A stretch of 64,000 bases of DNA from Bacteroidota bacterium (GTDB taxonomy: Bacteria > Bacteroidota > Bacteroidia > Chitinophagales > Chitinophagaceae): contig JBDLUU010000081.1 of NCBI GenBank assembly GCA_039805185.1, positions 11,766-75,765 of the forward strand, in the 5' to 3' direction. The notes below the pieces were generated by a model. It did not search any database. It worked only from the letters and a program-made list of their open reading frames with translations, and was not told the origin of the DNA. The translations under genes were made by a program, and so were the position numbers. This document shows, piece after piece, positions 1 to 64,000 of the stretch. The stretch's first letter is position 1, and the number at the start of each line of letters is the position of its first letter.

Positions 1-2
1 CC

Positions 3-824
3 GACAGCGGATCTACCAAATGTGAATGGTGTTTACTGGAAAACGGCAAGAAAAAAACAGTTTTGACCCCTGCCATGAGTCCCTATTTTGTTTCAGGGGA
101 CGAAATGATTCAGATTCTGAACAAACAACTCATGCCCAAAATAAAGAACACAAAAGTTGATGAACTACATTTCTATGGTACCGGATTGGGCAATCCTGCC
201 AATGTGATTATTATGAAAAAAGTGTTCAAACAACTTTTTCCAAAAACAAAAACCGAAATCAATACCGATTTACTGGGAATTGCCAGGGCTTCCTGTGGAA
301 AGAAAAAAGGAATTGCCTGCATTTTAGGAACCGGATCCAATGCCTGTTTTTACAATGGCAAAAAAATCGTGAACATCAGTCCGGGGCTGGGTTATGTGTT
401 GGGAGATGAGGGGTCTGGAGCTTATCTGGGTAAAAAAGTGATTCAATACTACCTGTATAAAACCTTTGACGAAGACCTGATGAATCGCTTTGAAAAAAAG
501 TATGGAGAAACCCATGCAAGCATTTTGGAAAACGTCTATAAAAAACCTTTAGCCAATCGCTATCTGGCCAATTTTGCCCTTTTCCTTGCAGAAAACAGAG
601 GGCATTTCATGATTGAAAATATTATTGAAGACGGACTGAACGACTTCTTCTTTACACACTTATATAAATTCAAGGAAAGCTGGACCCTGCCTATTCACTT
701 TGTGGGAAGCGTTGGATTTGGTTTAAGAGATGTTTTAAAGGAACTTTGTAACAGTTACGAACTGGAATTAGGAAAAGTATTAAAGACACCAATGCCTGGA
801 TTAGTGGCATATCATAATCAATAA
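3..824 (+). CDS. BadF/BadG/BcrA/BcrD-family amino-sugar kinase (GlcNAc/MurNAc kinase, MurK-like), 5'-truncated by window edge
   Basis: Frame is open from nt 3 (DSGSTKCEW, the N-terminal phosphate-binding motif); ILGTGSN and LGDEGSG motifs; directly upstream of murQ. Confidence 0.85.
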   Translation, partial: DSGSTKCEWCLLENGKKKTVLTPAMSPYFVSGDEMIQILNKQLMPKIKNTKVDELHFYGTGLGNPANVIIMKKVFKQLFPKTKTEINTDLLGIARASCGKKKGIACILGTGSNACFYNGKKIVNISPGLGYVLGDEGSGAYLGKKVIQYYLYKTFDEDLMNRFEKKYGETHASILENVYKKPLANRYLANFALFLAENRGHFMIENIIEDGLNDFFFTHLYKFKESWTLPIHFVGSVGFGLRDVLKELCNSYELELGKVLKTPMPGLVAYHNQ

Positions 825-827
825 AAG

Positions 828-1649
828 ATGGGGAATTTTGTAAAAGTTACCGAGCAGTCATCCAGATACAACCATCTGGAGAAAATGAGTATTCAGGAGA
901 TTTTAACCAATATCAATAAGGAAGACAAAACCGTACCGGATGCAGTTGAAAAAGCCATTCCTCAGATTGAAAAACTGGTAGCGGCGATCTCAGACAAAAT
1001 GCTGCAGGGTGGTCGCCTCTTTTATATGGGTGCAGGCACCAGCGGTCGACTGGGTATTTTAGATGCAAGTGAATGTCCGCCTACTTATGGGGTACCCCAT
1101 GGTTTGGTCATTGGTCTGATTGCCGGAGGGGAAAAAGCCATCACACAGGCGGTGGAATTTGCAGAAGACAGCGCAGACGAAGGTTGGAGCGATTTACAAA
1201 AACATTATATCAACGATAAAGACGTTGTGATAGGACTGGCTGCCAGCGGCACCACCCCTTATGTAATTGGCGCTTTGAAAGAATGCCGGAAAAGAGGAAT
1301 CATTACAGGCAGTATCAGTTGTAATCCCAACTCGCCGGTTTCAGAAGCAGCCGACTTCCCTGTAGAAGTAATAGTAGGTCCTGAATTTGTTACCGGTAGT
1401 ACCCGCATGAAAAGTGGCACCGCACAAAAACTGGTGCTGAACATGATTTCTACAGCGGTTATGATTCAGTTAGGTCGTGTAGAAGACAACAAAATGGTCA
1501 ATATGCAGTTAAGCAATATCAAACTGGTTGACCGTGGTGTTAAAATGCTGATGGACAACCTGGGATTGAATGATTATGAAAAAGCAAAAGACCTCCTGCT
1601 TAAATACGGCAGTGTAAAAAAAGCGGTTGAGTCTTTTGAGAGTGAATAA
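828..1649 (+). CDS. murQ: N-acetylmuramic acid 6-phosphate etherase
   Basis: SIS fold motifs GAGTSGRLG, DASECPPTYG, GPEFVTGSTRMKSGTAQK. Confidence 0.95.
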   Translation: MGNFVKVTEQSSRYNHLEKMSIQEILTNINKEDKTVPDAVEKAIPQIEKLVAAISDKMLQGGRLFYMGAGTSGRLGILDASECPPTYGVPHGLVIGLIAGGEKAITQAVEFAEDSADEGWSDLQKHYINDKDVVIGLAASGTTPYVIGALKECRKRGIITGSISCNPNSPVSEAADFPVEVIVGPEFVTGSTRMKSGTAQKLVLNMISTAVMIQLGRVEDNKMVNMQLSNIKLVDRGVKMLMDNLGLNDYEKAKDLLLKYGSVKKAVESFESE

Positions 1650-1652
1650 CCT

Positions 1653-2219
1653 ATGCATGATATAGAACCTTTTTTCAACTGGCGTCATATTTATATTGCC
1701 GAAGAAGACAAACGTTCCCCATTCTTTGGCCGCACTTATTCTGAGTTTGAATTTTCGCAAACGGTTTACAATTATTTTATTCATCCGCAGTGGGATGAAT
1801 TTGGCAGCAGGACCCTGTACCTGAAAATCATTTATGTGGATTATGAATTGCATTTTACCATCATTGAAATGATTGGGGAATGGAATGATGCCATAGAAAA
1901 TGATATCATGGAACTGAAAAGGGAAATCATTGATTTACTGGAAAAAGAAGGCATATACAAATACATCCTTATAACCGAAAATGTGCTTAACTTTCATAGC
2001 AGCGACAAGGAATATTACCAGGAATGGTTTGAAGAAGTAACAGATGAAAACGGATGGATTGTAGCATTGAACATGCCACTGGCCACCCAACAGGATTTTA
2101 AAGGGAAGAAGTTGCATTATTATATTGAATTGATGGAGCTTCCCGACTGGAGAATTTACAAGCCCTATCATCTTTTCAAAAAAATTGACGACGAGCTTTC
2201 AAAACGCATTACACTATGA
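1653..2219 (+). CDS. Conserved hypothetical protein
   Basis: 188-aa ORF, 3 nt after murQ stop, normal composition; no family recognised. Confidence 0.75.
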   Translation: MHDIEPFFNWRHIYIAEEDKRSPFFGRTYSEFEFSQTVYNYFIHPQWDEFGSRTLYLKIIYVDYELHFTIIEMIGEWNDAIENDIMELKREIIDLLEKEGIYKYILITENVLNFHSSDKEYYQEWFEEVTDENGWIVALNMPLATQQDFKGKKLHYYIELMELPDWRIYKPYHLFKKIDDELSKRITL

Positions 2220-2566
2220 ACCAGGAAATCATTCACCTTTAAGACGAGTACAGGCACAAGCCATTGAGCAGACCCGAGTTCTTATCCAGACTGGCATTAC
2301 TAACCGGAGGCATGACTGCCGCATTAAGCAACTTGCCAATGATATAAGTGAATGCAGTCAATTCAAATATCACCACCACCGACAACCCCAACGATGGGAT
2401 TCCGGCATATGAAGCAGCTTTAAAAGCGAGCAATATAAAATTCGAACTGTTTATCTATGACAATGTAAACCACGCATTTCATAATGATAGGGCACCCGCA
2501 CGTTACGATGAAGAAGCCGCAAAATTATCCTGAGAAAGAACCCTGGTTTTTTTGCAAAATACCTAA
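2216..2566 (+). pseudogene. Decayed YghX-type dienelactone hydrolase family gene
   Basis: One frame from ATG 2216 reads MNQEIIHL*DEYRHKPLSRPEFLSRL...LPMI*VN...[10 protein letters not shown]...NHAFHND...AKLS*ERTLVF; in-frame stops at 2240, 2345, 2531; catalytic middle of the family missing. Confidence 0.8.
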
Positions 2567-2570
2567 AAGC

Positions 2571-3557
2571 CTAAGCAGCACTGTTGCTGGCTACAGACAC
2601 AAATACAATATCACCGGGATTAAATAAAAAAGAGTGTGCACTCACTTTTAAGATAAACCCATCTACCAGTACTTCGATTGCATAGTAGGCACCGAAGAAT
2701 TGTACTTTTTGTACTACCCCCTCAACCCAATGTGGATGAGAAGGTTTTGAAACACTGATGGCCAGTTGTTCCGGCCTGATCAATGCCCGCTTACCCCTTA
2801 CATCCTCTCCTAACATTTGCACAAACACTTCATGCGTTTTGGTATTGATGAGATTGTACTCACCCATTAAAGCAGCCACATATTCATTTACCGGATGATG
2901 ATAGAGTTGCTTGGGTATTCCCTGCTGCACCAGTTGACCATCCTGCATAATCAGGATGCGATCGGCCCAGGATAACAAATCGGTAGCATCATGGGAAACC
3001 AGTATGCAGGTAACTTTAAGTTTATCGCAAATATCATCAATCACCGAACGAATCAAAGCCTTATGTACCCTGTCCAGATTAGAAAAGGGTTCATCCAGCA
3101 AAAGGAGTTTAGGATAGGATGTTAATTGCTTGGCCAGGGCAATCCTTTGTTTTTCTCCACCAGATAATTCATCGGAACGACGCATCATCAGATGGGCAAT
3201 TCTGCACACTTCAAATATTTGCTGAGCCGACCGATAATCCAACTGATTGGTCATCGAAAGCAACTCATGCACTTTGTAATTATTTCTGAGTTCAAAATGC
3301 TGAGACAGGTAAGCAATCTTGGGATGCCCGGGGAGCAGTTGTTCATCTGGCCCCAGTACACGCATTCCCTCAAAGTACACATTCCCGCCCGTTGGCTGCG
3401 CCAGGCCTGCAATTAATTTCAGCAAGGTAGATTTTCCAGATCCTGTTTCCCCGGCAATTGCTACGCGTTCTCCCTCCTGCATGGTAAAATGCAGGGGATA
3501 CAAGACGGTATTCTCTCCCTCTTGTTTAAATAGTTCCTGTAAGTCTAGAAAAACCAT
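2571..3557 (-). CDS. ABC transporter ATP-binding protein (FbpC/PotA-like)
   Basis: Walker A GETGSGKST, signature LSGGEKQR, Walker B LLLLDEPF, C-terminal TOBE-like region. Confidence 0.9.
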   Translation of the reverse strand: MVFLDLQELFKQEGENTVLYPLHFTMQEGERVAIAGETGSGKSTLLKLIAGLAQPTGGNVYFEGMRVLGPDEQLLPGHPKIAYLSQHFELRNNYKVHELLSMTNQLDYRSAQQIFEVCRIAHLMMRRSDELSGGEKQRIALAKQLTSYPKLLLLDEPFSNLDRVHKALIRSVIDDICDKLKVTCILVSHDATDLLSWADRILIMQDGQLVQQGIPKQLYHHPVNEYVAALMGEYNLINTKTHEVFVQMLGEDVRGKRALIRPEQLAISVSKPSHPHWVEGVVQKVQFFGAYYAIEVLVDGFILKVSAHSFLFNPGDIVFVSVASNSAA

Positions 3558-3601
3558 ATCACAAATTACAAAATTGTACCTTCATTGTCTAATACAATTT
3601 C

Positions 3602-4777
3602 ATGAAAACCGATCAACTACGCAATGAGTTTCTGGTTCGCAAAGACCTGACATTTCTGAACTTCGGATCCTTTGGCGCATGCCCCAGGCCTGTATTTGAG
3701 CGTTACCAGCAATACCAGCTGGAACTGGAACAGGAACCCGTTTTGTTCATCGTGAAAACAGGACTGGAATACCTGCAAAAGTCTAGAGAGGCATTGGCAG
3801 CTTTTGTTAATTGCCATGCAGATGATTTAGTCTATCTGGTAAATCCTTCTCATGCCGTTAATCTGGTTGCCAAAAATTTTCATTTGAAAGCAGGAGACGA
3901 AGTAGTTACCACCAATCTGGAATACGGTGCATGCGACCGAACATGGGAATACTATTGTGCACAGGCAGGTGCCCGTTACAAACGTCAGCCTATTTCACTT
4001 CCCTTAACAACGAAAGAGCAATTCGTTGAAGATTTTTTCAAAGGAGTAACCAATAAAACCCGTTTGATTTTTATCAGTCATATTACCAGCTCTACTAGTT
4101 TACGTTTCCCAATAGAAGCCATTTGTACCAAAGCAAAAGAAATGGGCATTCCTACTTTTATTGATGGTGCTCATGGCCCCGCGCAGGCGCCTATTAATCT
4201 GAATGAATTGGGAGCCGATATGTACACCGGTGCATGTCACAAATGGATGATGACACCAAAAGGGAGTTCCTTTCTGTATGTAAACAAATCCTATCAGCGA
4301 ATGCTGGATCCATTGGTAATAAGCTGGGGATTCAATAGCACAACCCCTTCCCACTCTTCTTTTATAGATTATCACCAAACGCAAGGAACAAGAGATTTCT
4401 CCGCCTTTCTCTGCATACCCAAAGCCATTGAGTTTATGCAGCAATACAATTGGCAAAATGTAGCTAAGGAATGCAGACAATTGGTGCATGACAATGCACA
4501 ACGTTTTTGTGAGTTGGTCAGGAGCCAACCACTGGCACCGGTAAACAAAGATTTTATTCTGCAGTTATTCAGTATTCCTATTCGCACGCAAGAACCAACC
4601 GCTTTAAAAAATGTATTGTTCAATGAATACAAAATTGAAATACCCGTTATGCCTCACGGAGACGAGGTATACCTGAGATATTCAATACAGGCCTTCAATA
4701 CACAGGCCGATTTAGATACCCTGTATCATGCGGTGGAAGACATCATTAAATCCACCGATTTAATACAGGTAGATTAA
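3602..4777 (+). CDS. Class V PLP enzyme (isopenicillin N epimerase / cysteine-conjugate C-S lyase-like)
   Basis: [12 protein letters not shown]-terminus, IDGAHG, GACHKWM PLP-lysine motif. Confidence 0.85.
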
Positions 4778-4992
4778 AGGGTACTAATATAGAGATCTTC
4801 GACTTTTTTGCGCGCCCATGGTGTTTTACGCAGAAAAGTCAGCGAAGATTTTATGCTGGGATTGTTTTTAAAACAATTGATATTGATGATTCTGGCAAGA
4901 TCTTCCCAACCAAAATGTTGCACTAAATAAGTTAAGATCCACTCCAGGGTTTTGCCATGCAGTGGATCCTTGGAAACAAAGTTTTCAGACAT
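4774..4992 (-). CDS. DUF2132 / VF530-family small protein
   Basis: DPLHGKTLE...[21 protein letters not shown] pattern. Confidence 0.85.
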
Positions 4993-5076
4993 ACTGCAAG
5001 TTAATTATAATGTCTGGGAAACAAATACATACTAGTTCAATGGCAGTATTCTAATTTTGACATTTATTTGCGCTCC

Positions 5077-5937
5077 ATGAATTTACAAATTGCTTCTCTG
5101 AATTCCGGCTCTAACGGAAATAGTTATTATATCGGCAACGAAGCAGATGCCGTATTAATTGATGTAGGACTTTCCTTGAAAGAAACCGAACTCAGGATGA
5201 AGCAAATGGATTTATCATTGCAAAAAGTAAGAGCCATTTTTATTTCGCACGAACATACCGATCATGTCAGAGGGCTTTCTACGGTAGCGAATAAATATAA
5301 AATTCCTATTTACATCACTCCGGAAACAGCAAAGGGTGGCCCCAAACTCATCAGGCATTTGTCCAAGAATTTCACAGCCAATCAACCCATCTATATTGGC
5401 CAGCACAAGTCAGCTGACAATCAAATCATGGTTACGCCCTTTCGCAAAGAACATGATGCAGCAGACCCGCATAGTTTTGTTGTAAGTTATCAGGGGATAC
5501 ATGTAGGCGTCATAACTGACATTGGAATTGCCTGTGACCGGGTTTCTCATTATTTTCAACAATGCCATGCCGCTTTTCTGGAATCCAATTACGATGAAGT
5601 AATGCTGCGTAATGGTCGTTATTCTCAGCCTTTGAAAGACAGAATCACCAACGGTCAGGGACATATATCCAACCGACAGGCATTGGACTTATTTAGAAAT
5701 TATCGTCCTAAAAACATGAGCCATTTATTGCTTTCGCATTTGTCAAAAGAAAACAATCATCCGGATCTGGCTTTACAAAACTTTCTACCACACGCAAATA
5801 ACACAGAAGTGTTGATTGCTTCCAGATATGGCCCAAGCCCGGTTATCACAATTAGCCCTGAATCCAGGCATTCACTGGAACTATTAAGAACCATTAACCC
5901 GGCGCCAAAACCAAAGCAGGGCAGTTTGTTTGATTAG
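5077..5937 (+). CDS. Metallo-beta-lactamase fold hydrolase (YycJ/WalJ-like)
   Basis: SGSNGN, HEHTDH (HxHxDH), LESNYD, GHISN, HLSKENN; ATG at 5077 chosen over TTG 5068. Confidence 0.88.
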   Translation: MNLQIASLNSGSNGNSYYIGNEADAVLIDVGLSLKETELRMKQMDLSLQKVRAIFISHEHTDHVRGLSTVANKYKIPIYITPETAKGGPKLIRHLSKNFTANQPIYIGQHKSADNQIMVTPFRKEHDAADPHSFVVSYQGIHVGVITDIGIACDRVSHYFQQCHAAFLESNYDEVMLRNGRYSQPLKDRITNGQGHISNRQALDLFRNYRPKNMSHLLLSHLSKENNHPDLALQNFLPHANNTEVLIASRYGPSPVITISPESRHSLELLRTINPAPKPKQGSLFD

Positions 5938-5970
5938 AATATTCTTACATTTAAGGAACAAATACGAATC

Positions 5971-6682
5971 ATGCAAAAGTTCCTTTTTAGTATTCTCTTT
6001 TTTGCAGCAAGTTTTGTTGCATCCACAGAAACCATGGCGCAGCAAAAAAGCCCCTATACCTTATTTGATGCTAATGGGAAAAAGGTTTCCTATGCAAAAA
6101 TGATTCGCAAATTAAAGGAACTGGATATCGTTTTGTTTGGAGAGTACCATAACAATGCCATTGCTCATTGGCTGCAACTAACAGTAACAAAAGACCTGCA
6201 TACTGAAAGACAATTGGTATTGGGTGCTGAAATGTTTGAAGCAGACAATCAGGAAACTTTGAATCAATATTTGGCAGGCAAACTCTCTGCAAAGGGTTTG
6301 GATTCCAATGCCAGACTCTGGAAAAATTATCCAACAGACTATGCACCACTGGTGAATTATGCAAAGGCAAATGCCATTCCTTTCATTGCTACCAATATTC
6401 CCAGAAAATATGCCCAAGGCGCAAGCCAGCAAAGACGCGACCATGGCGCATTTTATTTTGCAAAATCACATACCTGGTTCTTTGTTTTTACATTATAACG
6501 GGGCCTATCATTCAGACAATTTTGATGGCATCAACTGGTATCTGAAAAAACAGAAACCAAATTTGAAAATCGGCACCATTTATACGGTAAGTCAGGCCAA
6601 TATAAAAAGCCTGCTTGCCGAGAACAAAGGCAAAGCAGACTTTATTATTTGTGTAGATACAGATATGACCAATACCTACTAA
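5971..6682 (+). pseudogene. ChaN-family (heme-uptake/Tiki superfamily) protein split by internal deletion and frameshift
   Basis: Frame 1 gives signal peptide, VLFGEYHNN and GAEMFEADNQ up to IPRKYA; another frame continues ENMPKAQASKDATMA...HYNGAYHS to stop 6682; frames cross at 6404-6414. Confidence 0.75.
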
Positions 6683-7947
6683 GGATATAAAAGATATTTC
6701 TTACGCATGGCTTTGTATTCCGACAAACCGGGTTCCCAGCTGGCATAAATCTCTTCTACTGATTTGCCTTCTGCTACCTGTTTTCTGAATACATCGTTAC
6801 CTATCAACTTGTTGATATCGCCAATCTGGTTGCTTTGAGAACGATCAAAGAACTTATCTTTTTCAGGAAACTTATTGTATAGATCAATCAACCACTGAAT
6901 CTGGATTCTGTTCTTCTTTTTCAATTCAGCAATATCCACTTTACGCAAATCAATTCCATAACATACTTTGTCCATATGGAGGGGGGTCTCCGCCATTCCT
7001 TTAATGGAAACAGGTGTGTAAGAAAAATCATAAATCCCTTTGTACAATGGACTACCAAAAATAGTGAATGGATACTGGGTTCCTCTTCCGTGATTCAACA
7101 CCGTACCTTCAAACAGGCAGGTAGTGGGATACAACATAATGCTTTGTTGCGTATTTAAATTCGGAGATGGTTTAACAGGTAACACATAATCCATATCGTG
7201 TGCATAGTTGGCCACTTTGATTATTTTCAGTTTGGCCTGCATTTTATTTGGCAACCAACCTTCTCCATTAATCATCTGGGCAAACTCTGCAATGGTCATG
7301 CCATGCGCAATCGGAATGGGGAACATTCCAATACCCGATTTGAATTTCATATCCAGAATAGGACCATCCACCAGGTATCCGTTGGGATTGGGTCTGTCTA
7401 AAATCAACAACTCTTTCCCGTTTTCGGCGCATGCTTCCATGATATGGCTGAGCACATTGATATAGGTATAGAAACGACAACCCACATCCTGAATATCAAA
7501 AATCATCAGGTCTACATCGGCCATGTCTTCTTTGGATGGCTTGCGTTTGGGGCCGTAAAGTGATACCACTTTAACGCCTGTAGCCGGATCCACTTCATCG
7601 GCAACTTTAATCCCTGCACTGGCATTTCCTCTGAAACCATGTTCAGGTCCAAACACTTTTACAATATTTACTCCCCGCTTTAACATGCTGTCTACAAAAT
7701 GCTTGTCTCCTACAATGGTAGTTGGATTTGCCAGTAAGGCAACTCTTTTCCCTTTTAAATAAGAGAGGTATGTATCTGTTTGGTCAGCACCGGTTTTAAT
7801 CGGCAGATTTTTCATTGGAGCAGTAACGTGCAATTGACCGCAACGCATGGATTTGCCGGCTGCCCCTTTTTTGTCTCCGTTTTTATCTGCAATAAATGCA
7901 GAACCGAGCAACCCCAATCCAACCAGTATCCCAAAATATTTTTTCAT
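6679..7947 (-). CDS. namZ: Exo-beta-N-acetylmuramidase NamZ family (DUF1343)
   Basis: FGPEHGFRG, DIQDVGCRFYTY, LDRPNP, HGMTIAE, PSPNL, FEGT motifs; signal peptide. Confidence 0.88.
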   Translation of the reverse strand: MKKYFGILVGLGLLGSAFIADKNGDKKGAAGKSMRCGQLHVTAPMKNLPIKTGADQTDTYLSYLKGKRVALLANPTTIVGDKHFVDSMLKRGVNIVKVFGPEHGFRGNASAGIKVADEVDPATGVKVVSLYGPKRKPSKEDMADVDLMIFDIQDVGCRFYTYINVLSHIMEACAENGKELLILDRPNPNGYLVDGPILDMKFKSGIGMFPIPIAHGMTIAEFAQMINGEGWLPNKMQAKLKIIKVANYAHDMDYVLPVKPSPNLNTQQSIMLYPTTCLFEGTVLNHGRGTQYPFTIFGSPLYKGIYDFSYTPVSIKGMAETPLHMDKVCYGIDLRKVDIAELKKKNRIQIQWLIDLYNKFPEKDKFFDRSQSNQIGDINKLIGNDVFRKQVAEGKSVEEIYASWEPGLSEYKAMRKKYLLYP

Positions 7948-7969
7948 AGTATATCTCTATTATCAGAAA

Positions 7970-9541
7970 TTAATTATCATAGCCACCAGCACGCTTGGCT
8001 TTGGTTTGTGTTGGCCAGCTTTGCGGGCCACGGGGACCTGCAGGTAATTCAGCCTTATCCGTTGGCATGCGTTCAGGATCTTCACAAGCCATGTACACTA
8101 GAATAGCCGTTAAAATGGCATTGTGTTTTACATCATCAAAAACAATTTTGTCGTAGGTATCACGATTGGTATGCCAGGTATAGTTACCATAAGACCAACC
8201 CAATGCACCCAAAGAAAAAGCAGGTGCACCCACCGCAATAAAGGAAGCATTGTCTGATCCGCCACCCGCAGGAGAACCCGGGAAACTGGTTTTCACGGTA
8301 TCTCTGATATAGGATGGAGCAGCTGCTAACCAACGGGTGATAAAGTCTTTGGAATATTTAAATCCGGCACCGCCTAAATTAACTACACGACCCGTACCGT
8401 TATCCTGATTGAACAATGCCTGTAAATTCTTAACTATTGCAGGATGGTCTTCCACAAAAGCACGTGAGCCGTTTAAGCCCTGCTCTTCTGATCCCCAGTG
8501 CCCCACAAGGATGGTTCTCTTTGGATTCGGATATACCGCTTTCAGAATGCGCATCGCTTCCATCATTACCAATGTCCCTGTTCCATTATCGGTAGCACCG
8601 GTTCCGCCATCCCAAGAATCAAAATGTGCAGACAACATCACGTATTCATTTGGCTTTTCTGTGCCTTTGATTTCTGCAAGGGTATTGAATGTTGGCACCA
8701 CACCTAACTCTTTAGACTGAGCAAACACATTTAATTTTGGAGCCTGACCCGATTCTGTTAAACGATACAACAAAGCATAGTCTTCCAATGCAATATCCAG
8801 GGTAGGTACTTTCTTGGTATTGGCTGCAAAAATTTTGTTTACGCCAAAACCATTGCTCCACAAACTTCCAATGACACCAACAGCACCTGCATTTTCCAAA
8901 GCCTGTGCCAGTTTAGCTGCACTCAATCCTGTTTTGCTGACGCGCTTTCTCCAAGCTTCAGTTGCTTCAGTTCTTTCTTTGCGGATTTTTTCAATAGAGG
9001 CTTTGGTACCAAATTCATTCCAGTTATAATCGGGTCTTCCGGTTGGTTGCGGCATGGCGATCAAAACATATTTTCCCTTTACATTCGGCAGCCAGGCCTG
9101 AAAGGCAAGAGAGTCAGCCACATCCGCCAGGATAATGGTTTCCGCTGTAACAGGCTTTTTCATAGAAGGACTGAATGCAAGCTGTGTTCCTTCCAGTGAT
9201 TTGGTCCAGGGAGACACCATATCAATATGGGTAATGCCACGATCCCATCCTCTCCAGGTTCCGTAGTTTTCTCTTTTCGCTTCAATACCCCAGTTCTTAT
9301 ACTGTGCTATAGCCCAGTCACTGGCTTGTACCATTTTGGAGGATCCAACCAGTCTGGGTCCAATACCATCCATTAATTCGTGTCCCAGTCTTTTTAACTG
9401 TGAGTTGTCATTGGCCTCTTTTATGATGGCTTCTACCGTTGGGTTCAATTTCTCCTGAGCAAGAACAGGCATTGTAATAAAACCAAGTCCTACCGCCAGC
9501 AGGCCCAGTTTTTTGTGGAATGTTTGAGGTATGTTTTTCAT
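7970..9541 (-). CDS. Secreted M28 family metallopeptidase
   Basis: SAHFDSWD, GATDNGTG, SEEQGLNGS, NQDNG, WHTNRDT; signal peptide from MKNIPQ (9541). Confidence 0.88.
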   Translation of the reverse strand: MKNIPQTFHKKLGLLAVGLGFITMPVLAQEKLNPTVEAIIKEANDNSQLKRLGHELMDGIGPRLVGSSKMVQASDWAIAQYKNWGIEAKRENYGTWRGWDRGITHIDMVSPWTKSLEGTQLAFSPSMKKPVTAETIILADVADSLAFQAWLPNVKGKYVLIAMPQPTGRPDYNWNEFGTKASIEKIRKERTEATEAWRKRVSKTGLSAAKLAQALENAGAVGVIGSLWSNGFGVNKIFAANTKKVPTLDIALEDYALLYRLTESGQAPKLNVFAQSKELGVVPTFNTLAEIKGTEKPNEYVMLSAHFDSWDGGTGATDNGTGTLVMMEAMRILKAVYPNPKRTILVGHWGSEEQGLNGSRAFVEDHPAIVKNLQALFNQDNGTGRVVNLGGAGFKYSKDFITRWLAAAPSYIRDTVKTSFPGSPAGGGSDNASFIAVGAPAFSLGALGWSYGNYTWHTNRDTYDKIVFDDVKHNAILTAILVYMACEDPERMPTDKAELPAGPRGPQSWPTQTKAKRAGGYDN

Positions 9542-9609
9542 AAAGTAATAATACAAAACTTATGCATGTACTTATGCAGTTTTGTTTTTTTGTGATAGAT
9601 GGATGAATA

Positions 9610-11295
9610 TTATAAACCTAAATGATGTTTGGCTGCTGTTTCTTTGGCAATTTCATATCCGGCATCTGCATGTCTGATGACTCCAATGCCCGGATCGTTG
9701 CGTAACACCCTTGCCAGTCTTGCTTCTGCGGCATCGGTTCCATCAGCAACAATCACCATGCCTGCATGAATGGAATAGCCCATTCCTACCCCGCCACCAT
9801 GATGCAGGGATACCCAGCTGGCACCTCCGGCAGTATTCATCAGCGCATTTAAAATAGGCCAGTCTGCAACGGCATCGGAACCATCCATCATGGCTTCTGT
9901 TTCTCTGTTGGGAGAAGCAACAGAACCAGTATCCAGATGGTCTCTTCCAATAACAATTGGGGCTTTTACTTTTCCGGTTCTTACCAGTTCATTAAAAGCC
10001 AATCCAGCTTTTTCTCTTTCGCCTTGTCCCAGCCAACAGATCCTGGCAGGCAGTCCCTGGAAGGCAATTTTTTCTTTTGCCATTTTCATCCAGCGTTGCA
10101 TGCTTTTGTTTTCAGGAAACAGATCTTGTATTACCTGATCGGTCAATGCAATGTCCGCAGGATCACCGCTTAAGGCAGCCCATCTGAATGGCCCCTTTCC
10201 TTCACAGAATAAAGGACGGATATAGGCAGGCACAAATCCGGGAAAATCAAAAGATCTTCCGGCAGCATAGGGCAATGTATTTCCTTTTGCCGTTTGCAGT
10301 GCTTCGTATTCTTCTGCTCTGGCTCTGATATTATTTCCATAATCAAAAGTGATGGCCCCCTTGTCCATTAACTGCAACATCAGTTGCACATGTAAATACA
10401 TGCTTGCATAACTCTTTGCTATATATCCTTCGGGATCAGAAACGCGCATTTTTGCAGCGTCCTCGTTACTCATATCATGCGGCGTATAACCTATCAACGG
10501 ATCATGTGCAGATGTCTGATCGGTTAAGGTATCCGGAATAATATTTCTATTGATTAAAGCAGCTAATAAATCCACTGCATTGCACAACACCCCAATACTT
10601 TTCGCTTCTCCCCTTGCTCTGTAAACCAGGGCCTGATCAATGGCTGTATTAATGTCCGTATATTTTTCATCAAGGTACCTGGTCTCTACTCTTTTATCGA
10701 TGCGCCATTCTTCTACTTCGGCAATTAATGCCACACCTTCGTTCATGGTAATGGCCAGCGGTTGTGCTCCCCCCATACCGCCTAAACCTGCCGTTACATT
10801 TAGGGTGCCATTTAAGGTTCCGCCAAAATGTTTATCAGCAATGGCTGCATAGGTTTCAAAAGTTCCCTGCACAATGCCCTGCGAGCCAATATAAATCCAG
10901 CTGCCTGCAGTCATTTGTCCATACATCATCAGCCCCTTCTGTTCCAGTTCTGTAAAATGTTTCCAGTTGGCCCAGTTGGGAACCAGTTGCGAATTACTAA
11001 TGAGTACCCTTGGGGCATCTGCATGCGTGCGCATAATGCCCACCGGTTTGCCACTCTGAATCAATAAAGACTCATCATTCTCCATCGATTTCAAGGCAGC
11101 GATAATGGCATCCAGTGCTTCAAAATTCCGGGCGGCTTTTCCTCTTCCGCCATACACAATTAAATCTTCGGGACGCTCTGCTACTGCAGGATCCAGGTTG
11201 TTCAGCAACATCCGTAAAGCAGCTTCCTGTATCCAGCTTTTACAGGAAAGTTCACTACCTGTTGGCGTTTTGTACTTGTTGTAATGGTAAGACAT
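9610..11295 (-). CDS. hutU: Urocanate hydratase
   Basis: [59 protein letters not shown]. Confidence 0.97.
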
Positions 11296-11351
11296 GGCAA
11301 TCTTTTGGCAATCGTTAAAAAATAAGTAATAGATAAGGCTTACAATGCTGG

Positions 11352-11663
11352 TTAATACACCAGGTCTTCATAGGCCGCTTGTAACTCATTATAGGCATGC
11401 TGATCTTTGGCTGCCTTGGCTGCGGCCATCCCCTTTTCGTACCAGGAAACAGCAGCCTCATTTTCTCCTGTTCTTTCCAGCAATTTGGCCAGATGATAAT
11501 AGGAACCAATATAATCAGGGGCATCAGAAAGAATGGCTTCAAATAACTGACGGGCTTTGGCATCCTCCCCAATTTTAATCCACTCCAGTGCCAGTGCATG
11601 CCGTAAAAAAAGATCAGAAGGATTTTCTTTCAGCATTTCTTGAATTCGCTCTATTCTGTTCAT
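11352..11663 (-). CDS. Small TPR-repeat protein
   Basis: [14 protein letters not shown]...[16 protein letters not shown]-like helices. Confidence 0.8.
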
Positions 11664-11697
11664 GCAACTAAAGTATGAAATTCCGTAGTTTTACAAG

Positions 11698-11868
11698 GTG
11701 GAAAAAGACCAACACAAAGAAGACGAAAAAGAACTAGACAGAGCCCTCTCCAATGAAGCTTTGTCTAAGATGGACAATCCATTAACAAATACAGAACTGG
11801 CTGCCCTAGCGGCGTTTTTTGCAAAAGAAAGTAAGAAAGAAGCAGAGAAGTCCGCTGATAAGGAATGA
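11698..11868 (+). CDS. Candidate 56-aa charged small protein (below ORF-track cutoff)
   Basis: GTG...TGA ORF read manually: VEKDQHKEDEKELDRALSNEALSKMDNPLTNTELAALAAFFAKESKKEAEKSADKE. Confidence 0.4.
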   Translation: MEKDQHKEDEKELDRALSNEALSKMDNPLTNTELAALAAFFAKESKKEAEKSADKE

Positions 11869-11927
11869 CCCTGGAAACTTTTTGGTTATTTTTTGGTTAA
11901 ATACAAACAGTTATTAGTTTCTCATAG

Positions 11928-11935
11928 TATATTTG
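11928..11935 (+). promoter_or_regulatory. Bacteroidota primary-sigma -7 box upstream of etfB
   Basis: TATATTTG matches TAnnTTTG. Confidence 0.45.
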
Positions 11936-11980
11936 TGATAGTTGCATAAACAACTATTTTAAAAGAAAAATTAGATCCAT

Positions 11981-12724
11981 ATGAAGATTTTAGTTTGTGT
12001 TAGCAAAACACCAGACACCACTGCCAAAATTGCCTTCACAGATGGCAATACCAAATTTGATGAAGCAGGCGTGCAATGGATTATTAATCCTTACGATGAA
12101 TGGTATTCATTGGTAAGAGCCATTGAGTTGAAGGAAGCCAATCCTGCTGCAACCATTCACCTGGTTACCGTTGGTAATGCAGATGCAGAACCCATCATCA
12201 GAAAGGCATTGGCCCTGGGTGGTGACGAAGCCATTCGTGTGAATACCGACAACAGTGATGCTTATTACATTGCTGCACAAATTGCGGAAGTAGCAAAGCA
12301 AGGTGGTTACGATTTGGTTTTTACCGGAAAGGAAACCATTGACTACAACGGATCTTCTATTGGAGGCATGATTGCAGAAATGATTGATGCTCCTTACATT
12401 TCATTGGCCACTAAATTCGATTTGAATGGAACTACTGCAACCGTAGTTCGTGAAATTGAAGGCGGAGAAGAAACAGCGGAAGTGGCTTTACCCCTTGTGG
12501 TAAGTTGCCAGAAAGGTGTGGCTGAACAGCGCATTCCGAACATGCGTGGGATCATGGCTGCCAGAACCAAACCATTGAAAGTGGTTGAACCTGCTGCAGT
12601 AGATGCCTTAACCACTGTTGTGAGCTTTGAATTGCCTCCTGCAAAAGCCGGAGTTAAACTGGTAGCACCAGACAACGTAGAAGAGCTGGTAAGATTATTA
12701 CACGAAGAAGCAAAAGCCATCTAA
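11981..12724 (+). CDS. etfB: Electron transfer flavoprotein beta subunit
   Basis: MKILVCVSKTPD, INPYDE, ALALGGD, GKETID, RIPNMRGIM. Confidence 0.95.
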   Translation: MKILVCVSKTPDTTAKIAFTDGNTKFDEAGVQWIINPYDEWYSLVRAIELKEANPAATIHLVTVGNADAEPIIRKALALGGDEAIRVNTDNSDAYYIAAQIAEVAKQGGYDLVFTGKETIDYNGSSIGGMIAEMIDAPYISLATKFDLNGTTATVVREIEGGEETAEVALPLVVSCQKGVAEQRIPNMRGIMAARTKPLKVVEPAAVDALTTVVSFELPPAKAGVKLVAPDNVEELVRLLHEEAKAI

Positions 12725-12769
12725 ATTTTCAAAGCATGTAAATGCTTTTAACCTATCAAATTGTACAAT

Positions 12770-13735
12770 ATGTCAGTTTTAATATTTATCGATCAAACAG
12801 AAGGTCATGTAAAAAAATCTTCTTTGGAAGCCATCACTTATGGTGCTGATCTTGCCAAACAAATGGGCACTACAGCAGAAGGTGTTGTGTTGGGAACTGT
12901 TACCGAAGATTTATCTGCATTGGGTAAATACGGGGTAACCAAAATTCATCAGGTGGCCAATGATACCTTGAATCACCTGGATGCACAATTGTATGCAAGT
13001 GTGATTAGTGAAGCAGCCACTGCAAGTGGGGCCAATGTAATAGTATTCTCTCATAACCAGACGGGTAAAGCAGTTGCCGCAAGAGTAGCTGCAAAACTAA
13101 AAGCAGGATTGGTTGCTGGTGCTTGTGCACTTCCGGATACCAGCAATGGTTTCGTAGTAAAGAAAACTGTTTTCTCTGGTAAGGCTTTTGCCAATATCAG
13201 TATACAGTCTCCGGTGAAAGTCATTTCATTGAATCCTAATTCCTATAAAACTGTTGCCACTGAAGGGACAGCTGCTGTTGCTGCTTTTGCTGCAACCGTA
13301 GGTCAGCCTCGCGTTAAAGTAACTACTGTAAATAAAATAACAGGTGAAGTGCCATTAACAGAAGCAGATATTGTGGTAAGTGGTGGTCGTGGTTTAAAAG
13401 GACCAGAAAACTGGGGCATCTTGTTAGAACTTGCCAAAGAGTTGGGTGCAGCTACTGCCTGTAGCCGTCCTGTAGGAGATGCGCATTGGAGACCTCACCA
13501 TGAGCATGTTGGACAAACCGGAGTTCAGGTTGCTCCTAACCTATACATTGCCATTGGTATTTCCGGTGCTATTCAGCACCTGGCAGGTGTAAACCGCTCC
13601 AAGGTAATTGTAGTAATAAATAAAGATCCTGAAGCACCATTCTTTAAAGCAGCCGATTACGGTATTGTAGGAGATGCTTTTGAAGTGGTTCCTCAGTTAA
13701 CCGCTGCAATTAAAAAAATAAAAGCAGGCGCTTAA
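12770..13735 (+). CDS. etfA: Electron transfer flavoprotein alpha subunit
   Basis: [37 protein letters not shown]. Confidence 0.95.
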
Positions 13736-14076
13736 CCTAAATTGAATCCACCTTTTTCTCGATAGTCTTCACGCACAGGCGTGAAGACATCGAGTATAAA
13801 ACAATCCGTTATTGCTCTTCCACTATGTAAGGCATTGGAGGGGATCACAAAAACCTGACCAGGACTCAGTTCATACGGAACATTTTCTACGGTCAGTTCA
13901 AATTTACCTTCCAGTATATAAGACACCTGTTCCTGCGGATGCGAATGTTTCGGCAACACCGCTCCTGCTTTGGCTTTCACATGAGAGTAAGTGGCTTGTG
14001 CTGTATGGATAAACTGTGCATCGTATCCTTCTATTAAGTTACAGGAAGGAATATCATGAATATTGTATAAAGGCAT
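13732..14076 (-). CDS. Cupin domain protein
   Basis: HSHPQEQ...IPSNALHSG...[11 protein letters not shown]. Confidence 0.88.
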
Positions 14077-14115
14077 ATCTAGTATTTAGCTTCGTAATAT
14101 GCATAAAAATTTGGG

Positions 14116-14123
14116 TAAATTTG
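14116..14123 (+). promoter_or_regulatory. Primary-sigma -7 box
   Basis: TAAATTTG 5 nt before ATG 14129. Confidence 0.5.
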
Positions 14124-14128
14124 CCGCC

Positions 14129-14434
14129 ATGCAAAAAACAACAAAGCAAAACCATCCACTTTTTACTGCCATTGGTTACGCAGAAGGAATTTCATTATTG
14201 GTTTTATTGTCGATTGCCATGCCCTTAAAATACCTGGCTGGTTATCCCCTGGCCGTTAAATATACCGGCTGGGCACATGGTCTTTTATTTGTGATGTATC
14301 TGGCTTTGGCCTTATGGGTGAAAGATCAGTCCAATTGGCCTTTCCGCTACCTGATCTATGCATTTCTGGCCGCATTTTTCCCATTTGGAACTTTCTATTT
14401 TGATAAATGGCTGAAGAAACAGCAGCGGGCATAA
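14129..14434 (+). CDS. DUF3817 membrane protein
   Basis: AEGISLLVLL.IAMPLKY, GWAHGLLF, PFGTFY; start inferred from promoter box. Confidence 0.85.
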   Translation: MQKTTKQNHPLFTAIGYAEGISLLVLLSIAMPLKYLAGYPLAVKYTGWAHGLLFVMYLALALWVKDQSNWPFRYLIYAFLAAFFPFGTFYFDKWLKKQQRA

Positions 14435-14469
14435 ATCATTCGCTTTTTTGAGTTAATTTAGCAAACACT

Positions 14470-15063
14470 ATGAAGAAGATTGAACTGGAAATTGTTGCAC
14501 TTTCACATAGCATTACACAGACACACTCTTATGCAGTTGTGCTGGGTGAAGTAAACGGACTTCGACGTCTGCCCATTGTCATTGGTGGTTTTGAAGCACA
14601 GGCCATTGCTGTGGCTTTGGAAAATATGCATCCCAGCAGACCACTGACCCACGACCTGATGAAAAACTTCATGAATGCCTTTGGTGTAGAATTACAGGAG
14701 ATCATCATCAATGATTTACAGGAAGGAATTTTTTATTCAAAACTGGTTTGTTATACTGATAATGATACGGTTGAAATAGACAGCAGAACCAGCGATGCAC
14801 TGGCATTGGCAGTTCGTTTTGGCTGCCCCATTTTCACTTACGATAATATTCTGGAATCCGCCGGCATTGCCCTGGAGGAAGGTGGTGCAGCAAAACCCAA
14901 AATGGAAGCAGTGGGTATAGAAGAACCTGTCAGCAGCAGCGACCGTTCCGACTTAAGTTCCCTGAACATTGAAGAGCTCAACAATCTTTTGAATGAAGTA
15001 CTAGAGCAGGAAGATTATATCAGAGCCATTGCCATTCGCGATGAATTGAAAAAAAGAAAATAG
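14470..15063 (+). CDS. Bifunctional nuclease family protein (DUF151) with C-terminal UvrB/C motif
   Basis: RRLPIVIGGFEAQAIA, RPLTHDL, DSRTSDALALA; EQEDYIRAIAIRDE tail. Confidence 0.9.
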   Translation: MKKIELEIVALSHSITQTHSYAVVLGEVNGLRRLPIVIGGFEAQAIAVALENMHPSRPLTHDLMKNFMNAFGVELQEIIINDLQEGIFYSKLVCYTDNDTVEIDSRTSDALALAVRFGCPIFTYDNILESAGIALEEGGAAKPKMEAVGIEEPVSSSDRSDLSSLNIEELNNLLNEVLEQEDYIRAIAIRDELKKRK

Positions 15064-15081
15064 TGCATTGCACTAAACCTT

Positions 15082-15888
15082 ATGGTTGTTTTTCCCAATT
15101 GTAAAATAAATCTTGGATTACACATTACGGGTAAAAGACCGGATGGCTTTCATTCATTGGAAACTGTTTTTTATCCTGTTGCCCTGACGGATGTGCTGGA
15201 AATGATTACAGCCGATGCTGTTTCATTTCAATCCACAGGACTTCCCATACCAGGCGCTGCAGACAACAATCTTTGTTTGAAAGCCTACCATCTTTTAAAA
15301 AAAGACTTTCCAGATCTGCCACCTGTGCAAATGCATTTGCACAAAAACATTCCCATGGGCGCTGGTCTGGGTGGAGGCAGTGCTGATGGCGCATTTACTT
15401 TACAATTAATCAATAATAAATACAAACTGGGACTAAGTGCTGAACAACTCATAGCTTACGCCGCACAATTAGGCAGTGACTGTCCTTTTTTTATTCTCAA
15501 TCAAGCCTGTTATGCAACGGGAAGAGGGGAAATTCTGAAGCCTGTTTCTCTCGATTTATTCGGATGGCATTTTGTACTGGTGAATCCGGGCATACATGTG
15601 AATACGAAGTGGGCATTCGAACAAATTACACCAAGTCCTTCGGGCAAAGACCTTTTATCGATTATTCAATCCCCTGTAGAAGAGTGGAAAAAGTCACTTA
15701 GTAATGACTTTGAAGCGCCCATCGCTAAAGCATACCCTGCCATTCAGGAAATCAAGGATCAGTTATATGCATTAGGCGCAAGCTATGCGGCTATGAGCGG
15801 AAGCGGATCCACTTTGTTTGGACTATTCAAACAAAAGCCAGATTCTTCTGTAAAAGAACATTTTAAAGGAATTGTATACTTGGTATAA
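15082..15888 (+). CDS. ispE: 4-diphosphocytidyl-2-C-methyl-D-erythritol kinase
   Basis: PNCKINLGL, KNIPMGAGLGGGSAD, LGSDCPFF, MSGSGST. Confidence 0.95.
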   Translation: MVVFPNCKINLGLHITGKRPDGFHSLETVFYPVALTDVLEMITADAVSFQSTGLPIPGAADNNLCLKAYHLLKKDFPDLPPVQMHLHKNIPMGAGLGGGSADGAFTLQLINNKYKLGLSAEQLIAYAAQLGSDCPFFILNQACYATGRGEILKPVSLDLFGWHFVLVNPGIHVNTKWAFEQITPSPSGKDLLSIIQSPVEEWKKSLSNDFEAPIAKAYPAIQEIKDQLYALGASYAAMSGSGSTLFGLFKQKPDSSVKEHFKGIVYLV

Positions 15889-15975
15889 ATAACAATCTCA
15901 CTCGTCTTTTTTTCAGTAATTTGGTTCAGAGTGCTTACAATATTAACCCACACCGGAATGGAAAATTAACGAATA

Positions 15976-16728
15976 ATGATTAAGAAAGGACTACTGTTTA
16001 TTTTTTCCATTTATGCACTGATCACATTTATAATCGTAATGCTGCTGGTCTTTCCTTTTGCCATGCTCGCAGCAACGGCAGGTAAAATCAGAGGCGGGAA
16101 TTGGGTATATCGTTGCTGCCGGGTATGGGCTCAATTATGGTATTATACCATTGGCGTAGTGCACGAAGAAATATATGAGCACCCTCACGATACCAGCAGG
16201 CAGTATATTTTTGTTGCCAACCATATTTCCTATATGGACATCCCCCCGATTGTACTGGCCATTCACCAGCCCATGCGGGCATTAGGGAAATATGAAATGG
16301 TAAAAGTCCCTGTATTTGGCTGGATCTATAAAGCAGCTGTAATTCTGGTAAACAGACGAAACGCTACCAAAAGAGCACAAAGTGTAAGAGCTTTAAAAGC
16401 GGCCATCAAAAACAATATCTCTATTATCATTTTTCCTGAGGGCACTTTTAATGAAAACAGACAACCGCTTAAGTCCTTCTTTGATGGCGCTTTCAGAATT
16501 GCCATAGAAACACAAACCCCAATCAAGCCTTTATTACTTGTAGATACACTCAAGAGGTTACACTATCGGTCTGTCTTTGAAATGACTCCCGGGCAAAACA
16601 GGGTGGTTTATCTGGAAGAAGTTCCCGTAAAAGGACTCACCATGGAAGACCTGCCTGCATTAAAAGACCGTGTGTATAAAATGATGGAAGGAGGTTTAAA
16701 ACGATATAACAGTTATCCAACGCCATAA
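15976..16728 (+). CDS. 1-acyl-sn-glycerol-3-phosphate acyltransferase family
   Basis: NHISYMD (HxxxxD), FPEGT. Confidence 0.88.
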   Translation: MIKKGLLFIFSIYALITFIIVMLLVFPFAMLAATAGKIRGGNWVYRCCRVWAQLWYYTIGVVHEEIYEHPHDTSRQYIFVANHISYMDIPPIVLAIHQPMRALGKYEMVKVPVFGWIYKAAVILVNRRNATKRAQSVRALKAAIKNNISIIIFPEGTFNENRQPLKSFFDGAFRIAIETQTPIKPLLLVDTLKRLHYRSVFEMTPGQNRVVYLEEVPVKGLTMEDLPALKDRVYKMMEGGLKRYNSYPTP

Positions 16729-16744
16729 CTGTATTTTTGCTGTA

Positions 16745-19198
16745 ATGAAGCCTTTGTTTGTTGAAGTCATTATTCCCCTTGCCCTACCTAAAAATTACAC
16801 ATGGAAGGTGCCTGAGCAATTTCAGGATTCCATTGCACCTGGCATTCGGGTAGAAGTGGCACTCAGAAAAAACAAACGATACGCCGGGATTGTAAAAAAA
16901 GTGCTGACCGAAATTCCTGATGGCTTACATCCCGCTCCGGTGCTGAATATTCTGGATACACAACCGGTTGTACACGCCGAACAATTACAGCTTTGGGAAT
17001 GGATTGCCCAATACTATATGTGTTCCGAAGGGGAAGTAATGCAAGCAGCCATTCCTGCCAATTTAAAATTGTCCAGCGAAAGTATCTTACAATGGAACGA
17101 AGAAAGAAGTCTTGATTTCAGCGACTTAACCGATGCAGAATTTATTGTAGCTGAAGCATTGGAGATTAAGGGAGAATTAAAGATCAGCGAAGTACAGCAA
17201 TTACTAGACACGCATAACACTTATCCGGTTGTTAAAAAACTGGTAGAGAAAGGGGTTTGTTATGTGTGGGAGGAGCTGAAAGAAAAATACAAACAAAAAA
17301 CCGAGACCTATATTCTGCTGCACCCGCAATATGCAAAAGAGGAGCAACTGGAACAACTTTTAAATAACTGGAGCAGGGCCCCCAAGCAAATGGAACTCTT
17401 ACTGGCCTATTTACATTTAAAAAACACAACCGGTATTGTTACCCAGGCAGAACTGCTGAAAAAGTCAAGTGCCAGCGCAGCACAATTAAAGGGCCTGATT
17501 GAAAAAAGAATTCTGTTAGCAGAAAAAAGAAATACTGACAGACTGCCTTCGCTTCCCAAACTATTGCAACTGGATTTTACGCTTTCTCCTGCACAGGAAA
17601 AAGCATTGGAAGAAATTCGGTCAACTTTTGAAAATAAACCCGTTTGTTTATTACACGGCATTACCGCAAGCGGTAAAACGCAGATCTACATGAAGCTCAT
17701 AGAAGAGCAGATTCAAGCCGGCAAACAGGTATTATACCTCTTACCTGAAATTGCTTTAACTGCTCAGATGATTCGCAGATTGCAAAAAAGTCTGGGAGGG
17801 CATATAGCTATTTACCATTCCAAATTCAATCCCAACGAAAGAGTTGAAATATGGAATAAAATCAATTCAGGAGAAACCAAGGTGGTCCTGGGTGCCAGGT
17901 CAGCCATGTATTTGCCTTTTAACAATCTGGGAATGATTATTTGCGACGAAGAACACGATGCGTCTTACAAGCAACAGGACCCTGCTCCCAGATACCATAG
18001 CAGAGACACAGCCATATATTACGCCTCTCTGTTTAAAGCCAAAGTATTGCTGGGTTCCGCTACCCCATCTGTTGAAAGCTATTACAATGTAGAGCAGGGA
18101 AAATACGGCCTGGTAACATTGACCGAACGATTTGCAGATGTAGCATTGCCGGAAATTCAACTGATCGATTTAAAAAAGATACCAGCGAAAGAAAGAAGCG
18201 CCCAACCCTTGACCAATGAATTACTGGCTGCCATTGACCAAACGCTAAAAGATAAGAAGCAAGTCATTCTCTTTCAAAACAGAAGAGGCTATGCACCTTA
18301 TCTGCTATGCGACACCTGCGGTTGGATTCCCCATTGCAACCACTGTGATGTTACACTCACGTTTCATAAGGCTAAACAGAAACTTTCCTGTCATTACTGT
18401 GGAACTATTTATCCCCTGGTTCAAACCTGCCATGCCTGCGGCAGTCATCATTTTATCCAGAAAAATTTCGGTACAGAAAAAATTGAAGAACTGGTAGCAG
18501 AAGCGTTTCCGGATGCAGTGATTGCCAGAATGGACTATGATACCATACGTGGCAAACACGATCATGATAATCTGATTAAACAATTTGAACAGCATAAAAT
18601 TGATATCCTGGTTGGGACACAGATGGTAGTGAAAGGGCTGGATTTTGAAAAAGTAAATTTAGTTGGGATTGTAGACGCTGATGGCATTTTGAATTTTACC
18701 GACTTCAGGGTAAATGAAAGGGCCTATCAGTTAATGGAACAGGTTAGCGGAAGAGCCGGCAGAAAAGATGGGCTGGGCAAAGTGTTGGTTCAGGTAAGCA
18801 ACCTGCATCATCCGGTTTTGCCCTTTGTGCAGCAACACCATTATCAGGGTTTGTATCAATTTGAAATTGCCAATAGAAAGGAATTTCACTACCCTCCTTT
18901 TACCAGACTGATTCAGGTTATTTTTAAACACAAAGACAAACAGATTGCAGAAGAAGCTGCCAATATTATGAAGCAGGGACTATTGCCACTATTTGGTCCA
19001 TATATCAACGGTCCTTCACAACCTGTTGTAGACAGAATCAGGAACCAATATCTTTGGGAGCTGCTGACAAAGCTACCCAAGGATGCAAAAACGGTTCAGT
19101 CCTGCAAAATAGCCATACAGCAACAAATGCTCATTCTGCATACGCATCAGCGATACAGATCCGTTCATATCATTCCCAATACCGACCCTGTTTATTAA
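16745..19198 (+). CDS. priA: Primosomal protein N'
   Basis: HGITASGKT, LLPEIALT, DEEHD, QNRRGY, two CxxC zinc-finger pairs, GTQMVVKGLDF. Confidence 0.96.
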   Translation: MKPLFVEVIIPLALPKNYTWKVPEQFQDSIAPGIRVEVALRKNKRYAGIVKKVLTEIPDGLHPAPVLNILDTQPVVHAEQLQLWEWIAQYYMCSEGEVMQAAIPANLKLSSESILQWNEERSLDFSDLTDAEFIVAEALEIKGELKISEVQQLLDTHNTYPVVKKLVEKGVCYVWEELKEKYKQKTETYILLHPQYAKEEQLEQLLNNWSRAPKQMELLLAYLHLKNTTGIVTQAELLKKSSASAAQLKGLIEKRILLAEKRNTDRLPSLPKLLQLDFTLSPAQEKALEEIRSTFENKPVCLLHGITASGKTQIYMKLIEEQIQAGKQVLYLLPEIALTAQMIRRLQKSLGGHIAIYHSKFNPNERVEIWNKINSGETKVVLGARSAMYLPFNNLGMIICDEEHDASYKQQDPAPRYHSRDTAIYYASLFKAKVLLGSATPSVESYYNVEQGKYGLVTLTERFADVALPEIQLIDLKKIPAKERSAQPLTNELLAAIDQTLKDKKQVILFQNRRGYAPYLLCDTCGWIPHCNHCDVTLTFHKAKQKLSCHYCGTIYPLVQTCHACGSHHFIQKNFGTEKIEELVAEAFPDAVIARMDYDTIRGKHDHDNLIKQFEQHKIDILVGTQMVVKGLDFEKVNLVGIVDADGILNFTDFRVNERAYQLMEQVSGRAGRKDGLGKVLVQVSNLHHPVLPFVQQHHYQGLYQFEIANRKEFHYPPFTRLIQVIFKHKDKQIAEEAANIMKQGLLPLFGPYINGPSQPVVDRIRNQYLWELLTKLPKDAKTVQSCKIAIQQQMLILHTHQRYRSVHIIPNTDPVY

Positions 19199-19199
19199 A

Positions 19200-20222
19200 A
19201 TGAAAAACATAGCAACAAATATTTCTTTACAACCCTACAATAGCTTTGGCATTGATGCATTGGCCAGACATTTTGTATCAGCAGAAAGTCTGGAAGAAAT
19301 ACAGGAAATATTGGATTGGAACAAAATACATCAGCAGCGATTGCTGGTTTTGGGCGGAGGCAGTAATGTATTGTTTACCCACGACTACGACGGTTTGGTT
19401 CTTCAGAATAATGTAAAGGGCATCAGTATCATTCAAGAAGATGACAACCATGTTTACATAAAAGCGATGGCAGGAGAAAACTGGCATTCCTTTGTGCAGT
19501 ACTGTGTAAATAACAAATACCAGGGAATTGAAAACCTGAGTCTGATACCAGGCAATGTGGGCGCTTCTCCCATGCAAAATATTGGCGCTTATGGCGTAGA
19601 AATCAAAGATGTATTCTACAGCCTGGAAGCCCTGCATCTACCAGATGGAGAGCTGGTTAATTTTACGCATAACCAATGCCGGTTTGGATACCGCGAAAGC
19701 ATTTTCAAACAATCCTTGCGCAATCAGTTCCTGATTGTTTCCGTAACGTTTAAATTAAGAAAGCGGCCTAAGTTCACGGTTAGTTATGGGAATATTGAAC
19801 AGGCACTGGAAGAAATGGGCGTTACCGAATTGAGCATTGAAGCCATTGCCAATGCGGTTATTAAAATACGCAGGAGCAAATTGCCTGATCCTTCAACCGT
19901 TGGCAATGCAGGTAGCTTTTTTAAGAATCCTGTCATCCATCAGACTTTTTACGAAGCACTGCAAAAATTATATCCCGGAATTCCTGGCTTTCCGGGAAAC
20001 GATAAGTTCATGACCAAAGTACCTGCTGCCTGGCTAATTGAACAAACAGGCTGGAAAGGATATAGAAAAGGAGATGCAGGATGTTATCCTATGCAACCAT
20101 TGGTACTGGTGAATTACGGAAAAGCAACCGGCACAGAAATCTATGCTTTGTCCAGTGAAATCATTGAGAGCGTTCAGGAAAAATTCGGTATCCTTTTAGA
20201 GAGAGAAGTGAATATTTACTGA
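19200..20222 (+). CDS. murB: UDP-N-acetylenolpyruvoylglucosamine reductase
   Basis: LGGGSNVLF, IPGNVGASPMQNIGAYG, FGYRESIFK, GNAGSFFKNP. Confidence 0.96.
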   Translation: MKNIATNISLQPYNSFGIDALARHFVSAESLEEIQEILDWNKIHQQRLLVLGGGSNVLFTHDYDGLVLQNNVKGISIIQEDDNHVYIKAMAGENWHSFVQYCVNNKYQGIENLSLIPGNVGASPMQNIGAYGVEIKDVFYSLEALHLPDGELVNFTHNQCRFGYRESIFKQSLRNQFLIVSVTFKLRKRPKFTVSYGNIEQALEEMGVTELSIEAIANAVIKIRRSKLPDPSTVGNAGSFFKNPVIHQTFYEALQKLYPGIPGFPGNDKFMTKVPAAWLIEQTGWKGYRKGDAGCYPMQPLVLVNYGKATGTEIYALSSEIIESVQEKFGILLEREVNIY

Positions 20223-21119
20223 GTTCAGTATCTCTTCCAAGGATTGCGAATCCGCATTGAACCATACAAATTCGGGATCTTTTTTAAACCAGGTCATCTG
20301 ACGTTTAGCATACTGACGGGTATGTATTTTAATTTGTTCTATGGCCTGTTCTTTGGATATTTTGCCATCCATATAATCAAATACCTCCTTATACCCCACT
20401 GTCTGCAACGCAGTCTGGTCGCGATAAGTTATCACAGATGCAGCTTCTTCAAACAATCCGGCCGCTACCATTTCATCCACCCGCTGATGAATTCTTTTGG
20501 TCAATAAATCCATTGGCATTTCAAGACCAATCTTAAGGATGCGGAAAGGACGTTCTTTTTTTATTGCATTTCTGAAATGAAGAATGGATTGGCCTGTTGC
20601 ATTCAATACTTCCAAAGCCCGCATCAAACGCTGTGGATTCATTTGTTCAGCCACTTCCCAAAAGGCGGGATCTCTGTGTTTGATTTCAGACTGCAACCAG
20701 ATCATACCCTTTGCTTCATAGGATGCAATAATGGCTTCGCGGATGGCAGGGTCAATAGTAGGCATGGGGTCAATTCCTTCACAAAATGCCTTGATGTACA
20801 AACCTGTGCCACCTACCATTACAACAGTCTCGTGCTGCGCTAATAACTCAGCAGTTTTTTGCAGTGCAAACTGTTCAAAATAGGCTGCATTCAGATTTTC
20901 CTGGATAGAATGGTCTGCAATAAAATAATGCTTCACCTGTGCCAGTTCGGCTTCACTCGGTCTTGCTACCCCAATGGCCAGTTCTTTAAAACATTGTCTT
21001 GAATCCGCAGAAATAATGGATGTTCCCAGGTGTTTGGCCAGTTCAATGGCAAATGAAGTTTTACCAACAGCTGTAGGACCTGCAATAATATATACGGTAG
21101 GCTTAGTCTTCAAAATCAT
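20196..21119 (-). CDS. miaA: tRNA dimethylallyltransferase
   Basis: IAGPTAVGKT, SADSRQ, VGGTGLY, QTVGYKE, TRQYAKRQMTWF; start moved to 21119 to avoid overlap with upstream gene body. Confidence 0.95.
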   Translation of the reverse strand: MILKTKPTVYIIAGPTAVGKTSFAIELAKHLGTSIISADSRQCFKELAIGVARPSEAELAQVKHYFIADHSIQENLNAAYFEQFALQKTAELLAQHETVVMVGGTGLYIKAFCEGIDPMPTIDPAIREAIIASYEAKGMIWLQSEIKHRDPAFWEVAEQMNPQRLMRALEVLNATGQSILHFRNAIKKERPFRILKIGLEMPMDLLTKRIHQRVDEMVAAGLFEEAASVITYRDQTALQTVGYKEVFDYMDGKISKEQAIEQIKIHTRQYAKRQMTWFKKDPEFVWFNADSQSLEEILNSVNIHFSL

Positions 21120-21681
21120 CTCTTTGTTCCTCTCCGCCGAAGCCATCATCGTCCCCATCTGCTTCACTAGCAGCTTCTTCCCCTTCTTCTCCAAAACCAT
21201 CAGCTGCTTCGTTCAGGTCATACTTCTCTTCTATATCGGCAAACTTGTCTCCCAGCAAACTTTTAGTTCCGTATTGCTGGGGACCAATTCCTTCTACTCT
21301 TGTTACAGAAGGATAAGTAAGCTTAGGGTTTTCTTCTTTGTTTACACTAATTAAGGCTACTAAAAATGTCCAGCCTTTGGCGAAATCGTATTCATAAATG
21401 AATTTCTGATTTACATCCTGTATTTCAGAACCAATGGTTGTTTCGGCCATCAGTAACGGATCTACCCGATAGGCTTTATCGTATTTTTCAAAACTGATTT
21501 CTCTTCCCTTTAACCAGTTGTCATTGCTTCTGTAAAAAGTTGCCTGATGTTTGGTATCAAATTCAAAAGCTTTTAAAATAGCAAAATGTAAATCAAGAAA
21601 ATACTGTGTATGCTTAATCACAATGTCTCTGTAGACTGCATCATCTTCTTCCAGGTAAATTCTAAATTTTAAAATTGCCAT
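21103..21681 (-). CDS. pRiA4b ORF-3 / IS1096-passenger TnpR-like family protein with acidic tail
   Basis: DLHFAILKAFEF...FIYEYDF.KGWTF pattern. Confidence 0.7.
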   Translation of the reverse strand: MAILKFRIYLEEDDAVYRDIVIKHTQYFLDLHFAILKAFEFDTKHQATFYRSNDNWLKGREISFEKYDKAYRVDPLLMAETTIGSEIQDVNQKFIYEYDFAKGWTFLVALISVNKEENPKLTYPSVTRVEGIGPQQYGTKSLLGDKFADIEEKYDLNEAADGFGEEGEEAASEADGDDDGFGGEEQRDDFED

Positions 21682-21744
21682 TCCGCCAGATTTATTAATT
21701 AGTGCTTTTAATGATTGTTTGTATACGAGGATGCAAAATAGCGA

Positions 21745-23163
21745 TTATTTAACGGGTTTCAGGTTCAGTTCTGCTCCTTTTTCTAACATAAAAGCATAGG
21801 CTGCTTCCAATTGATTAGGAATAATCCCATCCAGAATGGCTTCTCTGATGGCATCTTTTAAAATACCCACCTGTTTGCCCGGATTCAGACCAAATACCTC
21901 CATAATCAACTCTCCGCTGATAGGTGGCTGCCAGTTTCTCAGTTGATCCTTGGCTTCCACAGCTGCCATTCGCTCTTTTACCAACTCAAAATTTTGCAGA
22001 TACCTTTGTACTTTTTGTTTGTTTTTACTGGTAATATCAGCTGCGCAGAGTTTCATTAAATCATCTATATCTTCTCCTGCGTCAAATAGCAATCTTCTTA
22101 TGGCACTGTCTGTGATATTTTCCTTAGTCAGACTGATTGGCCGCAAGTGCAGCAACACCAGTTTCTGCACATATTTCATGGGTTCATGCAAAGGCAGTTT
22201 CAATTTGGCAAAAATCTTAGGAACCATTCTTGCCCCAACTACCTCATGCCCATGAAAAGTCCAGCCATGCCCCTCTTCAAATTTCTTGGTAGCGGGTTTT
22301 CCAATATCGTGCAACAATGCTGCCCATCGCAACCAGAGTGAGTCTGTAAATGGAACTATATTATCCAACACCTGCAGGGTATGATAAAAATTATCCTTAT
22401 GCCCCTTTCCATCAATATACACGGCTCCATGTAAATCGACCATCTGAGGAAAAATCGTTTTCAGCAAACCTGACTTGAATAATAAATCCCATCCAATGGA
22501 AGGTTGGGAACTCATCATGATTTTGTTCAGCTCATCCGTAATTCTTTCCTGACTCACAATTTTCATGCGATGTACATTTTCGCCAATCGCATTAAAAGTT
22601 TCGGGGGCAATGCTGAAATTCAGCTGGGTGGCAAAACGAATGGCACGAAGCATACGAAGCGGGTCATCACTAAAAGTTTGCACCGGTGCCAATGGTGTTT
22701 CAATACACTTCCGCTGAATGGCATCCAGGCCATTAAAAGGATCCAGCAATCTGCCAAACTCGGCACTGTTTAATGCAATGGCTAAAGCATTTATGGTAAA
22801 ATCCCTTCGGTTCTGGTCGTCGGCCAATGTGCCCTGTTCCACCTGTGGTTTACGGCTGCTGTGCTGGTAACTTTCCTTTCTTGCTCCCACAAATTCAATC
22901 TCAAAATCTGCCCACTTTACCTGGGCAGTTCCAAAATTTTTGAAAAAAGCGACAACAGGCTGTGGATCCATTTGAGCTGCAAATAAATGAGCCAGCTCAA
23001 TCCCATCACCCAAACAAACGATGTCTGCATCCTTGGTATTCCTTCCAATAATTTTATCTCTTACAAATCCTCCAATCAGGTAACAGGGCATCCCCAGTTG
23101 GTCTGCAAGCGCACCTATCTGTCTGAAAACAGCTTCCTCCTTCTCAGTAAACGAAATCATCAT
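21745..23163 (-). CDS. cca: CCA tRNA nucleotidyltransferase / poly(A) polymerase family with HD domain
   Basis: GGFVRD, DADI, RRDFTINA, DDPLRMLRA, LLHDIGKP. Confidence 0.9.
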   Translation of the reverse strand: MMISFTEKEEAVFRQIGALADQLGMPCYLIGGFVRDKIIGRNTKDADIVCLGDGIELAHLFAAQMDPQPVVAFFKNFGTAQVKWADFEIEFVGARKESYQHSSRKPQVEQGTLADDQNRRDFTINALAIALNSAEFGRLLDPFNGLDAIQRKCIETPLAPVQTFSDDPLRMLRAIRFATQLNFSIAPETFNAIGENVHRMKIVSQERITDELNKIMMSSQPSIGWDLLFKSGLLKTIFPQMVDLHGAVYIDGKGHKDNFYHTLQVLDNIVPFTDSLWLRWAALLHDIGKPATKKFEEGHGWTFHGHEVVGARMVPKIFAKLKLPLHEPMKYVQKLVLLHLRPISLTKENITDSAIRRLLFDAGEDIDDLMKLCAADITSKNKQKVQRYLQNFELVKERMAAVEAKDQLRNWQPPISGELIMEVFGLNPGKQVGILKDAIREAILDGIIPNQLEAAYAFMLEKGAELNLKPVK

Positions 23164-23176
23164 TGCTGCAAATGTA

Positions 23177-24184
23177 CTATTGTTTGGTCAGGGCAGGAAG
23201 GGTAGCCAGTAATTGTGCAGTGTCAATTTGATATCCGCAATTAAAATGCCCTCTGGGGCAGGCAGTTTTACCATGTAATCCGCAGGGCCTGCAATCCAGC
23301 TGCTGCTTTACCTCCACAATATGGCTTTGACTGCTCAAGGGTCCATATCCAAATCCCGGAACCGTAGAACAATAAATGGCGGTTACAGGCGCATCAACAG
23401 AAGAGCAGAAATGCATGGGAGCCGAATCATTTACATAATTCATGATCGCTTTTTTCATGAGTGCAGCAGATGCAAGAAAATTCAATTTACCTGCAAGGTT
23501 TACAGCGTTTTGGGTACTGCTTGCTTCAATAATTTCATTGCATAATAAAGTATCCCCCGGACCACCCAGCACATACACTTTAATGTCTTTGGGCAGTGCA
23601 TCCAGAAAAGCTACCCACTTTTCTTTGGGAAACTGTTTTGTTGCCCATACAGATGAAGGGGCAATACATATATAAGGCTCCTGTTGATATTGACTCACCT
23701 TATCAAAATCTGATTGCTCTGGATACAAGGCAGGCTTTTTCAACTGCACACCTTTGATATGCTCAATCAATTTGAAATTTCTGTTGATTTCGTGTATTCC
23801 CTTTCCGGCATCCATCCGATGTATAATGGTTCGGGTGTAACAAAAACGAAAAGGATTTTTATCGAATCCGATTTTTTCTCTGGCTCCGGAAAAACAGGTT
23901 ATCCATCCGGTTGCAGCATATCGCTGCAGATTAATGACCATATCATAGGATGCTTTTCTAACAGAAAAAGCCAGCTTCAACAGATTCCAGTATTTGTTTT
24001 GTTTCTTTTGCCATACCAATACCTGCTTTACAAAGGGATGGTTGGTAAACAAAGCCTCATTGCCGTTTCTCACCAGTACATCTATCTGAACCTGCGGATA
24101 TGCTTCGTGTATGGATTCCAGCAAACCGGTTGCCAGCACCACGTCTCCAATAAATGCGGTTTGAATGATCAGCAATTTTTGCAT
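23177..24184 (-). CDS. Glycosyltransferase family 9 (heptosyltransferase-like)
   Basis: IGDVVLAT, NDSAPMH, CRPCGLHG. Confidence 0.9.
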   Translation of the reverse strand: MQKLLIIQTAFIGDVVLATGLLESIHEAYPQVQIDVLVRNGNEALFTNHPFVKQVLVWQKKQNKYWNLLKLAFSVRKASYDMVINLQRYAATGWITCFSGAREKIGFDKNPFRFCYTRTIIHRMDAGKGIHEINRNFKLIEHIKGVQLKKPALYPEQSDFDKVSQYQQEPYICIAPSSVWATKQFPKEKWVAFLDALPKDIKVYVLGGPGDTLLCNEIIEASSTQNAVNLAGKLNFLASAALMKKAIMNYVNDSAPMHFCSSVDAPVTAIYCSTVPGFGYGPLSSQSHIVEVKQQLDCRPCGLHGKTACPRGHFNCGYQIDTAQLLATLPALTKQ

Positions 24185-24214
24185 CCGGCAAAACTACACA
24201 AAACTGAAATACTG

Positions 24215-24222
24215 TACTTTTG
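24215..24222 (+). promoter_or_regulatory. Primary-sigma -7 box upstream of dapD
   Basis: TACTTTTG, 14 nt before ATG 24237. Confidence 0.5.
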
Positions 24223-24236
24223 CCCAAAATTGAAAT

Positions 24237-25046
24237 ATGCCCCAAGACTTAATATTAGCCGCATGGAACGAAAGATCCTTATTACAGGATAGCCAATACA
24301 GTGATGCTGTAAAACAGGTAATTGAAGCTGTTGATAAAGGACAGTTAAGAGTTGCCAGCCCGGGAGAAAATGGATGGGTAGTGAACGAATGGGTTAAAAA
24401 AGCCATCCTGATGTATTTTGGTGTACAGCAAATGCAAACCTGGGAAATGCCCCCATTTGAGTTCTACGATAAAATGTTATTGAAGAAAAACTACAAGGAA
24501 TTGGGTGTGAGAGCAGTGCCTCCCGCAACAGCCAGATATGGTGCATATATTGCCCCCAATGTGGTTTTAATGCCAAGCTATGTAAATATCGGTGCCTATG
24601 TAGACGAAGGGACTATGGTAGATACCTGGGCAACCGTAGGCAGTTGTGCGCAAATTGGAAAACATGTTCACCTGAGCGGTGGCGTTGGCATCGGTGGCGT
24701 ATTGGAACCCTTGCAAGCCAGTCCTGTCATTATTGAAGATGGTTGTTTTATCGGAAGCAGATGTATTGTTGTAGAAGGTGTAATTGTTGAGAAAGAAGCT
24801 GTATTGGGCGCCAATGTGGTATTAACTCAGTCCACCAAAATTATTGATGTAAGCGGACCTGAACCCATAGAAATGAAAGGTAGGGTTCCGGCCAGAAGCG
24901 TGGTGATTCCAGGAAGCTACACCAAGAAATTCAATGCAGGAGAATACCAGGTAAGTTGTGCATTGATTATTGGTCAAAGAAAAGCCAGCACAGACTTAAA
25001 AACCAGTCTGAACGATGCATTGAGAGATTTTAACGTAAGTGTATAA
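24237..25046 (+). CDS. dapD: 2,3,4,5-tetrahydropyridine-2,6-dicarboxylate N-succinyltransferase
   Basis: NEWVKKAIL, RAVPPATAR, DTWATVGSCAQIG, GGVLEPLQA. Confidence 0.96.
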   Translation: MPQDLILAAWNERSLLQDSQYSDAVKQVIEAVDKGQLRVASPGENGWVVNEWVKKAILMYFGVQQMQTWEMPPFEFYDKMLLKKNYKELGVRAVPPATARYGAYIAPNVVLMPSYVNIGAYVDEGTMVDTWATVGSCAQIGKHVHLSGGVGIGGVLEPLQASPVIIEDGCFIGSRCIVVEGVIVEKEAVLGANVVLTQSTKIIDVSGPEPIEMKGRVPARSVVIPGSYTKKFNAGEYQVSCALIIGQRKASTDLKTSLNDALRDFNVSV

Positions 25047-25973
25047 ATGCCTAAGAAGAAGCAATCACGGTTGTTTCTACAAGGCTTTTTAATAAGCATT
25101 GGCGGAGCCATTTTATTTTCCACCAAAGCCATTTGGGTTAAACTGGCTTTTAAACATACAGGAGTAGATGCAATTACATTACTTACACTAAGAATGTTAT
25201 TGTCTCTACCCTTTTATATTGCTGCTGCCTGGTTGGCAGGAAAGAAAGAAGATGTAGAACCACTTAGTAAGAAGGATTTAGGATGGATTATTATCTTAGG
25301 CATCCTAGGATATTATTTGAGTAGCCTCTTCGACTTTATTGGACTCCAGTACATTTCAGCTGGACTTGAAAGATTAATTTTATTTCTCTATCCCACATTT
25401 GCCGTTCTGCTGAACACTTATTTATTTAAGCAAAGAATCACCCGCATTCAGTTACTGGCTTTAAGTATTACCTATACGGGGATAGGAATTGCCTATTATG
25501 CAGAGCTGGGCACTGTGCAACAAAATGACTCTTTTTATTTTGGCTCCTTCATGGTTTTTTTATGTGCTGTCACTTATTCTTTTTATTTGGTTGGCACTGG
25601 AAAAATGGTAACCAAAGCGGGGGCTACACGTTATACTGCTTATGCAATGCTGGCTGCAACCGCAGGTATATTTGTTCATTTTATTGTAAAACAACAATGG
25701 CAAACAGTAAATATGAGCTGGGAACTGGGCTGGTATAGTCTGGCGTTGGCCATTATTGCCACAGTAATTCCCTCCTTTATGATCAGCGCCGGGATGAAGC
25801 GTATTGGCAGCAACAACACATCCATTATAACCAGCATTGGCCCGGTTTCTACGATAATACAGGCAGCCATTTTCCTAAATGAACGCATATTATTCACTCA
25901 GATAATGGGCACCGCTTTGGTGATTGTTGGTGTAATTTTAATTGGCTGGCAGAACAACAGTATTGAGCATTAA
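25047..25973 (+). CDS. DMT/EamA family transporter
   Basis: About ten hydrophobic segments, two EamA repeats, ERLILFLYPT. Confidence 0.9.
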   Translation: MPKKKQSRLFLQGFLISIGGAILFSTKAIWVKLAFKHTGVDAITLLTLRMLLSLPFYIAAAWLAGKKEDVEPLSKKDLGWIIILGILGYYLSSLFDFIGLQYISAGLERLILFLYPTFAVLLNTYLFKQRITRIQLLALSITYTGIGIAYYAELGTVQQNDSFYFGSFMVFLCAVTYSFYLVGTGKMVTKAGATRYTAYAMLAATAGIFVHFIVKQQWQTVNMSWELGWYSLALAIIATVIPSFMISAGMKRIGSNNTSIITSIGPVSTIIQAAIFLNERILFTQIMGTALVIVGVILIGWQNNSIEH

Positions 25974-25998
25974 TGAATCATTAAATGTTCCATCGCAC

Positions 25999-26193
25999 TC
26001 AATTTTTAAAACTGGTCAATGGTTTGGTAATAAAATGCGTCACATTCAAAAAAATTTTGGAACGCTCATAATCCACATGATCAATAGAAGAAGTCAGAAT
26101 AACTACTGGCCATGGCTTTCCCAGCTTTTCGTATTCATGAAGAAAATCCCAAACCAATCTACCTGAAAAATTTAAATCAGTTACAAAAAGCAT
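25999..26193 (-). pseudogene. Remnant of a single-domain response regulator (receiver C-terminal half)
   Basis: TDLNFSG..WDFLHEYEKL...VVILTSSID..DYERSK...FITKPLT; N-terminal beta1-alpha2 absent and upstream frame blocked by stops. Confidence 0.6.
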
Positions 26194-26304
26194 TTACAGA
26201 AAGTATCAACGATATGGGAACCGTTCCATGGAACAGAAAAAAATGAATGCGCACCAGATGGTTGCCAGAACTCATATACAGGTATACCAGGAAATAACAG
26301 GAGC

Positions 26305-27288
26305 CTAAACGACCATCAGACTGCATCCCCGCAGATCCGAATAGTCCATTCTCCCAATCACTTCAAAACTGCCATCCGGATAGCATTTACCAATATCCTG
26401 CGTAGCAATAAAAGCACAACTATACATATTCATCAGGTCAATCACCTGAATCAAGCCCGTTCCTTCCTTCACTATTTCAAAGGGATCGTCTTCTCGTCTA
26501 AGCATTACTTTCATCCAGGGCGGACAATAAAAACGCCCATCTCCTGCCGAATAAGCCTGACTCAGTAATTCTGTCATCCCGTACTCAGCATGAATAGAAG
26601 ACAGGCCTGTTCTGCTACATAACAAATGGTGCAATTCCTCTCTTGTCAATTCCTTTCCCCTGCCCTTCATTCCCCCTGTTTCCATTATCACGGTGTGCGA
26701 AAGTTTCATAGGATACTTTTCGGTGAAATCGAGCAAAGCAAAAGTTACACCTAGTAAAAGGGTTTTCTGACCTGCGGCTTCCAGTTGCAGCATTTTATCA
26801 TGTAATGCCGCAAAATCATACAAATAAAAACCACTAGATGGATGACCACTTTTTTGAATAAAGTGATTAGCCATGTATACCAATGAAGAATTTTCCCTTT
26901 CCAGATAAGCAGGCAGCAGCGCCAGTACACACCATTCTTCCAGCTTGCCGTACTGTTGTTCAAACCCTCTTACTGAACTCTTTTCATACCCTTCCAGATT
27001 AGGCACATAATGTTTACTGGATACCATTCCGGTGGTTTTGCTGCTTTCAAAAACACAGGCAGGAATCTGGTTGGGCACCAGTACCTGGTGTGTCTTAAAA
27101 AAGGAAATAGGCAACGCAGGTATCTGAGTGTGTGTCTTTATATTACCGGGACTGGATGTAACCAGATTGACCCATTGACGATAAACCGGATTGTGCCGGT
27201 ATTGCCAATGATACAATTCCACGGCCAGATCATCAAAATTGGAATCGCTTACAGAAAAAATATTGTTAATATCAATGGGTGGTTCCAA
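26305..27288 (-). CDS. LuxE-like acyl-protein synthetase / acyl transferase
   Basis: FESSKTTG, SSLVYM, METGGMKGR, EYGMTELLSQAY, RGCSL. Confidence 0.85.
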   Translation of the reverse strand: MEPPIDINNIFSVSDSNFDDLAVELYHWQYRHNPVYRQWVNLVTSSPGNIKTHTQIPALPISFFKTHQVLVPNQIPACVFESSKTTGMVSSKHYVPNLEGYEKSSVRGFEQQYGKLEEWCVLALLPAYLERENSSLVYMANHFIQKSGHPSSGFYLYDFAALHDKMLQLEAAGQKTLLLGVTFALLDFTEKYPMKLSHTVIMETGGMKGRGKELTREELHHLLCSRTGLSSIHAEYGMTELLSQAYSAGDGRFYCPPWMKVMLRREDDPFEIVKEGTGLIQVIDLMNMYSCAFIATQDIGKCYPDGSFEVIGRMDYSDLRGCSLMVV

Positions 27289-27330
27289 CCTTGTATGTAT
27301 TGTTTTAACTAAATTTGGATAGAAAGTAAA

Positions 27331-27786
27331 ATGATGAGAGCAAAATTATTAATCCTACTGACAATTACCGCCTTTTTTTATGGATGCAGTAAAGATGAAT
27401 TCAATACCAGACCTGGTTTGGCTTTTGCTGAAGTAAATACCACTCAGCTCAGACAAGGAAATCTGCTCATCTTTTCTTTAGACTTTACCGACAAGGAAGG
27501 AGATATTCAGGATACATTATGGGTGCAGAAAATTTCTAAAACCTGTCCTACTACACCCGGAGTTCAATTTATCAGTCCCAACCGAGTGCCGAATTTTACT
27601 GCCACTTCCAATTTAAAAGGAAAACTGGAAATCACTTTTGTTTATAATGCCAATGTACCCGGAACCCCATCCATTGTGGGTTGCACCAACAGAAATGATA
27701 CTTCTTATTTCCGGTTCTGGTTAAAAGATAAAGCCAATAACAGAAGTGATACGGTAAGATCCCCAGACATTGTTCTAATCAGATGA
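27331..27786 (+). CDS. Hypothetical lipoprotein
   Basis: Signal peptide with FFYGC lipobox. Confidence 0.75.
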   Translation: MMRAKLLILLTITAFFYGCSKDEFNTRPGLAFAEVNTTQLRQGNLLIFSLDFTDKEGDIQDTLWVQKISKTCPTTPGVQFISPNRVPNFTATSNLKGKLEITFVYNANVPGTPSIVGCTNRNDTSYFRFWLKDKANNRSDTVRSPDIVLIR

Positions 27787-28703
27787 TTAGCAGATTGCAC
27801 TGGATAAAAAGTATTTTTTACGGGAATTATTTCTACGGTATTTGTGCTGTTGCATTGTCAATGGAGTGCTCCCTGCAACTGCAACTGCCTTTGAACAATA
27901 TTTTTTTCTACCTCGCCCTGTTTTGCGTAACGGTGCTTTATTATACCCATGCCTATTTCATTGAGATCAAAAAGAAATTACAGAATGGCAATGCAAGAGC
28001 AGTCTGGTACAGGATGTATCAAAAACAAATAACCCGGTCTCAACTGGTTATCACTTTTGTGTTGGGCTTGATTTTTTTATTGCTCTTTAATGGATTACAA
28101 CCCTTATTTGCCCAATTACCCCTATTTAACTGGATGGTTCTTCTGGGTTTCGGTTTGATTGCAGCTGCCTATTATAAAAGTCTCTACCCGGGATGGGGAA
28201 ACTGGGGACTTAGGAACAATGGCCTGATAAAACCATTTATGATTGGGTTGGTTTGGGCAGGGACTGTTTCTTTTGCCCCCGTATTTTTCTACGACCTAAC
28301 ACATCCGGGGTCTGCACATACCACTGAAATCATCACCTGGTTGCTGTTTTTAAAAAACTGGTTGTTCATCAGTTTACTTTGCATTTTATTCGACATAAAA
28401 GACTATGCCAGCGACGCCAATCAACCCCTTAAAACCTGGGTGGTAAAAATGGGATTGCGCAAGACCCTATTTGGTCTTATTATCCCCGTTGCATTCATTA
28501 GCCTGGGCTTGTATTGGTTACTGGCCTGGTTACAGGAATTCTCTGTTTTCAGAATATTATTCAACACTATTCCCTATATATTGTTAATAACTGTTAGCAT
28601 CCAAATGCATCGCCGTAAAAGCATTCTCTATTATCTTGCAATCATTGACGGACTCATGCTTGTGAAGGCACTCAGCGGTGCAATTGGCATGTTAGGATTT
28701 TAA
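27783..28703 (+). CDS. UbiA-prenyltransferase-like integral membrane protein
   Basis: Multiple TM helices; LFDIKDYASD aspartate motif; first Asp-rich motif appears degenerate. Confidence 0.6.
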   Translation: MISRLHWIKSIFYGNYFYGICAVALSMECSLQLQLPLNNIFFYLALFCVTVLYYTHAYFIEIKKKLQNGNARAVWYRMYQKQITRSQLVITFVLGLIFLLLFNGLQPLFAQLPLFNWMVLLGFGLIAAAYYKSLYPGWGNWGLRNNGLIKPFMIGLVWAGTVSFAPVFFYDLTHPGSAHTTEIITWLLFLKNWLFISLLCILFDIKDYASDANQPLKTWVVKMGLRKTLFGLIIPVAFISLGLYWLLAWLQEFSVFRILFNTIPYILLITVSIQMHRRKSILYYLAIIDGLMLVKALSGAIGMLGF

Positions 28704-28714
28704 AACTTACCCTT

Positions 28715-29842
28715 ATGGCAAAGACAAAAACAACCAAGACAAAATCTACCAAGACTAAATCTGTGGTAACACCCCAATCCATGGATTTTTTAAAGCAATA
28801 TATCAATACACCCTCTCCTGTTGGATTTGAAAGTGGCGGGCAGAAATTATGGATGGAATATTTAAAACCATATGTGGATACCATTTTTACTGATCCCTAT
28901 GGTACTGCAGTCGGCGTAATTAACCCAACGGCTCCGTTCAAGATTGTTATTGAAGCACATTGCGACGAAATCAGTTGGTTTGTAAATTATATCAACGATC
29001 AAGGTCTTATTTACCTGAAGCGAAACGGAGGGGTTGATCACCAGATTGCTCCTGCAAAGCGCGTGATTATTCATGGGAAAAACGGACCTGTTAAAGCTGT
29101 ATTTGGCTGGCCTGCCATTCATACCCGATTAAGTAATCCTGAGCAAAAAGAGCCGGCTCCAAAAATTGAGAACCTTTGCCTGGATTGCGGTGCCAGGTCT
29201 AAAAAAGAAGTGGAAGCATTGGGTATCAGAATTGGCTCAGTAGTAACTTATGAAGAAGGCTATGATGAACTGGCTTACGATTTTCTTATCGGCAGGGCTT
29301 TTGATAACAGAGTGGGTGGATTCATGATTGCAGAAGTAGCCAGATTGCTGAAAGAAAACAAAAAACAATTGCCTTACGGCTTATACGTTGTGAATGCGGT
29401 GCAGGAAGAAATTGGTTTAAGAGGGGCTGAAATGATTGCTCGCAGAATCAAACCCAATATTGCCATCATTACCGATGTAACACACGACACTAGTACTCCC
29501 ATGATCAGTAAAATCATTGAGGGTGATATTCAATGTGGTAAAGGACCTTCACTGGCTTTTGCGCCGGCTATTCATAATAAATTATTGTCCCTGGTAGAAT
29601 CTGTTGCAGAGAAAAATAAAATCCCTGTACAAATGCGCACATTAAGCAGAAGTACGGGAACAGATACCGACAGTTTTGCCTATGCAAACGATGGTTGTCC
29701 TTCTGTCTTAATTTCAATCCCTTTGCGATACATGCACACTACTGTAGAGATGCTGCATAAAAAAGATATTGAAGACACCATCCGACTTATGTACGAAACT
29801 TTGTTGACCTTAACCCCTAAAACAAATTTGAGTTATCTGTAA
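28715..29842 (+). CDS. M42 family aminopeptidase
   Basis: EAHCDE, AFDNRVG, VQEEIG, DVTH, GTDTD, YMHT. Confidence 0.92.
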   Translation: MAKTKTTKTKSTKTKSVVTPQSMDFLKQYINTPSPVGFESGGQKLWMEYLKPYVDTIFTDPYGTAVGVINPTAPFKIVIEAHCDEISWFVNYINDQGLIYLKRNGGVDHQIAPAKRVIIHGKNGPVKAVFGWPAIHTRLSNPEQKEPAPKIENLCLDCGARSKKEVEALGIRIGSVVTYEEGYDELAYDFLIGRAFDNRVGGFMIAEVARLLKENKKQLPYGLYVVNAVQEEIGLRGAEMIARRIKPNIAIITDVTHDTSTPMISKIIEGDIQCGKGPSLAFAPAIHNKLLSLVESVAEKNKIPVQMRTLSRSTGTDTDSFAYANDGCPSVLISIPLRYMHTTVEMLHKKDIEDTIRLMYETLLTLTPKTNLSYL

Positions 29843-29844
29843 GC

Positions 29845-30681
29845 ATGGAAAGCACCGAAAACAATACCATAAAAGTTGCAATCCTAGACTTATATGAAGG
29901 GCAGGCAAATGAAGGGATGCGTTGTATCAGAACTATCCTTGCCGATTGGAGCAAAGCCAACCACCAAACATTTGAAGTAAAAGAATTTGATGTTCGTTTA
30001 CAGCTGGAAGTACCTGACCTTGACTTTGACATTTATATTTCCAGCGGAGGACCCGGATCTCCCCTGGAAACAGAAGGCAGTGCATGGGAAGAAAAATATT
30101 TTGGTTGGGTAGAAGCATTGAGAGATTGGAACAATCAACCCAATTTCCCCAAGAAACATGCTTTTTTTATCTGCCATAGTTTTCAGTTATTCTGCAGGTA
30201 TTTCCAACTGGGAAATGTTTGTAAAAGAAAGTCAACATCATTTGGCGTGTTTCCGGTTCATCAGATGGAAGATGGTCATGCTGAAAAGGTTTTTTCTGGA
30301 TTAAATGATCCATTTTATTGTGTAGACAGCAGAGATTATCAGGTTATTGAACCCAATCATAAAAAAATAAATGAGATGGGTGGAACCATACTGGCTATAG
30401 AAAAAAACCGGCCCCATGTTCCTTTGGAACGCGCGGTGATGGCTATCCGTTTCAGCGAGTATTTCATTGGCACTCAATTTCACCCGGAAGCAGATGCACA
30501 TGGGATGGCCATGTATTTACAAAGAGAAGATAAAAAGAAAGTGGTGATTGATGCACATGGTGAAGAAAAATGGAAAAGCATGGTGGAACAATTGCTCGAT
30601 CCGGGAAAAATCATGTGGACATACCAACATATTCTTCCTAACTTTCTTACGGAAGCTTCCAGAGAATTGATTCTTCATTAA
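29845..30681 (+). CDS. Class I glutamine amidotransferase-like protein (C26-type hydrolase candidate)
   Basis: SSGGPGSP, nucleophile elbow ICHSFQ, QFHPE (Cys-His-Glu triad). Confidence 0.85.
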   Translation: MESTENNTIKVAILDLYEGQANEGMRCIRTILADWSKANHQTFEVKEFDVRLQLEVPDLDFDIYISSGGPGSPLETEGSAWEEKYFGWVEALRDWNNQPNFPKKHAFFICHSFQLFCRYFQLGNVCKRKSTSFGVFPVHQMEDGHAEKVFSGLNDPFYCVDSRDYQVIEPNHKKINEMGGTILAIEKNRPHVPLERAVMAIRFSEYFIGTQFHPEADAHGMAMYLQREDKKKVVIDAHGEEKWKSMVEQLLDPGKIMWTYQHILPNFLTEASRELILH

Positions 30682-30691
30682 AATAGAACCT

Positions 30692-31897
30692 ATGGTACCA
30701 GCCATCAGAAAAAAGTTCAATGAACAATTCAGCAATGAAAAGTACCAGCTGTTTCTGGAAACATTAAATGAAAAGTTTCCTGGGGCCATTAAGTTCCGGG
30801 TTGCCGAAACACCTTTATTTATCAACAGGGAATTAAAACATAAAATACTTTCTGCCTGCGAGTCTATTGTTGATATTATTATTGATCCTGATTTTAAAGC
30901 AAAAAGCCAGAGAGCAATTCCAGAAAACCTGCTCGTACCCAACGAAAATGCGCATACCCATTTTATCGCTTTCGATTTTGGGATTTGTGAAAATGAAAAA
31001 GGAGAAATAGAACCTCAGCTAATTGAAATGCAGGGATTCCCTACCTTGTTTGGTTACCAGGTATGGCACGATCAGGTGATGCGTAAGTCTTACGAGATAC
31101 CTGAAAACTACAGCACTTATTTTAATCAATTGAATGCGGACACTTATACAAAAATGCTCAAAGAAATCATCATAGGTATTTGTAACCCGGAAGAGGTGGT
31201 TTTGTTGGAGATTCTTCCCCATGAGCAGAAAACAAAAATTGATTTCTATTTCACAGAAGCCTTAACAGGCCTATCCGTTGTTTGTCTTACAGAATTAATC
31301 AAGGAAGGCAATCAGTTGTATTATCTGAAAAACGACAAAAAAATCCGGATCAAAAGAATCTATAACCGCATCATATTTGATGATCTGCAGCAACAGGATC
31401 CTTCCATTCAAGAGAAGGGAAAGATATTGTTTGAGGAATTGGATGTGGAATGGATTCCGCACCCCAACTGGTTTTATAGAATCAGTAAATATACATTGCC
31501 ATTTATTCATCATCCCTATGTACCCCAAACCTGGTTTCTAAATGAGGTAAAAAAGGTTCCGCATGACCTGGAAAATTATGTTTTAAAACCCTTGTTTTCT
31601 TTTGCCGGACAAGGTGTGGTGATTGATGTAACACCGGAAGACATTGCTTCCGTAAAAGATCCGGAAAACTGGATTTTACAAAGAAAGGTCAATTACGCTG
31701 CGCTGATTGAGACGCCGAATGAACCGGCAAAAGCTGAAATCAGAATATTTTATTTCTGGAAAGAAGGAGAAAAACGCCCCATTGCCACCAATAATCTGGC
31801 CAGATTAAGCAAGGGTAAAATGATTGGGGTCAGATACAATCAGGACAAGGATTGGGTAGGCGGAAGCCTTGCTTATTTTGAGGAAGACAAGAACTAA
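30692..31897 (+). CDS. ATP-grasp amide/peptide ligase of unknown product (glutathione-synthase-like / circularly permuted type)
   Basis: AFDF...LIEMQGFP, IYNRIIFD, VLKPLFSFAGQGV, ILQRKV. Confidence 0.65.
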   Translation: MVPAIRKKFNEQFSNEKYQLFLETLNEKFPGAIKFRVAETPLFINRELKHKILSACESIVDIIIDPDFKAKSQRAIPENLLVPNENAHTHFIAFDFGICENEKGEIEPQLIEMQGFPTLFGYQVWHDQVMRKSYEIPENYSTYFNQLNADTYTKMLKEIIIGICNPEEVVLLEILPHEQKTKIDFYFTEALTGLSVVCLTELIKEGNQLYYLKNDKKIRIKRIYNRIIFDDLQQQDPSIQEKGKILFEELDVEWIPHPNWFYRISKYTLPFIHHPYVPQTWFLNEVKKVPHDLENYVLKPLFSFAGQGVVIDVTPEDIASVKDPENWILQRKVNYAALIETPNEPAKAEIRIFYFWKEGEKRPIATNNLARLSKGKMIGVRYNQDKDWVGGSLAYFEEDKN

Positions 31898-31904
31898 TGT
31901 AGAA

Positions 31905-32519
31905 ATGGAAAAGCCTTTATCAGAACATACCAGAAATATACTAGGATTACAATTACCCACAGATCCAAGATGGGTAAACCTGGCAGAAATTTCAATTGAA
32001 GCCATACTAACCGATCATGCTTACTGCGAACAGAAAGCTGCTTTAACCTGTATTTCCTACATACAACGTTACTCTGATAAAATAGAACTAGTAGAAGCCC
32101 TATCCCCAATTGTTACAGAAGAATGGGGCCATTTCAGAGCAGTGCTGGCCGAAATTAACAAACGCGGATTAACATTGGGAAAGCAACGAAAAGATGAGTA
32201 CGTTAATCAGTTATTGATTTTCCAGAAAAAAGGAGGTCATATTGAAGACAGACTCTTAGACCAGCTACTAACCATGGCTTTAATTGAAGCCAGAAGCTGT
32301 GAACGTTTTAAACGCCTGAGTGAAGGACTAGAAGATGCTTATATGCGTAAGTTCTACCGAAAATTCATGGAAAGTGAAGCAGGGCATTATACACTTTTTA
32401 TTAAGCTGGCAGAATTATATATACCCAAAACCAAAGTAAGAGCAAGATGGAAAGAGTGGCTGGCTCATGAAATTGAAATTATGAAACACCTTGAAATCAG
32501 AGGAGATCGGATACACTAA
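31905..32519 (+). CDS. miaE: tRNA-(ms2io6A) hydroxylase
   Basis: DHAYCEQKAA, EEWGHF, EARSCERF, ESEAGHY di-iron ferritin-like motifs; ATG 31905. Confidence 0.9.
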   Translation: MEKPLSEHTRNILGLQLPTDPRWVNLAEISIEAILTDHAYCEQKAALTCISYIQRYSDKIELVEALSPIVTEEWGHFRAVLAEINKRGLTLGKQRKDEYVNQLLIFQKKGGHIEDRLLDQLLTMALIEARSCERFKRLSEGLEDAYMRKFYRKFMESEAGHYTLFIKLAELYIPKTKVRARWKEWLAHEIEIMKHLEIRGDRIH

Positions 32520-32553
32520 ATTCCTATTCTTTTTTCTGAAAGTCTACCCAAAT

Positions 32554-32585
32554 AAAAAACTCCCGATTTACATCGGGAGTTTTTT
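32554..32585. terminator. Bidirectional intrinsic terminator between miaE and ompA
   Basis: AAAAAACTCCCGAT-ttac-ATCGGGAGTTTTTT, 14-bp inverted repeat with A/T tails. Confidence 0.85.
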
Positions 32586-32608
32586 TATTGAAACAGGATG
32601 ATAAAAAA

Positions 32609-33961
32609 TTACTCCTGAACTTTAAAGTCTACTCTTCTGTTCATTGCCTTACCCTTAGCAGTTTTGTTATCTGCAATTGGCTGGTTGCTTCCGAATCCTT
32701 CAGCAGTTAGTCTTGAAGCATCAATTTTTTGTGCTACAAGATATGCTTTAACTGCATTGGCACGCTTCAATGAAAGAGGCTGGTTAATCTTATCGCTACC
32801 AGTTGCATCGGTATGACCTTCAACCATCAATTTCAAAGTTGGATTTTCATTCAAGGCTTTTACAACTTTGTTCAATTCAATCTTAGAGGCTTTGGTTAAC
32901 ACTGCAGATCCAGATAAGAATTGTACTTTCTTGTTATCGAAATTGTAAGTAGCTTTTAATTCAGGACAACCGTTGTTTTCACGGGTACCTTTGATAGAAG
33001 GACACTTGTCTTCTTCATCGTTTACACCATCACCATCTGTATCCGGAATTGGACAACCCTGGTAACGTGCTAATCCTGGAACAGTAGGACACTTATCTTC
33101 TTCATCGTTTACACCATCTTTATCAGTATCAGGAACAGGACATCCATTGTATTTAGCTACACCTGCAACAGTAGGACACTTATCGTTCTCATCATTGATA
33201 CCATCCTTATCAGTATCAGGAACAGGACATCCGTTGTATTTAGCTACACCTGCAACAGTAGGACACTTATCGTTCTCATCATTGATACCATCCTTATCGG
33301 TATCAACAGGAGTGGGAGCAGGAGCTGGTGGTGGAGGTGGAGTTACTTTAACAGGAGCTGGCTTTTCACCTCCAATTGGAGAAGCAACACCAAAAGAGTA
33401 AGCCATATGATTAACGGCAAGGCTAGAGATACCTGGACGATACAATAATTGTGTATTCAGGAAGGTTTCATTACCTAAATTCACCTGTAATCCTAATCCG
33501 GTATTACCCTGAGCAGCAAAATAAGTTCCGTTATACATAGAAGCACCCACACCAAAAGTCATATAAGGCACTAATGTATATTTATCAGAAAACATTTTCA
33601 CGTTCACGTTTGCATCTGCTTCAAGTAAGAACAAAGATCTTACTGATTGAGGCACACCCGTTTTAAAATAGAAAGGGTACTTTGAGAAAGAGCCATACAA
33701 TCCAGCCATAAAATCAACGTGCTCAGTGATACCCTGAAGATACTGCACATTCAAGCCCATTGACATTTCCTTAAGAGGAGTAAAACCTCCGCTTTGCATT
33801 ACTCTTGAAAGTGAGGTTCTGCTAATTTTATCAGCGGTATACATATCATTCAAGAAAACACCTACTCCAAGGCTAGGTCTTTTCTTATAGCTAACAGGTG
33901 TTTGAGCAAAAGAAACAGTTGCCAAACCAACAGCTATCAAAGAAAATAGAAATTTCTTCAT
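32609..33961 (-). CDS. OmpA family protein with four thrombospondin type-3 (DxDxDG) repeats
   Basis: N-terminal barrel-like region, Pro-rich linker, DTDKDGIND..DKCP x4, C-terminal EGHTD...RANAV...NRRVDF. Confidence 0.92.
   Translation of the reverse strand: MKKFLFSLIAVGLATVSFAQTPVSYKKRPSLGVGVFLNDMYTADKISRTSLSRVMQSGGFTPLKEMSMGLNVQYLQGITEHVDFMAGLYGSFSKYPFYFKTGVPQSVRSLFLLEADANVNVKMFSDKYTLVPYMTFGVGASMYNGTYFAAQGNTGLGLQVNLGNETFLNTQLLYRPGISSLAVNHMAYSFGVASPIGGEKPAPVKVTPPPPPAPAPTPVDTDKDGINDENDKCPTVAGVAKYNGCPVPDTDKDGINDENDKCPTVAGVAKYNGCPVPDTDKDGVNDEEDKCPTVPGLARYQGCPIPDTDGDGVNDEEDKCPSIKGTRENNGCPELKATYNFDNKKVQFLSGSAVLTKASKIELNKVVKALNENPTLKLMVEGHTDATGSDKINQPLSLKRANAVKAYLVAQKIDASRLTAEGFGSNQPIADNKTAKGKAMNRRVDFKVQE
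33121..33294. repeat. Two tandem 87-bp copies (86/87 identical) inside the TSP3 region
   Basis: 33121-33207 and 33208-33294 differ by one synonymous base. Confidence 0.95.
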
Positions 33962-34035
33962 AAACAGGTTTTTGTTAATTTATCGCAAAAATACAAGCAG
34001 AAATTGGTTTTCTAAAATTAAGATTCGTTTATCTT

Positions 34036-34518
34036 TTAATTTTTTTTTGGTGAAGGAGGCTCTACCACTTCAAGCTTTACTTTAATGATACCTTGGTTCA
34101 AAAATTGCAATTTTTGAGCGGCAATGCGGGAAACATCTATAACCCTACCCTTTTTTTTCATTCTTGGGTGCATTTTATCATTAATTCGCACAACTACCCA
34201 TTTGTTATTGTGTAAATTGGTCACTTTAACCCAGGTGCCCAAAGGGAGATTATTACTGGCGCCTGTAAAGGCTTTGCTGCTGAATTTTTCGCCCGATGCT
34301 GTTTTCATTCCATCAAAGCGGGTACTATAATAACTAGCCTTCCCTGTAACCGTTTTACCCGTATAACCCAAACTGGCATTAGCTTTCAGAGTACTTTCTA
34401 CCACCCAAAGCAAACTGTCTGGTATAGGGGGATTATACAGAACGCTGTCCTGTTCGGTTTGTGCATTCAGGGATCCCTGGAATCCAAAAGTGAACAATAA
34501 AAGAAATAATTGACGCAT
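34036..34518 (-). CDS. rlpA: Septal ring lytic transglycosylase RlpA family
   Basis: GKASYY, TASGE, LPLGTWVKVTN, VRINDK, RVIDVSRIAA. Confidence 0.88.
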   Translation of the reverse strand: MRQLFLLLFTFGFQGSLNAQTEQDSVLYNPPIPDSLLWVVESTLKANASLGYTGKTVTGKASYYSTRFDGMKTASGEKFSSKAFTGASNNLPLGTWVKVTNLHNNKWVVVRINDKMHPRMKKKGRVIDVSRIAAQKLQFLNQGIIKVKLEVVEPPSPKKN

Positions 34519-34680
34519 TTATTGGTTTTTGATGAGGAATTGCGCAGCGATAAGGTAAGGAATTTTACCAAATGCAGCTTTTTACGCCAGTATTGCCAAA
34601 TAATGTGCCGAAGAAGTATTCAAATAAAAATAATCAATAATATTTTAAAAATAGGATTGATTATCAGTTATTTATAAAAA

Positions 34681-34986
34681 TTATATAAGAGTAACTGCAA
34701 CCACTGCATCCAGATTCAGTTGCCCGTGAATATGGGGGAACAATTCGTTAATAGATCCGGCTAGTTCAAATATTAGGGGTCTTTCTACTTTGTCTTTCTG
34801 GATGATTAATTTAACCAGTCCCGTTCTTCCTTGATAATAGCGGGACAACACTCCCGGAACCTGATCTTCCGTGCTGCAATGCATAAATCCTTCGGAAGCA
34901 AGTGTATCTGCTTCATAAAATCCTTTGCGTTGAGCCTCTTCCCATTGTGTCTGGGTAGTAATATGATAAATAAATTCTCCGTTCAT
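34681..34986 (-). CDS. DUF952 domain protein
   Basis: IYHIT..QW, EGFMHCS, ELFPHIHGQLN; ATG overlaps aroC TGA. Confidence 0.88.
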   Translation of the reverse strand: MNGEFIYHITTQTQWEEAQRKGFYEADTLASEGFMHCSTEDQVPGVLSRYYQGRTGLVKLIIQKDKVERPLIFELAGSINELFPHIHGQLNLDAVVAVTLI

Positions 34987-35984
34987 CAGATTGTTCTTTT
35001 CATTTTTTGTTCTAATAGCATCAAATCTGTCAGCACCATGGCCGTAACGGCTTCCAATACAACCGGTACCCTTAGCGCAATGCATAAATCGTGCCTTCCT
35101 TTTATAGAAAAGGCCTCTATTTCATTTGTTTCCCAATTTAAAGAAAATTGTTCTTTGGGTGTGGAAGAGGTTGGTTTTATGGCAATCCGGAAATATAAAT
35201 CATTCCCATTGGTAATACCTCCAACTACCCCACCGGCATGATTCGTTTTTGTTTTTCCTGAAACATCTTGAATAGCATCATTGTGTTCGGTACCAAACAT
35301 GGCAGCGGCGGCAAAACCTACACCAAACTCGATTCCCTTTACAGCAGGAATGGCAAATACAGCATGGCTGATTAAAGACTCAACTGAGTCAAAGAAATGC
35401 TCTCCCAATCCAATCGGCAATCCGGTAGTTCGGCAACCAATAATCCCCCCGACACTATCTTTTGCATCAATTGCCTTTTGTAAACCGGCATCTATATCAG
35501 AAACACCAGCAATGCTTTCAATATGGGCGGTTACCTGTATTCCATGATGAGCCAATAGTTTTTTAGCAATTACCCCTGCAGCTACAAGACAAACCGTTAA
35601 GCGACCACTGAAATGGCCTCCTCCCCTGAAATCTTCGTTTCCGCCGTATTTATGATGCCCTGTAAAATCTGCATGTCCCGGCCGGGGAACAGCGCGGTAT
35701 TTATCATAGTCCTGACTCTTGGTATTATTGTTTTCAAAAAAAATAGCAATAGGCGCACCCGTTGTTTTTCCATTGAAAATACCAGACTTAAATATGGGAA
35801 GATCGTCTTCTTTACGGGGAGTTGTCCCCTTCTGAATGCCACCTTTTCTACGTTCGGTATCCACTAAAAAGTCTTCCACCGACAAGGCTAAACCTGCTGG
35901 GCATCCATCTAAAACCAGTCCTACAGAAGCCCCATGGGACTCCCCAAAAATCTGCATTGTAAAGATTCGGCCAAAAGCGTTCAC
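34986..35984 (-). CDS. aroC: Chorismate synthase
   Basis: FGESHG, PRPGHAD, GGGHFSGR, IKPTSS, GRHD.C. Confidence 0.96.
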   Translation of the reverse strand: MNAFGRIFTMQIFGESHGASVGLVLDGCPAGLALSVEDFLVDTERRKGGIQKGTTPRKEDDLPIFKSGIFNGKTTGAPIAIFFENNNTKSQDYDKYRAVPRPGHADFTGHHKYGGNEDFRGGGHFSGRLTVCLVAAGVIAKKLLAHHGIQVTAHIESIAGVSDIDAGLQKAIDAKDSVGGIIGCRTTGLPIGLGEHFFDSVESLISHAVFAIPAVKGIEFGVGFAAAAMFGTEHNDAIQDVSGKTKTNHAGGVVGGITNGNDLYFRIAIKPTSSTPKEQFSLNWETNEIEAFSIKGRHDLCIALRVPVVLEAVTAMVLTDLMLLEQKMKRTI

Positions 35985-36004
35985 AATTCTATTTATTTAA
36001 AACT

Positions 36005-37303
36005 TTAGTGATCGGTTACATTTAAATCTACGCCTAATTGTTGCAAGTGCACAAAAAAATCAGGGTAAGATTTGTTGATGGCATCAGCCGCTTCAATTTC
36101 AACAGGATCAGCTGCCTGCAAAGCTGCAACAGCTGTTGCCATGGCTATGCGGTGGTCGTGATGAGAGTGAACGGTTGCGGCAGATAATGGAAGTAACTCA
36201 CTTCCATCCCTCATTCCCTTTACAATCATTAAATCGTCCTGCAGTTGAACCGATACGCCCAACTTGGCAAATTCCGACTGTAAACTCATTGCCCTGTTGC
36301 TTTCTTTGTGCTGAAGTCTACCCACGCCTTCAATTACGGTTGTGCCTTCACAGTAGGCACCCAAAGCAACCAATGGGGGAAATAAATCAGGACAATCCGT
36401 TGCATCAAAATGAAATGCCTTCAAAGGAAGCGGCCTGACTTCAATCTGGTGTTCCTGTATAGATAGCCCGGCACCCGCATCGGAAAGCGCCTGCAAAATT
36501 TTTTTATCGGCCTGAGTAGAAAAAACATTGAGACCCTTCACAGTTATCCCACCTGCTATGGCACCGGCAACCAGCAAAAAAGCAGCTCCGCTCCAATCGC
36601 CTTCAACTGTATATTGTATTTCGTTTCCTTGCTTTGAAAATCCCTTTTCGGAAAATTCAAAGCGTTGATAGTTATGGTTGATAATGCTAACGCCAAAAGC
36701 TTCCAGCACTTCCAGTGTTAAATCTATATATGGTTTGCTTTTCAAATCCACTACAGTAATGCTGATATCCTTTGGGTTTGTTGCTGCAAATGCCATTAAC
36801 AGTCCGGTTAAAAACTGGGAACTCAAGGAACCATCAATGGTAATATTGGCTGCTTGCAATGGACCTTTGATTTGCAAAGGCAGAAACCCTTCATTTGATT
36901 TTGTTTCTACGGACAGCTTGGGCATTACTTCATCAAAAAAATGCATCGGACGTTTCAATAAACTACCCGATCCATTAATGGTAAGTTCCTCTCTGCTTAG
37001 TGCAGCAATGGGTGTAAACATCCGGATACTCAATCCACTTTCTCCACAATTAATGGTATGAGATAAAGGAGCTACGCCATTAGACATTACCTGTATAGAT
37101 CCATCTTCGAGCGTACTTACTTTTGCACCCAATTTCTGAATGATATCGATTGCAGCCTGATCATCAAAACTATTTCCCGGATTTATAATCCGGGTTTTAC
37201 CAATATGCAACAAAGCAGCTGCACAGGCACGCTGCATGCAACTCTTACTTGCATTGGCCTGAATATTCCCCTGAACAGAAGATGGATGAACCCTGACAAT
37301 CAT
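36005..37303 (-). CDS. aroA: 3-phosphoshikimate 1-carboxyvinyltransferase (EPSP synthase)
   Basis: SKS, CGESGLSIR, SSQFLTG, KESNR, HHDHRIAM, KSYP. Confidence 0.96.
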   Translation of the reverse strand: MIVRVHPSSVQGNIQANASKSCMQRACAAALLHIGKTRIINPGNSFDDQAAIDIIQKLGAKVSTLEDGSIQVMSNGVAPLSHTINCGESGLSIRMFTPIAALSREELTINGSGSLLKRPMHFFDEVMPKLSVETKSNEGFLPLQIKGPLQAANITIDGSLSSQFLTGLLMAFAATNPKDISITVVDLKSKPYIDLTLEVLEAFGVSIINHNYQRFEFSEKGFSKQGNEIQYTVEGDWSGAAFLLVAGAIAGGITVKGLNVFSTQADKKILQALSDAGAGLSIQEHQIEVRPLPLKAFHFDATDCPDLFPPLVALGAYCEGTTVIEGVGRLQHKESNRAMSLQSEFAKLGVSVQLQDDLMIVKGMRDGSELLPLSAATVHSHHDHRIAMATAVAALQAADPVEIEAADAINKSYPDFFVHLQQLGVDLNVTDH

Positions 37304-37317
37304 CTTTCCCTATCGCT

Positions 37318-38346
37318 TTAAAATTGTTTAAAAATGGCTTTCAGGGCTTCAATTTGAATAGGTTGCACAACCCCCTTACCGATTTTCTCGAGTAAAATAT
37401 ACTGAATCTTATCGGCTGCCCTTTTCTTATCCTTCAACATTACTTTGAATGCTTTGTCTGCATCAAAACTGGCTACCGTAGGCAAACCATAACGTTGCAG
37501 TAATTGTATAACGCTTTCAGCGGACTTGAAGAACAGTAATTGCTGAGACATCAATGTTGCATAGGTCATCCCGATACTGATAGCTTCACCATGACTCAGT
37601 TCATACATATTTTCAATGGCGTGCCCCAATGTATGCCCAAAATTCAAAAGCTTTCTTTCTCCTGTTTCAAACTCATCTTCCTGTACCACTTTGATTTTGA
37701 TAACTGCATTGCGTTTGATTAATGCACCCAACAACAAAGGTTGCTTTTGATACTTAGCAATAGATTGCTGCGAAAGTTCCGCAAACATTTTCGCGTCCTT
37801 AATGCAGGCATGTTTAATGATTTCTGCAAACCCATTCTGCCATTCTTTTAACGGAAGTGTCTTTAAAAGACTGTAATCATAAATCAAGAAGGAGGGCTGA
37901 CGAATCAGACCCACCATATTTTTATACACCCCTACATCAATGCCATTCTTCCCGCCAATTGCCGCATCTACCATTGCCAATAATGTGCTGGGGATATATC
38001 CGACTTTTACACCTCGCATAAATATACCTGCCACAAATCCTGTTATATCAGTGATTACGCCTCCGCCAAATCCAATCAAAATGTTATGACGATTGGCTCC
38101 CATCGCAATCAATTGATCAATAATCACATCAACTGTTTGCTGAACTTTATATTCTTCTCCGGGTTTTAATACAATGGTATTATACCCTTTCAGTTTGCGC
38201 TGATGGGCTTTTAAAATATTTTCATCTGTTATGATAACTGCTTCTTCTCTGGATACAATTTTTTCCAGCACATCAAAAGATGCATCAAAATAAAAGTCGG
38301 TTTGACCACCAGAAAATAGAATACGCTTTTTCTGCATACTAAGCAT
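37318..38346 (-). CDS. aroB: 3-dehydroquinate synthase
   Basis: GGGVITDITGF, DAAIGGKNG, LNFGHTLGHAIE, HGEAISIG. Confidence 0.96.
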   Translation of the reverse strand: MLSMQKKRILFSGGQTDFYFDASFDVLEKIVSREEAVIITDENILKAHQRKLKGYNTIVLKPGEEYKVQQTVDVIIDQLIAMGANRHNILIGFGGGVITDITGFVAGIFMRGVKVGYIPSTLLAMVDAAIGGKNGIDVGVYKNMVGLIRQPSFLIYDYSLLKTLPLKEWQNGFAEIIKHACIKDAKMFAELSQQSIAKYQKQPLLLGALIKRNAVIKIKVVQEDEFETGERKLLNFGHTLGHAIENMYELSHGEAISIGMTYATLMSQQLLFFKSAESVIQLLQRYGLPTVASFDADKAFKVMLKDKKRAADKIQYILLEKIGKGVVQPIQIEALKAIFKQF

Positions 38347-39424
38347 TCATGATTTTATTCTGGTGATTGATACTTTCCATATGCACTGCATCAAAGTACT
38401 TGGTAATAAATTCCTGACTCAGCCCCAATTGCGCCCCTTTCACAAATGCTCTTTCTAAAATGGCATTCCAGCGATTGGTCTGTAAAATAGTAATATTATT
38501 ATCCTTCTTATACTGGCCAATTTTATCGGCAACTTTCATTCTTTGTCCCAACAGCTGTAACAATTCATCATCCAGCTGATTAATCTGAGCTCTCATCTTA
38601 TCCATCTGCACATGCAGTTCTTCAGAAATGATGTCTTCTTTTCTCCAGATCATCTGATCAATCATCTGACTCAATACTTCAGGAGTTATCTGCTGCTTTG
38701 CATCGCTCCAGGCGTTATCCGGATCAATATGACTTTCCACAATCAAACCGTCAAAATCAAGGTCAATGGCTTTTTGCGCCACTTCCTGTAAAATATCACG
38801 ACGACCGCAAATATGAGAAGGGTCATTAATCATTAACATTTCAGGAAAACGTCTTTTCATCTCAATGGCTAAGTGCCACATAGGTGCATTGCGGTATTCG
38901 GTATTTCCGTAAGAACTAAATCCTCTGTGAATTAAACCAATATGTTGAATGCCTGCTTTGGAAACCCGTTCTGCTGCACCAATCCACAATTCAAGATCAG
39001 GATTAATCGGATTCTTAATCAAGACCGGAACATCCACTCCTTTCAACGCATCAGCCACATCCTGCACACTGAATGGATTCACAGTTGTTCTGGCTCCAAT
39101 CCACAAAATATCAACACCAAAATGCAATGCATCTTCTACCTGCTTTCCGGTTGCTACTTCAACGGCAACAGGCAAGCCAGTCAACTCTTTTGCTTTTTGT
39201 AACCAGGGTAAACCCTTGGTTCCTACGCCTTCAAAACTACCCGGTCGGGTTCTGGGTTTCCAAATACCTGCTCTCAATATATCTACTTTACCAGTAGCTG
39301 CCAGTTTGCTGGCAGTAGCCAGCACCTGCTCTTCTGTTTCTGCACTGCAGGGTCCGGAAATGATTAAAGGGCGTTTTGCTAAAACAGTTTGAATATTGGT
39401 ATCCTGTTGTAATGTCTGTTCCAT
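38339..39424 (-). CDS. Bifunctional DAHP synthase (class I-beta) / chorismate mutase (type II)
   Basis: ISGPCSAE, KPRTRPGSFEG, WIGART, DPSHICG; C-terminal RAQINQLDDEL...RM CM domain. Confidence 0.92.
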   Translation of the reverse strand: MEQTLQQDTNIQTVLAKRPLIISGPCSAETEEQVLATASKLAATGKVDILRAGIWKPRTRPGSFEGVGTKGLPWLQKAKELTGLPVAVEVATGKQVEDALHFGVDILWIGARTTVNPFSVQDVADALKGVDVPVLIKNPINPDLELWIGAAERVSKAGIQHIGLIHRGFSSYGNTEYRNAPMWHLAIEMKRRFPEMLMINDPSHICGRRDILQEVAQKAIDLDFDGLIVESHIDPDNAWSDAKQQITPEVLSQMIDQMIWRKEDIISEELHVQMDKMRAQINQLDDELLQLLGQRMKVADKIGQYKKDNNITILQTNRWNAILERAFVKGAQLGLSQEFITKYFDAVHMESINHQNKIMNA

Positions 39425-39447
39425 AATCTTTAATCAGTTTTGAAAAT

Positions 39448-41139
39448 TTATCTTCGGCCTCCGCTATCCGCGTCATTCATACGAATACTTCTTCCTTTGT
39501 ATTTTTTACCATCGAGAGAACGAATCATTTGCTGGGCAGCAGATTTTTCAATTTCAATCCAGCTATTCATGTCTTTCATATCAATTCTGCCCAATACATC
39601 TTTTTTCAAATCACTCATATCGAGAATGAACTGAAGAAAACTGGCTTTGTAAAAACCATCCTTGGTTCCCAGATTCACAAACAAACGACTGTAACCGCCG
39701 CCGGCACGGTATTCTTTTCTGTTATCTCCCTTGCCACCGGAACGTTCTGCTTCTCTTCTTGCTGAACGATTGTTTCTGTCTGCGCCATCTCTGTTACTTG
39801 AACGATCTCTTTCACGAACGTTCAAGTCTTCAGAATTTTCATAGTACTTCAGGAAGCGATCAAATTCCATGGCTGCTACTCGCTTCAATACATCTTCCTT
39901 GCTCACTTCTGCAAACTTTTCAGCCAGCATGGGCACATAGGTTTCATAGTCGCCATGGCTGATATCTGCAGACAATAGCTTATCCATAAAAAAGAAGAAC
40001 TGCTTTCTGCAAACATCTTTTCCGGATGGAATATCCAGCTTACTGAATTTGCAATTATTGATTCTTTCAATTTGCTTTAACTTATAGGTTTCCTTTGCAT
40101 GAACAATGGAAATACAAATTCCGTTATGACCAGCCCTACCTGTTCTTCCGCTTCGGTGTGTATACACTTCTACATCATCAGGTAATTCAAAATTGATCAC
40201 ATGGGTAATTCCCTGTACATCAATACCGCGGGCAGCCACATCTGTAGCAATTAACAACTGCAGACTTTTATCTCTGAACTGTCCCATTACCTTGTCTCTC
40301 TGACCCTGTGTTAAATCGCCATGTAACGCATCAATATCGTAGCCCTCTCTGGTTAATCTTTCGGATATTTGCTGCGCATCTACTTTGGTTCGGGTAAATA
40401 TGATACCGTAAATGCCCGGATTAAAATCGATAATTCGCTTCAATGTTTCATAACGGTGATGGGCTGTAGTTACATAGTACTGGTGATCAATGCTTTTATT
40501 AGCCGTATTCACTTTGCCTACTGTTACTTCCTTTGGATCATTCATGTAACGCTTACTAACCTTTCTAATTTCAGGCGGCATGGTGGCACTGAATAACCAG
40601 GTACTGTTACGCTTGGGTGTATTCTTCAGAATAAACTCAATGTCTTCCTGAAAACCCATATTCAGCATTTCATCAGCCTCGTCTAATACTACATAGTTGA
40701 TTTGCTCAAGGTTAATGGCTTTGCGCTCAATCAGATCAATCAGTCTTCCGGGAGTAGCTACAACAATCTGTACCCCTTTTTTCAAATCACGGATTTGTAA
40801 GCCGATGGAAGCACCTCCATATACTGCTACAACCGAAACACCGGTCATATATTTCTTAAACAACTCAATTTCCTTCACGATCTGAAGACATAACTCTCTG
40901 GTAGGACATACTACCAATGCCTGTGGATATTTCGCTGCTGCGTCTATAATGTGTAACAAAGGGAGACCAAAAGCGGCCGTTTTCCCTGTGCCGGTTTGCG
41001 CCAAACCGATAAAATCAGTTGTCCCGCTTAATAAAACCGGGATCGCCTGTTCCTGAATTGCGGTTGGGTTCACATACCCCAACTCTGTGGTTGCTCGAAT
41101 CAAACGCTCGTCAATTCCCAACCCATCAAATGTAATCAT
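39448..41139 (-). CDS. DEAD-box RNA helicase with C-terminal DbpA RNA-binding domain
   Basis: AQTGTGKT, PTRELC, DEAD, SAT, HRSGRTGR; RLFVNLG DbpA domain. Confidence 0.95.
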   Translation of the reverse strand: MITFDGLGIDERLIRATTELGYVNPTAIQEQAIPVLLSGTTDFIGLAQTGTGKTAAFGLPLLHIIDAAAKYPQALVVCPTRELCLQIVKEIELFKKYMTGVSVVAVYGGASIGLQIRDLKKGVQIVVATPGRLIDLIERKAINLEQINYVVLDEADEMLNMGFQEDIEFILKNTPKRNSTWLFSATMPPEIRKVSKRYMNDPKEVTVGKVNTANKSIDHQYYVTTAHHRYETLKRIIDFNPGIYGIIFTRTKVDAQQISERLTREGYDIDALHGDLTQGQRDKVMGQFRDKSLQLLIATDVAARGIDVQGITHVINFELPDDVEVYTHRSGRTGRAGHNGICISIVHAKETYKLKQIERINNCKFSKLDIPSGKDVCRKQFFFFMDKLLSADISHGDYETYVPMLAEKFAEVSKEDVLKRVAAMEFDRFLKYYENSEDLNVRERDRSSNRDGADRNNRSARREAERSGGKGDNRKEYRAGGGYSRLFVNLGTKDGFYKASFLQFILDMSDLKKDVLGRIDMKDMNSWIEIEKSAAQQMIRSLDGKKYKGRSIRMNDADSGGRR

Positions 41140-41156
41140 GTATTCTAAAATTTGTG

Positions 41157-41164
41157 CAAAGGTA
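41157..41164 (-). promoter_or_regulatory. Primary-sigma -7 box for the DEAD-box gene
   Basis: TACCTTTG on minus strand, 17 nt before ATG 41139. Confidence 0.5.
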
Positions 41165-41190
41165 CTCTATATATGGGGCTTTGCGGTGTT

Positions 41191-42030
41191 TTACTTAAGT
41201 ATTCTCCTTATTCCATTGGCATTTTCAATCAATTCCTTTAAATAATCGTAGTTCTCTTTTTCCAGGCAAGACTTGAATTTCCTTAGCTGACTGATATGCT
41301 CATTCAGCACATCCAGCACATTGTCTCTGTTTTGCATGAAAATGGGCACCCACATATCAGCATTACTTTTCGCCAACCTTACCGTGCTTTCGAATCCGCC
41401 ACTCGCCAGCTCAAAAATGGTATCTTCCTCTCTTTCCTTTTCTAATACCGTATTAGCCAGTGCAAAAGAAGTGATGTGTGAAATATGGCTGATATAGGCA
41501 ACGTGCATATCATGCGCACCCGATTCCATATACACCAGATGCATCTGGAGTAAACCATAGATCTCCCGGACCATCCTCAGTGCATCATCATCAGAATCTT
41601 CTGCATTACATATTACCGTTGCTTTCTGAACAAATGCATTGGTTTCGGCTGCATCGGGTCCGCTGTTTTCGGTACCCCACATGGGGTGGGTTGCCACGAA
41701 CCGTCCTCTTTTAGGGTGCCGGGCTACGAGCTGGCATAATACCGACTTGGTTGACCCCACATCAATTACCACTTGCTCTTTTACCATATCAAGTACCTGG
41801 GGTAATAATTTTTCTATTGCATTGATAGGTGTTGCCAGAATAATCAGGTTAGCAGCTGCAACAGCTTCTTCCAGAGGCAGACAACGATCTGCGAGCCCAA
41901 GCTCTACCGCTCTGGCAGCGTGTACCGGATTGGATTCAACTCCAATCACTCTGGAAGCAAATCCCTTCGCCTTCAATACCAGCGACATGGATCCCCCGAT
42001 TAACCCTAACCCTATAATAGCTACAACCAT
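41191..42030 (-). CDS. tyrA: Prephenate dehydrogenase
   Basis: GLGLIGGS, DVGSTK, THPMWGTE, HDMHVAYISH. Confidence 0.93.
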   Translation of the reverse strand: MVVAIIGLGLIGGSMSLVLKAKGFASRVIGVESNPVHAARAVELGLADRCLPLEEAVAAANLIILATPINAIEKLLPQVLDMVKEQVVIDVGSTKSVLCQLVARHPKRGRFVATHPMWGTENSGPDAAETNAFVQKATVICNAEDSDDDALRMVREIYGLLQMHLVYMESGAHDMHVAYISHISHITSFALANTVLEKEREEDTIFELASGGFESTVRLAKSNADMWVPIFMQNRDNVLDVLNEHISQLRKFKSCLEKENYDYLKELIENANGIRRILK

Positions 42031-42033
42031 TGT

Positions 42034-43191
42034 TTATATATTATTGATTCTTTGAATTGCCTGATCAAACTTTTCGATTGATCCACACAAGCTTACCCGA
42101 ACAAAACGATTTCCTGCTGATCCGAATATTCCACCCGGAGTAATGAATACTCCTTTATTATAAAGCACTTTATCACTTAATTCATATCCGTCTTTCATTT
42201 CTTCAGGGATGCTGGCCCAGACAAACATTCCAGCCTGATCTTTACTGTAAGAACAAGCTAAATGATCCAGTAATTCAAAAACCTTTTTTCTTCTTTCTGC
42301 ATATATAGCATTGATTTCATCATACCATTCTTTACCCAGCGCCAATGCAGTTGCAGCTGCATATTGAACCGGAAGAAACATACCACTATCCATATTGCTT
42401 TTGAAAGTGAGCACTTCATTGATCCTTTCCGCTGCACCACATAACATACCAACTCTCCATCCCGCCATATTCTGGCTCTTGCTTAATGAATTCAACTCAA
42501 GAGCCGTTTCCATAGCACCGGGAACCTGTAAAATGCTGAGGGGCTGATCATTCAGGATAAAACTGTAAGGATTATCGTGACAAATCAGAATTTGATTTCG
42601 TTTTCCAAACGCAATGATTTCCTCAAATAGTTGATTTGTCGCTTGTTGACCAGTTGGCATATGCGGATAATTCACCCACATGATTTTGACCTTGCTTAAA
42701 TTCCTTTTTTCCAGTTCGGTAAAATCCGGAGCCCAATCATTGTTTTCTTTCAACTCGTAATACACAGGCGTTGCACCTGATAATTTAACTGCACTGGTAT
42801 ACGTAGGGTATCCAGGATTTGGCACAAGTGCTTCATCTCCTTCTCCCAGGTAAGTCATGCAGATATGCATGATTCCTTCTTTACTACCCAACAAGGGAAG
42901 TACTTCTGTATCCGGATTCAATACTACATTGTACCAGCTGCTGTACCAATTGGATATGGCATTTCTTAAAACGGGCAAACCTTTATAAGACTGATAGGCA
43001 TGTGAATCGGGCAACTGTGCTTTTAATTGCAAAGCTTCAATCACACTGGGATGCGGAGGCAAATCAGGACTCCCTATTCCCAGGTTAATAATATTTTTAC
43101 CTGCTTTATTCAACTGATCAATTTCTCTCAGTTTCTGAGAAAAATAATACTCGCCAATACCATTCAATCTTTTTGCAACTGTTCCTTTCAT
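42034..43191 (-). CDS. Class I/II PLP aminotransferase (aromatic-pathway associated)
   Basis: LGIGSPD, GSKEG, NYPHMPTG, DNPY, SLSKSQNMAGWRVG. Confidence 0.9.
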   Translation of the reverse strand: MKGTVAKRLNGIGEYYFSQKLREIDQLNKAGKNIINLGIGSPDLPPHPSVIEALQLKAQLPDSHAYQSYKGLPVLRNAISNWYSSWYNVVLNPDTEVLPLLGSKEGIMHICMTYLGEGDEALVPNPGYPTYTSAVKLSGATPVYYELKENNDWAPDFTELEKRNLSKVKIMWVNYPHMPTGQQATNQLFEEIIAFGKRNQILICHDNPYSFILNDQPLSILQVPGAMETALELNSLSKSQNMAGWRVGMLCGAAERINEVLTFKSNMDSGMFLPVQYAAATALALGKEWYDEINAIYAERRKKVFELLDHLACSYSKDQAGMFVWASIPEEMKDGYELSDKVLYNKGVFITPGGIFGSAGNRFVRVSLCGSIEKFDQAIQRINNI

Positions 43192-43204
43192 GATAGGGTT
43201 CCCT

Positions 43205-44113
43205 TTATCCTTTAATTAATTTACCTTTCTTGTATATGCCAAACACTTTTACGTTATTGGTATATTCCTTTATCTTCTGCAACATTTTTTCAAATTGTTT
43301 AATTTGATCAAACTCCATATCGGCATAAAAACCATATTTAAAATGGCTGCCTGGGATAGGCATACTTTGCAGCTTACTCAGGTTGATACCCGTAGAAGCT
43401 ACCTGTGACAAAACCTTAGACAATACTCCCCTTGTATGATTGGTCTGAAAATAAATAGAGGCTTTATTGGCATCATTAACCGGTAGCGCCTCCTTGGTTC
43501 TTTTCAAAATCAGGAATCGGGTAATATTGTTTTTTTGTGTTTGAATATCAGGTACCAGAATCTGAAGATCATTAATTTCTGCAGCCAGCTTACTGGCAAT
43601 GGCAGCCAAATGTTTACAATGATGTTGTTTAACATATTGGGCACTTAATGCGGTATCTTCTGTTTCAATCAATTTGAATGAATGCTGTTCCAGAAAATCC
43701 AGACACTGTAATAAAGCCATGGGATGACTGTGGACTTCTTTGATATCCGACAACTGTACGCCTTTATTGGCCAGCAAATTCTGACTGATAGACAAATACA
43801 CTTCTCCTACAATGGTCAGGTTTGCTTTCTGCAAAAGGGAGTAATTAGGCAGTATACTTCCCGCAATTGAATTCTCAATAGCCATAACAGCAGCATCAGA
43901 AACCTTACTATCCAATGCCATTTTAACCAGTTCTCTAAAAGAGGCACAGGGAATAACTGAAACCTTTTTACCAAAAAACTTCCTTGCCGCTACCTGATGA
44001 AAACTTCCCTCGTATCCCTGAATACATATCCCTATAGGCAAATCAGAAGATGCTATTTTTTTATTGGAAGACGACATTATATCTATGTGTTTTAAAATGA
44101 TTTTGGTTGGCAT
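43205..44113 (-). CDS. pheA: Prephenate dehydratase (start could be 44077)
   Basis: QGYEGSFH, AIENSIAG, HSHPMALLQC, NITRF, ACT domain INLSKLQSMP. Confidence 0.93.
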   Translation of the reverse strand: MPTKIILKHIDIMSSSNKKIASSDLPIGICIQGYEGSFHQVAARKFFGKKVSVIPCASFRELVKMALDSKVSDAAVMAIENSIAGSILPNYSLLQKANLTIVGEVYLSISQNLLANKGVQLSDIKEVHSHPMALLQCLDFLEQHSFKLIETEDTALSAQYVKQHHCKHLAAIASKLAAEINDLQILVPDIQTQKNNITRFLILKRTKEALPVNDANKASIYFQTNHTRGVLSKVLSQVASTGINLSKLQSMPIPGSHFKYGFYADMEFDQIKQFEKMLQKIKEYTNNVKVFGIYKKGKLIKG

Positions 44114-44117
44114 ATTG

Positions 44118-44145
44118 AAAAAAAAATCCCGGCTATTTGCCGGGA
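44118..44145 (-). terminator. Attenuator terminator of the pheA leader
   Basis: mRNA UCCCGGC-aaaua-GCCGGGA followed by U9, ending 4 nt before pheA ATG 44113. Confidence 0.85.
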
Positions 44146-44167
44146 CCTGTATTTTGAGTTTACAACT

Positions 44168-44254
44168 TTACGCGATAACAAAACGGACCCGGCTTCTTTT
44201 TTCAAAGTAGAAATAAAAGAAAAAATAAAACCAGTTGTTAAATGCCGTTTGCAT
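44168..44254 (-). CDS. Phe/Tyr(/Trp)-rich attenuator leader peptide, 28 aa
   Basis: Manual translation MQTAFNNWFYFFFYFYFEKRSRVRFVIA*; codons 8-17 all aromatic. Confidence 0.9.
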   Translation of the reverse strand: MQTAFNNWFYFFFYFYFEKRSRVRFVIA

Positions 44255-44258
44255 GAAT

Positions 44259-44266
44259 CAAATATA
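44259..44266 (-). promoter_or_regulatory. Primary-sigma -7 box of leader/pheA transcript
   Basis: TATATTTG on minus strand 4 nt before leader ATG. Confidence 0.6.
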
Positions 44267-44345
44267 TACATTCAAGTGAATGCAAAAAAAAGATTTTTTA
44301 AAAAAATAAACTACGGTTAGTTAGTTTTTCTACAGATAGACACTT

Positions 44346-44380
44346 AAAAAATAAGCCCCCCCGTGGAAACGGAGCGGCTT
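44346..44380 (-). terminator. Intrinsic terminator for the small lipoprotein transcript
   Basis: AAGCC..CCGT-GGAA-ACGG..GGCTT hairpin with adjacent A-tract (U-tract on minus strand). Confidence 0.6.
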
Positions 44381-44472
44381 CTAACGATTGCTTGCCATAT
44401 GAAATTCTTAGGTCTGTTGTTCCCGATCTGCAAGCCAGATACACAGGACCTCTTCACCAACAGACGATTCAA

Positions 44473-44652
44473 TTACTTCTTTGCAGTTGTGTCTACAGTT
44501 GCAGCAGCAGTGTCTACAGTTGCAGCAGCAGTGTCTACAGTTGCAGCAGCAGTGTCTACAGTTGCAGCAGTTGTGTCAGCAGCAGCTTCTTTGTTTTCTC
44601 CAGCGCAAGATGCGAATACACCTAAAGCCAAAACAAATAATAATTTTTTCAT
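44473..44652 (-). CDS. 59-aa lipoprotein with (TVDTAAA)n repeats
   Basis: MKKLLFVLALGVFASC lipobox (Cys16); mature AGENKEAAADTTAATVDTAAATVDTAAATVDTAAATVDTTAKK. Confidence 0.85.
   Translation of the reverse strand: MKKLLFVLALGVFASCAGENKEAAADTTAATVDTAAATVDTAAATVDTAAATVDTTAKK
44489..44572. repeat. 21-bp tandem repeat GTGTCTACAGTTGCAGCAGCA
   Basis: Three perfect copies (44489, 44510, 44531) plus a 19/21 copy (44552). Confidence 0.95.
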
Positions 44653-44684
44653 TTTTTTTCTTTTTAAGTTTGAATGATTACTGA

Positions 44685-44713
44685 TTAATACGCAGATGAA
44701 TAAAAGGTAACCC
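44685..44713 (-). promoter_or_regulatory. Putative ECF-type promoter GGGTTAC-N14-CGTATTAA toward the lipoprotein gene
   Basis: Identical boxes and spacing to the copy at 44756-44784 on the opposite strand. Confidence 0.7.
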
Positions 44714-44755
44714 GGCAAAATCCTTTTTTTCCAAAAAAATTTTTAGGCCTATTTT

Positions 44756-44784
44756 GGGTTACTTTTAAGTGACAAACGTATTAA
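44756..44784 (+). promoter_or_regulatory. Putative ECF-type autoregulatory promoter GGGTTAC-N14-CGTATTAA toward the sigma gene
   Basis: GGGTTAC 44756-62, 14-nt spacer, CGTATTAA 44777-84. Confidence 0.7.
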
Positions 44785-44795
44785 AGACACAGATA

Positions 44796-45362
44796 GTGAA
44801 AGGAGATACGAACGAACAAGCATTATTAAAGGGTCTGGCTCACAACGATTCAAAGGCTGTAGAAATCATATATAAAGAAAATTTTAATATGATTCAGGCT
44901 TTTATTCTGAATAACAATGGAAGCTATGACGAGGCAAGGGATATTTTTCAGGAAGCAATGATTGCTTTATATGAAAAGTCTCAGACCGATTCTTTTGTTT
45001 TGACTTGTCAGATTAAAACCTATCTCTACTCGGTTTGCCGGAGACTTTGGCTGAAGAGGCTCCAGCAGATGGGAAGATATACCGGATCAATAGATGGATT
45101 TGAAGAAACGGTAGCAGTTGAAGAAGATTTGGAAAACCATGAAAAAAGAAACGCAGAGTTTGCAATCATGGATCGGGCACTGAACAGTTTGGGAGAACCA
45201 TGCAAAAGTTTATTGCAGGGTTATTACCTAAAAAAAATGGACATGAATGCATTAGCTATAGAATTTGGTTACACCAATGCGGATAATGCAAAAAACCAGA
45301 AGTACAAATGCCTGATGCGCTTGAAGAAACTTTTCTTTTCACAATATAATATAGGTGAATAA
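44796..45362 (+). CDS. ECF sigma-70 factor
   Basis: sigma2 ARDIFQEAMIALYE, TYLYSVCRRLW; sigma4 ..NADNAKNQKYKCLMRLKK; GTG 44796 preferred because GTG 44769 lies inside the promoter motif. Confidence 0.92.
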   Translation: MKGDTNEQALLKGLAHNDSKAVEIIYKENFNMIQAFILNNNGSYDEARDIFQEAMIALYEKSQTDSFVLTCQIKTYLYSVCRRLWLKRLQQMGRYTGSIDGFEETVAVEEDLENHEKRNAEFAIMDRALNSLGEPCKSLLQGYYLKKMDMNALAIEFGYTNADNAKNQKYKCLMRLKKLFFSQYNIGE

Positions 45363-45403
45363 TTCTTTAACGAATAACACCCAGACTAAAGAACTGAATA
45401 TTG

Positions 45404-46510
45404 ATGGAAGATATTTTATTACTAGACGCAATTGAAAGATACCTCAGCGGTGAAATGAGTGCTGAAGAGCGCAACTATTTTGAGAATCTGAGAAAGACCA
45501 CACCTGAAATAGATCAGATGGTGGTTGAACACAATATGTTCCTTCACCAGATTGCGGACTATGCTGCCAATATTCAGATTAAGCAAACCTTACATGAAGT
45601 TCACCAGCATCTGCTGGACAGAGGAGACCTGAATGAAGGGGGCGCGTTGACTCCTAAAGGAAAAGTGATTCAATTCTGGAACAAGTATAAAAGAGTTACA
45701 GCGATTGCTGCTTCCGTAGGTGGCGTGATTGCTTTATTTATCAGTGGGCTGGCTATGTATTTTTCTACTTCAGTAAATGATCCTAAACTGGAACAGTTGG
45801 GTAAAGATCTGGAAGTGGTTAAGAAAAACCAGCAGGCTCAGGTGAATATCATTAATGAAGTAACATCCAAAATTCCGAGCAATGCAAGATTATTGAGCGG
45901 AGGCTCGGGCTTCTTGGTAGATCCCAAGGGATACATTGTTACCAATGCCCATATTCTGAAAGGTACAGGAGCCATTGTTGTAAACAGCAAAGGCGCTGAA
46001 TTCAAATCTTCTATTGTATTAATTGACCACGATAAGGATCTGGCCATTTTAAAAATTAACGACGAAGAATATGAGTCGGTAAAAACCATTCCTTACAGTA
46101 TTCAGAAAATCAATTCATCCTTAGGCGAAGAAATATTTACATTAGGTTACCCCAGAAATGAAATCGTTTATGGAATGGGGTATTTAAGCGCTAAAACCGG
46201 ATTTAACGGCGATTCGCTTTCGTACCAGATTCAAATCAGCGCAAACCCTGGCAACTCCGGAGGTCCTGTTTTCAACAAGAACGGAGAAGTAATAGGGGTG
46301 TTAAGCACCAGACAAGCCCAGGCAGATGGGGTTGCTTTCGCCGTAAAATCAAAGAATATTCATTCGATTATAGAAGACCTGAAAAAATCAGATACAGCTT
46401 TCAGAAAAGTTAAACTGCCAGCAAAATCAACACTAAAAGGTGTTGAAAGAAAAACACAGATTACCAAAGTGGAAGATTGTGTATTCTTTGTAAAAGCTTA
46501 TACAAAATAG
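45404..46510 (+). CDS. Membrane-anchored S1 (trypsin-like) serine protease with anti-sigma-like N-terminus
   Basis: IERYLSGEMSAEER N-terminal helices, one TM (IAASVGGVIALFISGLAMYF), triad TNAHI / DLAIL / GNSGGP; no PDZ seen. Confidence 0.85.
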   Translation: MEDILLLDAIERYLSGEMSAEERNYFENLRKTTPEIDQMVVEHNMFLHQIADYAANIQIKQTLHEVHQHLLDRGDLNEGGALTPKGKVIQFWNKYKRVTAIAASVGGVIALFISGLAMYFSTSVNDPKLEQLGKDLEVVKKNQQAQVNIINEVTSKIPSNARLLSGGSGFLVDPKGYIVTNAHILKGTGAIVVNSKGAEFKSSIVLIDHDKDLAILKINDEEYESVKTIPYSIQKINSSLGEEIFTLGYPRNEIVYGMGYLSAKTGFNGDSLSYQIQISANPGNSGGPVFNKNGEVIGVLSTRQAQADGVAFAVKSKNIHSIIEDLKKSDTAFRKVKLPAKSTLKGVERKTQITKVEDCVFFVKAYTK

Positions 46511-46581
46511 TAGGATTTTTATGAATCACCTTCAATAAGTCATAAATAGATTGTATAAATTTTCAGACTGAATTAGGAAAA

Positions 46582-47481
46582 TTACTTCCAAAGAGACGCC
46601 GGATATACTTTAGCATTAACTAAAGCATTGATAGCTGCCTGCACACCGGGAGCATCTTCTTTATAAGTTACCCCAAACCATTGCGCAGAGGTTGGAAGTA
46701 CTTTTAAAACGCCTTTACCCGATTGAATAAATTCATTGGCTGCATATGGTATAAAGAATTCAGACTTTAATTCCTGTCCCTTTGCTTGTAGAAACTCTGT
46801 AAACATATCTTCACACATATCAATAAAGTCGGCTGAGAAACAGAAGTAGTTCATGCTCACGAGACTGTTTCCAGGCAATGGGTGCTTCCCTGTTTCATCC
46901 TCATATACAATCTCTCCATTCTCACGGTAGATTTTTGTTCTTTCATTAATGGCAGTGAGGTTATTGTTGGCATCAGCCGTGCAAACACCGCGACTAACAC
47001 TTCCATTTTCACTTAGTGTTTTCTGCAACTCATACCCTACTAATGCAAAAGTGGATGCATTGCACAGTGAATTTAAAAATTCAACAGCCTTATCAAAAGC
47101 ATCTCTTCCATAATAATCATCCGCGTTAATTACAGCAAAAGGCTCATTTACCTTTCCCTTGCAACAAAGCACCGCATGTGCCGTACCCCAAGGCTTTGCC
47201 CTGTCGGCAGGAATGGGATAGCCTTTGGTATATGCTTCCAGATGCTGGTAAACATAGTCAGTCGCAATTTTCCCTGCCAGTTTGGGTTCAAAAATGGCCT
47301 TGAATTGTTCAGAGAACTCTTCACGAATAATAAATACAACTTTACCGAATCCGGCTTTGATGGCATCATAAATAGAGTAATCCATAATTGTTTCACCATC
47401 CGGACCAAATGATTGTATTTGTTTCATACTTCCGTAGCGACTGGCCATTCCGGCAGCAAGTATAACAAGGGTAGGTTTCAT
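46582..47481 (-). CDS. Sugar-phosphate nucleotidyltransferase (MurU-like candidate)
   Basis: ILAAGMASRYG, PWGTAHAV, INADDYYG, WFGVTY. Confidence 0.85.
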   Translation of the reverse strand: MKPTLVILAAGMASRYGSMKQIQSFGPDGETIMDYSIYDAIKAGFGKVVFIIREEFSEQFKAIFEPKLAGKIATDYVYQHLEAYTKGYPIPADRAKPWGTAHAVLCCKGKVNEPFAVINADDYYGRDAFDKAVEFLNSLCNASTFALVGYELQKTLSENGSVSRGVCTADANNNLTAINERTKIYRENGEIVYEDETGKHPLPGNSLVSMNYFCFSADFIDMCEDMFTEFLQAKGQELKSEFFIPYAANEFIQSGKGVLKVLPTSAQWFGVTYKEDAPGVQAAINALVNAKVYPASLWK

Positions 47482-47538
47482 AGCTTAATTTTACATGCCA
47501 AAGTTAAATCATTTAACATTGCAACAATTCATCATAAT

Positions 47539-48423
47539 TTGATACCTGATATAAATCATATAAGACTGGATAGATGGCCTATACCGAAGGGTAGTTCCAT
47601 CCAATTGTCTGTTTTAAGAACCGACCTGATTCATCCGGTTATCAGTGGCAATAAATGGTTTAAACTGCAATATTATCTGGCGGATGCAATCAATCAGGGA
47701 TTTAAAACGGTTGCCAGTTTTGGAGGAGCTTACTCCAACCATATTGTTGCTTTGGCAGCAGCGGCAAAGCTGAGTGGTCTGAAATCAATTGGAATCATTA
47801 GAGGCAAAGAAGACACTTCGCCTACATTACAGGAGGCCCAACAATGGGATATGAAAATCATTCCTATATCCCGGGAAGCCTACAGAAACAAAAAAAATAT
47901 TATTGGGAGTATTCCTGATCATGAAAATATTTACTGGGTGGATGAAGGAGGTTATGGCGTCCTTGGAGCTAAAGGGGCCTCAGCCATTTTATCCGTAACC
48001 GATTGCAGTAAATTCAGTCATATTCTTTGTGCATGCGGAACAGGCACAATGATAGCCGGACTTATTCTGGGATCCAATGAATGTCAGAAGATTATTGGAA
48101 TAAGTGTTCTAAAAAACAACAGACAACTGGAAGAAAACATAGCGGGATTATTGCCTGAAACCATGCACAATCGCATAGCTTGTATTCATGATTATCATTT
48201 TGGCGGTTATGCCAAACATCCAGTCCAGCTCATTGATTATATGAATGATGCTTATATGCGAACCCAAATCCCTACAGACATTGTGTATACTTCCAAACTA
48301 TTCTATGCCGCAGAAGATTTGATAAAAGTGGGGTATTTCGGGCATAATGCCAACATACTAATCATACATAGCGGCGGATTACAGGGGAACAGAAGCTTAA
48401 CTAAAAACACTCTTTGCTTCTAG
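47539..48423 (+). CDS. D-cysteine desulfhydrase / ACC deaminase family PLP enzyme (start uncertain)
   Basis: SGNKWFKL, FGGAYSNH, ACGTGTMIAG, FGGYAK, HSGGLQG; TTG 47539 chosen to avoid overlap with the divergent gene. Confidence 0.85.
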   Translation: MIPDINHIRLDRWPIPKGSSIQLSVLRTDLIHPVISGNKWFKLQYYLADAINQGFKTVASFGGAYSNHIVALAAAAKLSGLKSIGIIRGKEDTSPTLQEAQQWDMKIIPISREAYRNKKNIIGSIPDHENIYWVDEGGYGVLGAKGASAILSVTDCSKFSHILCACGTGTMIAGLILGSNECQKIIGISVLKNNRQLEENIAGLLPETMHNRIACIHDYHFGGYAKHPVQLIDYMNDAYMRTQIPTDIVYTSKLFYAAEDLIKVGYFGHNANILIIHSGGLQGNRSLTKNTLCF

Positions 48424-48449
48424 ATTCTTCAAATTATATTTGTATTCGT

Positions 48450-48956
48450 ATGAAAGTATTGTTTTGGTTAATCACAACTCTTTGCTGGGGACAAATTGCA
48501 CTGGCGCAAAAAAAAGTCAGATCAAAGAACAATACCAGGAACCATACACAGAAAATTCTTTTGAATAATCAACTCTATAAAGAACTCAGTCAAAAAAATT
48601 ACCAAAAATTCAGAGACTCTGTTTTCAAATTCACAAAAGACAGTTTAAGCCGGATTAATAAAAATACGGTCGCCTATTTCCCCGTTAAATCTGAAACAAC
48701 TAAAGAAAGATGGACGCCTTCTCAATATGTATTTACCAATCATCTGGGGAATCTGTTCATCAACTTAAACAATACCCAACACAAAAGATACAGCCTTCTG
48801 ATTTACAGTGGCATGAAACTATTGATTAACCTAACCAATATTCAGGAAGACAAAATCATTCTGGAGAAAAGTAATTTCTATCATAGCGGATGGTACCAGT
48901 TTGAATTGTATTGCGATGGTATTCTACTGGAAAAAAATAAATTCCTTTTACAGTAA
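48450..48956 (+). CDS. Secreted hypothetical protein
   Basis: Signal-peptide-like MKVLFWLITTLCWGQIALA; beta-rich C-terminus. Confidence 0.6.
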   Translation: MKVLFWLITTLCWGQIALAQKKVRSKNNTRNHTQKILLNNQLYKELSQKNYQKFRDSVFKFTKDSLSRINKNTVAYFPVKSETTKERWTPSQYVFTNHLGNLFINLNNTQHKRYSLLIYSGMKLLINLTNIQEDKIILEKSNFYHSGWYQFELYCDGILLEKNKFLLQ

Positions 48957-49673
48957 CTAAACCAACCGGCAATTGAACAGCAATTCAAAATGCTTTTTAA
49001 CCCGATATTTTACTTCCGCCATATCCACTACCCTTCCCAGTTCCTGAGCGAGTGAAGTAACCTGTTTATTCTGAATGCCGCAGGGCACAATATGATTGAA
49101 ATAACTTAAATCGGTGTTTACATTGAAAGCAAAACCGTGCATCGTAATCCAACGGCTGCATTTAATCCCCATGGCACATATTTTTCTTTCCTTACCTTTT
49201 ATATGCGCATCAAGCCATACGCCGGTTTCCCCTAAACTTCTCTCCCCTTTTAAACCATAATCGGCAAGCGTCTTAATAAACACTTCTTCCAGTGTTCTTA
49301 AGTACCAACCCAGGTCTGTTTTAAATCTTTCCAGATCTAAAATGGGATAGCCTACCAGCTGACCAGGACCATGGAAAGTAATATCCCCTCCGCGATTAAT
49401 ATGGAAATATTCTATCCCCTTCTTGATTCTGTCTGCTTCGGATATCAGCACATGCTCTTCTTTTCCGTTTTTACCCAGAGTATACACAGGTGGATGCTCT
49501 ACAAACAGCAGGTGGTGAGTAGTAGGAATTTGTTCCGGGCGGGTATTGGCAGCTTCACCGAATTTAAAATTCATTTTGATATCGGCATTTGCCTTTAACA
49601 ACTTCTCCTGGCTATCCCAGACTTCTTTGTAAGACTTCACTCCCAGATCTTCGAATAGGACTTCTTGCAGCAT
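48957..49673 (-). CDS. lipB: Lipoyl(octanoyl) transferase
   Basis: EHPPVYTLG, RGGDITFHGPGQ, KICAMG, HGFAFN, IVPCGI. Confidence 0.96.
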   Translation of the reverse strand: MLQEVLFEDLGVKSYKEVWDSQEKLLKANADIKMNFKFGEAANTRPEQIPTTHHLLFVEHPPVYTLGKNGKEEHVLISEADRIKKGIEYFHINRGGDITFHGPGQLVGYPILDLERFKTDLGWYLRTLEEVFIKTLADYGLKGERSLGETGVWLDAHIKGKERKICAMGIKCSRWITMHGFAFNVNTDLSYFNHIVPCGIQNKQVTSLAQELGRVVDMAEVKYRVKKHFELLFNCRLV

Positions 49674-49689
49674 ACCACAAAAATAAAGC

Positions 49690-49697
49690 TAATTTTG
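49690..49697 (+). promoter_or_regulatory. Primary-sigma -7 box upstream of rluD-like gene
   Basis: TAATTTTG 4 nt before ATG 49702. Confidence 0.5.
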
Positions 49698-49701
49698 CCC
49701 T

Positions 49702-50739
49702 ATGCACGTAGATACCGAATTAATTTCAGAAGAACAGTCTGATGCCCTATACGAAAGAAAAGTCTTTATTGTAGACAAGGGCCAGGAGCCCTACAGAATT
49801 GACAAATGGGTACAAATGCATATGGAAGGTTCTACCCGGAGCAAAGTGCAACAAGGCATTGAAGCTGGTTTTTTAACGGTTAATGGAAAAACGGTTAAAA
49901 GCAACTATAAAATAAAACCAGGTGATGAAATTGTGCTGATGAGCCTGGTAAATCCGGAACATACTGTTCTTAAAGAAGAACCCATTCCGCTAAATATTGT
50001 TTATGAAGACGACGCACTAATGGTAATTAATAAACCAGCCAATATGGTTGTTCATCCGGGTGTTGGAAATTTCAGCGGAACATTATTGAATGGGGTGGCT
50101 TTTTATCTGCGCCAGCAAAACCCGAATGTAAACGAAGAGAGTTTACCCAGATTTGGATTGGTGCACCGTATTGATAAGAACACAACCGGATTGATTGTTT
50201 TGGCTAAAACAGGAGAAGCGGCTGCTCATCTGGCCAAGCAGTTTTTTAATCATACGGTCAGCCGAAAATATACAGCCCTGGTATGGGGGAATATGGAAGC
50301 GGAAGAAGGAACCATCAATGCGCATATAGCCCGGCACAAACAACACAGAAAAATGTTTGATGCTTATCCGGAAGGTGAAACGGGAAAACACGCCATCACC
50401 CATTACAAAGTGCTGGAAAGATTTAACTATGTAACCTTGGTTGAATGCCAGTTGGAAACAGGAAGAACGCATCAGATCAGGGTACATATGAAGCATATTG
50501 GCCACACTTTGTTTAACGACTTTGAATATGGGGGAGACAAAATTTTAAAAGGCACGATATACGCAAAATACAAGCAGTTTGTAGACAACTGTTTTGAAGT
50601 TTGCCCCCGATGTGCTTTGCATGCTACCACATTAGGATTCATTCATCCGGTTACAGGAAAGGAAATTTTTTTTGAAACTGAACTTCCACAAGACATGAAG
50701 CTGGTGATTGAGAAATGGAGATCATATAGCAAGGTTTAA
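49702..50739 (+). CDS. rluD: RluA/RluD family 23S rRNA pseudouridine synthase
   Basis: N-terminal S4 domain, NKPA, VHRIDKNTTG, LETGRTHQIRVH, LHA. Confidence 0.9.
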   Translation: MHVDTELISEEQSDALYERKVFIVDKGQEPYRIDKWVQMHMEGSTRSKVQQGIEAGFLTVNGKTVKSNYKIKPGDEIVLMSLVNPEHTVLKEEPIPLNIVYEDDALMVINKPANMVVHPGVGNFSGTLLNGVAFYLRQQNPNVNEESLPRFGLVHRIDKNTTGLIVLAKTGEAAAHLAKQFFNHTVSRKYTALVWGNMEAEEGTINAHIARHKQHRKMFDAYPEGETGKHAITHYKVLERFNYVTLVECQLETGRTHQIRVHMKHIGHTLFNDFEYGGDKILKGTIYAKYKQFVDNCFEVCPRCALHATTLGFIHPVTGKEIFFETELPQDMKLVIEKWRSYSKV

Positions 50740-50855
50740 CATTTTCTTAGCAGCACCCCTCCCAAACAACAGCTAATGAATTGATAAATAAAACAGGAAG
50801 CTGAAAAAAATCCGTAGTATTACGCAAATTTGTACTGAGAGAAAATTTACACTAC

Positions 50856-52526
50856 ATGATTCGCGGAAATGTGCTTGCCATTCTGTTAGGAATGGGTTTT
50901 ACGTATTCTTCATTTGCTCAAACAGAAACGCCCAAGGGCTGGCATCTGATGGATTGGGAAACCAATCAGCTACATGGAATCAGTTTAAAGAAGGCCTACG
51001 AACTGCTTCAACAAAAAAATAAGAAATCTCAGAACGTAATTGTGGCAGTGCTCGACTCAGGTATTGACACTACACACGAAGACCTGAAGGATGTTTTATG
51101 GAGAAACACAAGAGAGATTCCCGGCAACGGTATTGACGACGATAAAAACGGATACATAGATGATGTATATGGATGGAATTTTTTAGGCGGCCGAAATGGT
51201 GCCAGTCTTAAAAAAGCCGGTGACGAAAGGGCACGCGTTTACCACCGATGGAAAGAGCAGTTTTTAGGAAAGGCCATTGATACAATCTCAATGGACGCAC
51301 AAAACAAACTCAATTATAAAATGTGGCTAAAAGCCGCGAATGAATTGAATTTTAGTCAGGAGGAAATGACTGAATTAATGTTTATTGAAGTTACCGCAAA
51401 AGCCCTGAAAAGACACGACAAAGTTTTAAGGCAGGAAATGGGTGTGGAAGAATATAGCTGCGAAAAACTGGAAAAATTTGAACCCATAACCAAAACCGGC
51501 AGAGATGCCAAACTGGGATTCCTGACAGTCATGAAAATGCTGCAAATGGATCCTGAGGAGAAAAACACGCTTGCCTTAAAAGAGCTGGACGAATTTATTG
51601 AGGGTAAAAAAACAGCATTTGAATCCAGAGAAGTTGCCCCCTATAATTACAGAGCAGAAATTGTTGGCGACAATTATTTCGACTTGAATGACCGGTTTTA
51701 TGGAAACAACGATGTAATGGGCCCGAGTCCAACACATGGAACACACGTGTCTGGTATTATTGCAGCAAAAAGAAACAATAATGTCGGTATTGACGGGGTA
51801 GCAGACCATGTTAAACTCATGACGCTAAGAGTAGTTCCTGATGGAGATGAATACGACAAGGATGTGGCTATGGCCATCAGGTATGCGGTAGACAATGGTG
51901 CTAAAATCATCAATATGAGTTTTGGCAAATCCTTCTCACCGGAAAAACCCTGGGTAGACAGTGCTATAAAATATGCCGAGTATAAAGATGTTTTACTGAT
52001 TCATGCTTCCGGAAATGATGCTGAGAATCTTGATTCTGTAGAGAACTTTCCCAATCCCTGGTTAACGCCCTGGAAAACATTTGCGAAGAACTATATTACT
52101 GTTGGAGCAAGCAGCGATTTAAGCATAGGACCAAGTATTGCAGCCGACTTCAGCAGTTATGGAAAATCACAGGTAGATTTATTTGCCCCGGGGGTTAAAA
52201 TTTATTCTACCCTGCCTGGGGGGAATAACTATGGAAACCAAAAAGGAACTAGTATGGCCACTCCTATTGTAACAGGAATTGCCGCTATTTTAAAATCCTA
52301 TTTCCCTCACTTCACTGCCATAGAAATCAAAAACATTATTGAACAATCTGTCTTTAAACCAGAAAGCACTATCCCCTGTATGAAGCCTGGATCGGAAGAG
52401 GAAAATATCCCCTTTGAACATCTATCCAAAACAGGCGGCATTGCCAATGCCTACAATGCAGTAAAAACAGCATTAGAATACAAAAACATAATCCCTGCAA
52501 AAAACAACAACTCAACAAAAAAATAA
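50856..52526 (+). CDS. Secreted S8 subtilisin-like peptidase
   Basis: VLDSG, HGTHVSG, GTSMATP triad; signal peptide. Confidence 0.92.
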   Translation: MIRGNVLAILLGMGFTYSSFAQTETPKGWHLMDWETNQLHGISLKKAYELLQQKNKKSQNVIVAVLDSGIDTTHEDLKDVLWRNTREIPGNGIDDDKNGYIDDVYGWNFLGGRNGASLKKAGDERARVYHRWKEQFLGKAIDTISMDAQNKLNYKMWLKAANELNFSQEEMTELMFIEVTAKALKRHDKVLRQEMGVEEYSCEKLEKFEPITKTGRDAKLGFLTVMKMLQMDPEEKNTLALKELDEFIEGKKTAFESREVAPYNYRAEIVGDNYFDLNDRFYGNNDVMGPSPTHGTHVSGIIAAKRNNNVGIDGVADHVKLMTLRVVPDGDEYDKDVAMAIRYAVDNGAKIINMSFGKSFSPEKPWVDSAIKYAEYKDVLLIHASGNDAENLDSVENFPNPWLTPWKTFAKNYITVGASSDLSIGPSIAADFSSYGKSQVDLFAPGVKIYSTLPGGNNYGNQKGTSMATPIVTGIAAILKSYFPHFTAIEIKNIIEQSVFKPESTIPCMKPGSEEENIPFEHLSKTGGIANAYNAVKTALEYKNIIPAKNNNSTKK

Positions 52527-52527
52527 A

Positions 52528-53037
52528 ATGGCAAAACCTTTACCAGGAGACTACCCCTCCTACTTCAACGGTTATATTCAAAAAGTTGAACTAGACAATG
52601 TTCAGGACCTGGTGAATACCCTATCGCAAGCTCTTACCTATTACTTTTTGAATTTACCGGACGACAAAGCTGAATACCGGTATGCTGAAGATAAATGGAC
52701 AATGAAAGATATGTTACAACATATTATTGATACGGAAAGAATTATGCAATACCGACTTCTGAGAATTTCCCGAAACGACAAAACACCATTACCAGGTTTT
52801 GACGAGAACGAATATGCTGTTTCGGCTGACGCCAATAAAAGATCATTTATAGAACTCAAAGAAGAATTCAAGGCACTTAGAAAATCGACCGATTTGTTGC
52901 TGAAATCATTAACTGAATCACAACTACAGCAAACAGGCAATGCCAGCAACCATCCAATCACGGCCAATGCCATTGCATTTATTATTTTCGGTCACTTGAT
53001 ACATCACAAACATATTATTGAAGAGAGGTACTTGTAG
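52528..53037 (+). CDS. DinB family protein
   Basis: KWTMKDMLQHIIDTER, LPGFDEN, GHLIHH. Confidence 0.9.
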   Translation: MAKPLPGDYPSYFNGYIQKVELDNVQDLVNTLSQALTYYFLNLPDDKAEYRYAEDKWTMKDMLQHIIDTERIMQYRLLRISRNDKTPLPGFDENEYAVSADANKRSFIELKEEFKALRKSTDLLLKSLTESQLQQTGNASNHPITANAIAFIIFGHLIHHKHIIEERYL

Positions 53038-53072
53038 CAAGATTACCTGAATATTGAAGACCATATACAAAC

Positions 53073-53103
53073 AAAAACCCGGATCAAATTGATCCGGGTT
53101 TTT
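53073..53103. terminator. Bidirectional intrinsic terminator between DinB and YceI genes
   Basis: AAAAACCCGGATCA-aat-TGATCCGGGTTTTT perfect 14-bp inverted repeat. Confidence 0.88.
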
Positions 53104-53139
53104 CACATTATCTTTACCACTTGTTGGAGGGAAACGCGA

Positions 53140-53712
53140 TTATTTAGTAGCGAACAAGTGTACGGCTACCTGTACTTCTTTAGCGATATTACCAATACCG
53201 TAGTTGATGCCAAATAAAGTTCTGTCCATTGAGAAGAACGCTTCAGCAAATAAACCCTTATCATCAGCGCTTCTGATAACTGCATTGAAACTTACAGGCA
53301 GGCTAGCTCCTTTTAAGTTTAATGTTCCGTTGATGGTTGCATTGTTCTCATCAGCGTAGGTTACAGAATTGATTTTGTAAGTAGCTTCTCCGTATTTAGC
53401 AACTTCAAAGAAATCAGCTGCTTTTAAGTGACCTTCCAGTTTTGCTCCCGCAGCATCAGTAACTTTTAAGTTTGCTAAATCAATTACAAATTCACCACCG
53501 GTAACCTTGCCATTGTTAACCTGAACTGCTCCACTCTTTACAGTAAAGTATCCTGTATGAAAATCATTTTTCTTAGAGCCTACCCAGTCTACTCTGCTTT
53601 TACCTGCTTCTACTTTGTAAGTAACTACATCCATTGTTTTATTCACTGTGGTAAATGAATAAACACCCGCTAAAAAAGCTGTACCTAACAGCGCTAATGC
53701 AAATTTTTTCAT
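53140..53712 (-). CDS. YceI family lipid/polyisoprenoid-binding protein
   Basis: SRVDWVG, HLKAADFFEV.KY, GTLNLKG, DRT.FGI. Confidence 0.9.
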   Translation of the reverse strand: MKKFALALLGTAFLAGVYSFTTVNKTMDVVTYKVEAGKSRVDWVGSKKNDFHTGYFTVKSGAVQVNNGKVTGGEFVIDLANLKVTDAAGAKLEGHLKAADFFEVAKYGEATYKINSVTYADENNATINGTLNLKGASLPVSFNAVIRSADDKGLFAEAFFSMDRTLFGINYGIGNIAKEVQVAVHLFATK

Positions 53713-53804
53713 GTTGATTTTGTTTAATGTTTCAAAATTAGTGAAATTTAATGTTACAACAACAAATTTTTAAAAAGGTTTAAAATCTGCACGTTGGATT
53801 ATCT

Positions 53805-53812
53805 TATCTTTG
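53805..53812 (+). promoter_or_regulatory. Primary-sigma -7 box upstream of sucC
   Basis: TATCTTTG 15 nt before ATG 53828. Confidence 0.55.
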
Positions 53813-53827
53813 CAAAAATTGTTCCAT

Positions 53828-55039
53828 ATGAATCTTCATGAGTACCAGGCAAAAGAATTACTCAAAAAATACCAAGTTCCAGTGCAGGAAGGTATTGCAG
53901 TAGATACGGTGATGGCTGCAGAGGAAGCTTACCGTCAAATTAAAACCCAGACCGGCAATAATTTCGCAGTTGTGAAAGCCCAGATTCATGCTGGTGGCCG
54001 CGGTAAGGGTAAAATTGTGGGAACCGAACAAAGAGGGGTTGCCGTTGCTAAAAGTGCTGAAGATGTAACCAATATTGCAAAAAATATTCTTGGAGGCACA
54101 TTGGTTACTATTCAAACAGGCGAAGCAGGAAAAAAAGTAAATAAAATTCTGGTTGCTCAGGACGTTTATTATCCGGGTCCCAATCCGGTAAAGGAATTCT
54201 ACCTGTCAATTCTGTTAGACCGTGCCAAAGGCATGAATGTGGTAATGTACAGTACAGAAGGTGGAATGGATATTGAAGAAGTAGCTCACCATACTCCTGA
54301 AAAGATTTTTAAAGAGTGGGTTCACCCGGGTGGTGGATTGCAGGGTTTCCAGGCAAGAAAAATTGCTTTCAACCTTGGCTTAAGTGGTGAAGCATTTAAG
54401 AACTGCGTGAAGTTCGTTACCAATTTATATAATGCATATGTTGGTTTAGACTGTGGCATGTTAGAAATTAACCCATTGTTTAAGACAAGTGATGAAAAAA
54501 TCATTGCAGTTGACTGTAAAATGAATATAGACGACAACGCTCTGATGCGTCATCCTGATGTTGCTGCCTTAAGAGATGTAACTGAAGAAGATCCAACTGA
54601 AGTGGAAGCTGGTCAGTACAATCTGAACTTTGTAAAACTGGATGGTAACGTAGGTTGTATGGTAAACGGCGCCGGACTTGCTATGGCTACCATGGATATG
54701 ATTAAATTAAGTGGTGGAGAACCCGCTAACTTCCTGGATGTAGGTGGTACCGCAAATGCGCAGACTGTTGAAGCTGGTTTCAGAATCATTATGAAGGATC
54801 CAAACGTAAAAGCAATCCTGATTAATATCTTTGGCGGTATCGTAAGATGTGACCGTGTTGCTGCGGGTGTAATTGAAGCTTACAACAAATTAGGCAACAT
54901 CAATATTCCTATTATTGTAAGATTGCAAGGAACCAATGCGGTTGAAGCAAAAAAATTGATTGATGAAAGCGGATTAAAAGTACAGTCTGCTATTCAGCTA
55001 AGTGAAGCAGCTGCCCTGGTAAAACAAGCAGTAGCCTAA
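53828..55039 (+). CDS. sucC: Succinyl-CoA synthetase beta subunit
   Basis: MNLHEYQAK, KAQIHAGGRGK, NGAGLAMATMD, NFLDVGG, NIFGGIVRCD. Confidence 0.97.
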   Translation: MNLHEYQAKELLKKYQVPVQEGIAVDTVMAAEEAYRQIKTQTGNNFAVVKAQIHAGGRGKGKIVGTEQRGVAVAKSAEDVTNIAKNILGGTLVTIQTGEAGKKVNKILVAQDVYYPGPNPVKEFYLSILLDRAKGMNVVMYSTEGGMDIEEVAHHTPEKIFKEWVHPGGGLQGFQARKIAFNLGLSGEAFKNCVKFVTNLYNAYVGLDCGMLEINPLFKTSDEKIIAVDCKMNIDDNALMRHPDVAALRDVTEEDPTEVEAGQYNLNFVKLDGNVGCMVNGAGLAMATMDMIKLSGGEPANFLDVGGTANAQTVEAGFRIIMKDPNVKAILINIFGGIVRCDRVAAGVIEAYNKLGNINIPIIVRLQGTNAVEAKKLIDESGLKVQSAIQLSEAAALVKQAVA

Positions 55040-55060
55040 TTTCAATCAGCTATATAAATG

Positions 55061-55092
55061 AAGCCATGGAAGTCCTCTTCTATGGCTTTTTT
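55061..55092 (+). terminator. Intrinsic terminator after sucC
   Basis: AAGCCATGGAAG-tcct-CTTCTATGGCTT (12 bp, one G-U) plus T-run. Confidence 0.75.
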
Positions 55093-55729
55093 ATTTGCTC
55101 TTATTTTCCTGAATGGGCTTTACTTCAGTGATGGCGCTAATGGTATAAAGCAAACCTGTTTTTATTTCTGCACAGACATATCTTTTCCGGCGAAGCTCCC
55201 CTTTTTGAAAAATTTTCCCATTGGAGATCATGAAAACGGTTCCAACAGGGATATCGCAAAGTAAACAAATCCCTTCTTGTTTATGGGGATTATATTTCCG
55301 GAGCTTTTTCAACAATTCCGTTTCCCCATTGGCCGTTGCAGCAGGAGAAATGATGGATTTTTCGAGGGCTTTCACAATATCATCGGGAAATACTTTCAGC
55401 TCTACAAAATGCACCAGCAATTGACTATAAAGACGCTTCCATTCTTTTCCATGGGCAGGAACGGTGTTCTTATATTGTTCAAAAGTTAATAGGTGAGCCA
55501 ATTCATGCAGTAGCGTAATCAGGAACTCATATTTATTCAGATTCCCGTTTACACTAATTCTGTGGTTATTTCCCTGGAATGCATGCCGATAGTCTCCCAG
55601 AACGGTTTTGCGGCTTCTGGCAACCGTCAGGTGTACCTTATATTGATACAGGTATTGTACTACGTGATCAAAACTTCCTTCAGGCAAAAACTCAGCCAGA
55701 TCTTTCAGCGGATGTTCAGTTGCCGCCAT
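55091..55729 (-). CDS. SprT-like zinc metalloprotease domain protein
   Basis: TLLHELAHL (HExxH), HGKEWK. Confidence 0.88.
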   Translation of the reverse strand: MAATEHPLKDLAEFLPEGSFDHVVQYLYQYKVHLTVARSRKTVLGDYRHAFQGNNHRISVNGNLNKYEFLITLLHELAHLLTFEQYKNTVPAHGKEWKRLYSQLLVHFVELKVFPDDIVKALEKSIISPAATANGETELLKKLRKYNPHKQEGICLLCDIPVGTVFMISNGKIFQKGELRRKRYVCAEIKTGLLYTISAITEVKPIQENKSK

Positions 55730-56123
55730 CTTTATTCGCCTGATTAATTTTCAGAGAAAGTTTTACTTCCAGCCAGGTATACATGATATATAAAGCCATT
55801 CCTAAAAATATGGCATTCACACTTTTGTTTTCACCGGCGTTGTAGAGATAAACAATGGCCGCTGAACCCAGTACAAATAATTTTAAAACAACCGTACTCA
55901 TTACCGCTCTTACCATGGCATGGGGGTTGGTGTTTTTTGACTGTTTTAATTGTTGCTGTAAACTAAACATACTGATAGCAAACAACAACAGATTGGTAGA
56001 AGCCACCACCCAAGGATTGATTTCCTGTTTTTTTAAAAAATAGGCAATCATTATACAGAGCAGATTAACCAGTATAAATAAATAAACGATTGGACGAAAG
56101 GGCTTGAATAAAAGTTGAGACAT
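55716..56123 (-). CDS. Small four-TM membrane protein of unknown function
   Basis: Four hydrophobic segments in 135 aa. Confidence 0.7.
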   Translation of the reverse strand: MSQLLFKPFRPIVYLFILVNLLCIMIAYFLKKQEINPWVVASTNLLLFAISMFSLQQQLKQSKNTNPHAMVRAVMSTVVLKLFVLGSAAIVYLYNAGENKSVNAIFLGMALYIMYTWLEVKLSLKINQANKDGGN

Positions 56124-56132
56124 AGAAATAAA

Positions 56133-56528
56133 TTAATCGTTTGAAGCTTCCACTTTAGGCAAATTCAGCGGAACGGTATCCAGGGTTGCCGGCTTATCCC
56201 CTGCCAGTACTTTTTTGATTCCTTCCAGGTATTGTTCCTTGTATCGTATTTCATTTTCCAGTGAATCAGTCCTGATTTTCAGGAGCTGCAGCGCAGTTCT
56301 GCTTTCCTTGGTTCCGTAACCTGGAATATAGTACTTTAAAGGAGAAAAGGCAATCAAGGCAATGGTTAATCCTATCAGTAGTACAAAAACAGTACTCAAC
56401 CCAATGTAAACACTTAATCTGGACAACCTGAAGGCAATCATTTCCTCATAGGTATCATCATTCATGATGACCAGGCGATAGGTATTCCGCAACCTTTTGA
56501 AAGTACTTCCTGTGTTTATTTTATCCAT
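56133..56528 (-). CDS. Protein resembling the N-terminal membrane/coiled-coil part of Bacteroidota M23 peptidases, without catalytic domain
   Basis: YRLVIMNDDTYEE..FRLSRL...IAFSPLKYYIPGY; ends before any HxxxD/HxH motif. Confidence 0.65.
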   Translation of the reverse strand: MDKINTGSTFKRLRNTYRLVIMNDDTYEEMIAFRLSRLSVYIGLSTVFVLLIGLTIALIAFSPLKYYIPGYGTKESRTALQLLKIRTDSLENEIRYKEQYLEGIKKVLAGDKPATLDTVPLNLPKVEASND

Positions 56529-56612
56529 ACTGTAAAAACTGGGTTAAAGGTACGGATTGGTATGGTTTTAAATGGGTATGCTTGAGAAATAACTGTAATT
56601 TTAAGGGATTTT

Positions 56613-59522
56613 ATGCGCAACCGAAAATTTAGACAGTACTGGACCCTGACAGGTATTTTACTACTCAGTTGTTCACTCATTGGTGCACAGCCGAATACCT
56701 CAGTAGAAATTCCCAAACAGGAAAAATACCAGAACAGGGTTCTGGCATCAGAAAAAACAGGCAATAAAAAATTTACTGTTCCCAAAAGGCTGTATAACAA
56801 TACCGTAAGCCATTACAATTATTATTTCAATGCTTCCAATAAATTAAAAGATATCATCAGCAACGCAAAGTTGCAACACAAGGAGAATTACAGGGAGCTA
56901 CTGCCCTTTTATAATTACTCACTAAACGAAACCGCCAAGGGGCAAATTGACAGCATCATCTATAAATGTACGGCAGGGATTCTTTTACATGATCTCAGGA
57001 GTGATTGGGTAGATCAGTTTTATCTGCTATTGGGAAATGCCTATCTGTATCGCAAAGACTATGACTCTGCAACCTATGTATTTAATTATATCAATTATGC
57101 TTTTGCTGCCAAGGAAGATGGCTACGATGTACCCATAGGAAGCAATGTAAGCAGTAAGGGAGGCTCATTCTCTGTTAGTACAGATGAGAAACGTTCTTTC
57201 TGGAAAAAAATATCATCTCCTGCACCTGCGCGCAACGAAAGTTTTCTTTTACAGGCCAGAAATTTTATAGAACAGGAAAAACTGGAAGAAGCTGAATCAC
57301 TTTTACAAATACTGGCAGCAGATCGTTTTTTTCCGGAGAGATTAAAAACAGCCTGGCACGAACAATATGCTTATTTATTATACAAGGAAAAAAAATACGA
57401 CAGTGCTGCTTTTCATTTGACCAAAGCCCTTCCCAATGCATCCAATAATCAGGAATCAGCCAGATGGGAATATTTGGCGGCTCAACTCTACAGCCTGGCC
57501 AATAAAGACTCAATAGCAATTGTTTGGTTCGAAAAAGCAATCAAACAAACGATTGATCCTTATTTGGATGTATATGCGCGATTAAATATTGCTGCCTTAT
57601 CAGCAGACGGGGAAAAAGATGCAGTTAATTTTCATCTTAGCCAGTTACTATCCATGGCTAAAAGAGAAAAGTATCAGTCTTTCAGAGATCTGATTTATTA
57701 TGCCGCTGCAGAACTGGCCATGTCTCAGAAAAATTATCAGCAGGCAAGCGGATATCTGAACAAAAGCATATTATTCAATGAGAAAAATGCAGAACAAAAA
57801 GCAAGATCTTTCTTCCTGTTGTCAGAAGCAATGTATTTACAAAAAAAATACATTGAGTCTTCTGCTGCCATGGACAGCGTAAACACTCAATTGCTTACTG
57901 AAAAAGAAGCATACAAAGCCAGCAATATCAAAAGTCCACTACAAAAAATTGCGAAGGGATTCCTGATTGTAAACAGAGAAGATAGCTTACAAAGAGTGGC
58001 TGCTTTGCCAACAGCTGAAAGGGAAGCATACTTAAATAGTTTACTGAAGAAGCTGAGAAAAGAAAGAGGAATAAAGGAAAGCGAAACCGAAGGAAGTATT
58101 GGCTTTGGCGGGAACATGGTTTCTGCAGCAGACTTGTTTGGCAACTCGGGAGCAGGCGGATTTTATTTTGCCAACAATTCTTTAAAAACGAAGGGCTTGT
58201 CCGACTTTAAAGCCAAATGGGGGAACCGCCCCAATATTGACAACTGGAGACGACAGTCGGCTGTAGACAGGAACTTTAGCGTAGCAAGTATTGACACAGA
58301 CGAAAAGAACTACAAAAATACCAATGCCGCAACTCCTGTACTGAGTTTTACCGTATTAGAAGATAGTCTGCCTTTAACACCGGAAAAATTATTGATCTCC
58401 AACAATGCCATTACAGAATCTTTATTAAAAAATGCCAATACTTTTCAATATGAACTCAATGATCCAGTTGCAGCAATAGAAACGTATGAATTGCTGTCTA
58501 AAAGGTTTTCAGAAAGTGCTGTATTGGAAGACACATGGTTCCAGTTAAACAATGCCTATAAAAAAGTAAATCAATTTGAAAAAGCTGATTCAGTAAAGCA
58601 ACTGCTGCAGTCATTTTATCCAAAAGGAAAGAATAACCAAATCTTACTCAATAAAGGCAAAGAACAAACAGACCCGGCAATTGGATTGTACCAGGATATA
58701 TATAACCAGTTTATCAGCGGCGACTTTGAAAAAGCTTTGCTTAAAAAGCAAAATGCAGACAAGCAACTGGGAAGCTCTTACTGGACTCCGCAGTTTCTAT
58801 ATATTGAAGCACTGTACTACGTAAAACAACAGCAGGACAGTCTTGCCAAAAACAAGCTGAACAACCTTATCAGCATGTTTAAAGCACACCCGCTGGCAGA
58901 AAAAGCCAAAACCTTTTTAGACGTTATCAGCCGAAGAAAAGAAATTGAAAATTATCTTAGGCAACTATCTATTGAAAGACCTATTGAAATCCCTGATAAA
59001 AAAATTGATCTGAATAGCACACAGGCAGAAGATGTTCCCATTACCGTTAAAGCTCCAGTAAAAGTGAATGTACCCGCTGCTGCACCTGCACCATCTACCA
59101 TTAAAGCAGCACCCATAGAAAAAGTAGTTGCTCCGGCAACCTACCAGTTCAACGCATCCGATTCGCAGTTTGTTGCAATAGCACTTTACAAGGTTGACCC
59201 TGTATTTGTTAGTGAGGCCAAAAATGCCTGGAATCGTTTTAATCAGGAAAGATATTATAATCAGAAACTGCCCATTAGTATAATCAGGGTAAATGAGTCT
59301 GAGCAGATTTTAATAATGGGGCCTTTTGCCAATGCAGCAGAAGCAAGCACTTATACAGACAGGAACAGGCCATTGGCAAGTTCCCGGGTAACCCCATGGC
59401 TGGAAACATCCAAATTTAGTTTTGCCATCATCAGCAGGGATAACCTGGATTTACTTTTAAAAAAGGGAGAAACAACCACATACTGGCAAATGTTGCGAAA
59501 TCTGTTCCCCGATAAATATTAA
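56613..59522 (+). CDS. Type IX secretion periplasmic TPR lipoprotein PorW/SprE-like
   Basis: LLLSC lipobox, YNNTVSHYNYYFNA, many TPRs, WGNRPNIDNWRR, SPOR-like C-terminus. Confidence 0.8.
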   Translation: MRNRKFRQYWTLTGILLLSCSLIGAQPNTSVEIPKQEKYQNRVLASEKTGNKKFTVPKRLYNNTVSHYNYYFNASNKLKDIISNAKLQHKENYRELLPFYNYSLNETAKGQIDSIIYKCTAGILLHDLRSDWVDQFYLLLGNAYLYRKDYDSATYVFNYINYAFAAKEDGYDVPIGSNVSSKGGSFSVSTDEKRSFWKKISSPAPARNESFLLQARNFIEQEKLEEAESLLQILAADRFFPERLKTAWHEQYAYLLYKEKKYDSAAFHLTKALPNASNNQESARWEYLAAQLYSLANKDSIAIVWFEKAIKQTIDPYLDVYARLNIAALSADGEKDAVNFHLSQLLSMAKREKYQSFRDLIYYAAAELAMSQKNYQQASGYLNKSILFNEKNAEQKARSFFLLSEAMYLQKKYIESSAAMDSVNTQLLTEKEAYKASNIKSPLQKIAKGFLIVNREDSLQRVAALPTAEREAYLNSLLKKLRKERGIKESETEGSIGFGGNMVSAADLFGNSGAGGFYFANNSLKTKGLSDFKAKWGNRPNIDNWRRQSAVDRNFSVASIDTDEKNYKNTNAATPVLSFTVLEDSLPLTPEKLLISNNAITESLLKNANTFQYELNDPVAAIETYELLSKRFSESAVLEDTWFQLNNAYKKVNQFEKADSVKQLLQSFYPKGKNNQILLNKGKEQTDPAIGLYQDIYNQFISGDFEKALLKKQNADKQLGSSYWTPQFLYIEALYYVKQQQDSLAKNKLNNLISMFKAHPLAEKAKTFLDVISRRKEIENYLRQLSIERPIEIPDKKIDLNSTQAEDVPITVKAPVKVNVPAAAPAPSTIKAAPIEKVVAPATYQFNASDSQFVAIALYKVDPVFVSEAKNAWNRFNQERYYNQKLPISIIRVNESEQILIMGPFANAAEASTYTDRNRPLASSRVTPWLETSKFSFAIISRDNLDLLLKKGETTTYWQMLRNLFPDKY

Positions 59523-59550
59523 TTTTACCCCCTTAAACATAGATTGAGAA

Positions 59551-61956
59551 ATGACTAAACCGGTTCGTATATTCTGGCGCATATTTTTTGGAGGTTTTGC
59601 CTTCGTTATCATTTTGCTGGCCATGTTAAATTTTGGCTGGATTGGCAGTATGCCAGATTTGGATGATATTGAAAATCCTACCGCTTCATTGGCTTCACAG
59701 GTTTATGCGGAAGACGGAACTTTAATGGGTAAATATTATATTGAAGACAGAATCAACGTTCAGTATAAAGACATCAGCAAACATATTATTGAAGCATTAA
59801 TAGCCACAGAAGACGAACGTTTTTATGAGCACAGCGGAATAGATGCCCGTTCTTTGGGGAGAGCCATTTTTTATCTGGGAAGTGAAGGCGGCGCCAGTAC
59901 CATTACCATGCAAACGGCTAAAAACCTTTTTACGGAAAACTGGAGCACAAAGAATTTTATACTAAGGGCGCTGCAAAAAATCAAAGAAGGTATCATCGCC
60001 ATTAAGCTGGAAAGAAATTTCACTAAAGAAGAAATCATTACCCTGTATCTGAATACTGTTGCCTACAGTGATAATGTATATGGAATCAGAAATGCATCCA
60101 AAACATTCTTTCAGAAAGAACCTGACCGGGTGAATGTAGAAGAAGCAGCCGTGTTAATAGGCATGCTGAAAGGTGCAACGCTGTACAATCCCAGAAGAAA
60201 TCCAAAATTATCACTTGACAGAAGAAACACGGTATTGAGTCAGATGGTAAGAAATAATTACCTGGATCCTAAACAGGCAGAAATTTTAAAAAGACAACCC
60301 ATTGAACTCAACTACAAGAAACTGGATGAAACAACCGGTCTTGGCCCCTATTTCAGAATGATTCTGGGCGAAGAAATGAAGAAGTGGTGCAAGGAAAATA
60401 CAAAGAACAATGGCGACCAATACGACTTGTACAGAGACGGATTAAAAATATATACTACCATTAATCCTCGCATGCAATTGTATGCAGAAGAAGCCGTAGC
60501 CAAACATATGAGCTACATGCAAAAATTATTCAACACACAGGAAAATATCAGAACAGGAAGTATCTGGAAAGGATTTGAGCCGATACTTGAACAGGCAATC
60601 AAACAAACAGATCGCTGGAAGAACCTAAAAAGAGAAGGCTTAACGGATGAAGAAAACCTGCGCACTTTTCATGAAAAGGTACCCATGCGTGTTTTTGCCT
60701 GGAACAGCAACAGGGGTGTTGATACGGTTATGACTCCCTTTGATTCTATTAAATACCATAAACAAATGTTGCAGGCTGGCTTTATGGTAATGGATCCGCT
60801 GAACGGACAAATTAAAGCCTGGGTAGGAGGAATTGATTTCAAAACCTTTAAATACGACCACGCCAACATCAATACCAAAAGACAGGTGGGTAGTACCATC
60901 AAACCATTATTGTACAGCTTAGCTATTGAAGAAGCCGGACTGAATCCCAATTCACCGGTACAGGACGTTCAGCAGAATTTTGGACAATATGGTCTGGTGC
61001 CTGCTACTTCCAAAACCTGTACAGGAGCCACCATTCCCATGGCGATTGCACTGGCTAAATCCAGAAACTGCGCATCTGCCTACATTATGAAGCAACTGGA
61101 CAATACAGCCAATAATGGAGCAAAAAGATTCGTAGAATTCCTGGAGAAGTGTGAGCTCAAAACCAAGATAGACCCCTATCCTTCTATTGCATTGGGAGCC
61201 TGTGAAATCTCTTTGATAGAAATGATGCAGGCATACAGTATGTTCCCTGGCAGAGGCTTCAATGCCAAGCCCATGTATATAACCAGAATAGAAGACCGGA
61301 ATGGAAATGTATTAGCCACTTTTACGCCACAACGTAAAGAAGTGATCAATGATGTTACTGCTTATTCCGTAATTAAAATGATGCAGGGTGTATTAACCAA
61401 CGGTACGGGTGCTGGTATATGGGGCTATGGATTACCTGCGGGATTACAGATGGCTGGTAAAACAGGTACTACCAACAACAACAGTGACGCCTGGTTTATG
61501 GGCTATACACCACAATATCTTGCAGGGGGCTGGGTTGGTTGCGACGATCGTTTTATTCGTTTCAACAGCAAAAATGGTGAGGGTGGAAGAGCCGCTATGC
61601 CAATCTGGGCTTACTTCTTCAGTAAAGCTGCTGCAGATCCCAATTGTGGCATCGACACAAAATTGAGCTTTGTTAAACCGGAAGTAATGAGCAATGATAT
61701 CATCATTGACTATATTAACGGAACCAATCAGATACTGGGTGGAGAAGGAGAAGATATGGGGGCAGGCACATCAGAAGATTATGAGATTCCCAAAAACATC
61801 AAACCGGAAGAACTGGGTGCAGAATCAGATTTAATTATTGACAATAAGAAGCCGGCAACCCCTCCTGCAGTTCCAGCCAATAATCAACCTAAGCCTACGG
61901 ATAAGCCGAAAGCAGTTTTACCTCCTCCGGTTAAAAAACCAGGTGGGAATAAGTAA
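59551..61956 (+). CDS. Class A penicillin-binding protein (PBP1A)
   Basis: Transglycosylase EDERFYEH, GASTITMQ; transpeptidase STIK, SRN, KTG. Confidence 0.93.
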   Translation: MTKPVRIFWRIFFGGFAFVIILLAMLNFGWIGSMPDLDDIENPTASLASQVYAEDGTLMGKYYIEDRINVQYKDISKHIIEALIATEDERFYEHSGIDARSLGRAIFYLGSEGGASTITMQTAKNLFTENWSTKNFILRALQKIKEGIIAIKLERNFTKEEIITLYLNTVAYSDNVYGIRNASKTFFQKEPDRVNVEEAAVLIGMLKGATLYNPRRNPKLSLDRRNTVLSQMVRNNYLDPKQAEILKRQPIELNYKKLDETTGLGPYFRMILGEEMKKWCKENTKNNGDQYDLYRDGLKIYTTINPRMQLYAEEAVAKHMSYMQKLFNTQENIRTGSIWKGFEPILEQAIKQTDRWKNLKREGLTDEENLRTFHEKVPMRVFAWNSNRGVDTVMTPFDSIKYHKQMLQAGFMVMDPLNGQIKAWVGGIDFKTFKYDHANINTKRQVGSTIKPLLYSLAIEEAGLNPNSPVQDVQQNFGQYGLVPATSKTCTGATIPMAIALAKSRNCASAYIMKQLDNTANNGAKRFVEFLEKCELKTKIDPYPSIALGACEISLIEMMQAYSMFPGRGFNAKPMYITRIEDRNGNVLATFTPQRKEVINDVTAYSVIKMMQGVLTNGTGAGIWGYGLPAGLQMAGKTGTTNNNSDAWFMGYTPQYLAGGWVGCDDRFIRFNSKNGEGGRAAMPIWAYFFSKAAADPNCGIDTKLSFVKPEVMSNDIIIDYINGTNQILGGEGEDMGAGTSEDYEIPKNIKPEELGAESDLIIDNKKPATPPAVPANNQPKPTDKPKAVLPPPVKKPGGNK

Positions 61957-61960
61957 TGAG

Positions 61961-63559
61961 TCATTGGATTTTTATTAATCCGAATGCAGGATTGATATCA
62001 CCAGATGCCTTGTAAATCATATCAATGACAAAGCGGCCGTATCTGGCATAGAAGGAAGCCAGGTTTTCCTGTCTTTCCTGCAAACTGTTTCCTGGAAACA
62101 AAGCTTGTTTGATGGTTTGTATCTGATGAGCTGCGGTAGAAAAATTTCTTTTCTCTGCTCGCTTCATTTTCTTTTCGAGTTCAGTTATTTTTTTCAATGA
62201 TTGATGAGACAATGCGGTCACATGATCTCTCAGACTGGAATCAATCTGTGTTGCCATTTTACTTAACTGATCATAATATGCCTGCAATGCTGCTTTTTCT
62301 TTATCCAGATTAAGCTGGTGATCGGAATGTTTCTCTACATACTGACTGATCAGCTGATGCTCAGGGAGAAATAAATCTGCATCAGTAAGTTGCAGCGTTA
62401 ATTGCTTCTGTACAAGCTTAGCGGAAGAGATAGAAAAAGAATTTCTTAACAGCAACATGGGATAAGCTACCCCGGACTTTTCAAAAACCGTTTTTAACTC
62501 CAGCCAATAAGCCAGTTCTCCTCCCCCGCCTACAAAAACAATATTGGGTAAAATCGTTTCCTGAAAAGCACCGCGTAAAATCACATTCGGACTAAACCTT
62601 TCAGGATGTTCATGTAATTCCTGCAATATGGTTGCTTCGGCAAACTGCAAATTCAAGGAAGGAACTGTATACATATTGCCTTCCTTTTCAATTCGCTCTC
62701 GCTTATCATCAATTAAATAAAACAGATTGAGGGGTCTGCCGGCAGCCTGAACCTTGTAATACTTCTCCAGACTTTGAATAGTTGCAGATACCGCTTTATG
62801 AGAGAACTGTTCTGTAAGCTCTTTCGCCATTACTGGAACAAACAACTTTTTTAACAAAGGTTGATCAGGAATCAATACAACCAACCCATAGTGACCGAAC
62901 AAAGCATGCACAATGGACAATGTAGCTTCCTGAATGGTCTTCCCATTGGTATAACATTTTCTTAATTGCTGTACCCATTCTTCCCCATTAGGCAAAACAC
63001 CTATCTGACCCGCGATGGATTCAATTAAAGACAGTAATTGCTTGTCTACTTTCATCCTTCCTACTGCTCCGGATTGCTTTGTATCCCAGCTCCATCTTGC
63101 TCCATCAATATTTACAAACCCCAACTCATCCAGATCGGCATCCTCACTTCCCATGTAAAAAACCGGTACAAATTTTTTATCCGGATACTTTGCAGAAAAT
63201 ACTTCTGCCAGCTTAATTACATGCAGTATTTTATAAATAAAATACATGGGGCCGGTAAATAAATTAGGCTGGTGTGCCGTAGTAATGGTATAAGTAGCCG
63301 AATCTTTCAGCAATGCAATATTCCTGGAAACGGCTTCTGTGTTTTCCTGTCCGGCATATTGCTGCAGCAAAGCCTCTGTTAGCACTTCTCTGTTAACCGG
63401 ATGGCGATCCCTTGATAGCATGGATGTCTCCACTCCTTGCCAATTGTGCTCATGCAAATAAAAGGGTCTGATATTTTCGTGTTGCTGAAGATAAGCTTCT
63501 ACAATCTTTGAAAAATAACCGGTACTCTCAAATGGCAAATACGTCGTGCTACAATCCAT
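61961..63559 (-). CDS. bshC: Bacillithiol biosynthesis cysteine-adding enzyme
   Basis: TTAHQPNLFTGPMY, FYMGSEDAD, FSPNVILR, VGGGGELAYW, LQERQEN. Confidence 0.93.
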   Translation of the reverse strand: MDCSTTYLPFESTGYFSKIVEAYLQQHENIRPFYLHEHNWQGVETSMLSRDRHPVNREVLTEALLQQYAGQENTEAVSRNIALLKDSATYTITTAHQPNLFTGPMYFIYKILHVIKLAEVFSAKYPDKKFVPVFYMGSEDADLDELGFVNIDGARWSWDTKQSGAVGRMKVDKQLLSLIESIAGQIGVLPNGEEWVQQLRKCYTNGKTIQEATLSIVHALFGHYGLVVLIPDQPLLKKLFVPVMAKELTEQFSHKAVSATIQSLEKYYKVQAAGRPLNLFYLIDDKRERIEKEGNMYTVPSLNLQFAEATILQELHEHPERFSPNVILRGAFQETILPNIVFVGGGGELAYWLELKTVFEKSGVAYPMLLLRNSFSISSAKLVQKQLTLQLTDADLFLPEHQLISQYVEKHSDHQLNLDKEKAALQAYYDQLSKMATQIDSSLRDHVTALSHQSLKKITELEKKMKRAEKRNFSTAAHQIQTIKQALFPGNSLQERQENLASFYARYGRFVIDMIYKASGDINPAFGLIKIQ

Positions 63560-63583
63560 ATCGGCTGTAAAAATACAAATGTT

Positions 63584-64000
63584 TTAAGCAAATCGGTCAG
63601 GACTGAATGGAGTAATATCCATACTCGGCGATTTCCCGTTAATGATTTCGCTCACCAGTTTTCCGGTTCCTGCTCCCAGACTCAAGCCAATCATGGAGTG
63701 CCCGGTTGCAAGGGTCAGATTCTCCCATTTGCGGGTTCTGCCAATGTAAGGAAGACCATCTGCGGAACAGGGTCTGTAACCATACCAGATATTTTCAACA
63801 GGTGGCATCTCTATTTTCAAATCGGTATACACAGATTGAACTGCAGACAGAATCCCTTTAACGCGATTCATTCTGGGTGGTGTGTTAGTTGAAGTAATTT
63901 CCATCGTACCGCCAAACCGGATTTTATTTCCGTCCATGGGAGTCAATGCCACCCTGCCTTCTACCAATACACTGGGATGATTGATTCGGTATGGGGAGTT
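63584..64000 (-). CDS. FAD-dependent D-amino acid dehydrogenase (DadA-like), 5'-truncated by window edge
   Basis: RFGGTME, WYGYRPCSADGLPYIG, ATGHSMIGLSLGAGTG; frame open to nt 64000. Confidence 0.88.
   Translation of the reverse strand, partial: NSPYRINHPSVLVEGRVALTPMDGNKIRFGGTMEITSTNTPPRMNRVKGILSAVQSVYTDLKIEMPPVENIWYGYRPCSADGLPYIGRTRKWENLTLATGHSMIGLSLGAGTGKLVSEIINGKSPSMDITPFSPDRFA

Follow-up and report, generated by a model that had tools for sequence, protein, structure and literature searches.

A predicted leader-peptide attenuator ahead of the pheA operon of Sediminibacterium and its relatives in Bacteroidota

The pheA operon and its leader region

The window, by which we mean the whole 64,000-nucleotide stretch of DNA that was analyzed, belongs to a Sediminibacterium genome (Chitinophagaceae, Chitinophagales, Bacteroidota) of 2.35 Mb with 40% G+C. 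The closest named record is Sediminibacterium sp. C3, in which prephenate dehydratase (PDT) is 88% identical and the leader described below is almost identical. Genes for prephenate dehydratase (pheA), an aminotransferase and prephenate dehydrogenase (tyrA) follow one another on the reverse strand (Table 1), and with this combination of enzymes the operon makes both phenylalanine and tyrosine. The lipoprotein gene located upstream has a terminator of its own at 44374-44355, so that the leader forms a separate transcription unit. At the other end of the leader, the longest pheA reading frame (start 44113) opens 4 nt past the U-tract of the leader terminator and its homologues align only from residue 13-29; the true pheA start is probably the ATG at 44077.

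Table 1. Positions of the leader elements and operon genes in the window
Feature	Position	Strand	Description
-33-like TTTG	44283..44286	(-)	putative upstream promoter element from a reading of the sequence; 16 nt upstream of the -7 box
-7 box TATATTTG	44259..44266	(-)	Bacteroidota sigma-A type (consensus TAnnTTTG); T, A and TTTG invariant in the 29-sequence alignment
Leader ORF MQTAFNNWFYFFFYFYFEKRSRVRFVIA	44168..44254	(-)	28 codons plus stop; ATG at 44254, UAA at 44170-44168
Control codons WFYFFFYFYF	44204..44233	(-)	codons 8-17: 1 Trp (UGG), 6 Phe and 3 Tyr, uninterrupted
Region 1 (distal) CUGGUUUUAUUUUUUC	44219..44234	(-)	pairs with 44203-44189 when no ribosome is present; seen in the whole-leader MFE structure
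Proximal hairpin CUACUUU-GAAA-AAAGAAG	44193..44210	(-)	final aromatic codons paired with the AAAGNAG stretch that comes just ahead of region 2
Region 2 GCCGGGUCCGUU	44182..44193	(-)	antiterminator 5' arm; pairs with 44152-44139
Region 3	44139..44152	(-)	shared arm: antiterminator 3' arm and terminator 5' arm
Intrinsic terminator	44118..44148	(-)	stem 44148-44139 / 44133-44124, loop 44138-44134, U9 at 44126-44118
pheA, prephenate dehydratase	43205..44113	(-)	first gene of the operon; Pfam PDT, E = 1.6e-55
Class I/II aminotransferase (aromatic/aspartate type)	42034..43191	(-)	second gene; Pfam Aminotran_1_2, E = 1.6e-58
tyrA, prephenate dehydrogenase	41191..42030	(-)	third gene; Pfam PDH_N and PDH_C

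An earlier note on this DNA had described an unannotated 28-codon reading frame with ten consecutive aromatic codons ahead of pheA, followed by a GC hairpin and a U9 tract. Re-reading of the locus gave the translation listed in Table 1, and the hairpin lies directly where it had been placed, with a stem of ten pairs (six of them G-C), a 5-nt loop and nine T. The description as unannotated also fits: in an exact look-up against a protein collection of about 15 billion predictions, none of four leader peptides was present. Aromatic residues make up 10.1% of the proteome, and the pheA leader is the only case in the whole 2.35-Mb genome in which a short ORF with an aromatic run of at least four residues is combined with a terminator; the leader ORF is therefore not a chance occurrence.

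Conservation and coding signature of the leader

All 30 Sediminibacterium species that yielded a pheA locus carry a leader of 17-31 codons with a Phe/Tyr run, and 29 of the 30 loci have the terminator. The locus without it (L011, G031:C150) has a leader ORF that runs on (..FAKDKE) and an AT-rich insert in place of regions 3 and 4; attenuation may have been lost there, or there may be an assembly problem. The same device, built on completely unlike stems (for example CGAGAC / GUCUCG / UCGGGAC), recurs in three of six further families in the order, and in one of these three (L034, G060:C30:20800-22307) two tandem aromatic leader-terminator units, MAYRSAYYFYFFCFFSSCRG and MGYTYYYFFSLMDHRRLWVV, stand before one pheA gene. 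We also assessed 80 named Bacteroidota loci, picked by PDT similarity alone, in a protein-anchored survey that comprised 116 loci overall. A Phe/Tyr-rich leader ORF was found upstream of pheA in 76 of these 80 loci, 64 of which have a strictly defined terminator; the genera represented include Filimonas, Flavihumibacter, Ferruginibacter, Ginsengibacter, Flavisolibacter, Segetibacter, Chitinophaga, Hymenobacter and Alistipes, together with Rikenellaceae. Under the same leader criterion, the controls gave 1 hit in 80 antisense upstream regions and 0 of 67 and 4 of 67 in downstream flanks. The element is not universal, as no aromatic leader was found in three families of the order (L033, L035 and L036) and in four of the 80 named loci.

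Four records of the survey (L046, L048, L049 and L092), labelled as a 'Chitinophaga pinensis' MAG or a 'Rhizobium sp. Q54' MAG, have Sediminibacterium-type leaders and PDT identities of 64-70%. True Chitinophaga loci differ from leaders of this type, and the record taxonomy of the four is probably wrong.

The genus alignment carries the pattern of a reading frame. Inside the ORF, 28 of 29 indel runs measure 3 or 6 nt, and indels in the spacer 3' of the leader stop are mostly of 1, 2 or 4 nt. Entropy within the aromatic run is 0.16, 0.54 and 0.51 at the first, second and third codon positions, respectively. The codons of the run vary only as T[T/A][T/C] with an almost invariant first position, where a second-position exchange of T and A swaps Phe and Tyr and a third-position exchange of T and C is synonymous. 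Triplet indels and changes that preserve the codon class would be expected from selection on codon identity in a frame that is read, and would not be expected for a purely structural RNA. On these two features we base the prediction that the leader ORF is translated.

Toward its 3' end, the ORF holds two stretches that are near-invariant in the genus, the UUUG after region 2 (44179-44182) and the ..AAAGC-UAA tail (44168-44178, reverse strand; peptide ..FAKA), and their conservation exceeds what the modelled helices need. A short leader variant of 17 codons (for example MNTANRFYFFSFFFFTK) occurs in L013, L058 and L065, with the stop directly before AGCCGGG; the stop placement relative to region 2 in these loci is like that in E. 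coli trpL. The strong conservation of the C-terminal part of the ORF (UUUG, then ..AAAGC, then UAA) might point to an additional role in trans, beside the action in cis, for the hydrophobic peptide or for the leader RNA left by termination, a behavior for which rnTrpL/peTrpL of Sinorhizobium provides a precedent. We consider such an added function very unlikely, given that no target or partner was identified and that the peptide C-terminus is dispensable in the three loci with the short variant, where the stop precedes region 2.

Each leader examined retains more than one Tyr codon (2-6), and no leader has gone over to Phe alone. With Phe and Tyr codons in every leader and tyrA in the operon, joint control by Phe and Tyr would be the natural reading. 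The earlier note had gone further in proposing that one leader integrates all three aromatic amino acids. Trp sensing is not supported: the Phe/Tyr codons are conserved, but 7 of the 29 genus leaders and most leaders outside the genus lack the single UGG, and trpE in this genome has a WWW leader of its own. The UGG in genus leaders also gives a C/UUGG pairing with the CCGG of region 2.

A narrower reading would keep the same attenuator but make it effectively a Phe-only sensor, with the Tyr codons and the single Trp codon as tolerated fillers that contribute little. Phe codons outnumber Tyr codons six to three in the leader described here and swaps between the two are frequent, and the UGG, absent from so many leaders, has a second use in RNA pairing. 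The aroR leader of Corynebacterium glutamicum (Phe-Tyr-Phe), as summarized in PMC11802643, responds to Phe limitation and not to Tyr availability, so that Tyr sensing should not be assumed from codons alone. On the other side, Tyr codons persist in every leader, and tyrA makes Tyr a product of the controlled genes. We regard a Phe-only sensor as doubtful and retain joint Phe/Tyr control as the predicted mode of sensing.

Competing helices and the proposed switch

The segment GCCGGGUCC inside the ORF (44193-44185) had been noted as able to pair at eight of nine positions with GGUCCCGGC in the terminator 5' arm (44147-44139), and we found this pairing with one U.U mismatch. The antiterminator is longer than that, at about 12 bp, and joins columns 89-100 to columns 134-147 of an alignment of 29 genus sequences. 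Each helix was compared in this alignment with 500 shuffles and with slid controls. A bulge-free register of the antiterminator (95-141, 96-140 and so on) was discarded, as it breaks down in the majority of species.

The covariation check in relatives that the earlier note had called for came out positively. In both percentage of paired cells and covariation score, the antiterminator, the terminator and the proximal hairpin upstream each outscore every one of the 500 shuffles and every slid control, and they covary through shared columns. The antiterminator has 89.9% of its cells paired, with column 141 bulged and four pairs that change on both sides (0 of 500 shuffles); its pair 97-138 reads GC, UA, AU or CG among species. 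Paired cells amount to 90.3% in the terminator, where pair 147-155 is CG in 24 sequences and UA in five. The value for the proximal hairpin is 96.1% (pair 74-87 is AU in 17, UA in five and UG in four sequences, and pair 72-89 is CG in 27 and UA in two), and its score was likewise reached by 0 of 500 shuffles. Column 147 covaries with column 89 in region 2 and with column 155 in region 4, and the four columns 72, 89, 147 and 155 change together: they read C/G/C/G in most species, C/G/U/A in L004-L006 and U/A/U/A in L007-L008. This co-change ties the mutually exclusive helices together.

Terminator-like sites are common in intergenic DNA, and the hairpin could be taken as a constitutive or leaky terminator that insulates the operon from the upstream lipoprotein gene, with a short ORF of no regulatory role. 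Such a reading is scarcely credible when that gene already has a terminator of its own, a conserved -7 box serves the leader, covariation links antiterminator and terminator, and the leader ORF is kept across four orders.

Folding energies in the window range from -19.2 to -20.9 kcal/mol for the antiterminator and from -16.5 to -17.6 kcal/mol for the terminator, making the antiterminator the more stable of the two. The ribosome-free RNA of the window folds as the 1:2 helix plus the terminator at -34.6 kcal/mol. Across the genus, the distal 1:2 pairing of CUGG or UUGG with CCGG is kept in leaders with the Trp codon and is absent from those without it; with one U-rich and one A-rich arm, it shifts register from clade to clade. 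We retain the distal pairing as likely for the window alone and not as a universal part of the element.

The spacing of the elements was studied in the 64 loci with strictly defined terminators. In 94% of them, a segment able to pair with the 5' arm of the terminator scores z < -2 relative to shuffled sequence, and the median energy is -15 kcal/mol. This segment, the 5' arm of the antiterminator, begins at a median distance of 8 nt past the last aromatic codon (10th-90th percentile 5-10), and the stop codon is found anywhere from 24 nt before to 16 nt after the end of region 2. The window has gaps of 10 nt from the last Phe codon to region 2 and of 11 nt from region 2 to the stop. Given the size of a ribosome footprint, region 2 starts immediately in front of a ribosome that has stalled on the last control codon. 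A ribosome terminating at a stop so placed would mask region 2.

Because leader translation is read from sequence evidence, the terminator could in principle be switched by an RNA-binding protein, an uncharged tRNA or a small molecule, with the ORF incidental. The triplet indels and the substitutions that preserve codon class would be expected only if the frame is read, however, and the same applies to the fixed offset of 5-10 nt between the last aromatic codon and region 2. In addition, an Rfam scan of positions 43000-45500 gave no riboswitch or T-box match at E <= 10. We judge a switch that does without the ribosome to be extremely improbable.

The element is very likely a ribosome-mediated (leader-peptide) transcription attenuator that controls the pheA-aminotransferase-tyrA operon of this Sediminibacterium. 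The attenuation logic set out in the earlier note, in which a leader peptide acts through a terminator and an antiterminator on pheA, finds strong backing in the conservation, the coding signature, the covariation and the geometry. Transcription would start at or a few nucleotides from the leader AUG, and a ribosome would translate the 28-codon leader. When charged tRNA-Phe, and probably also charged tRNA-Tyr, is scarce, this ribosome would stall in the ten-codon aromatic run. Region 2 (44193-44182), which begins 10 nt past the last control codon, would then be just clear of the stalled ribosome and could pair with region 3 (44152-44139) in the antiterminator of about 12 bp, blocking the terminator and letting RNA polymerase enter pheA. 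With plentiful aromatic amino acids, the ribosome would instead reach the UAA at 44170-44168 and cover most of region 2; region 3 would be left to pair with region 4, and transcription would be expected to end at the U9 tract near 44118. If no ribosome is present, region 1 would pair with region 2 and the terminator could form as well.

Predicted transcription start, other attenuators and known systems

The -7 box and the leader ATG at 44254 are separated by 4 nt (attc). The corresponding gap is 4-8 nt in all 30 genus loci, with a mode of 7 nt; the leader start codon of L007 is GTG. The -7 box of Flavobacterium psychrophilum occupies -12 to -5, and the mapped start of the pheA leader promoter in that species is the fifth nucleotide after the box (PMC9723704). 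Under this rule, the transcript in the window would start at the A of the leader AUG (A44254), and we predict a start there or within a few nucleotides. The near-leaderless mRNA proposed in the earlier note is a reasonable prediction, with indirect support from the distance of the box from the ATG and from the spacing kept in the genus.

Two further putative leader-peptide attenuators lie outside the window on the forward strand. A His leader, MKLNLHIHHHHMQPNG, with terminator GAAGCTTACCAACTGGTAGGCTTTTTT (G000:C38:65536-65586) stands ahead of hisG-hisD-hisC; it has the run HIHHHH, and its box TAGTTTTG ends 7 nt before the ATG. A Trp leader, MILVNKHWWWHTDSERGM (WWW), with a terminator (G000:C38:71806-71862) precedes trpE and a trp gene cluster that extends from 71939 to its last gene, trpA (78053-78838); its -7-like box CATATTTG ends 4 nt before the ATG. 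The Rfam model Bacteroid-trp (RF01692) had no match at the pheA locus nor anywhere in the genome, and left this Trp leader undetected. A leaderless-type architecture common to all three attenuators of the genome is a modestly interesting twist on an otherwise familiar device.

Genome-wide (G000), the spacing between TAnnTTTG and the first ATG is bimodal in long ORFs: it is 0-9 nt in 69 of 281, and another mode lies at 15-24 nt. The shorter spacings peak sharply at exactly 4 nt, with 30 genes compared with about 0.6 expected by chance from base composition. The leaderless share published for Bacteroides and Flavobacterium is 3.7-5.5%, and the bimodal spacing suggests that many more genes may be leaderless here. 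We tentatively propose a broader arrangement in which, for Sediminibacterium and much of Chitinophagaceae, every leader-peptide attenuator (Phe/Tyr, His and Trp) would sit on a transcript that is leaderless or has a leader of 0-4 nt, and the sensing ribosome would have to engage an AUG at the very 5' end of the nascent RNA. Selection would then have made leaderless initiation integral to attenuation in this phylum, which has no Shine-Dalgarno sequences, and the genome would hold several-fold more leaderless genes (about 25% among those with a consensus -7 box) than the published 3.7-5.5%.

Among curated families, the Rfam scan matched Phe_leader (RF01859) over 44118-44244 at 23.9 bits (E = 0.51) and Trp_leader (RF00513) at 19.8 bits, below the gathering cut-offs of 55 and 41 bits, respectively (that of Bacteroid-trp is 49 bits). 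With 23.9 bits against a cut-off of 55, the window element is not a member of Phe_leader. Two publications considered as prior reports were set aside: Naville & Gautheret 2010 (PMC2965389) makes no mention of Bacteroidetes or pheA, and the 'pheA' motif of Weinberg 2010 is actinobacterial. The element belongs to an uncurated family of Bacteroidota pheA leaders that is absent from Rfam, and a probably homologous leader had already been predicted in F. psychrophilum. The family spans at least four orders, has no Rfam model and is missed by gene finders, so a curated model would improve the annotation of many genomes. The element itself provides a clean, comparatively validated model of the control of Phe/Tyr synthesis in Bacteroidota, a phylum without Shine-Dalgarno-led initiation and with unusual promoters. 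The leaderless-type spacing of three independent attenuators in one genome provides a convenient means of studying how leaderless translation is coupled to transcription in the phylum. The gain is incremental, given a textbook mechanism and a pheA leader already predicted in a flavobacterium.

The element has the hallmarks of its mechanistic class: tandem cognate codons, an intrinsic terminator before the first structural gene and a mutually exclusive antiterminator. The mechanism is of the classical E. coli trpL, pheL and hisL type, mechanistically ordinary and well conserved. The nearest textbook counterpart is E. coli pheL-pheA, which shares ribosome-mediated attenuation of pheA, a short ORF with tandem Phe codons and the logic of regions 1-2-3-4. 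In pheL the control codons are all Phe, a Shine-Dalgarno sequence stands before the leader and pheA is the sole gene controlled, whereas the leader in the window has mixed Phe/Tyr codons, tyrA in its operon and no apparent Shine-Dalgarno sequence or 5' UTR. Leaders with codons for more than one amino acid are not unusual, with thr, ilv and aroR as examples. The E. coli thr (Thr and Ile) and ilvGMEDA (Leu, Val and Ile) operons each have one leader with codons for several end products; they are multivalent like the leader in the window, with other amino acids and another RNA sequence, and no homology is implied. The aroR-aroF system of C. glutamicum (Neshat et al. 2014), as summarized in PMC11802643, shares mixed Phe/Tyr codons and a place before aromatic biosynthesis genes, and differs in having three control codons (Phe-Tyr-Phe), in controlling DAHP synthase, in its reported response to Phe and not to Tyr, and in belonging to another phylum.

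The closest known system is the leader-peptide attenuation element predicted at pheA-aspC3 of F. psychrophilum (Guerin et al. 2021, ISME Commun, PMC9723704, SI Appendix D9, Table S7), for which the supplement reports a start mapped by dRNA-seq, read-through under specific conditions and the highest operon expression in minimal media. That leader contains Phe, Tyr and Trp codons and has transcriptome support, so the multi-amino-acid pheA leader that the earlier note called unusual had a precedent. Both are Phe/Tyr-rich leaders of 27-28 codons with one Trp (theirs being MNTNNTFYSNNSFYFYWNIGRDCYMVI), located before pheA and an aminotransferase gene and equipped with a terminator and an antiterminator. 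They have the common blocks AUAUACAAUCCCG...CGGGAUUUUUUUU, and the published terminator, AAUCCCG...CGGGAUUUUUUUU, likewise has an upstream complementary segment. In an alignment with the window and two genus members, the published RNA has blocks in common with them in the codon run, region 3 and region 4, so the two leaders are probably homologous. They differ in that the F. psychrophilum leader has a 20-nt 5' UTR before its AUG and an aromatic run split into two blocks, while in the window the box lies 4 nt from the AUG, the predicted UTR is 0 nt and the ten aromatic codons are unbroken. The near-leaderless arrangement, also described as unusual in the earlier note, has parallels as well, since leaderless leader peptides are already known in Deinococcus and mycobacteria. 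Deinococcus deserti (PMC4007540) and mycobacteria (bioRxiv 10.1101/834739) have a sensing ORF at the 5' end of the transcript, as predicted for the window; these cases come from other phyla, mostly sense other amino acids (for example Cys) and have experimentally mapped starts, whereas the start proposed here is derived from promoter spacing.

Follow-up and report, generated by a model that had tools for sequence, protein, structure and literature searches.

The 64,000 nt window examined here (the whole stretch of DNA analysed, from a Sediminibacterium) carries what we take, with a probability of roughly 70%, to be a self-contained ECF sigma factor module conserved in Chitinophagales, Sphingobacteriales and Cytophagales, in which a sigma factor, an anti-sigma-type partner, a shared promoter and a lipoprotein output would be wired together. 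The compact module that a first-pass annotation had proposed from the letters of the sequence, consisting of an ECF sigma, a fusion partner with a periplasmic trypsin domain, a divergent lipoprotein gene and identical bipartite motifs pointing into both transcription units, was located in full (Table 1), and the same four parts were found jointly in further genomes in a comparative genome scan and in metagenomes. Literature searches found no prior description of the module, and its relatives in databases carry generic annotations only, in agreement with the first-pass annotation, which had not recognised a characterised system. The module thus seems to be undescribed so far.

Table 1. Features of the module, in positions of the window
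Feature	Position	Strand	Basis or remark
Intrinsic-terminator-like hairpin, GAAGCCGCUCCG-UUUCCA-CGGGGGGGCUU + T-run	44346–44380	−	Terminator scan, RNA fold
3' UTR of lipoprotein mRNA, ~90 nt	44381–44472	−	One more hairpin; RNA contigs continuous with coding region
Small lipoprotein gene, 59 aa, stop included	44473–44652	−	ORF 44652–44476 without stop; resembles PG1828 family
Tandem repeat, 21 bp × 4.2 copies, encodes (A-A-T-V-D-T-A)n	44489–44577		Tandem Repeats Finder, 97% matches, score 164
Putative ECF-type promoter motif of lipoprotein gene, GGGTTACCTTTT-N9-CGTATTAA	44685–44713	−	−10 element ends 32 nt before ATG
Putative ECF-type promoter motif of sigma/partner operon, GGGTTAC-N14-CGTATTAA	44756–44784	+	−10 element ends 11 nt before GTG 44796
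ECF sigma factor, 188 aa from GTG 44796	44796–45362	+	TIGR02937, homologues, NCBI calls
Partner, 368 aa	45404–46510	+	Follows sigma gene
Partner: predicted cytoplasmic N-terminal domain, residues 1–75	45404–45628	+	Three helices; resembles class I anti-sigma domain without zinc ligands
Partner: predicted single transmembrane helix, residues 97–119	45692–45760	+	Hydrophobic segment; positive charges on N side
Partner: predicted periplasmic HtrA/DegS-type serine protease domain, residues ~160–315	45881–46348	+	Trypsin_2, triad, fold
Partner: catalytic H183	45950	+	Invariant in relatives
Partner: catalytic D212	46037	+	Invariant in relatives
Partner: catalytic S285	46256	+	Invariant in relatives
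Partner: C-terminal extension, residues 316–368, stop included	46349–46510	+	Two helices and final strand, at the PDZ place of HtrA proteins

The sigma factor and its fusion partner

ECF (group 4) sigma factors consist of regions 2 and 4 only, in ~170–200 aa. The sigma encoded in the window scores 59.6 bits against the NCBIfam superfamily model TIGR02937 (sigma70-ECF; cutoff 42.9), the match covering residues 32–187 of the 197 aa mechanical ORF (44769–45362), and by this model the predicted protein belongs to group 4. It falls slightly under the cutoff of Pfam Sigma70_r2 (21.8 versus 24 bits), and all NCBIfam subgroup models are far under cutoff (e.g. Sig70_bacteroi1, 36.8 versus 126). The gene more likely starts at GTG 44796 than at GTG 44769, because homologues align from residues 1–7 of the 188 aa version, near-identical NCBI assemblies have the sigma called as 188 aa, GTG 44769 falls within the promoter motif, and RNA contigs of the operon begin at 44802 in two runs. 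GTG 44796 is only ~0–6 nt from the likely transcript start, which is unusual and counts against the module reading. A sigma-70-like hexamer pair lies inside the sigma gene at 45321–45350; the consensus used to find it is not that of Bacteroidota promoters.

The genome survey covered 54 genomes with a full-length fusion gene, from Chitinophagales, Sphingobacteriales and Cytophagales. A homologous sigma gene (44–97% identity) was found immediately upstream of the fusion, on the same strand, in 54/54, and at the surveyed loci a median of 3 nt separates the sigma stop from the partner start. In contrast, none of the 26 protease-only loci has a sigma directly upstream. A divergent lipoprotein gene is present at 42 of 53 loci, the remaining 11 having no adjacent lipoprotein. 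No fourth module gene was found, any other flanking gene of >80 aa being common to at most 14 of the 54 loci. The three-gene arrangement and motif, which the first-pass annotation had suggested looking for in Chitinophagaceae, are therefore kept beyond that family, across three orders of Bacteroidota. Judged by this gene order, sigma and partner are one operon.

A head, a membrane helix and a protease are joined in a single chain of ~360–370 aa in every full-length relative of the partner, across the three orders. AlphaFold2 models the head of the window protein as three helices (residues 2–15, 20–32 and 34–73; pLDDT ~90), and head residues Y13, F26, R30, D37, V40 and V41 are invariant in 64 sequences. 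When the head was compared with 350,542 PDB chains using Foldseek, the top five matches were RslA and RsiW in complex with their sigmas; the anti-sigma factors RslA, RsiW and MucA were on top at E values of ~1–10, which are not statistically significant. The most frequent weak Pfam match of the head is zf-HC2, seen in 11 of 29 family members; its best E value, 0.0019, does not reach the threshold. Searching PDB sequences with a profile of the N-terminal domain gave no anti-sigma domains, only spurious PPAR helices. The head lacks the zinc-binding motif HxxxCxxC that many class I anti-sigma domains carry: residues 1–95 contain no Cys, and the corresponding stretch reads ENLRKTTPEID. As many functional anti-sigma domains are without zinc, this excludes only the zinc-binding subclass.

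The partner has exactly one hydrophobic segment, at approximately residues 97–119, with KYKR on its N side. The position of the membrane helix is conserved (residues 89–105 in 52/54), as is an N-side net charge of +3, and A102 and A103 are invariant in relatives. The layout is that of a class I anti-sigma factor, namely a helical N-terminus followed by one transmembrane helix and encoded right behind the sigma gene. Of the anti-sigma-like N-terminus in cognate position that had been annotated, the position, the helices and the membrane helix were borne out, and the likeness itself is weak (Foldseek E ~1; zf-HC2 in 11/29). The predicted N-terminus weakly resembles anti-sigma domains, and fold and profile weakly support its binding of the sigma.

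The periplasmic part was matched by Pfam Trypsin_2 (residues 167–299, E 8.6e-24), and its triad H183/D212/S285 is invariant in two sets of relatives, of 16 and 64 sequences, from which the protease domain is predicted to be catalytically intact. The best PDB folds are DegS-deltaPDZ, HtrA1 and MucD (E ~1e-12). NCBIfam models for DegP, DegQ, DegS and MarP gave partial matches that were all below cutoff (DegS, 78 bits versus 423), and relatives appear in databases as 'serine protease Do' or 'S1C family serine protease'. No PDZ domain was found in the partner with Pfam, and the chain ends ~50 residues past the protease domain. The C-terminal extension, modelled by AlphaFold2 with pLDDT 82–92, has no Pfam match; R349 and Q352 within it are invariant in 64 relatives. 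The linker (residues 79–154) is modelled with low confidence, and no cleavage site is apparent in it.

The lipoprotein gene and the shared promoter motif

The divergent gene encodes a signal peptide, a lipobox ...VFAS-C16 (FASC) and a disordered tail rich in A, T, D and V with five D-T-[AT] sequons. Against the 59-position NCBIfam model NF050142 (PG1828) it scores 42.3 bits (E 9.5e-11, model positions 1–59), short of the curated cutoff of 50; of 28 orthologues, 26 hit this model too (E ≤ 0.01, best 5e-14). The lipobox Cys, small size and sequon-rich tail of the PG1828 type are all present, and the protein appears to be a PG1828 relative by resemblance, under the curated line. A lipoprotein profile search returned relatives in Chitinophagales and Sphingobacteriales only. 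The O-glycosylation site established for Bacteroidota is D-(S/T)-(A/I/L/V/M/T) (PMC8550257). This sequon is the sole conserved feature of the lipoproteins, at about five per protein: 119 were observed versus 22 ± 4 expected from shuffles, a fivefold excess, and Asp is followed by Ser or Thr in 134 of 141 cases. The lipoprotein is probably lipidated and O-glycosylated several times. The tiny divergent repeat lipoprotein of the first-pass annotation, and its 'glyco' label, therefore hold; what had been missed is that NCBIfam already lists the family under the name PG1828.

The terminator-like hairpin ~95 nt past the lipoprotein stop ends the lipoprotein transcript, and RNA-seq fragments end with adapter sequence near it, at 44374 and 44391. 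The hairpin is kept in S. salmoneum. In a variant strain it is also kept, with a different stem sequence. A separate 3' sRNA, which the first-pass annotation had raised as a possibility, is unsupported: the 3' UTR has no Rfam match, its fold z-score of −1.15 is not significant, and RNA coverage is continuous with the lipoprotein coding region.

The motif GGGTTAC-N14-CGTATTAA occurs at exactly two sites in the 64 kb, one facing each transcription unit, with no mismatches in either, and there are still only two sites when two mismatches are allowed. The chance expectation is 0.08, and two or more sites were seen in 0/100 shuffles. The motif lies in the same place upstream of the sigma gene at 48 of 53 loci, and in the 54 genomes an extended motif was found 53–76 nt ahead of a lipoprotein ATG at 35 sites, with none in 389 kb of control sequence. 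Second lipoprotein copies each have their own motif. In S. salmoneum the lipoprotein gene has kept its motif even though an insertion of ~55 kb lies between it and the sigma. When metagenomes were scanned for the extended motif, ~100 of 123 usable sites had a small sequon-rich lipoprotein downstream. TAnnTTTG, the Bacteroidota sigma-A element, shows no enrichment at these sites (7/100 versus 11 expected). ECF promoters usually consist of an AC-ended −35 element, 15 nt and then (C)GTA, as for B. subtilis sigma-W, and the sigma operon is preceded by a −35 element ending in AC and a −10 element of the CGT type. Sequence comparison shows the same ECF-type promoter motif, GGGTTAC-N15-GTATTAA, ahead of the operon and of at least one small lipoprotein gene. 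The motif is putatively read by this sigma, and from it we infer that the sigma induces the lipoprotein.

Contigs from metatranscriptomes fit the predicted transcript starts and a joint transcript of sigma and partner. RNA coverage drops to zero over 44622–44795, where DNA runs show flat coverage, and begins shortly downstream of both motif copies; RNA contigs span the sigma–partner junction. Environmental RNA contains several-fold to tens-fold more lipoprotein transcript than sigma operon transcript, though expression is poorly measured by contig depth and the lipoprotein repeat inflates depth 2–4 fold even in DNA.

A possible mechanism and its alternatives

The N-terminal head would hold the sigma at the inner membrane, like a zinc-less class I anti-sigma domain, and the periplasmic protease domain would do for the anti-sigma what DegS does for RseA, but built into the anti-sigma itself. 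An envelope signal would activate the protease domain, which would cut the juxtamembrane linker of a neighbouring protomer, or expose that linker to cutting, and a site-2 protease and cytoplasmic proteases would then complete the degradation and set the sigma free. Free sigma would amplify its own operon and strongly induce the lipoprotein, which, lipidated and probably O-glycosylated at several sites, would be abundant in the envelope or at the surface. Taken on its own, the step of a built-in site-1 protease is more tentative than the rest of the scheme and rather less likely than not. Self- or trans-cleavage by the protease domain is something we purely infer, and the protease could equally be an output. 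An unlikely elaboration is that the PDZ-less, DegS-like domain senses the state of the PG1828-like lipoprotein (unglycosylated, unlipidated or mislocalised) as ligand or substrate and, assembled as an HtrA-type trimer, cleaves the anti-sigma in trans. The circuit would then be closed by its main product, as a sentinel loop on O-glycosylation and lipoprotein-export capacity in Bacteroidota. If true, this logic might extend to P. gingivalis SigH and PG1828.

The partner may instead be an anti-sigma that other proteases inactivate, its own protease domain acting as an output or in quality control: an HtrA-like protease, tethered to the inner membrane, that breaks down damaged envelope proteins or processes the lipoprotein. 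DegP-type proteases are classic envelope-stress regulon members, as in the E. coli sigma-E regulon, the invariant triad is what any proteolytic role requires, and no cleavage site is apparent in the poorly modelled linker. However, the fusion is strict across three orders, where a domain serving only as an effector should now and then turn up unfused, and the nearest solved folds are those of DegS, the site-1 protease of an anti-sigma factor; we regard this alternative as somewhat unlikely. Distinctly unlikely, in our view, is that the partner is no anti-sigma at all but a co-transcribed, membrane-anchored protease of the sigma's regulon, with the sigma controlled at transcription only, as speculated for P. 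gingivalis SigH. [quoted passage not shown] On the other side stand the weak support that structure and profiles give to an anti-sigma domain, the position of PG1828, the lipoprotein that gave the family its name, as SigH's neighbour by locus-tag number, and the existence of ECF groups without a recognisable regulator, including that of SigH (Casas-Pastor et al., PMC7826278).

The window copies of the motif form an inverted repeat, facing one another across 42 nt, and they might be half-sites of an operator for another transcription factor, or a chance likeness, rather than promoters of this sigma. We consider this very improbable. Distance and orientation of each copy relative to its gene are fixed, the layout is the usual one of ECF promoters, RNA coverage starts closely downstream of both, and the motif also occurs as a single copy, ahead of lipoproteins at ~100 metagenome sites, at each second lipoprotein copy and at the S. 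salmoneum lipoprotein gene ~55 kb from the sigma.

To our knowledge, the anti-sigma factor and the site-1 protease are separate proteins in known regulated-proteolysis pathways. A family fusing the two without a PDZ sensor would be a compact new ECF sigma gate, and a clean system in which to ask how an HtrA domain switches on without PDZ. A possible use of the sigma, the partner and the 29 bp promoter, for which off-target matches are all but absent, is as an orthogonal switch in Bacteroidota. A recognisable class I anti-sigma factor lies close to only about 6% of the ECF sigmas in this phylum (PMC7406223), and the fusion family, under its 'serine protease Do' annotations, may be one hiding place of the missing ones. 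A promoter and a candidate regulator can now be assigned to small, abundant, sequon-rich lipoproteins of no known function, a family with a P. gingivalis member that is a studied TLR2 agonist (PMC13466725).

Comparison with known systems

The E. coli sigma-E/RseA/DegS/RseP pathway follows the plan predicted here: a single-pass anti-sigma sequesters an ECF sigma through its cytoplasmic N-terminal domain, proteolysis is set off by an HtrA-family protease anchored in the inner membrane, and the sigma drives its own expression; DegS-deltaPDZ is also structurally closest to the protease domain in the window. However, the module places an anti-sigma-type head and a DegS-like protease in one polypeptide. 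The PDZ domain of DegS is the sensor for outer-membrane-protein C-termini (PMC8103513), whereas the window partner has no PDZ and carries the extension of ~50 residues instead. An RseB-like gene is absent from the module, and its main output is apparently one tiny lipoprotein rather than a broad folding regulon. The partner shares its protease fold, triad and periplasmic location with the wider HtrA family (DegP, DegQ, DegS, MucD and HhoA), of which DegS, too, is held in the membrane by an N-terminal helix. It differs from them in lacking PDZ, in scoring far under the NCBIfam HtrA/DegS cutoffs and in its cytoplasmic head of 95 residues, which is absent from known HtrA proteins.

SigH of P. gingivalis is linked to oxygen and hemin responses. 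It belongs to ECF114s4, and ECF114 is listed without a recognisable regulator (PMC7826278). The locus tag of PG1828 (PGN_1739) adjoins that of SigH (PG1827/PGN_1740) (PMC5607195), so, going by locus-tag numbers, the same sigma–lipoprotein neighbourhood may exist in P. gingivalis. PG1828 is of the same type as the window lipoprotein, being described in PMC8729774 as a 7.1 kDa protein with four O-glycosylation sequons. Unlike in the window, a protease-fused partner is not reported there.

The Bacteroides EcfO-Reo and Das1-Dma1 systems (ECF21) are restricted to Bacteroidota and have an unusual anti-sigma whose short N-terminal region binds the sigma; their regulon is dominated by phylum-specific lipoproteins, and the output genes are very highly expressed (PMC10927553, PMC13114119). 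In Dma, an outer-membrane eight-stranded beta-barrel (OMP_b-brl_2) follows a disordered linker (PMC10927553). EcfO/Reo identity was ruled out for the window system because Reo and Dma1 end in such a barrel and the window partner in a trypsin-fold protease, and the NigD lipoproteins of the EcfO regulon are a family distinct from the 60–70 aa PG1828-like peptides. What these systems have in common with the window module is a Bacteroidota-restricted ECF sigma paired with a structurally unusual partner of anti-sigma type and a phylum-specific lipoprotein output.

The three-gene group and its conservation

The group lies between pheA and a convergent nucleotidyltransferase gene, and its nearest protein relatives are found in Sediminibacterium (Chitinophagaceae; 97% identity). 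The first-pass annotation, made from sequence alone, had described an ECF sigma factor, a partner joining an anti-sigma-like head to a trypsin domain, and a divergent repeat-containing lipoprotein. The sigma factor passes the NCBIfam cutoff for its family, and the small lipoprotein was found as described, with the sequence MKKLLFVLALGVFAS-C16 followed by AGENKEAAADTTAATVDTAAATVDTAAATVDTAAATVDTTAKK; its tail is encoded by 4.2 copies of a 21-bp repeat. A domain search of the 368-aa partner found no PDZ domain.

Features of the three-gene group and its surroundings
Feature	Coordinates	Strand	Details
pheA	43205-44113	-	Flank on one side of the group
Strong terminator hairpin and T-run	44148-44118	-	Just ahead of the pheA start
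Putative pheA leader peptide, 28 aa, MQTAFNNWFYFFFYFYFEKRSRVRFVIA	44254-44168	-	Seven Phe, three Tyr and one Trp within 10 residues
Likely transcription attenuator of pheA	44254-44118	-	
Lipoprotein gene, 59 aa	44652-44476, stop 44475-44473	-	ORF and translation
GGGTTAC-N14-CGTATTAA	44685-44713	-	Points into the lipoprotein unit
GGGTTAC-N14-CGTATTAA	44756-44784	+	Points into the sigma/partner unit
ECF sigma	Start probably GTG 44796	+	TIGR02937, 59.6 bits (cutoff 42.9)
TTGAAG-18-TATAAT	45321-45350	+	10/12 match to the E. coli-type sigma-70 consensus
Partner, 368 aa	45404-46510	+	41-nt gap after sigma; Trypsin_2 at residues 167-299
Nucleotidyltransferase gene	46582-47481	-	Convergent; flank on the other side

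In a search against representatives of 50%-identity clusters, the fusion matched 296 clusters with E <= 1e-30, and full-length matches of approximately 360-370 aa reach down to 29% identity. All partner relatives carry generic serine protease names in the databases. When one genome per species was scanned, at least 54 loci had a full-length fusion relative and at least 26 matched in the protease domain alone; the latter (26 among the matches listed), mainly from Betaproteobacteria, were used as controls. Among the matches listed, full-length fusions occur in Chitinophagales (Chitinophaga among them), in Sphingobacteriales such as Pedobacter, Mucilaginibacter and Sphingobacterium, and in Cytophagales such as Hymenobacter and Larkinella. 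At 54/54 listed fusion loci, and at 0/26 listed controls, the gene directly upstream on the same strand encodes a sigma homologue (44-97% identity); the median distance between the sigma stop and the start of the partner gene is 3 nt. At 42 of 53 loci, a divergent small lipoprotein gene with at least three D-S/T sites, in some cases present in two copies, lies no more than 900 nt away. No other flanking gene of more than 80 aa is common to more than 14 of the 54 loci.

In the likely attenuator region upstream of pheA, the Rfam Phe_leader model scored 23.9 bits (E 0.59), a weak match given its gathering score of 55.

A promoter motif shared by the operon and the lipoprotein gene

The identical motifs that the first-pass annotation had seen facing both transcription units have no further match in the 64 kb, not even at a tolerance of two mismatches. 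The chance expectation is 0.08, and none of the shuffles contained two sites. Across the family, GGGTTAC-N15/16-GTATTAA, with the spacing counted up to the G of GTA, precedes sigma at 48 of 53 loci and is also upstream of 35 lipoprotein genes, while 389 kb of control sequence, searched on both strands, yielded 0 matches. Conservation of the three-gene arrangement and its motif, which had been left as a check, extends over three orders among the matches listed. The copies ahead of lipoprotein genes have an extended -35 element, GGGTTACCTTTT.

The facing copies could instead be taken for a palindromic operator. However, in S. salmoneum an insertion of ~55 kb lies between the sigma operon and the lipoprotein gene, and the displaced lipoprotein gene has kept its own motif, which favours a promoter. 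One end of this insertion (KI866530.1; positions 1-2470 of L201, one of the loci retrieved for comparison; compare L006) holds a ubiquitin-like conjugation set, its genes encoding Multi_ubiq, ThiF/DUF6791 and BubE domains, and approximately 370 nt beginning GTGCGCCCGG that may represent the 5' part of a group II intron. Public calls for the lipoprotein gene in L201 (2501-2752), and for the same gene in L202 and L203, are over-extended to 83 aa. The ATG chosen in these calls overlaps the promoter motif; the signal peptide starts from the ATG at 2574, which corresponds to a lipoprotein of 59 aa.

When JGI metagenome contigs were scanned for GGGTTACCTTTT-N10/11-GTATTAA, at least 120 loci were returned. 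Among the matches listed, 91 of the 123 sites with sufficient downstream sequence are followed, at a median of 36 nt, by a complete small lipoprotein gene rich in D-(S/T)-(A/I/L/V/M/T) sequons, and most of nine more lie upstream of truncated or variant lipoproteins of the same family. Two exceptions recur: at five loci (L099, L102, L165, L175 and L197) the motif precedes a gene for a cytoplasmic protein of 96 aa that weakly matches the glycogen-binding CBM48/AMPK-CBM family (E 1.6e-05, slightly short of the Pfam cutoff), and at three (L092, L104 and L178) it precedes a gene for a secreted protein of approximately 140 aa that had no Pfam match. Judging by their motifs, both proteins are possible additional regulon members; neither gene is present in the window. 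As these lipoprotein genes show no upstream enrichment of TAnnTTTG, the -7 element of Bacteroidota housekeeping promoters (7/100 against 11 +/- 3 expected), the ECF-type motif is the sole conserved promoter of the genes listed.

Four metatranscriptome runs include this sequence or a close relative of it. RNA coverage is zero in all four at 44709-44795 and zero or near zero at 44622-44708 (depth 2.9 in one run), and contigs of the operon, whose first position is 44802 in each of two independent runs, span the sigma/partner junction. Assembler word depth is 138-4871 for the lipoprotein gene versus 7-31 for the operon, and the non-repeat 3' UTR of the lipoprotein has 3-7 times the depth of the operon. 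In three DNA metagenomes depth is flat over the entire stretch, including the intergenic region, and the repeat inflates it 2-4 fold, no more. Contig depth is a rough measure, but it points consistently to the lipoprotein as the strong output.

The mechanical ORF start of sigma, GTG 44769, sits within the promoter motif. GTG 44796 is more likely to be the true start, as homologues align from residues 1-7 of the resulting 188-aa version, near-identical assemblies carry a 188-aa NCBI gene call, and the RNA contigs begin where they do. In Chitinophagales (the same position in L001-L022), the sigma start is nearly always a GTG 9-14 nt past the -10 element, which implies that the mRNA has no leader or almost none and is translated from a codon other than AUG. 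Sphingobacteriales have a conserved TAGTGAG 2-3 nt beyond the -10 element, and their coding region begins further downstream. Sigma-70-like hexamers also lie within the sigma gene, at its 3' end and shortly before the partner gene; because the housekeeping consensus of Bacteroidota differs from that of E. coli, this match may be due to chance.

The partner and the lipoprotein family

The catalytic residues of the partner, H183, D212 and S285, do not vary among 16 diverse relatives or among 64 further ones, and its protease domain, modelled by AlphaFold2 with pLDDT of 80-94, has DegS-deltaPDZ, HtrA1 and MucD as its best Foldseek matches (E approximately 1e-12, TM-score 0.7 on target). Where HtrA proteins have PDZ domains, the partner has a 50-residue C-terminal extension of two helices and a strand, in which R349 and Q352 are invariant. 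The single hydrophobic helix (residues 97-119) is conserved in position and in a net charge of +3 on its N-terminal side, and this places the head in the cytoplasm and the protease in the periplasm. Residues 1-73 of the head are modelled as three helices (pLDDT approximately 90). In a comparison with 350,542 PDB chains the top five matches were the sigma-bound anti-sigma factors RslA and RsiW, with MucA also matched; at E-values of 1-10, this likeness is suggestive only. The Pfam anti-sigma family zf-HC2 was the commonest weak match (11 of 29 family members), and zinc ligands are absent from the head.

The window lipoprotein aligns with the full NCBIfam model NF050142, 'PG1828 family lipoprotein' (E 9.5e-11; 42.3 bits, below the cutoff of 50), which is matched by 26 of 28 orthologues. 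The mature lipoproteins, with a median of 49 aa, consist mainly of A, T, D, S, V and K, and contain no aromatic residues or additional Cys. Ser or Thr follows 134 of their 141 Asp residues, and full sequons number 119 against 22 +/- 4 in shuffles (maximum 37). This sequon is the established site of O-glycosylation in Bacteroidota (PMC8550257). PG1828 of Porphyromonas gingivalis (PGN_1739; 7.1 kDa) is credited with four sequons in a supplement table, as we understand its column (PMC8729774), and is known to activate TLR2 (PMC13466725). Its locus tag adjoins that of the ECF sigma factor SigH (PGN_1740/PG1827) (PMC5607195), which belongs, according to Casas-Pastor et al., to ECF114, where no regulator is recognisable (PMC7826278). 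This offers a lead that SigH/PG1828 and the module described here may be related.

Proposed mechanism and comparison with known systems

The first-pass observation is confirmed, and its interpretation is supported as far as sequence comparison reaches; the evidence for the wiring of the module is strong. The data establish the operon, the conserved promoter common to both units, the domains of the partner with their topology signals and intact triad, the sequon-rich lipoprotein and the expression pattern. Beyond these, we propose that the head would sequester sigma and that the built-in DegS-like domain would begin its proteolytic release, in the simplest form through cleavage of a neighbouring protomer's linker within an HtrA-type trimer. 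The freed sigma would then amplify its own operon and strongly induce the lipoprotein.

That the protease triggers release is the step on which the main rival differs; it keeps the anti-sigma role of the head and makes the protease domain an effector. A weaker rival gives the partner no anti-sigma role at all.

The ECF group of this sigma may well be catalogued already. Neither an anti-sigma factor fused to a protease nor the GGGTTAC-GTATTAA motif turned up in searches of the literature, in agreement with the earlier remark that this was not a characterised system. In its mode of action, the proposed circuit, with sigma release begun by the partner's protease domain, resembles sigma-E/RseA/DegS, but the anti-sigma factor and site-1 protease are here one chain and the PDZ sensor is missing. 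It also resembles EcfO-Reo/Das1-Dma1 of Bacteroides in being restricted to the phylum (among the matches listed), in its odd putative anti-sigma factor and in its predicted lipoprotein regulon, whereas the anti-sigma factors of those systems end in an outer-membrane barrel and control NigD proteins.

Follow-up and report, generated by a model that had tools for sequence, protein, structure and literature searches.

Between a gene for an ECF sigma factor and a divergently oriented gene for a small lipoprotein, the same pair of short boxes occurs twice, once on each strand. What are these two copies, and which protein reads them? An initial annotation of the locus had taken them for the recognition sequence of the adjacent sigma factor. 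If so, the arrangement should be recognizable at the level of sequence, in the relatives of this sigma factor, in the transcripts of the region and in the proteins that the flanking genes encode.

Two divergent copies of a bipartite motif

The window (the whole 64-kb stretch of DNA that was analysed) comes from a relative of Sediminibacterium in the Chitinophagaceae. In it, the plus-strand copy consists of GGGTTAC (44756–44762), a 14-nt spacer (TTTTAAGTGACAAA) and CGTATTAA (44777–44784). The minus-strand copy has GGGTTAC at 44713–44707, a 14-nt spacer of its own (CTTTTATTCATCTG) and CGTATTAA at 44692–44685. Direct reading thus confirmed the earlier description of two back-to-back copies that have identical boxes and equal spacing, differ in their spacers and are separated by 42 bp with A/T tracts. 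The gap (44714–44755) is shared by the two first boxes and contains, in this order, the runs T7 (44724–44730), CC, A7 (44733–44739) and T5 (44740–44744). Also common to both copies is a T-tract after the first box (GGGTTAC-T-TTT and GGGTTAC-C-TTTT). Taken together, the copies form a 29-nt inverted repeat with 72% complementarity.

The exact pattern GGGTTAC-N14-CGTATTAA has two matches in the 64-kb window, compared with 0.00 expected from 100 dinucleotide-preserving shuffles. Tolerating up to three mismatches still returned just these two sites. With a position-weight matrix built from orthologous sites, the two copies scored 34.3 and 33.9, and the next-best site in the window reached 7.6, which is within the range of the shuffles. 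It had been noted by eye that the window holds no other copy, and all three scans bear this out.

The gene on the plus strand (44796–45362) encodes a protein of 188 aa that is an ECF (group 4) sigma factor according to TIGR02937 (59.6 bits against a cut-off of 42.9); its match to Pfam Sigma70_r2 is weak (21.8 bits against 24). The gene on the minus strand (44473–44652, starting with ATG 44652) encodes a lipoprotein of 59 aa (MKKLLFVLALGVFASC...) that resembles PG1828, and is followed by a terminator-like hairpin detected in a consensus scan (44355–44374, minus strand). We consider it highly probable that the two motifs are divergent ECF-type promoters, one serving the sigma factor's own operon and the other the small lipoprotein gene. 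Based on conservation and on an ECF-promoter-like layout, the predicted -35 element of the sigma-operon promoter is GGGTTAC with the T-tract TTTT (44756–44766, plus strand). Its -10 element would be (C)GTATTAA at 44777–44784 (plus strand), with the conserved part GTATTAA at 44778–44784. The lipoprotein promoter would correspondingly have its -35 element, GGGTTAC-C-TTTT, at 44702–44713 and its -10 element, (C)GTATTAA, at 44685–44692 (both on the minus strand), the latter being conserved like the plus copy. As judged from sequence, the T7, A7 and T5 runs between the two promoters may represent UP-like elements or bent DNA.

Other promoter types were also considered for this region. The Bacteroidetes sigma-A consensus has TTTG at -33 and TAnnTTTG at -7 (PMC9723704). 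A promoter of this kind was rejected, since TAnnTTTG is absent at the right distance before either gene, and no promoter of the sigma-70 type fits the region. An Rfam search of the intergenic region gave no meaningful match, and a full-text literature search combining the motif string with sigma factors returned nothing relevant. The main text of the ECF classification by Casas-Pastor et al. contains no matching group description.

Conservation of the boxes, their spacing and the gene order

We compared the window with 80 loci from species-representative genomes of Chitinophagaceae whose sigma factors are 74–97% identical to that of the window (81 loci in total, hereafter the close set). It turned out that GGTTAC-N15/16-GTAT[TA]AA lies just upstream of the sigma ORF in every one of them. 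The distance from GGTTAC to GTAT is 16 nt in 69 loci and 15 nt in 12. From the end of the second box to a conserved GTG or TTG codon there are 9–12 nt in 79 of the 81 loci and 14–15 nt in the other two.

Column conservation, calculated over 78 Chitinophagaceae loci, is concentrated in the boxes. On the sigma side, the -35 sequence TTGGGTTACTTTT is near-invariant and the conserved columns read TTGGGTTACTTTTa ... GTATTAAa; on the lipoprotein side they read gGGTTACCTTTTat ... gGTATtAA. The spacer sequence is variable on both sides. Within the close set, the spacers therefore keep their length and not their sequence, and the flanks vary around invariant boxes. The base preceding GTAT is not conserved either: on the sigma side A, C, T and G occur in 35, 20, 18 and 5 of the 78 loci, and on the lipoprotein side G is present in 49 of 78. 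The CGT that had initially been pointed out in the -10 element is therefore a property of the strain, not part of the motif. This also affects the proposal to use the motif as a search pattern for the regulon. The idea is usable, but the pattern as first written is too strict, since the preceding C varies and N14 alternates with N15; on the sequences compared here, the usable predicted pattern is GGGTTAC-N15/16-GTAT[TA]AA.

The second, inverted copy is almost as constant. It lies no more than 200 nt away in 78 of the close loci; the distance between the GGTTAC sequences of the divergent copies is 43–47 nt, and exactly 45 nt in 48 of 79 loci. The order T-run, A-run, T-run between the copies is kept across loci. 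A lipoprotein gene with its own box is present in 80 of the 81 loci, with 24–40 nt (mostly 32–36) between the box and the ATG. Strict matches are confined almost entirely to these positions: of the 162 found in 1.27 Mb of flanks, 159 fall at the two promoter positions, and the flanks within 10 kb on either side hold no further sites except copies at extra lipoprotein paralogues. Two exceptional arrangements were encountered. In two loci (L068 and L076) the lipoprotein gene is located about 380 nt further off, and the box is displaced along with the gene. In the type strain S. salmoneum NBRC 103935 (L001), both the lipoprotein gene and its box are missing from the locus and the sigma-side copy is present; the point at which its synteny with the window is lost, 44724, falls within the A/T tract that separates the promoters. 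A separate observation concerns four contigs of metagenome-assembled genomes (L003, L009, L011 and L023) that carry a Chitinophagaceae locus and are labelled Synechococcus sp., Sphingobacterium thalpophilum or Caulobacter sp.; this is probably the result of mis-binning or mislabelling.

How far does the motif extend beyond Chitinophagaceae? A search of 1.84 billion cluster representatives returned 70 clusters of this sigma family at E≤1e-30. Near-invariant in the family are region 4 (GYTNADNAKNQKYKCLxRLKK) and motifs of region 2. At intermediate distance (sigma factors 52–63% identical), boxes and gene order are kept in 7 of 7 loci. The distant set comprised 80 metagenomic loci with sigma factors 40–54% identical to the query representative P0245, of which 77 had DNA upstream of the gene. 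In all 77, the sigma ORF is directly preceded by the motif, with a spacing of 15–16 nt. Variants are rare (GGGTGAC, found once, GATATTAA, CGAATTAA and GTATGAA), and in these lineages the T-tract after GGGTTAC is sometimes missing from the sigma side. An inverted copy is located 20–43 nt before the ATG of a lipoprotein of 53–83 aa in 71 of the 80 distant loci, and a serine-protease active-site motif is encoded downstream of the sigma gene in 50 of the 53 loci that extend far enough. Exact-sequence look-ups made it possible to name some of the distant loci, which come from Mucilaginibacter, Daejeonella, Paraflavitalea, Chryseolinea and Hymenobacter. Thus, the module covers the orders Sphingobacteriales, Chitinophagales and Cytophagales.

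Loci of the Mucilaginibacter type display a further elaboration. They encode two or three tandem lipoprotein paralogues upstream of the sigma gene (L091, L094–L097, L099, L103, L104, L107, L108, L118 and L147), each of which has its own perfect copy of GGGTTACCTTTT-N11-GTATTAA 24–37 nt before the ATG.

Start codon, transcription start and transcripts

The plus-strand motif also bears on the question of where the sigma gene begins. The initial annotation had preferred GTG 44796 over GTG 44769, and this choice is borne out by several lines of evidence. GTG or TTG occupies the position equivalent to 44796 in all 81 close loci, and 47 of them have no in-frame start further upstream. Downstream of GTG 44796 variability is highest at third codon positions, which is typical of coding sequence, and database homologues of the sigma factor are mostly 188 aa long. 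RNA contigs over the gene, described below, agree with this start as well. GTG 44769 was rejected: it falls within the promoter spacer, lacks conservation and has no RNA coverage.

Distances from the end of the box to the first usable in-frame start are bimodal in the distant set: 2–4 nt in 23 loci and 10–14 nt in 44. In the first class, which includes L091, that start is usually the sole one in frame. In Mucilaginibacter, the protein translated from it is exactly the public-database protein. L083 and L084 likewise have a start codon 2–4 nt past the box, and in L083 the usual GTG position is occupied by GCA and the GTG is replaced by an ATG 2 nt after the box. A start codon only 2–4 nt past the box implies that the sigma mRNA is leaderless and that transcription starts at or before 3 to 5 nt past the box end. 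Judging from these start codons, the sigma mRNA would be leaderless in about a third of the distant lineages.

Moving the same geometry (box end +3 to +5) to the window places the predicted transcription start of the sigma operon at 44787–44789 (plus strand), with a leader of 7–9 nt. In other words, transcription would begin some 3–5 nt past GTATTAA, and the leader of the window's sigma mRNA would be only about 8 nt long. A start at this position puts the G of GTAT at approximately -9 to -11, which, by our own estimate, is the usual position of an ECF -10 element. With the geometry of the plus copy applied to the minus copy, the lipoprotein gene is predicted to be transcribed from 44680–44682 (minus strand), with a leader of about 28–30 nt. 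For comparison, leaderless transcripts make up about 5.5% of the mRNAs of Flavobacterium psychrophilum, and the median leader is 24 nt (PMC9723704).

We then compared these predictions with RNA data, which consisted of assembled metatranscriptome contigs, not reads, from nine runs. Where contigs cover the sigma gene, their ends lie at 44802 (X25, X26, X27, X34 and X36), 44806 (X30) and 44809 (X33), and adapter-joined or contig ends were found at 44810–44811 (X29, X37 and X25). The ends therefore lie 13–24 nt downstream of the predicted transcription start. We attribute those at 44802–44811 to a probable loss of 5′-ends during library preparation. Five independent runs coincide exactly in the end at 44802, which falls 6 nt into the ORF and about 14 nt past the predicted start.

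No RNA contig covers 44704–44791 (or 44769–44801) in the nine runs; one run labelled 'METAGENOMIC RNA-Seq' spans the intergenic region. As a control, DNA contigs are unbroken over 44541–45500 in four DNA runs. Since DNA contigs pass straight through, the boundary in the RNA is not an assembly artefact. Moreover, an exact RNA contig of 628 nt (44802–45429) crosses the junction between the sigma gene and the protease-domain gene that follows it, which supports the view that the two form an operon.

On the lipoprotein side, an adapter-bounded RNA contig of a close relative reaches 44661. The other RNA contigs over this gene break in its 21-nt repeats or come from other species. In the metatranscriptomes, word depth is in the hundreds for the lipoprotein gene and about 10 for the sigma gene, the former value being inflated by the repeats and by cross-species k-mers. 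Both DNA and RNA short-read assemblies break at the 21-nt repeats.

Proteins of the module and the reader of the motif

The gene directly after the sigma gene (45404–46510, plus strand) encodes a membrane protein, and such a gene occupies this place in 78 of 80 loci. Its homologues have 368 aa and are publicly named only 'S1C family serine protease'; those of Sediminibacterium sp. TEGAF015 and sp. C3 are 97% identical. Their length indicates that translation begins at ATG 45404 and not at TTG 45401, as given in the ORF list. The protein has a cytoplasmic N-terminus of three helices, a single TM helix and a periplasmic S1C (HtrA/DegS-like) domain. The latter matches Pfam Trypsin_2 (8.6e-24); its His, Asp and Ser columns are near-invariant among the homologues, and the catalytic triad is intact, with the serine in GNSGGP. 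With respect to DegS/HtrA membership, the triad and the S1C domain are present, no PDZ domain was detected in the protein, and all scores against the HtrA/DegS NCBIfam models are far below the cut-offs.

Could this protein be the anti-sigma factor? Searches of its N-terminus against Pfam, NCBIfam and a PDB sequence profile returned no anti-sigma family. The AF2 model of the N-terminal region (pLDDT 70) contains the three helices and the TM helix, and the top Foldseek matches of this model are the anti-sigma factors RslA (3hug) and RsiW (5wuq), at non-significant E-values of 1–3. Considering co-occurrence, co-transcription, the conserved helical N-terminus and these non-significant fold matches, we regard the protease-domain protein as a candidate anti-sigma factor.

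The lipoprotein of the window matches the NCBIfam model PG1828_fam_lipo (NF050142) over residues 1–57 of its 59 with 42.3–42.5 bits (E 9.5e-11), below the cut-off of 50. Among orthologues, 112 of 124 match this model at E≤0.001 (70 of 77 close and 42 of 47 distant ones); the best E-values are 8.9e-12 and 2.3e-12, and all matches stay below the 50-bit cut-off. By sequence similarity, then, the lipoprotein appears to be a sub-threshold relative of the PG1828 family. Four 21-nt tandem repeats (44483–44587, minus strand) encode heptads of the form (A/T)ATVDTA; in orthologues, repeats centred on D[ST] persist but differ in number and sequence.

These components suggest a simple regulatory circuit. 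The cytoplasmic N-terminus of the protease-domain protein probably sequesters the sigma factor, and its periplasmic part is the S1C protease. Once freed from the membrane protein, the sigma factor would direct RNA polymerase to both promoters. The outcome would be positive autoregulation of the operon together with induction of the lipoprotein, presumably an outer-membrane one, or of up to three lipoproteins in loci with paralogues.

The assignment of the motif to the adjacent sigma factor, as initially annotated, is supported by the boxes upstream of the sigma ORF in all 81 close loci and all 77 distant ones with upstream DNA, by a lipoprotein copy that travels with its gene and by RNA that starts downstream. 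We infer from this pattern that the adjacent sigma factor itself reads the motif. The boxes could also be genuine promoters read by a different sigma factor, either an ECF paralogue or a constitutive alternative sigma, with the adjacent sigma gene as one of the targets. ECF sigmas are numerous in Bacteroidota (PMC7826278), and overlap in what different ECF sigmas recognize is documented (PMC5758882). Moreover, high lipoprotein RNA is unexpected if its promoter depends only on a sequestered sigma, and a constitutively active reader would suit the seemingly high expression of this gene (depth in the hundreds compared with about 10). However, internal repeats and k-mers common to several species raise that depth artificially. 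In addition, the sigma family's own gene is immediately preceded by the motif in all 158 loci that include its upstream DNA, just as autoregulation predicts, and the DNA-recognition regions of the sigma factor are as invariant as the boxes. We therefore find a different reader unlikely. The boxes are without change across the family, and a comparison of sigma and box co-variation is therefore powerless.

Even less probable, in our assessment, is that the inverted pair is an operator through which a repressor or activator controls both divergent genes. This was the case that the initial annotation had named as its refutation, and the copies do form a 29-nt inverted repeat. Yet each copy is asymmetric, being made of two different boxes, and always points towards its gene, with the start codon a fixed distance away. 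Single copies also occur (the sigma-side one in S. salmoneum), in L068 and L076 a copy is displaced by about 380 nt, and paralogous lipoprotein genes are preceded by two or three tandem copies on the same strand; a palindromic operator would not be expected to behave in this way. The spacers keep length and not sequence, like promoter spacers, and RNA starts right after the plus copy. As for chance, or a functionless remnant of a repeat or mobile element, nothing beyond the A+T-rich context speaks for it. With 0.00 exact matches expected, and with boxes that three orders have in common amid diverging intergenic sequence, this explanation is refuted by conservation and its probability is negligible. 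We conclude that the locus has a well-conserved but ordinary regulatory site, which does not overturn the current understanding of ECF regulation. The autoregulatory ECF promoter pair belongs to an uncharacterised, very widely conserved module of sigma factor, protease fusion and lipoprotein.

How does this module compare with known systems? In E. coli, the autoregulated ECF factor sigma-E is co-transcribed with a single-pass membrane protein, RseA, and an HtrA-family (S1C) periplasmic protease, DegS, belongs to the signalling set. The module described here likewise pairs an ECF sigma factor with a co-transcribed single-pass membrane protein and has an S1C protease in the set. Unlike in E. coli, protease domain and putative anti-sigma factor are parts of one 368-aa polypeptide, which lacks PDZ, and the putative local regulon consists of one to three tiny lipoproteins. 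At the level of DNA, the closest parallel comes from B. subtilis, where ECF promoters read tGAAACnTTTt ... CGTA and the -35-proximal T-tract is functional (PMC5758882). As at the sigma-W and sigma-V promoters, there are two short boxes about 16 nt apart, directly upstream of an operon for the sigma factor and its anti-sigma factor, here a candidate (positive feedback); the -35 box ends in AC followed by one base and a T-tract, and the -10 box contains GTA. The differences are that GGGTTAC has TAC and not the canonical AAC, that GTATTAA is preceded by an unconserved base in place of the C of CGT, that the spacing is 1–2 nt shorter, that the host belongs to Bacteroidota and that some distant lineages lack the T-tract on the sigma side. 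The boxes thus resemble the canonical ECF type without being identical to it.

Within Bacteroidota, the EcfO-Reo and Das1-Dma1 pairs of Bacteroides (ECF21) control NigD lipoproteins, and their anti-sigma factors Reo and Dma span both membranes and have a C-terminal outer-membrane beta-barrel (PMC13114119, PMC10927553). The common points are a Bacteroidota ECF sigma/anti-sigma pair, with the anti-sigma being a candidate in our case, and lipoprotein targets specific to Bacteroidota. Membership in the EcfO-Reo/Das-Dma group was rejected, as the partner here is a 368-aa protein that combines a single TM helix with a Trypsin_2 domain, and the predicted target, 59 aa long, is not NigD. In P. gingivalis, the lipoprotein PG1828 adjoins the ECF sigma factor PG1827 (SigH), and the likeness to the window consists in a PG1828-model match below the cut-off. 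A small lipoprotein of this type is a TLR2 ligand in P. gingivalis.

A broader reading, which we put forward tentatively and consider possible rather than probable, is that the sigma factor, its protease-fused partner and one or more PG1828-like lipoproteins constitute an ancient envelope-signalling module found across several Bacteroidota orders. The anti-sigma factor would carry its own DegS-like site-1 protease, the two-protein DegS/RseA relay being collapsed into one polypeptide, and the output would be an abundant small surface lipoprotein. The promoter GGGTTAC-N15/16-GTATTAA would have been invariant since the split of Chitinophagales, Sphingobacteriales and Cytophagales, and the sigma mRNA would have switched repeatedly between leaderless and short-leader forms.

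The analysis provides a testable promoter consensus and a minimal predicted regulon (the sigma factor's own operon plus one to three lipoproteins) for an uncharacterised ECF sigma family found in Bacteroidota that are common in freshwater, soil and wastewater. The results also correct the start codons that a mechanical ORF list had given for the sigma and partner genes, and would flag hundreds of proteins named 'S1C family serine protease' as probable anti-sigma factors. Leaderless and short-leader versions of the same promoter form a natural series that would be useful for studying translation initiation; to our knowledge, Bacteroidota are a phylum without Shine–Dalgarno sequences. The invariant promoter and its sigma factor could also serve as an orthogonal expression part for Bacteroidota.

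The neighbourhood of the module is itself syntenic across Chitinophagaceae (window 41191–44113 and 46582–48423; L085–L089). Genes for prephenate dehydrogenase, an aminotransferase, prephenate dehydratase and a DEAD-box helicase are located upstream, and those for an NTP-transferase and a PALP enzyme downstream. The chromosomal position of the sigma module is therefore stable.
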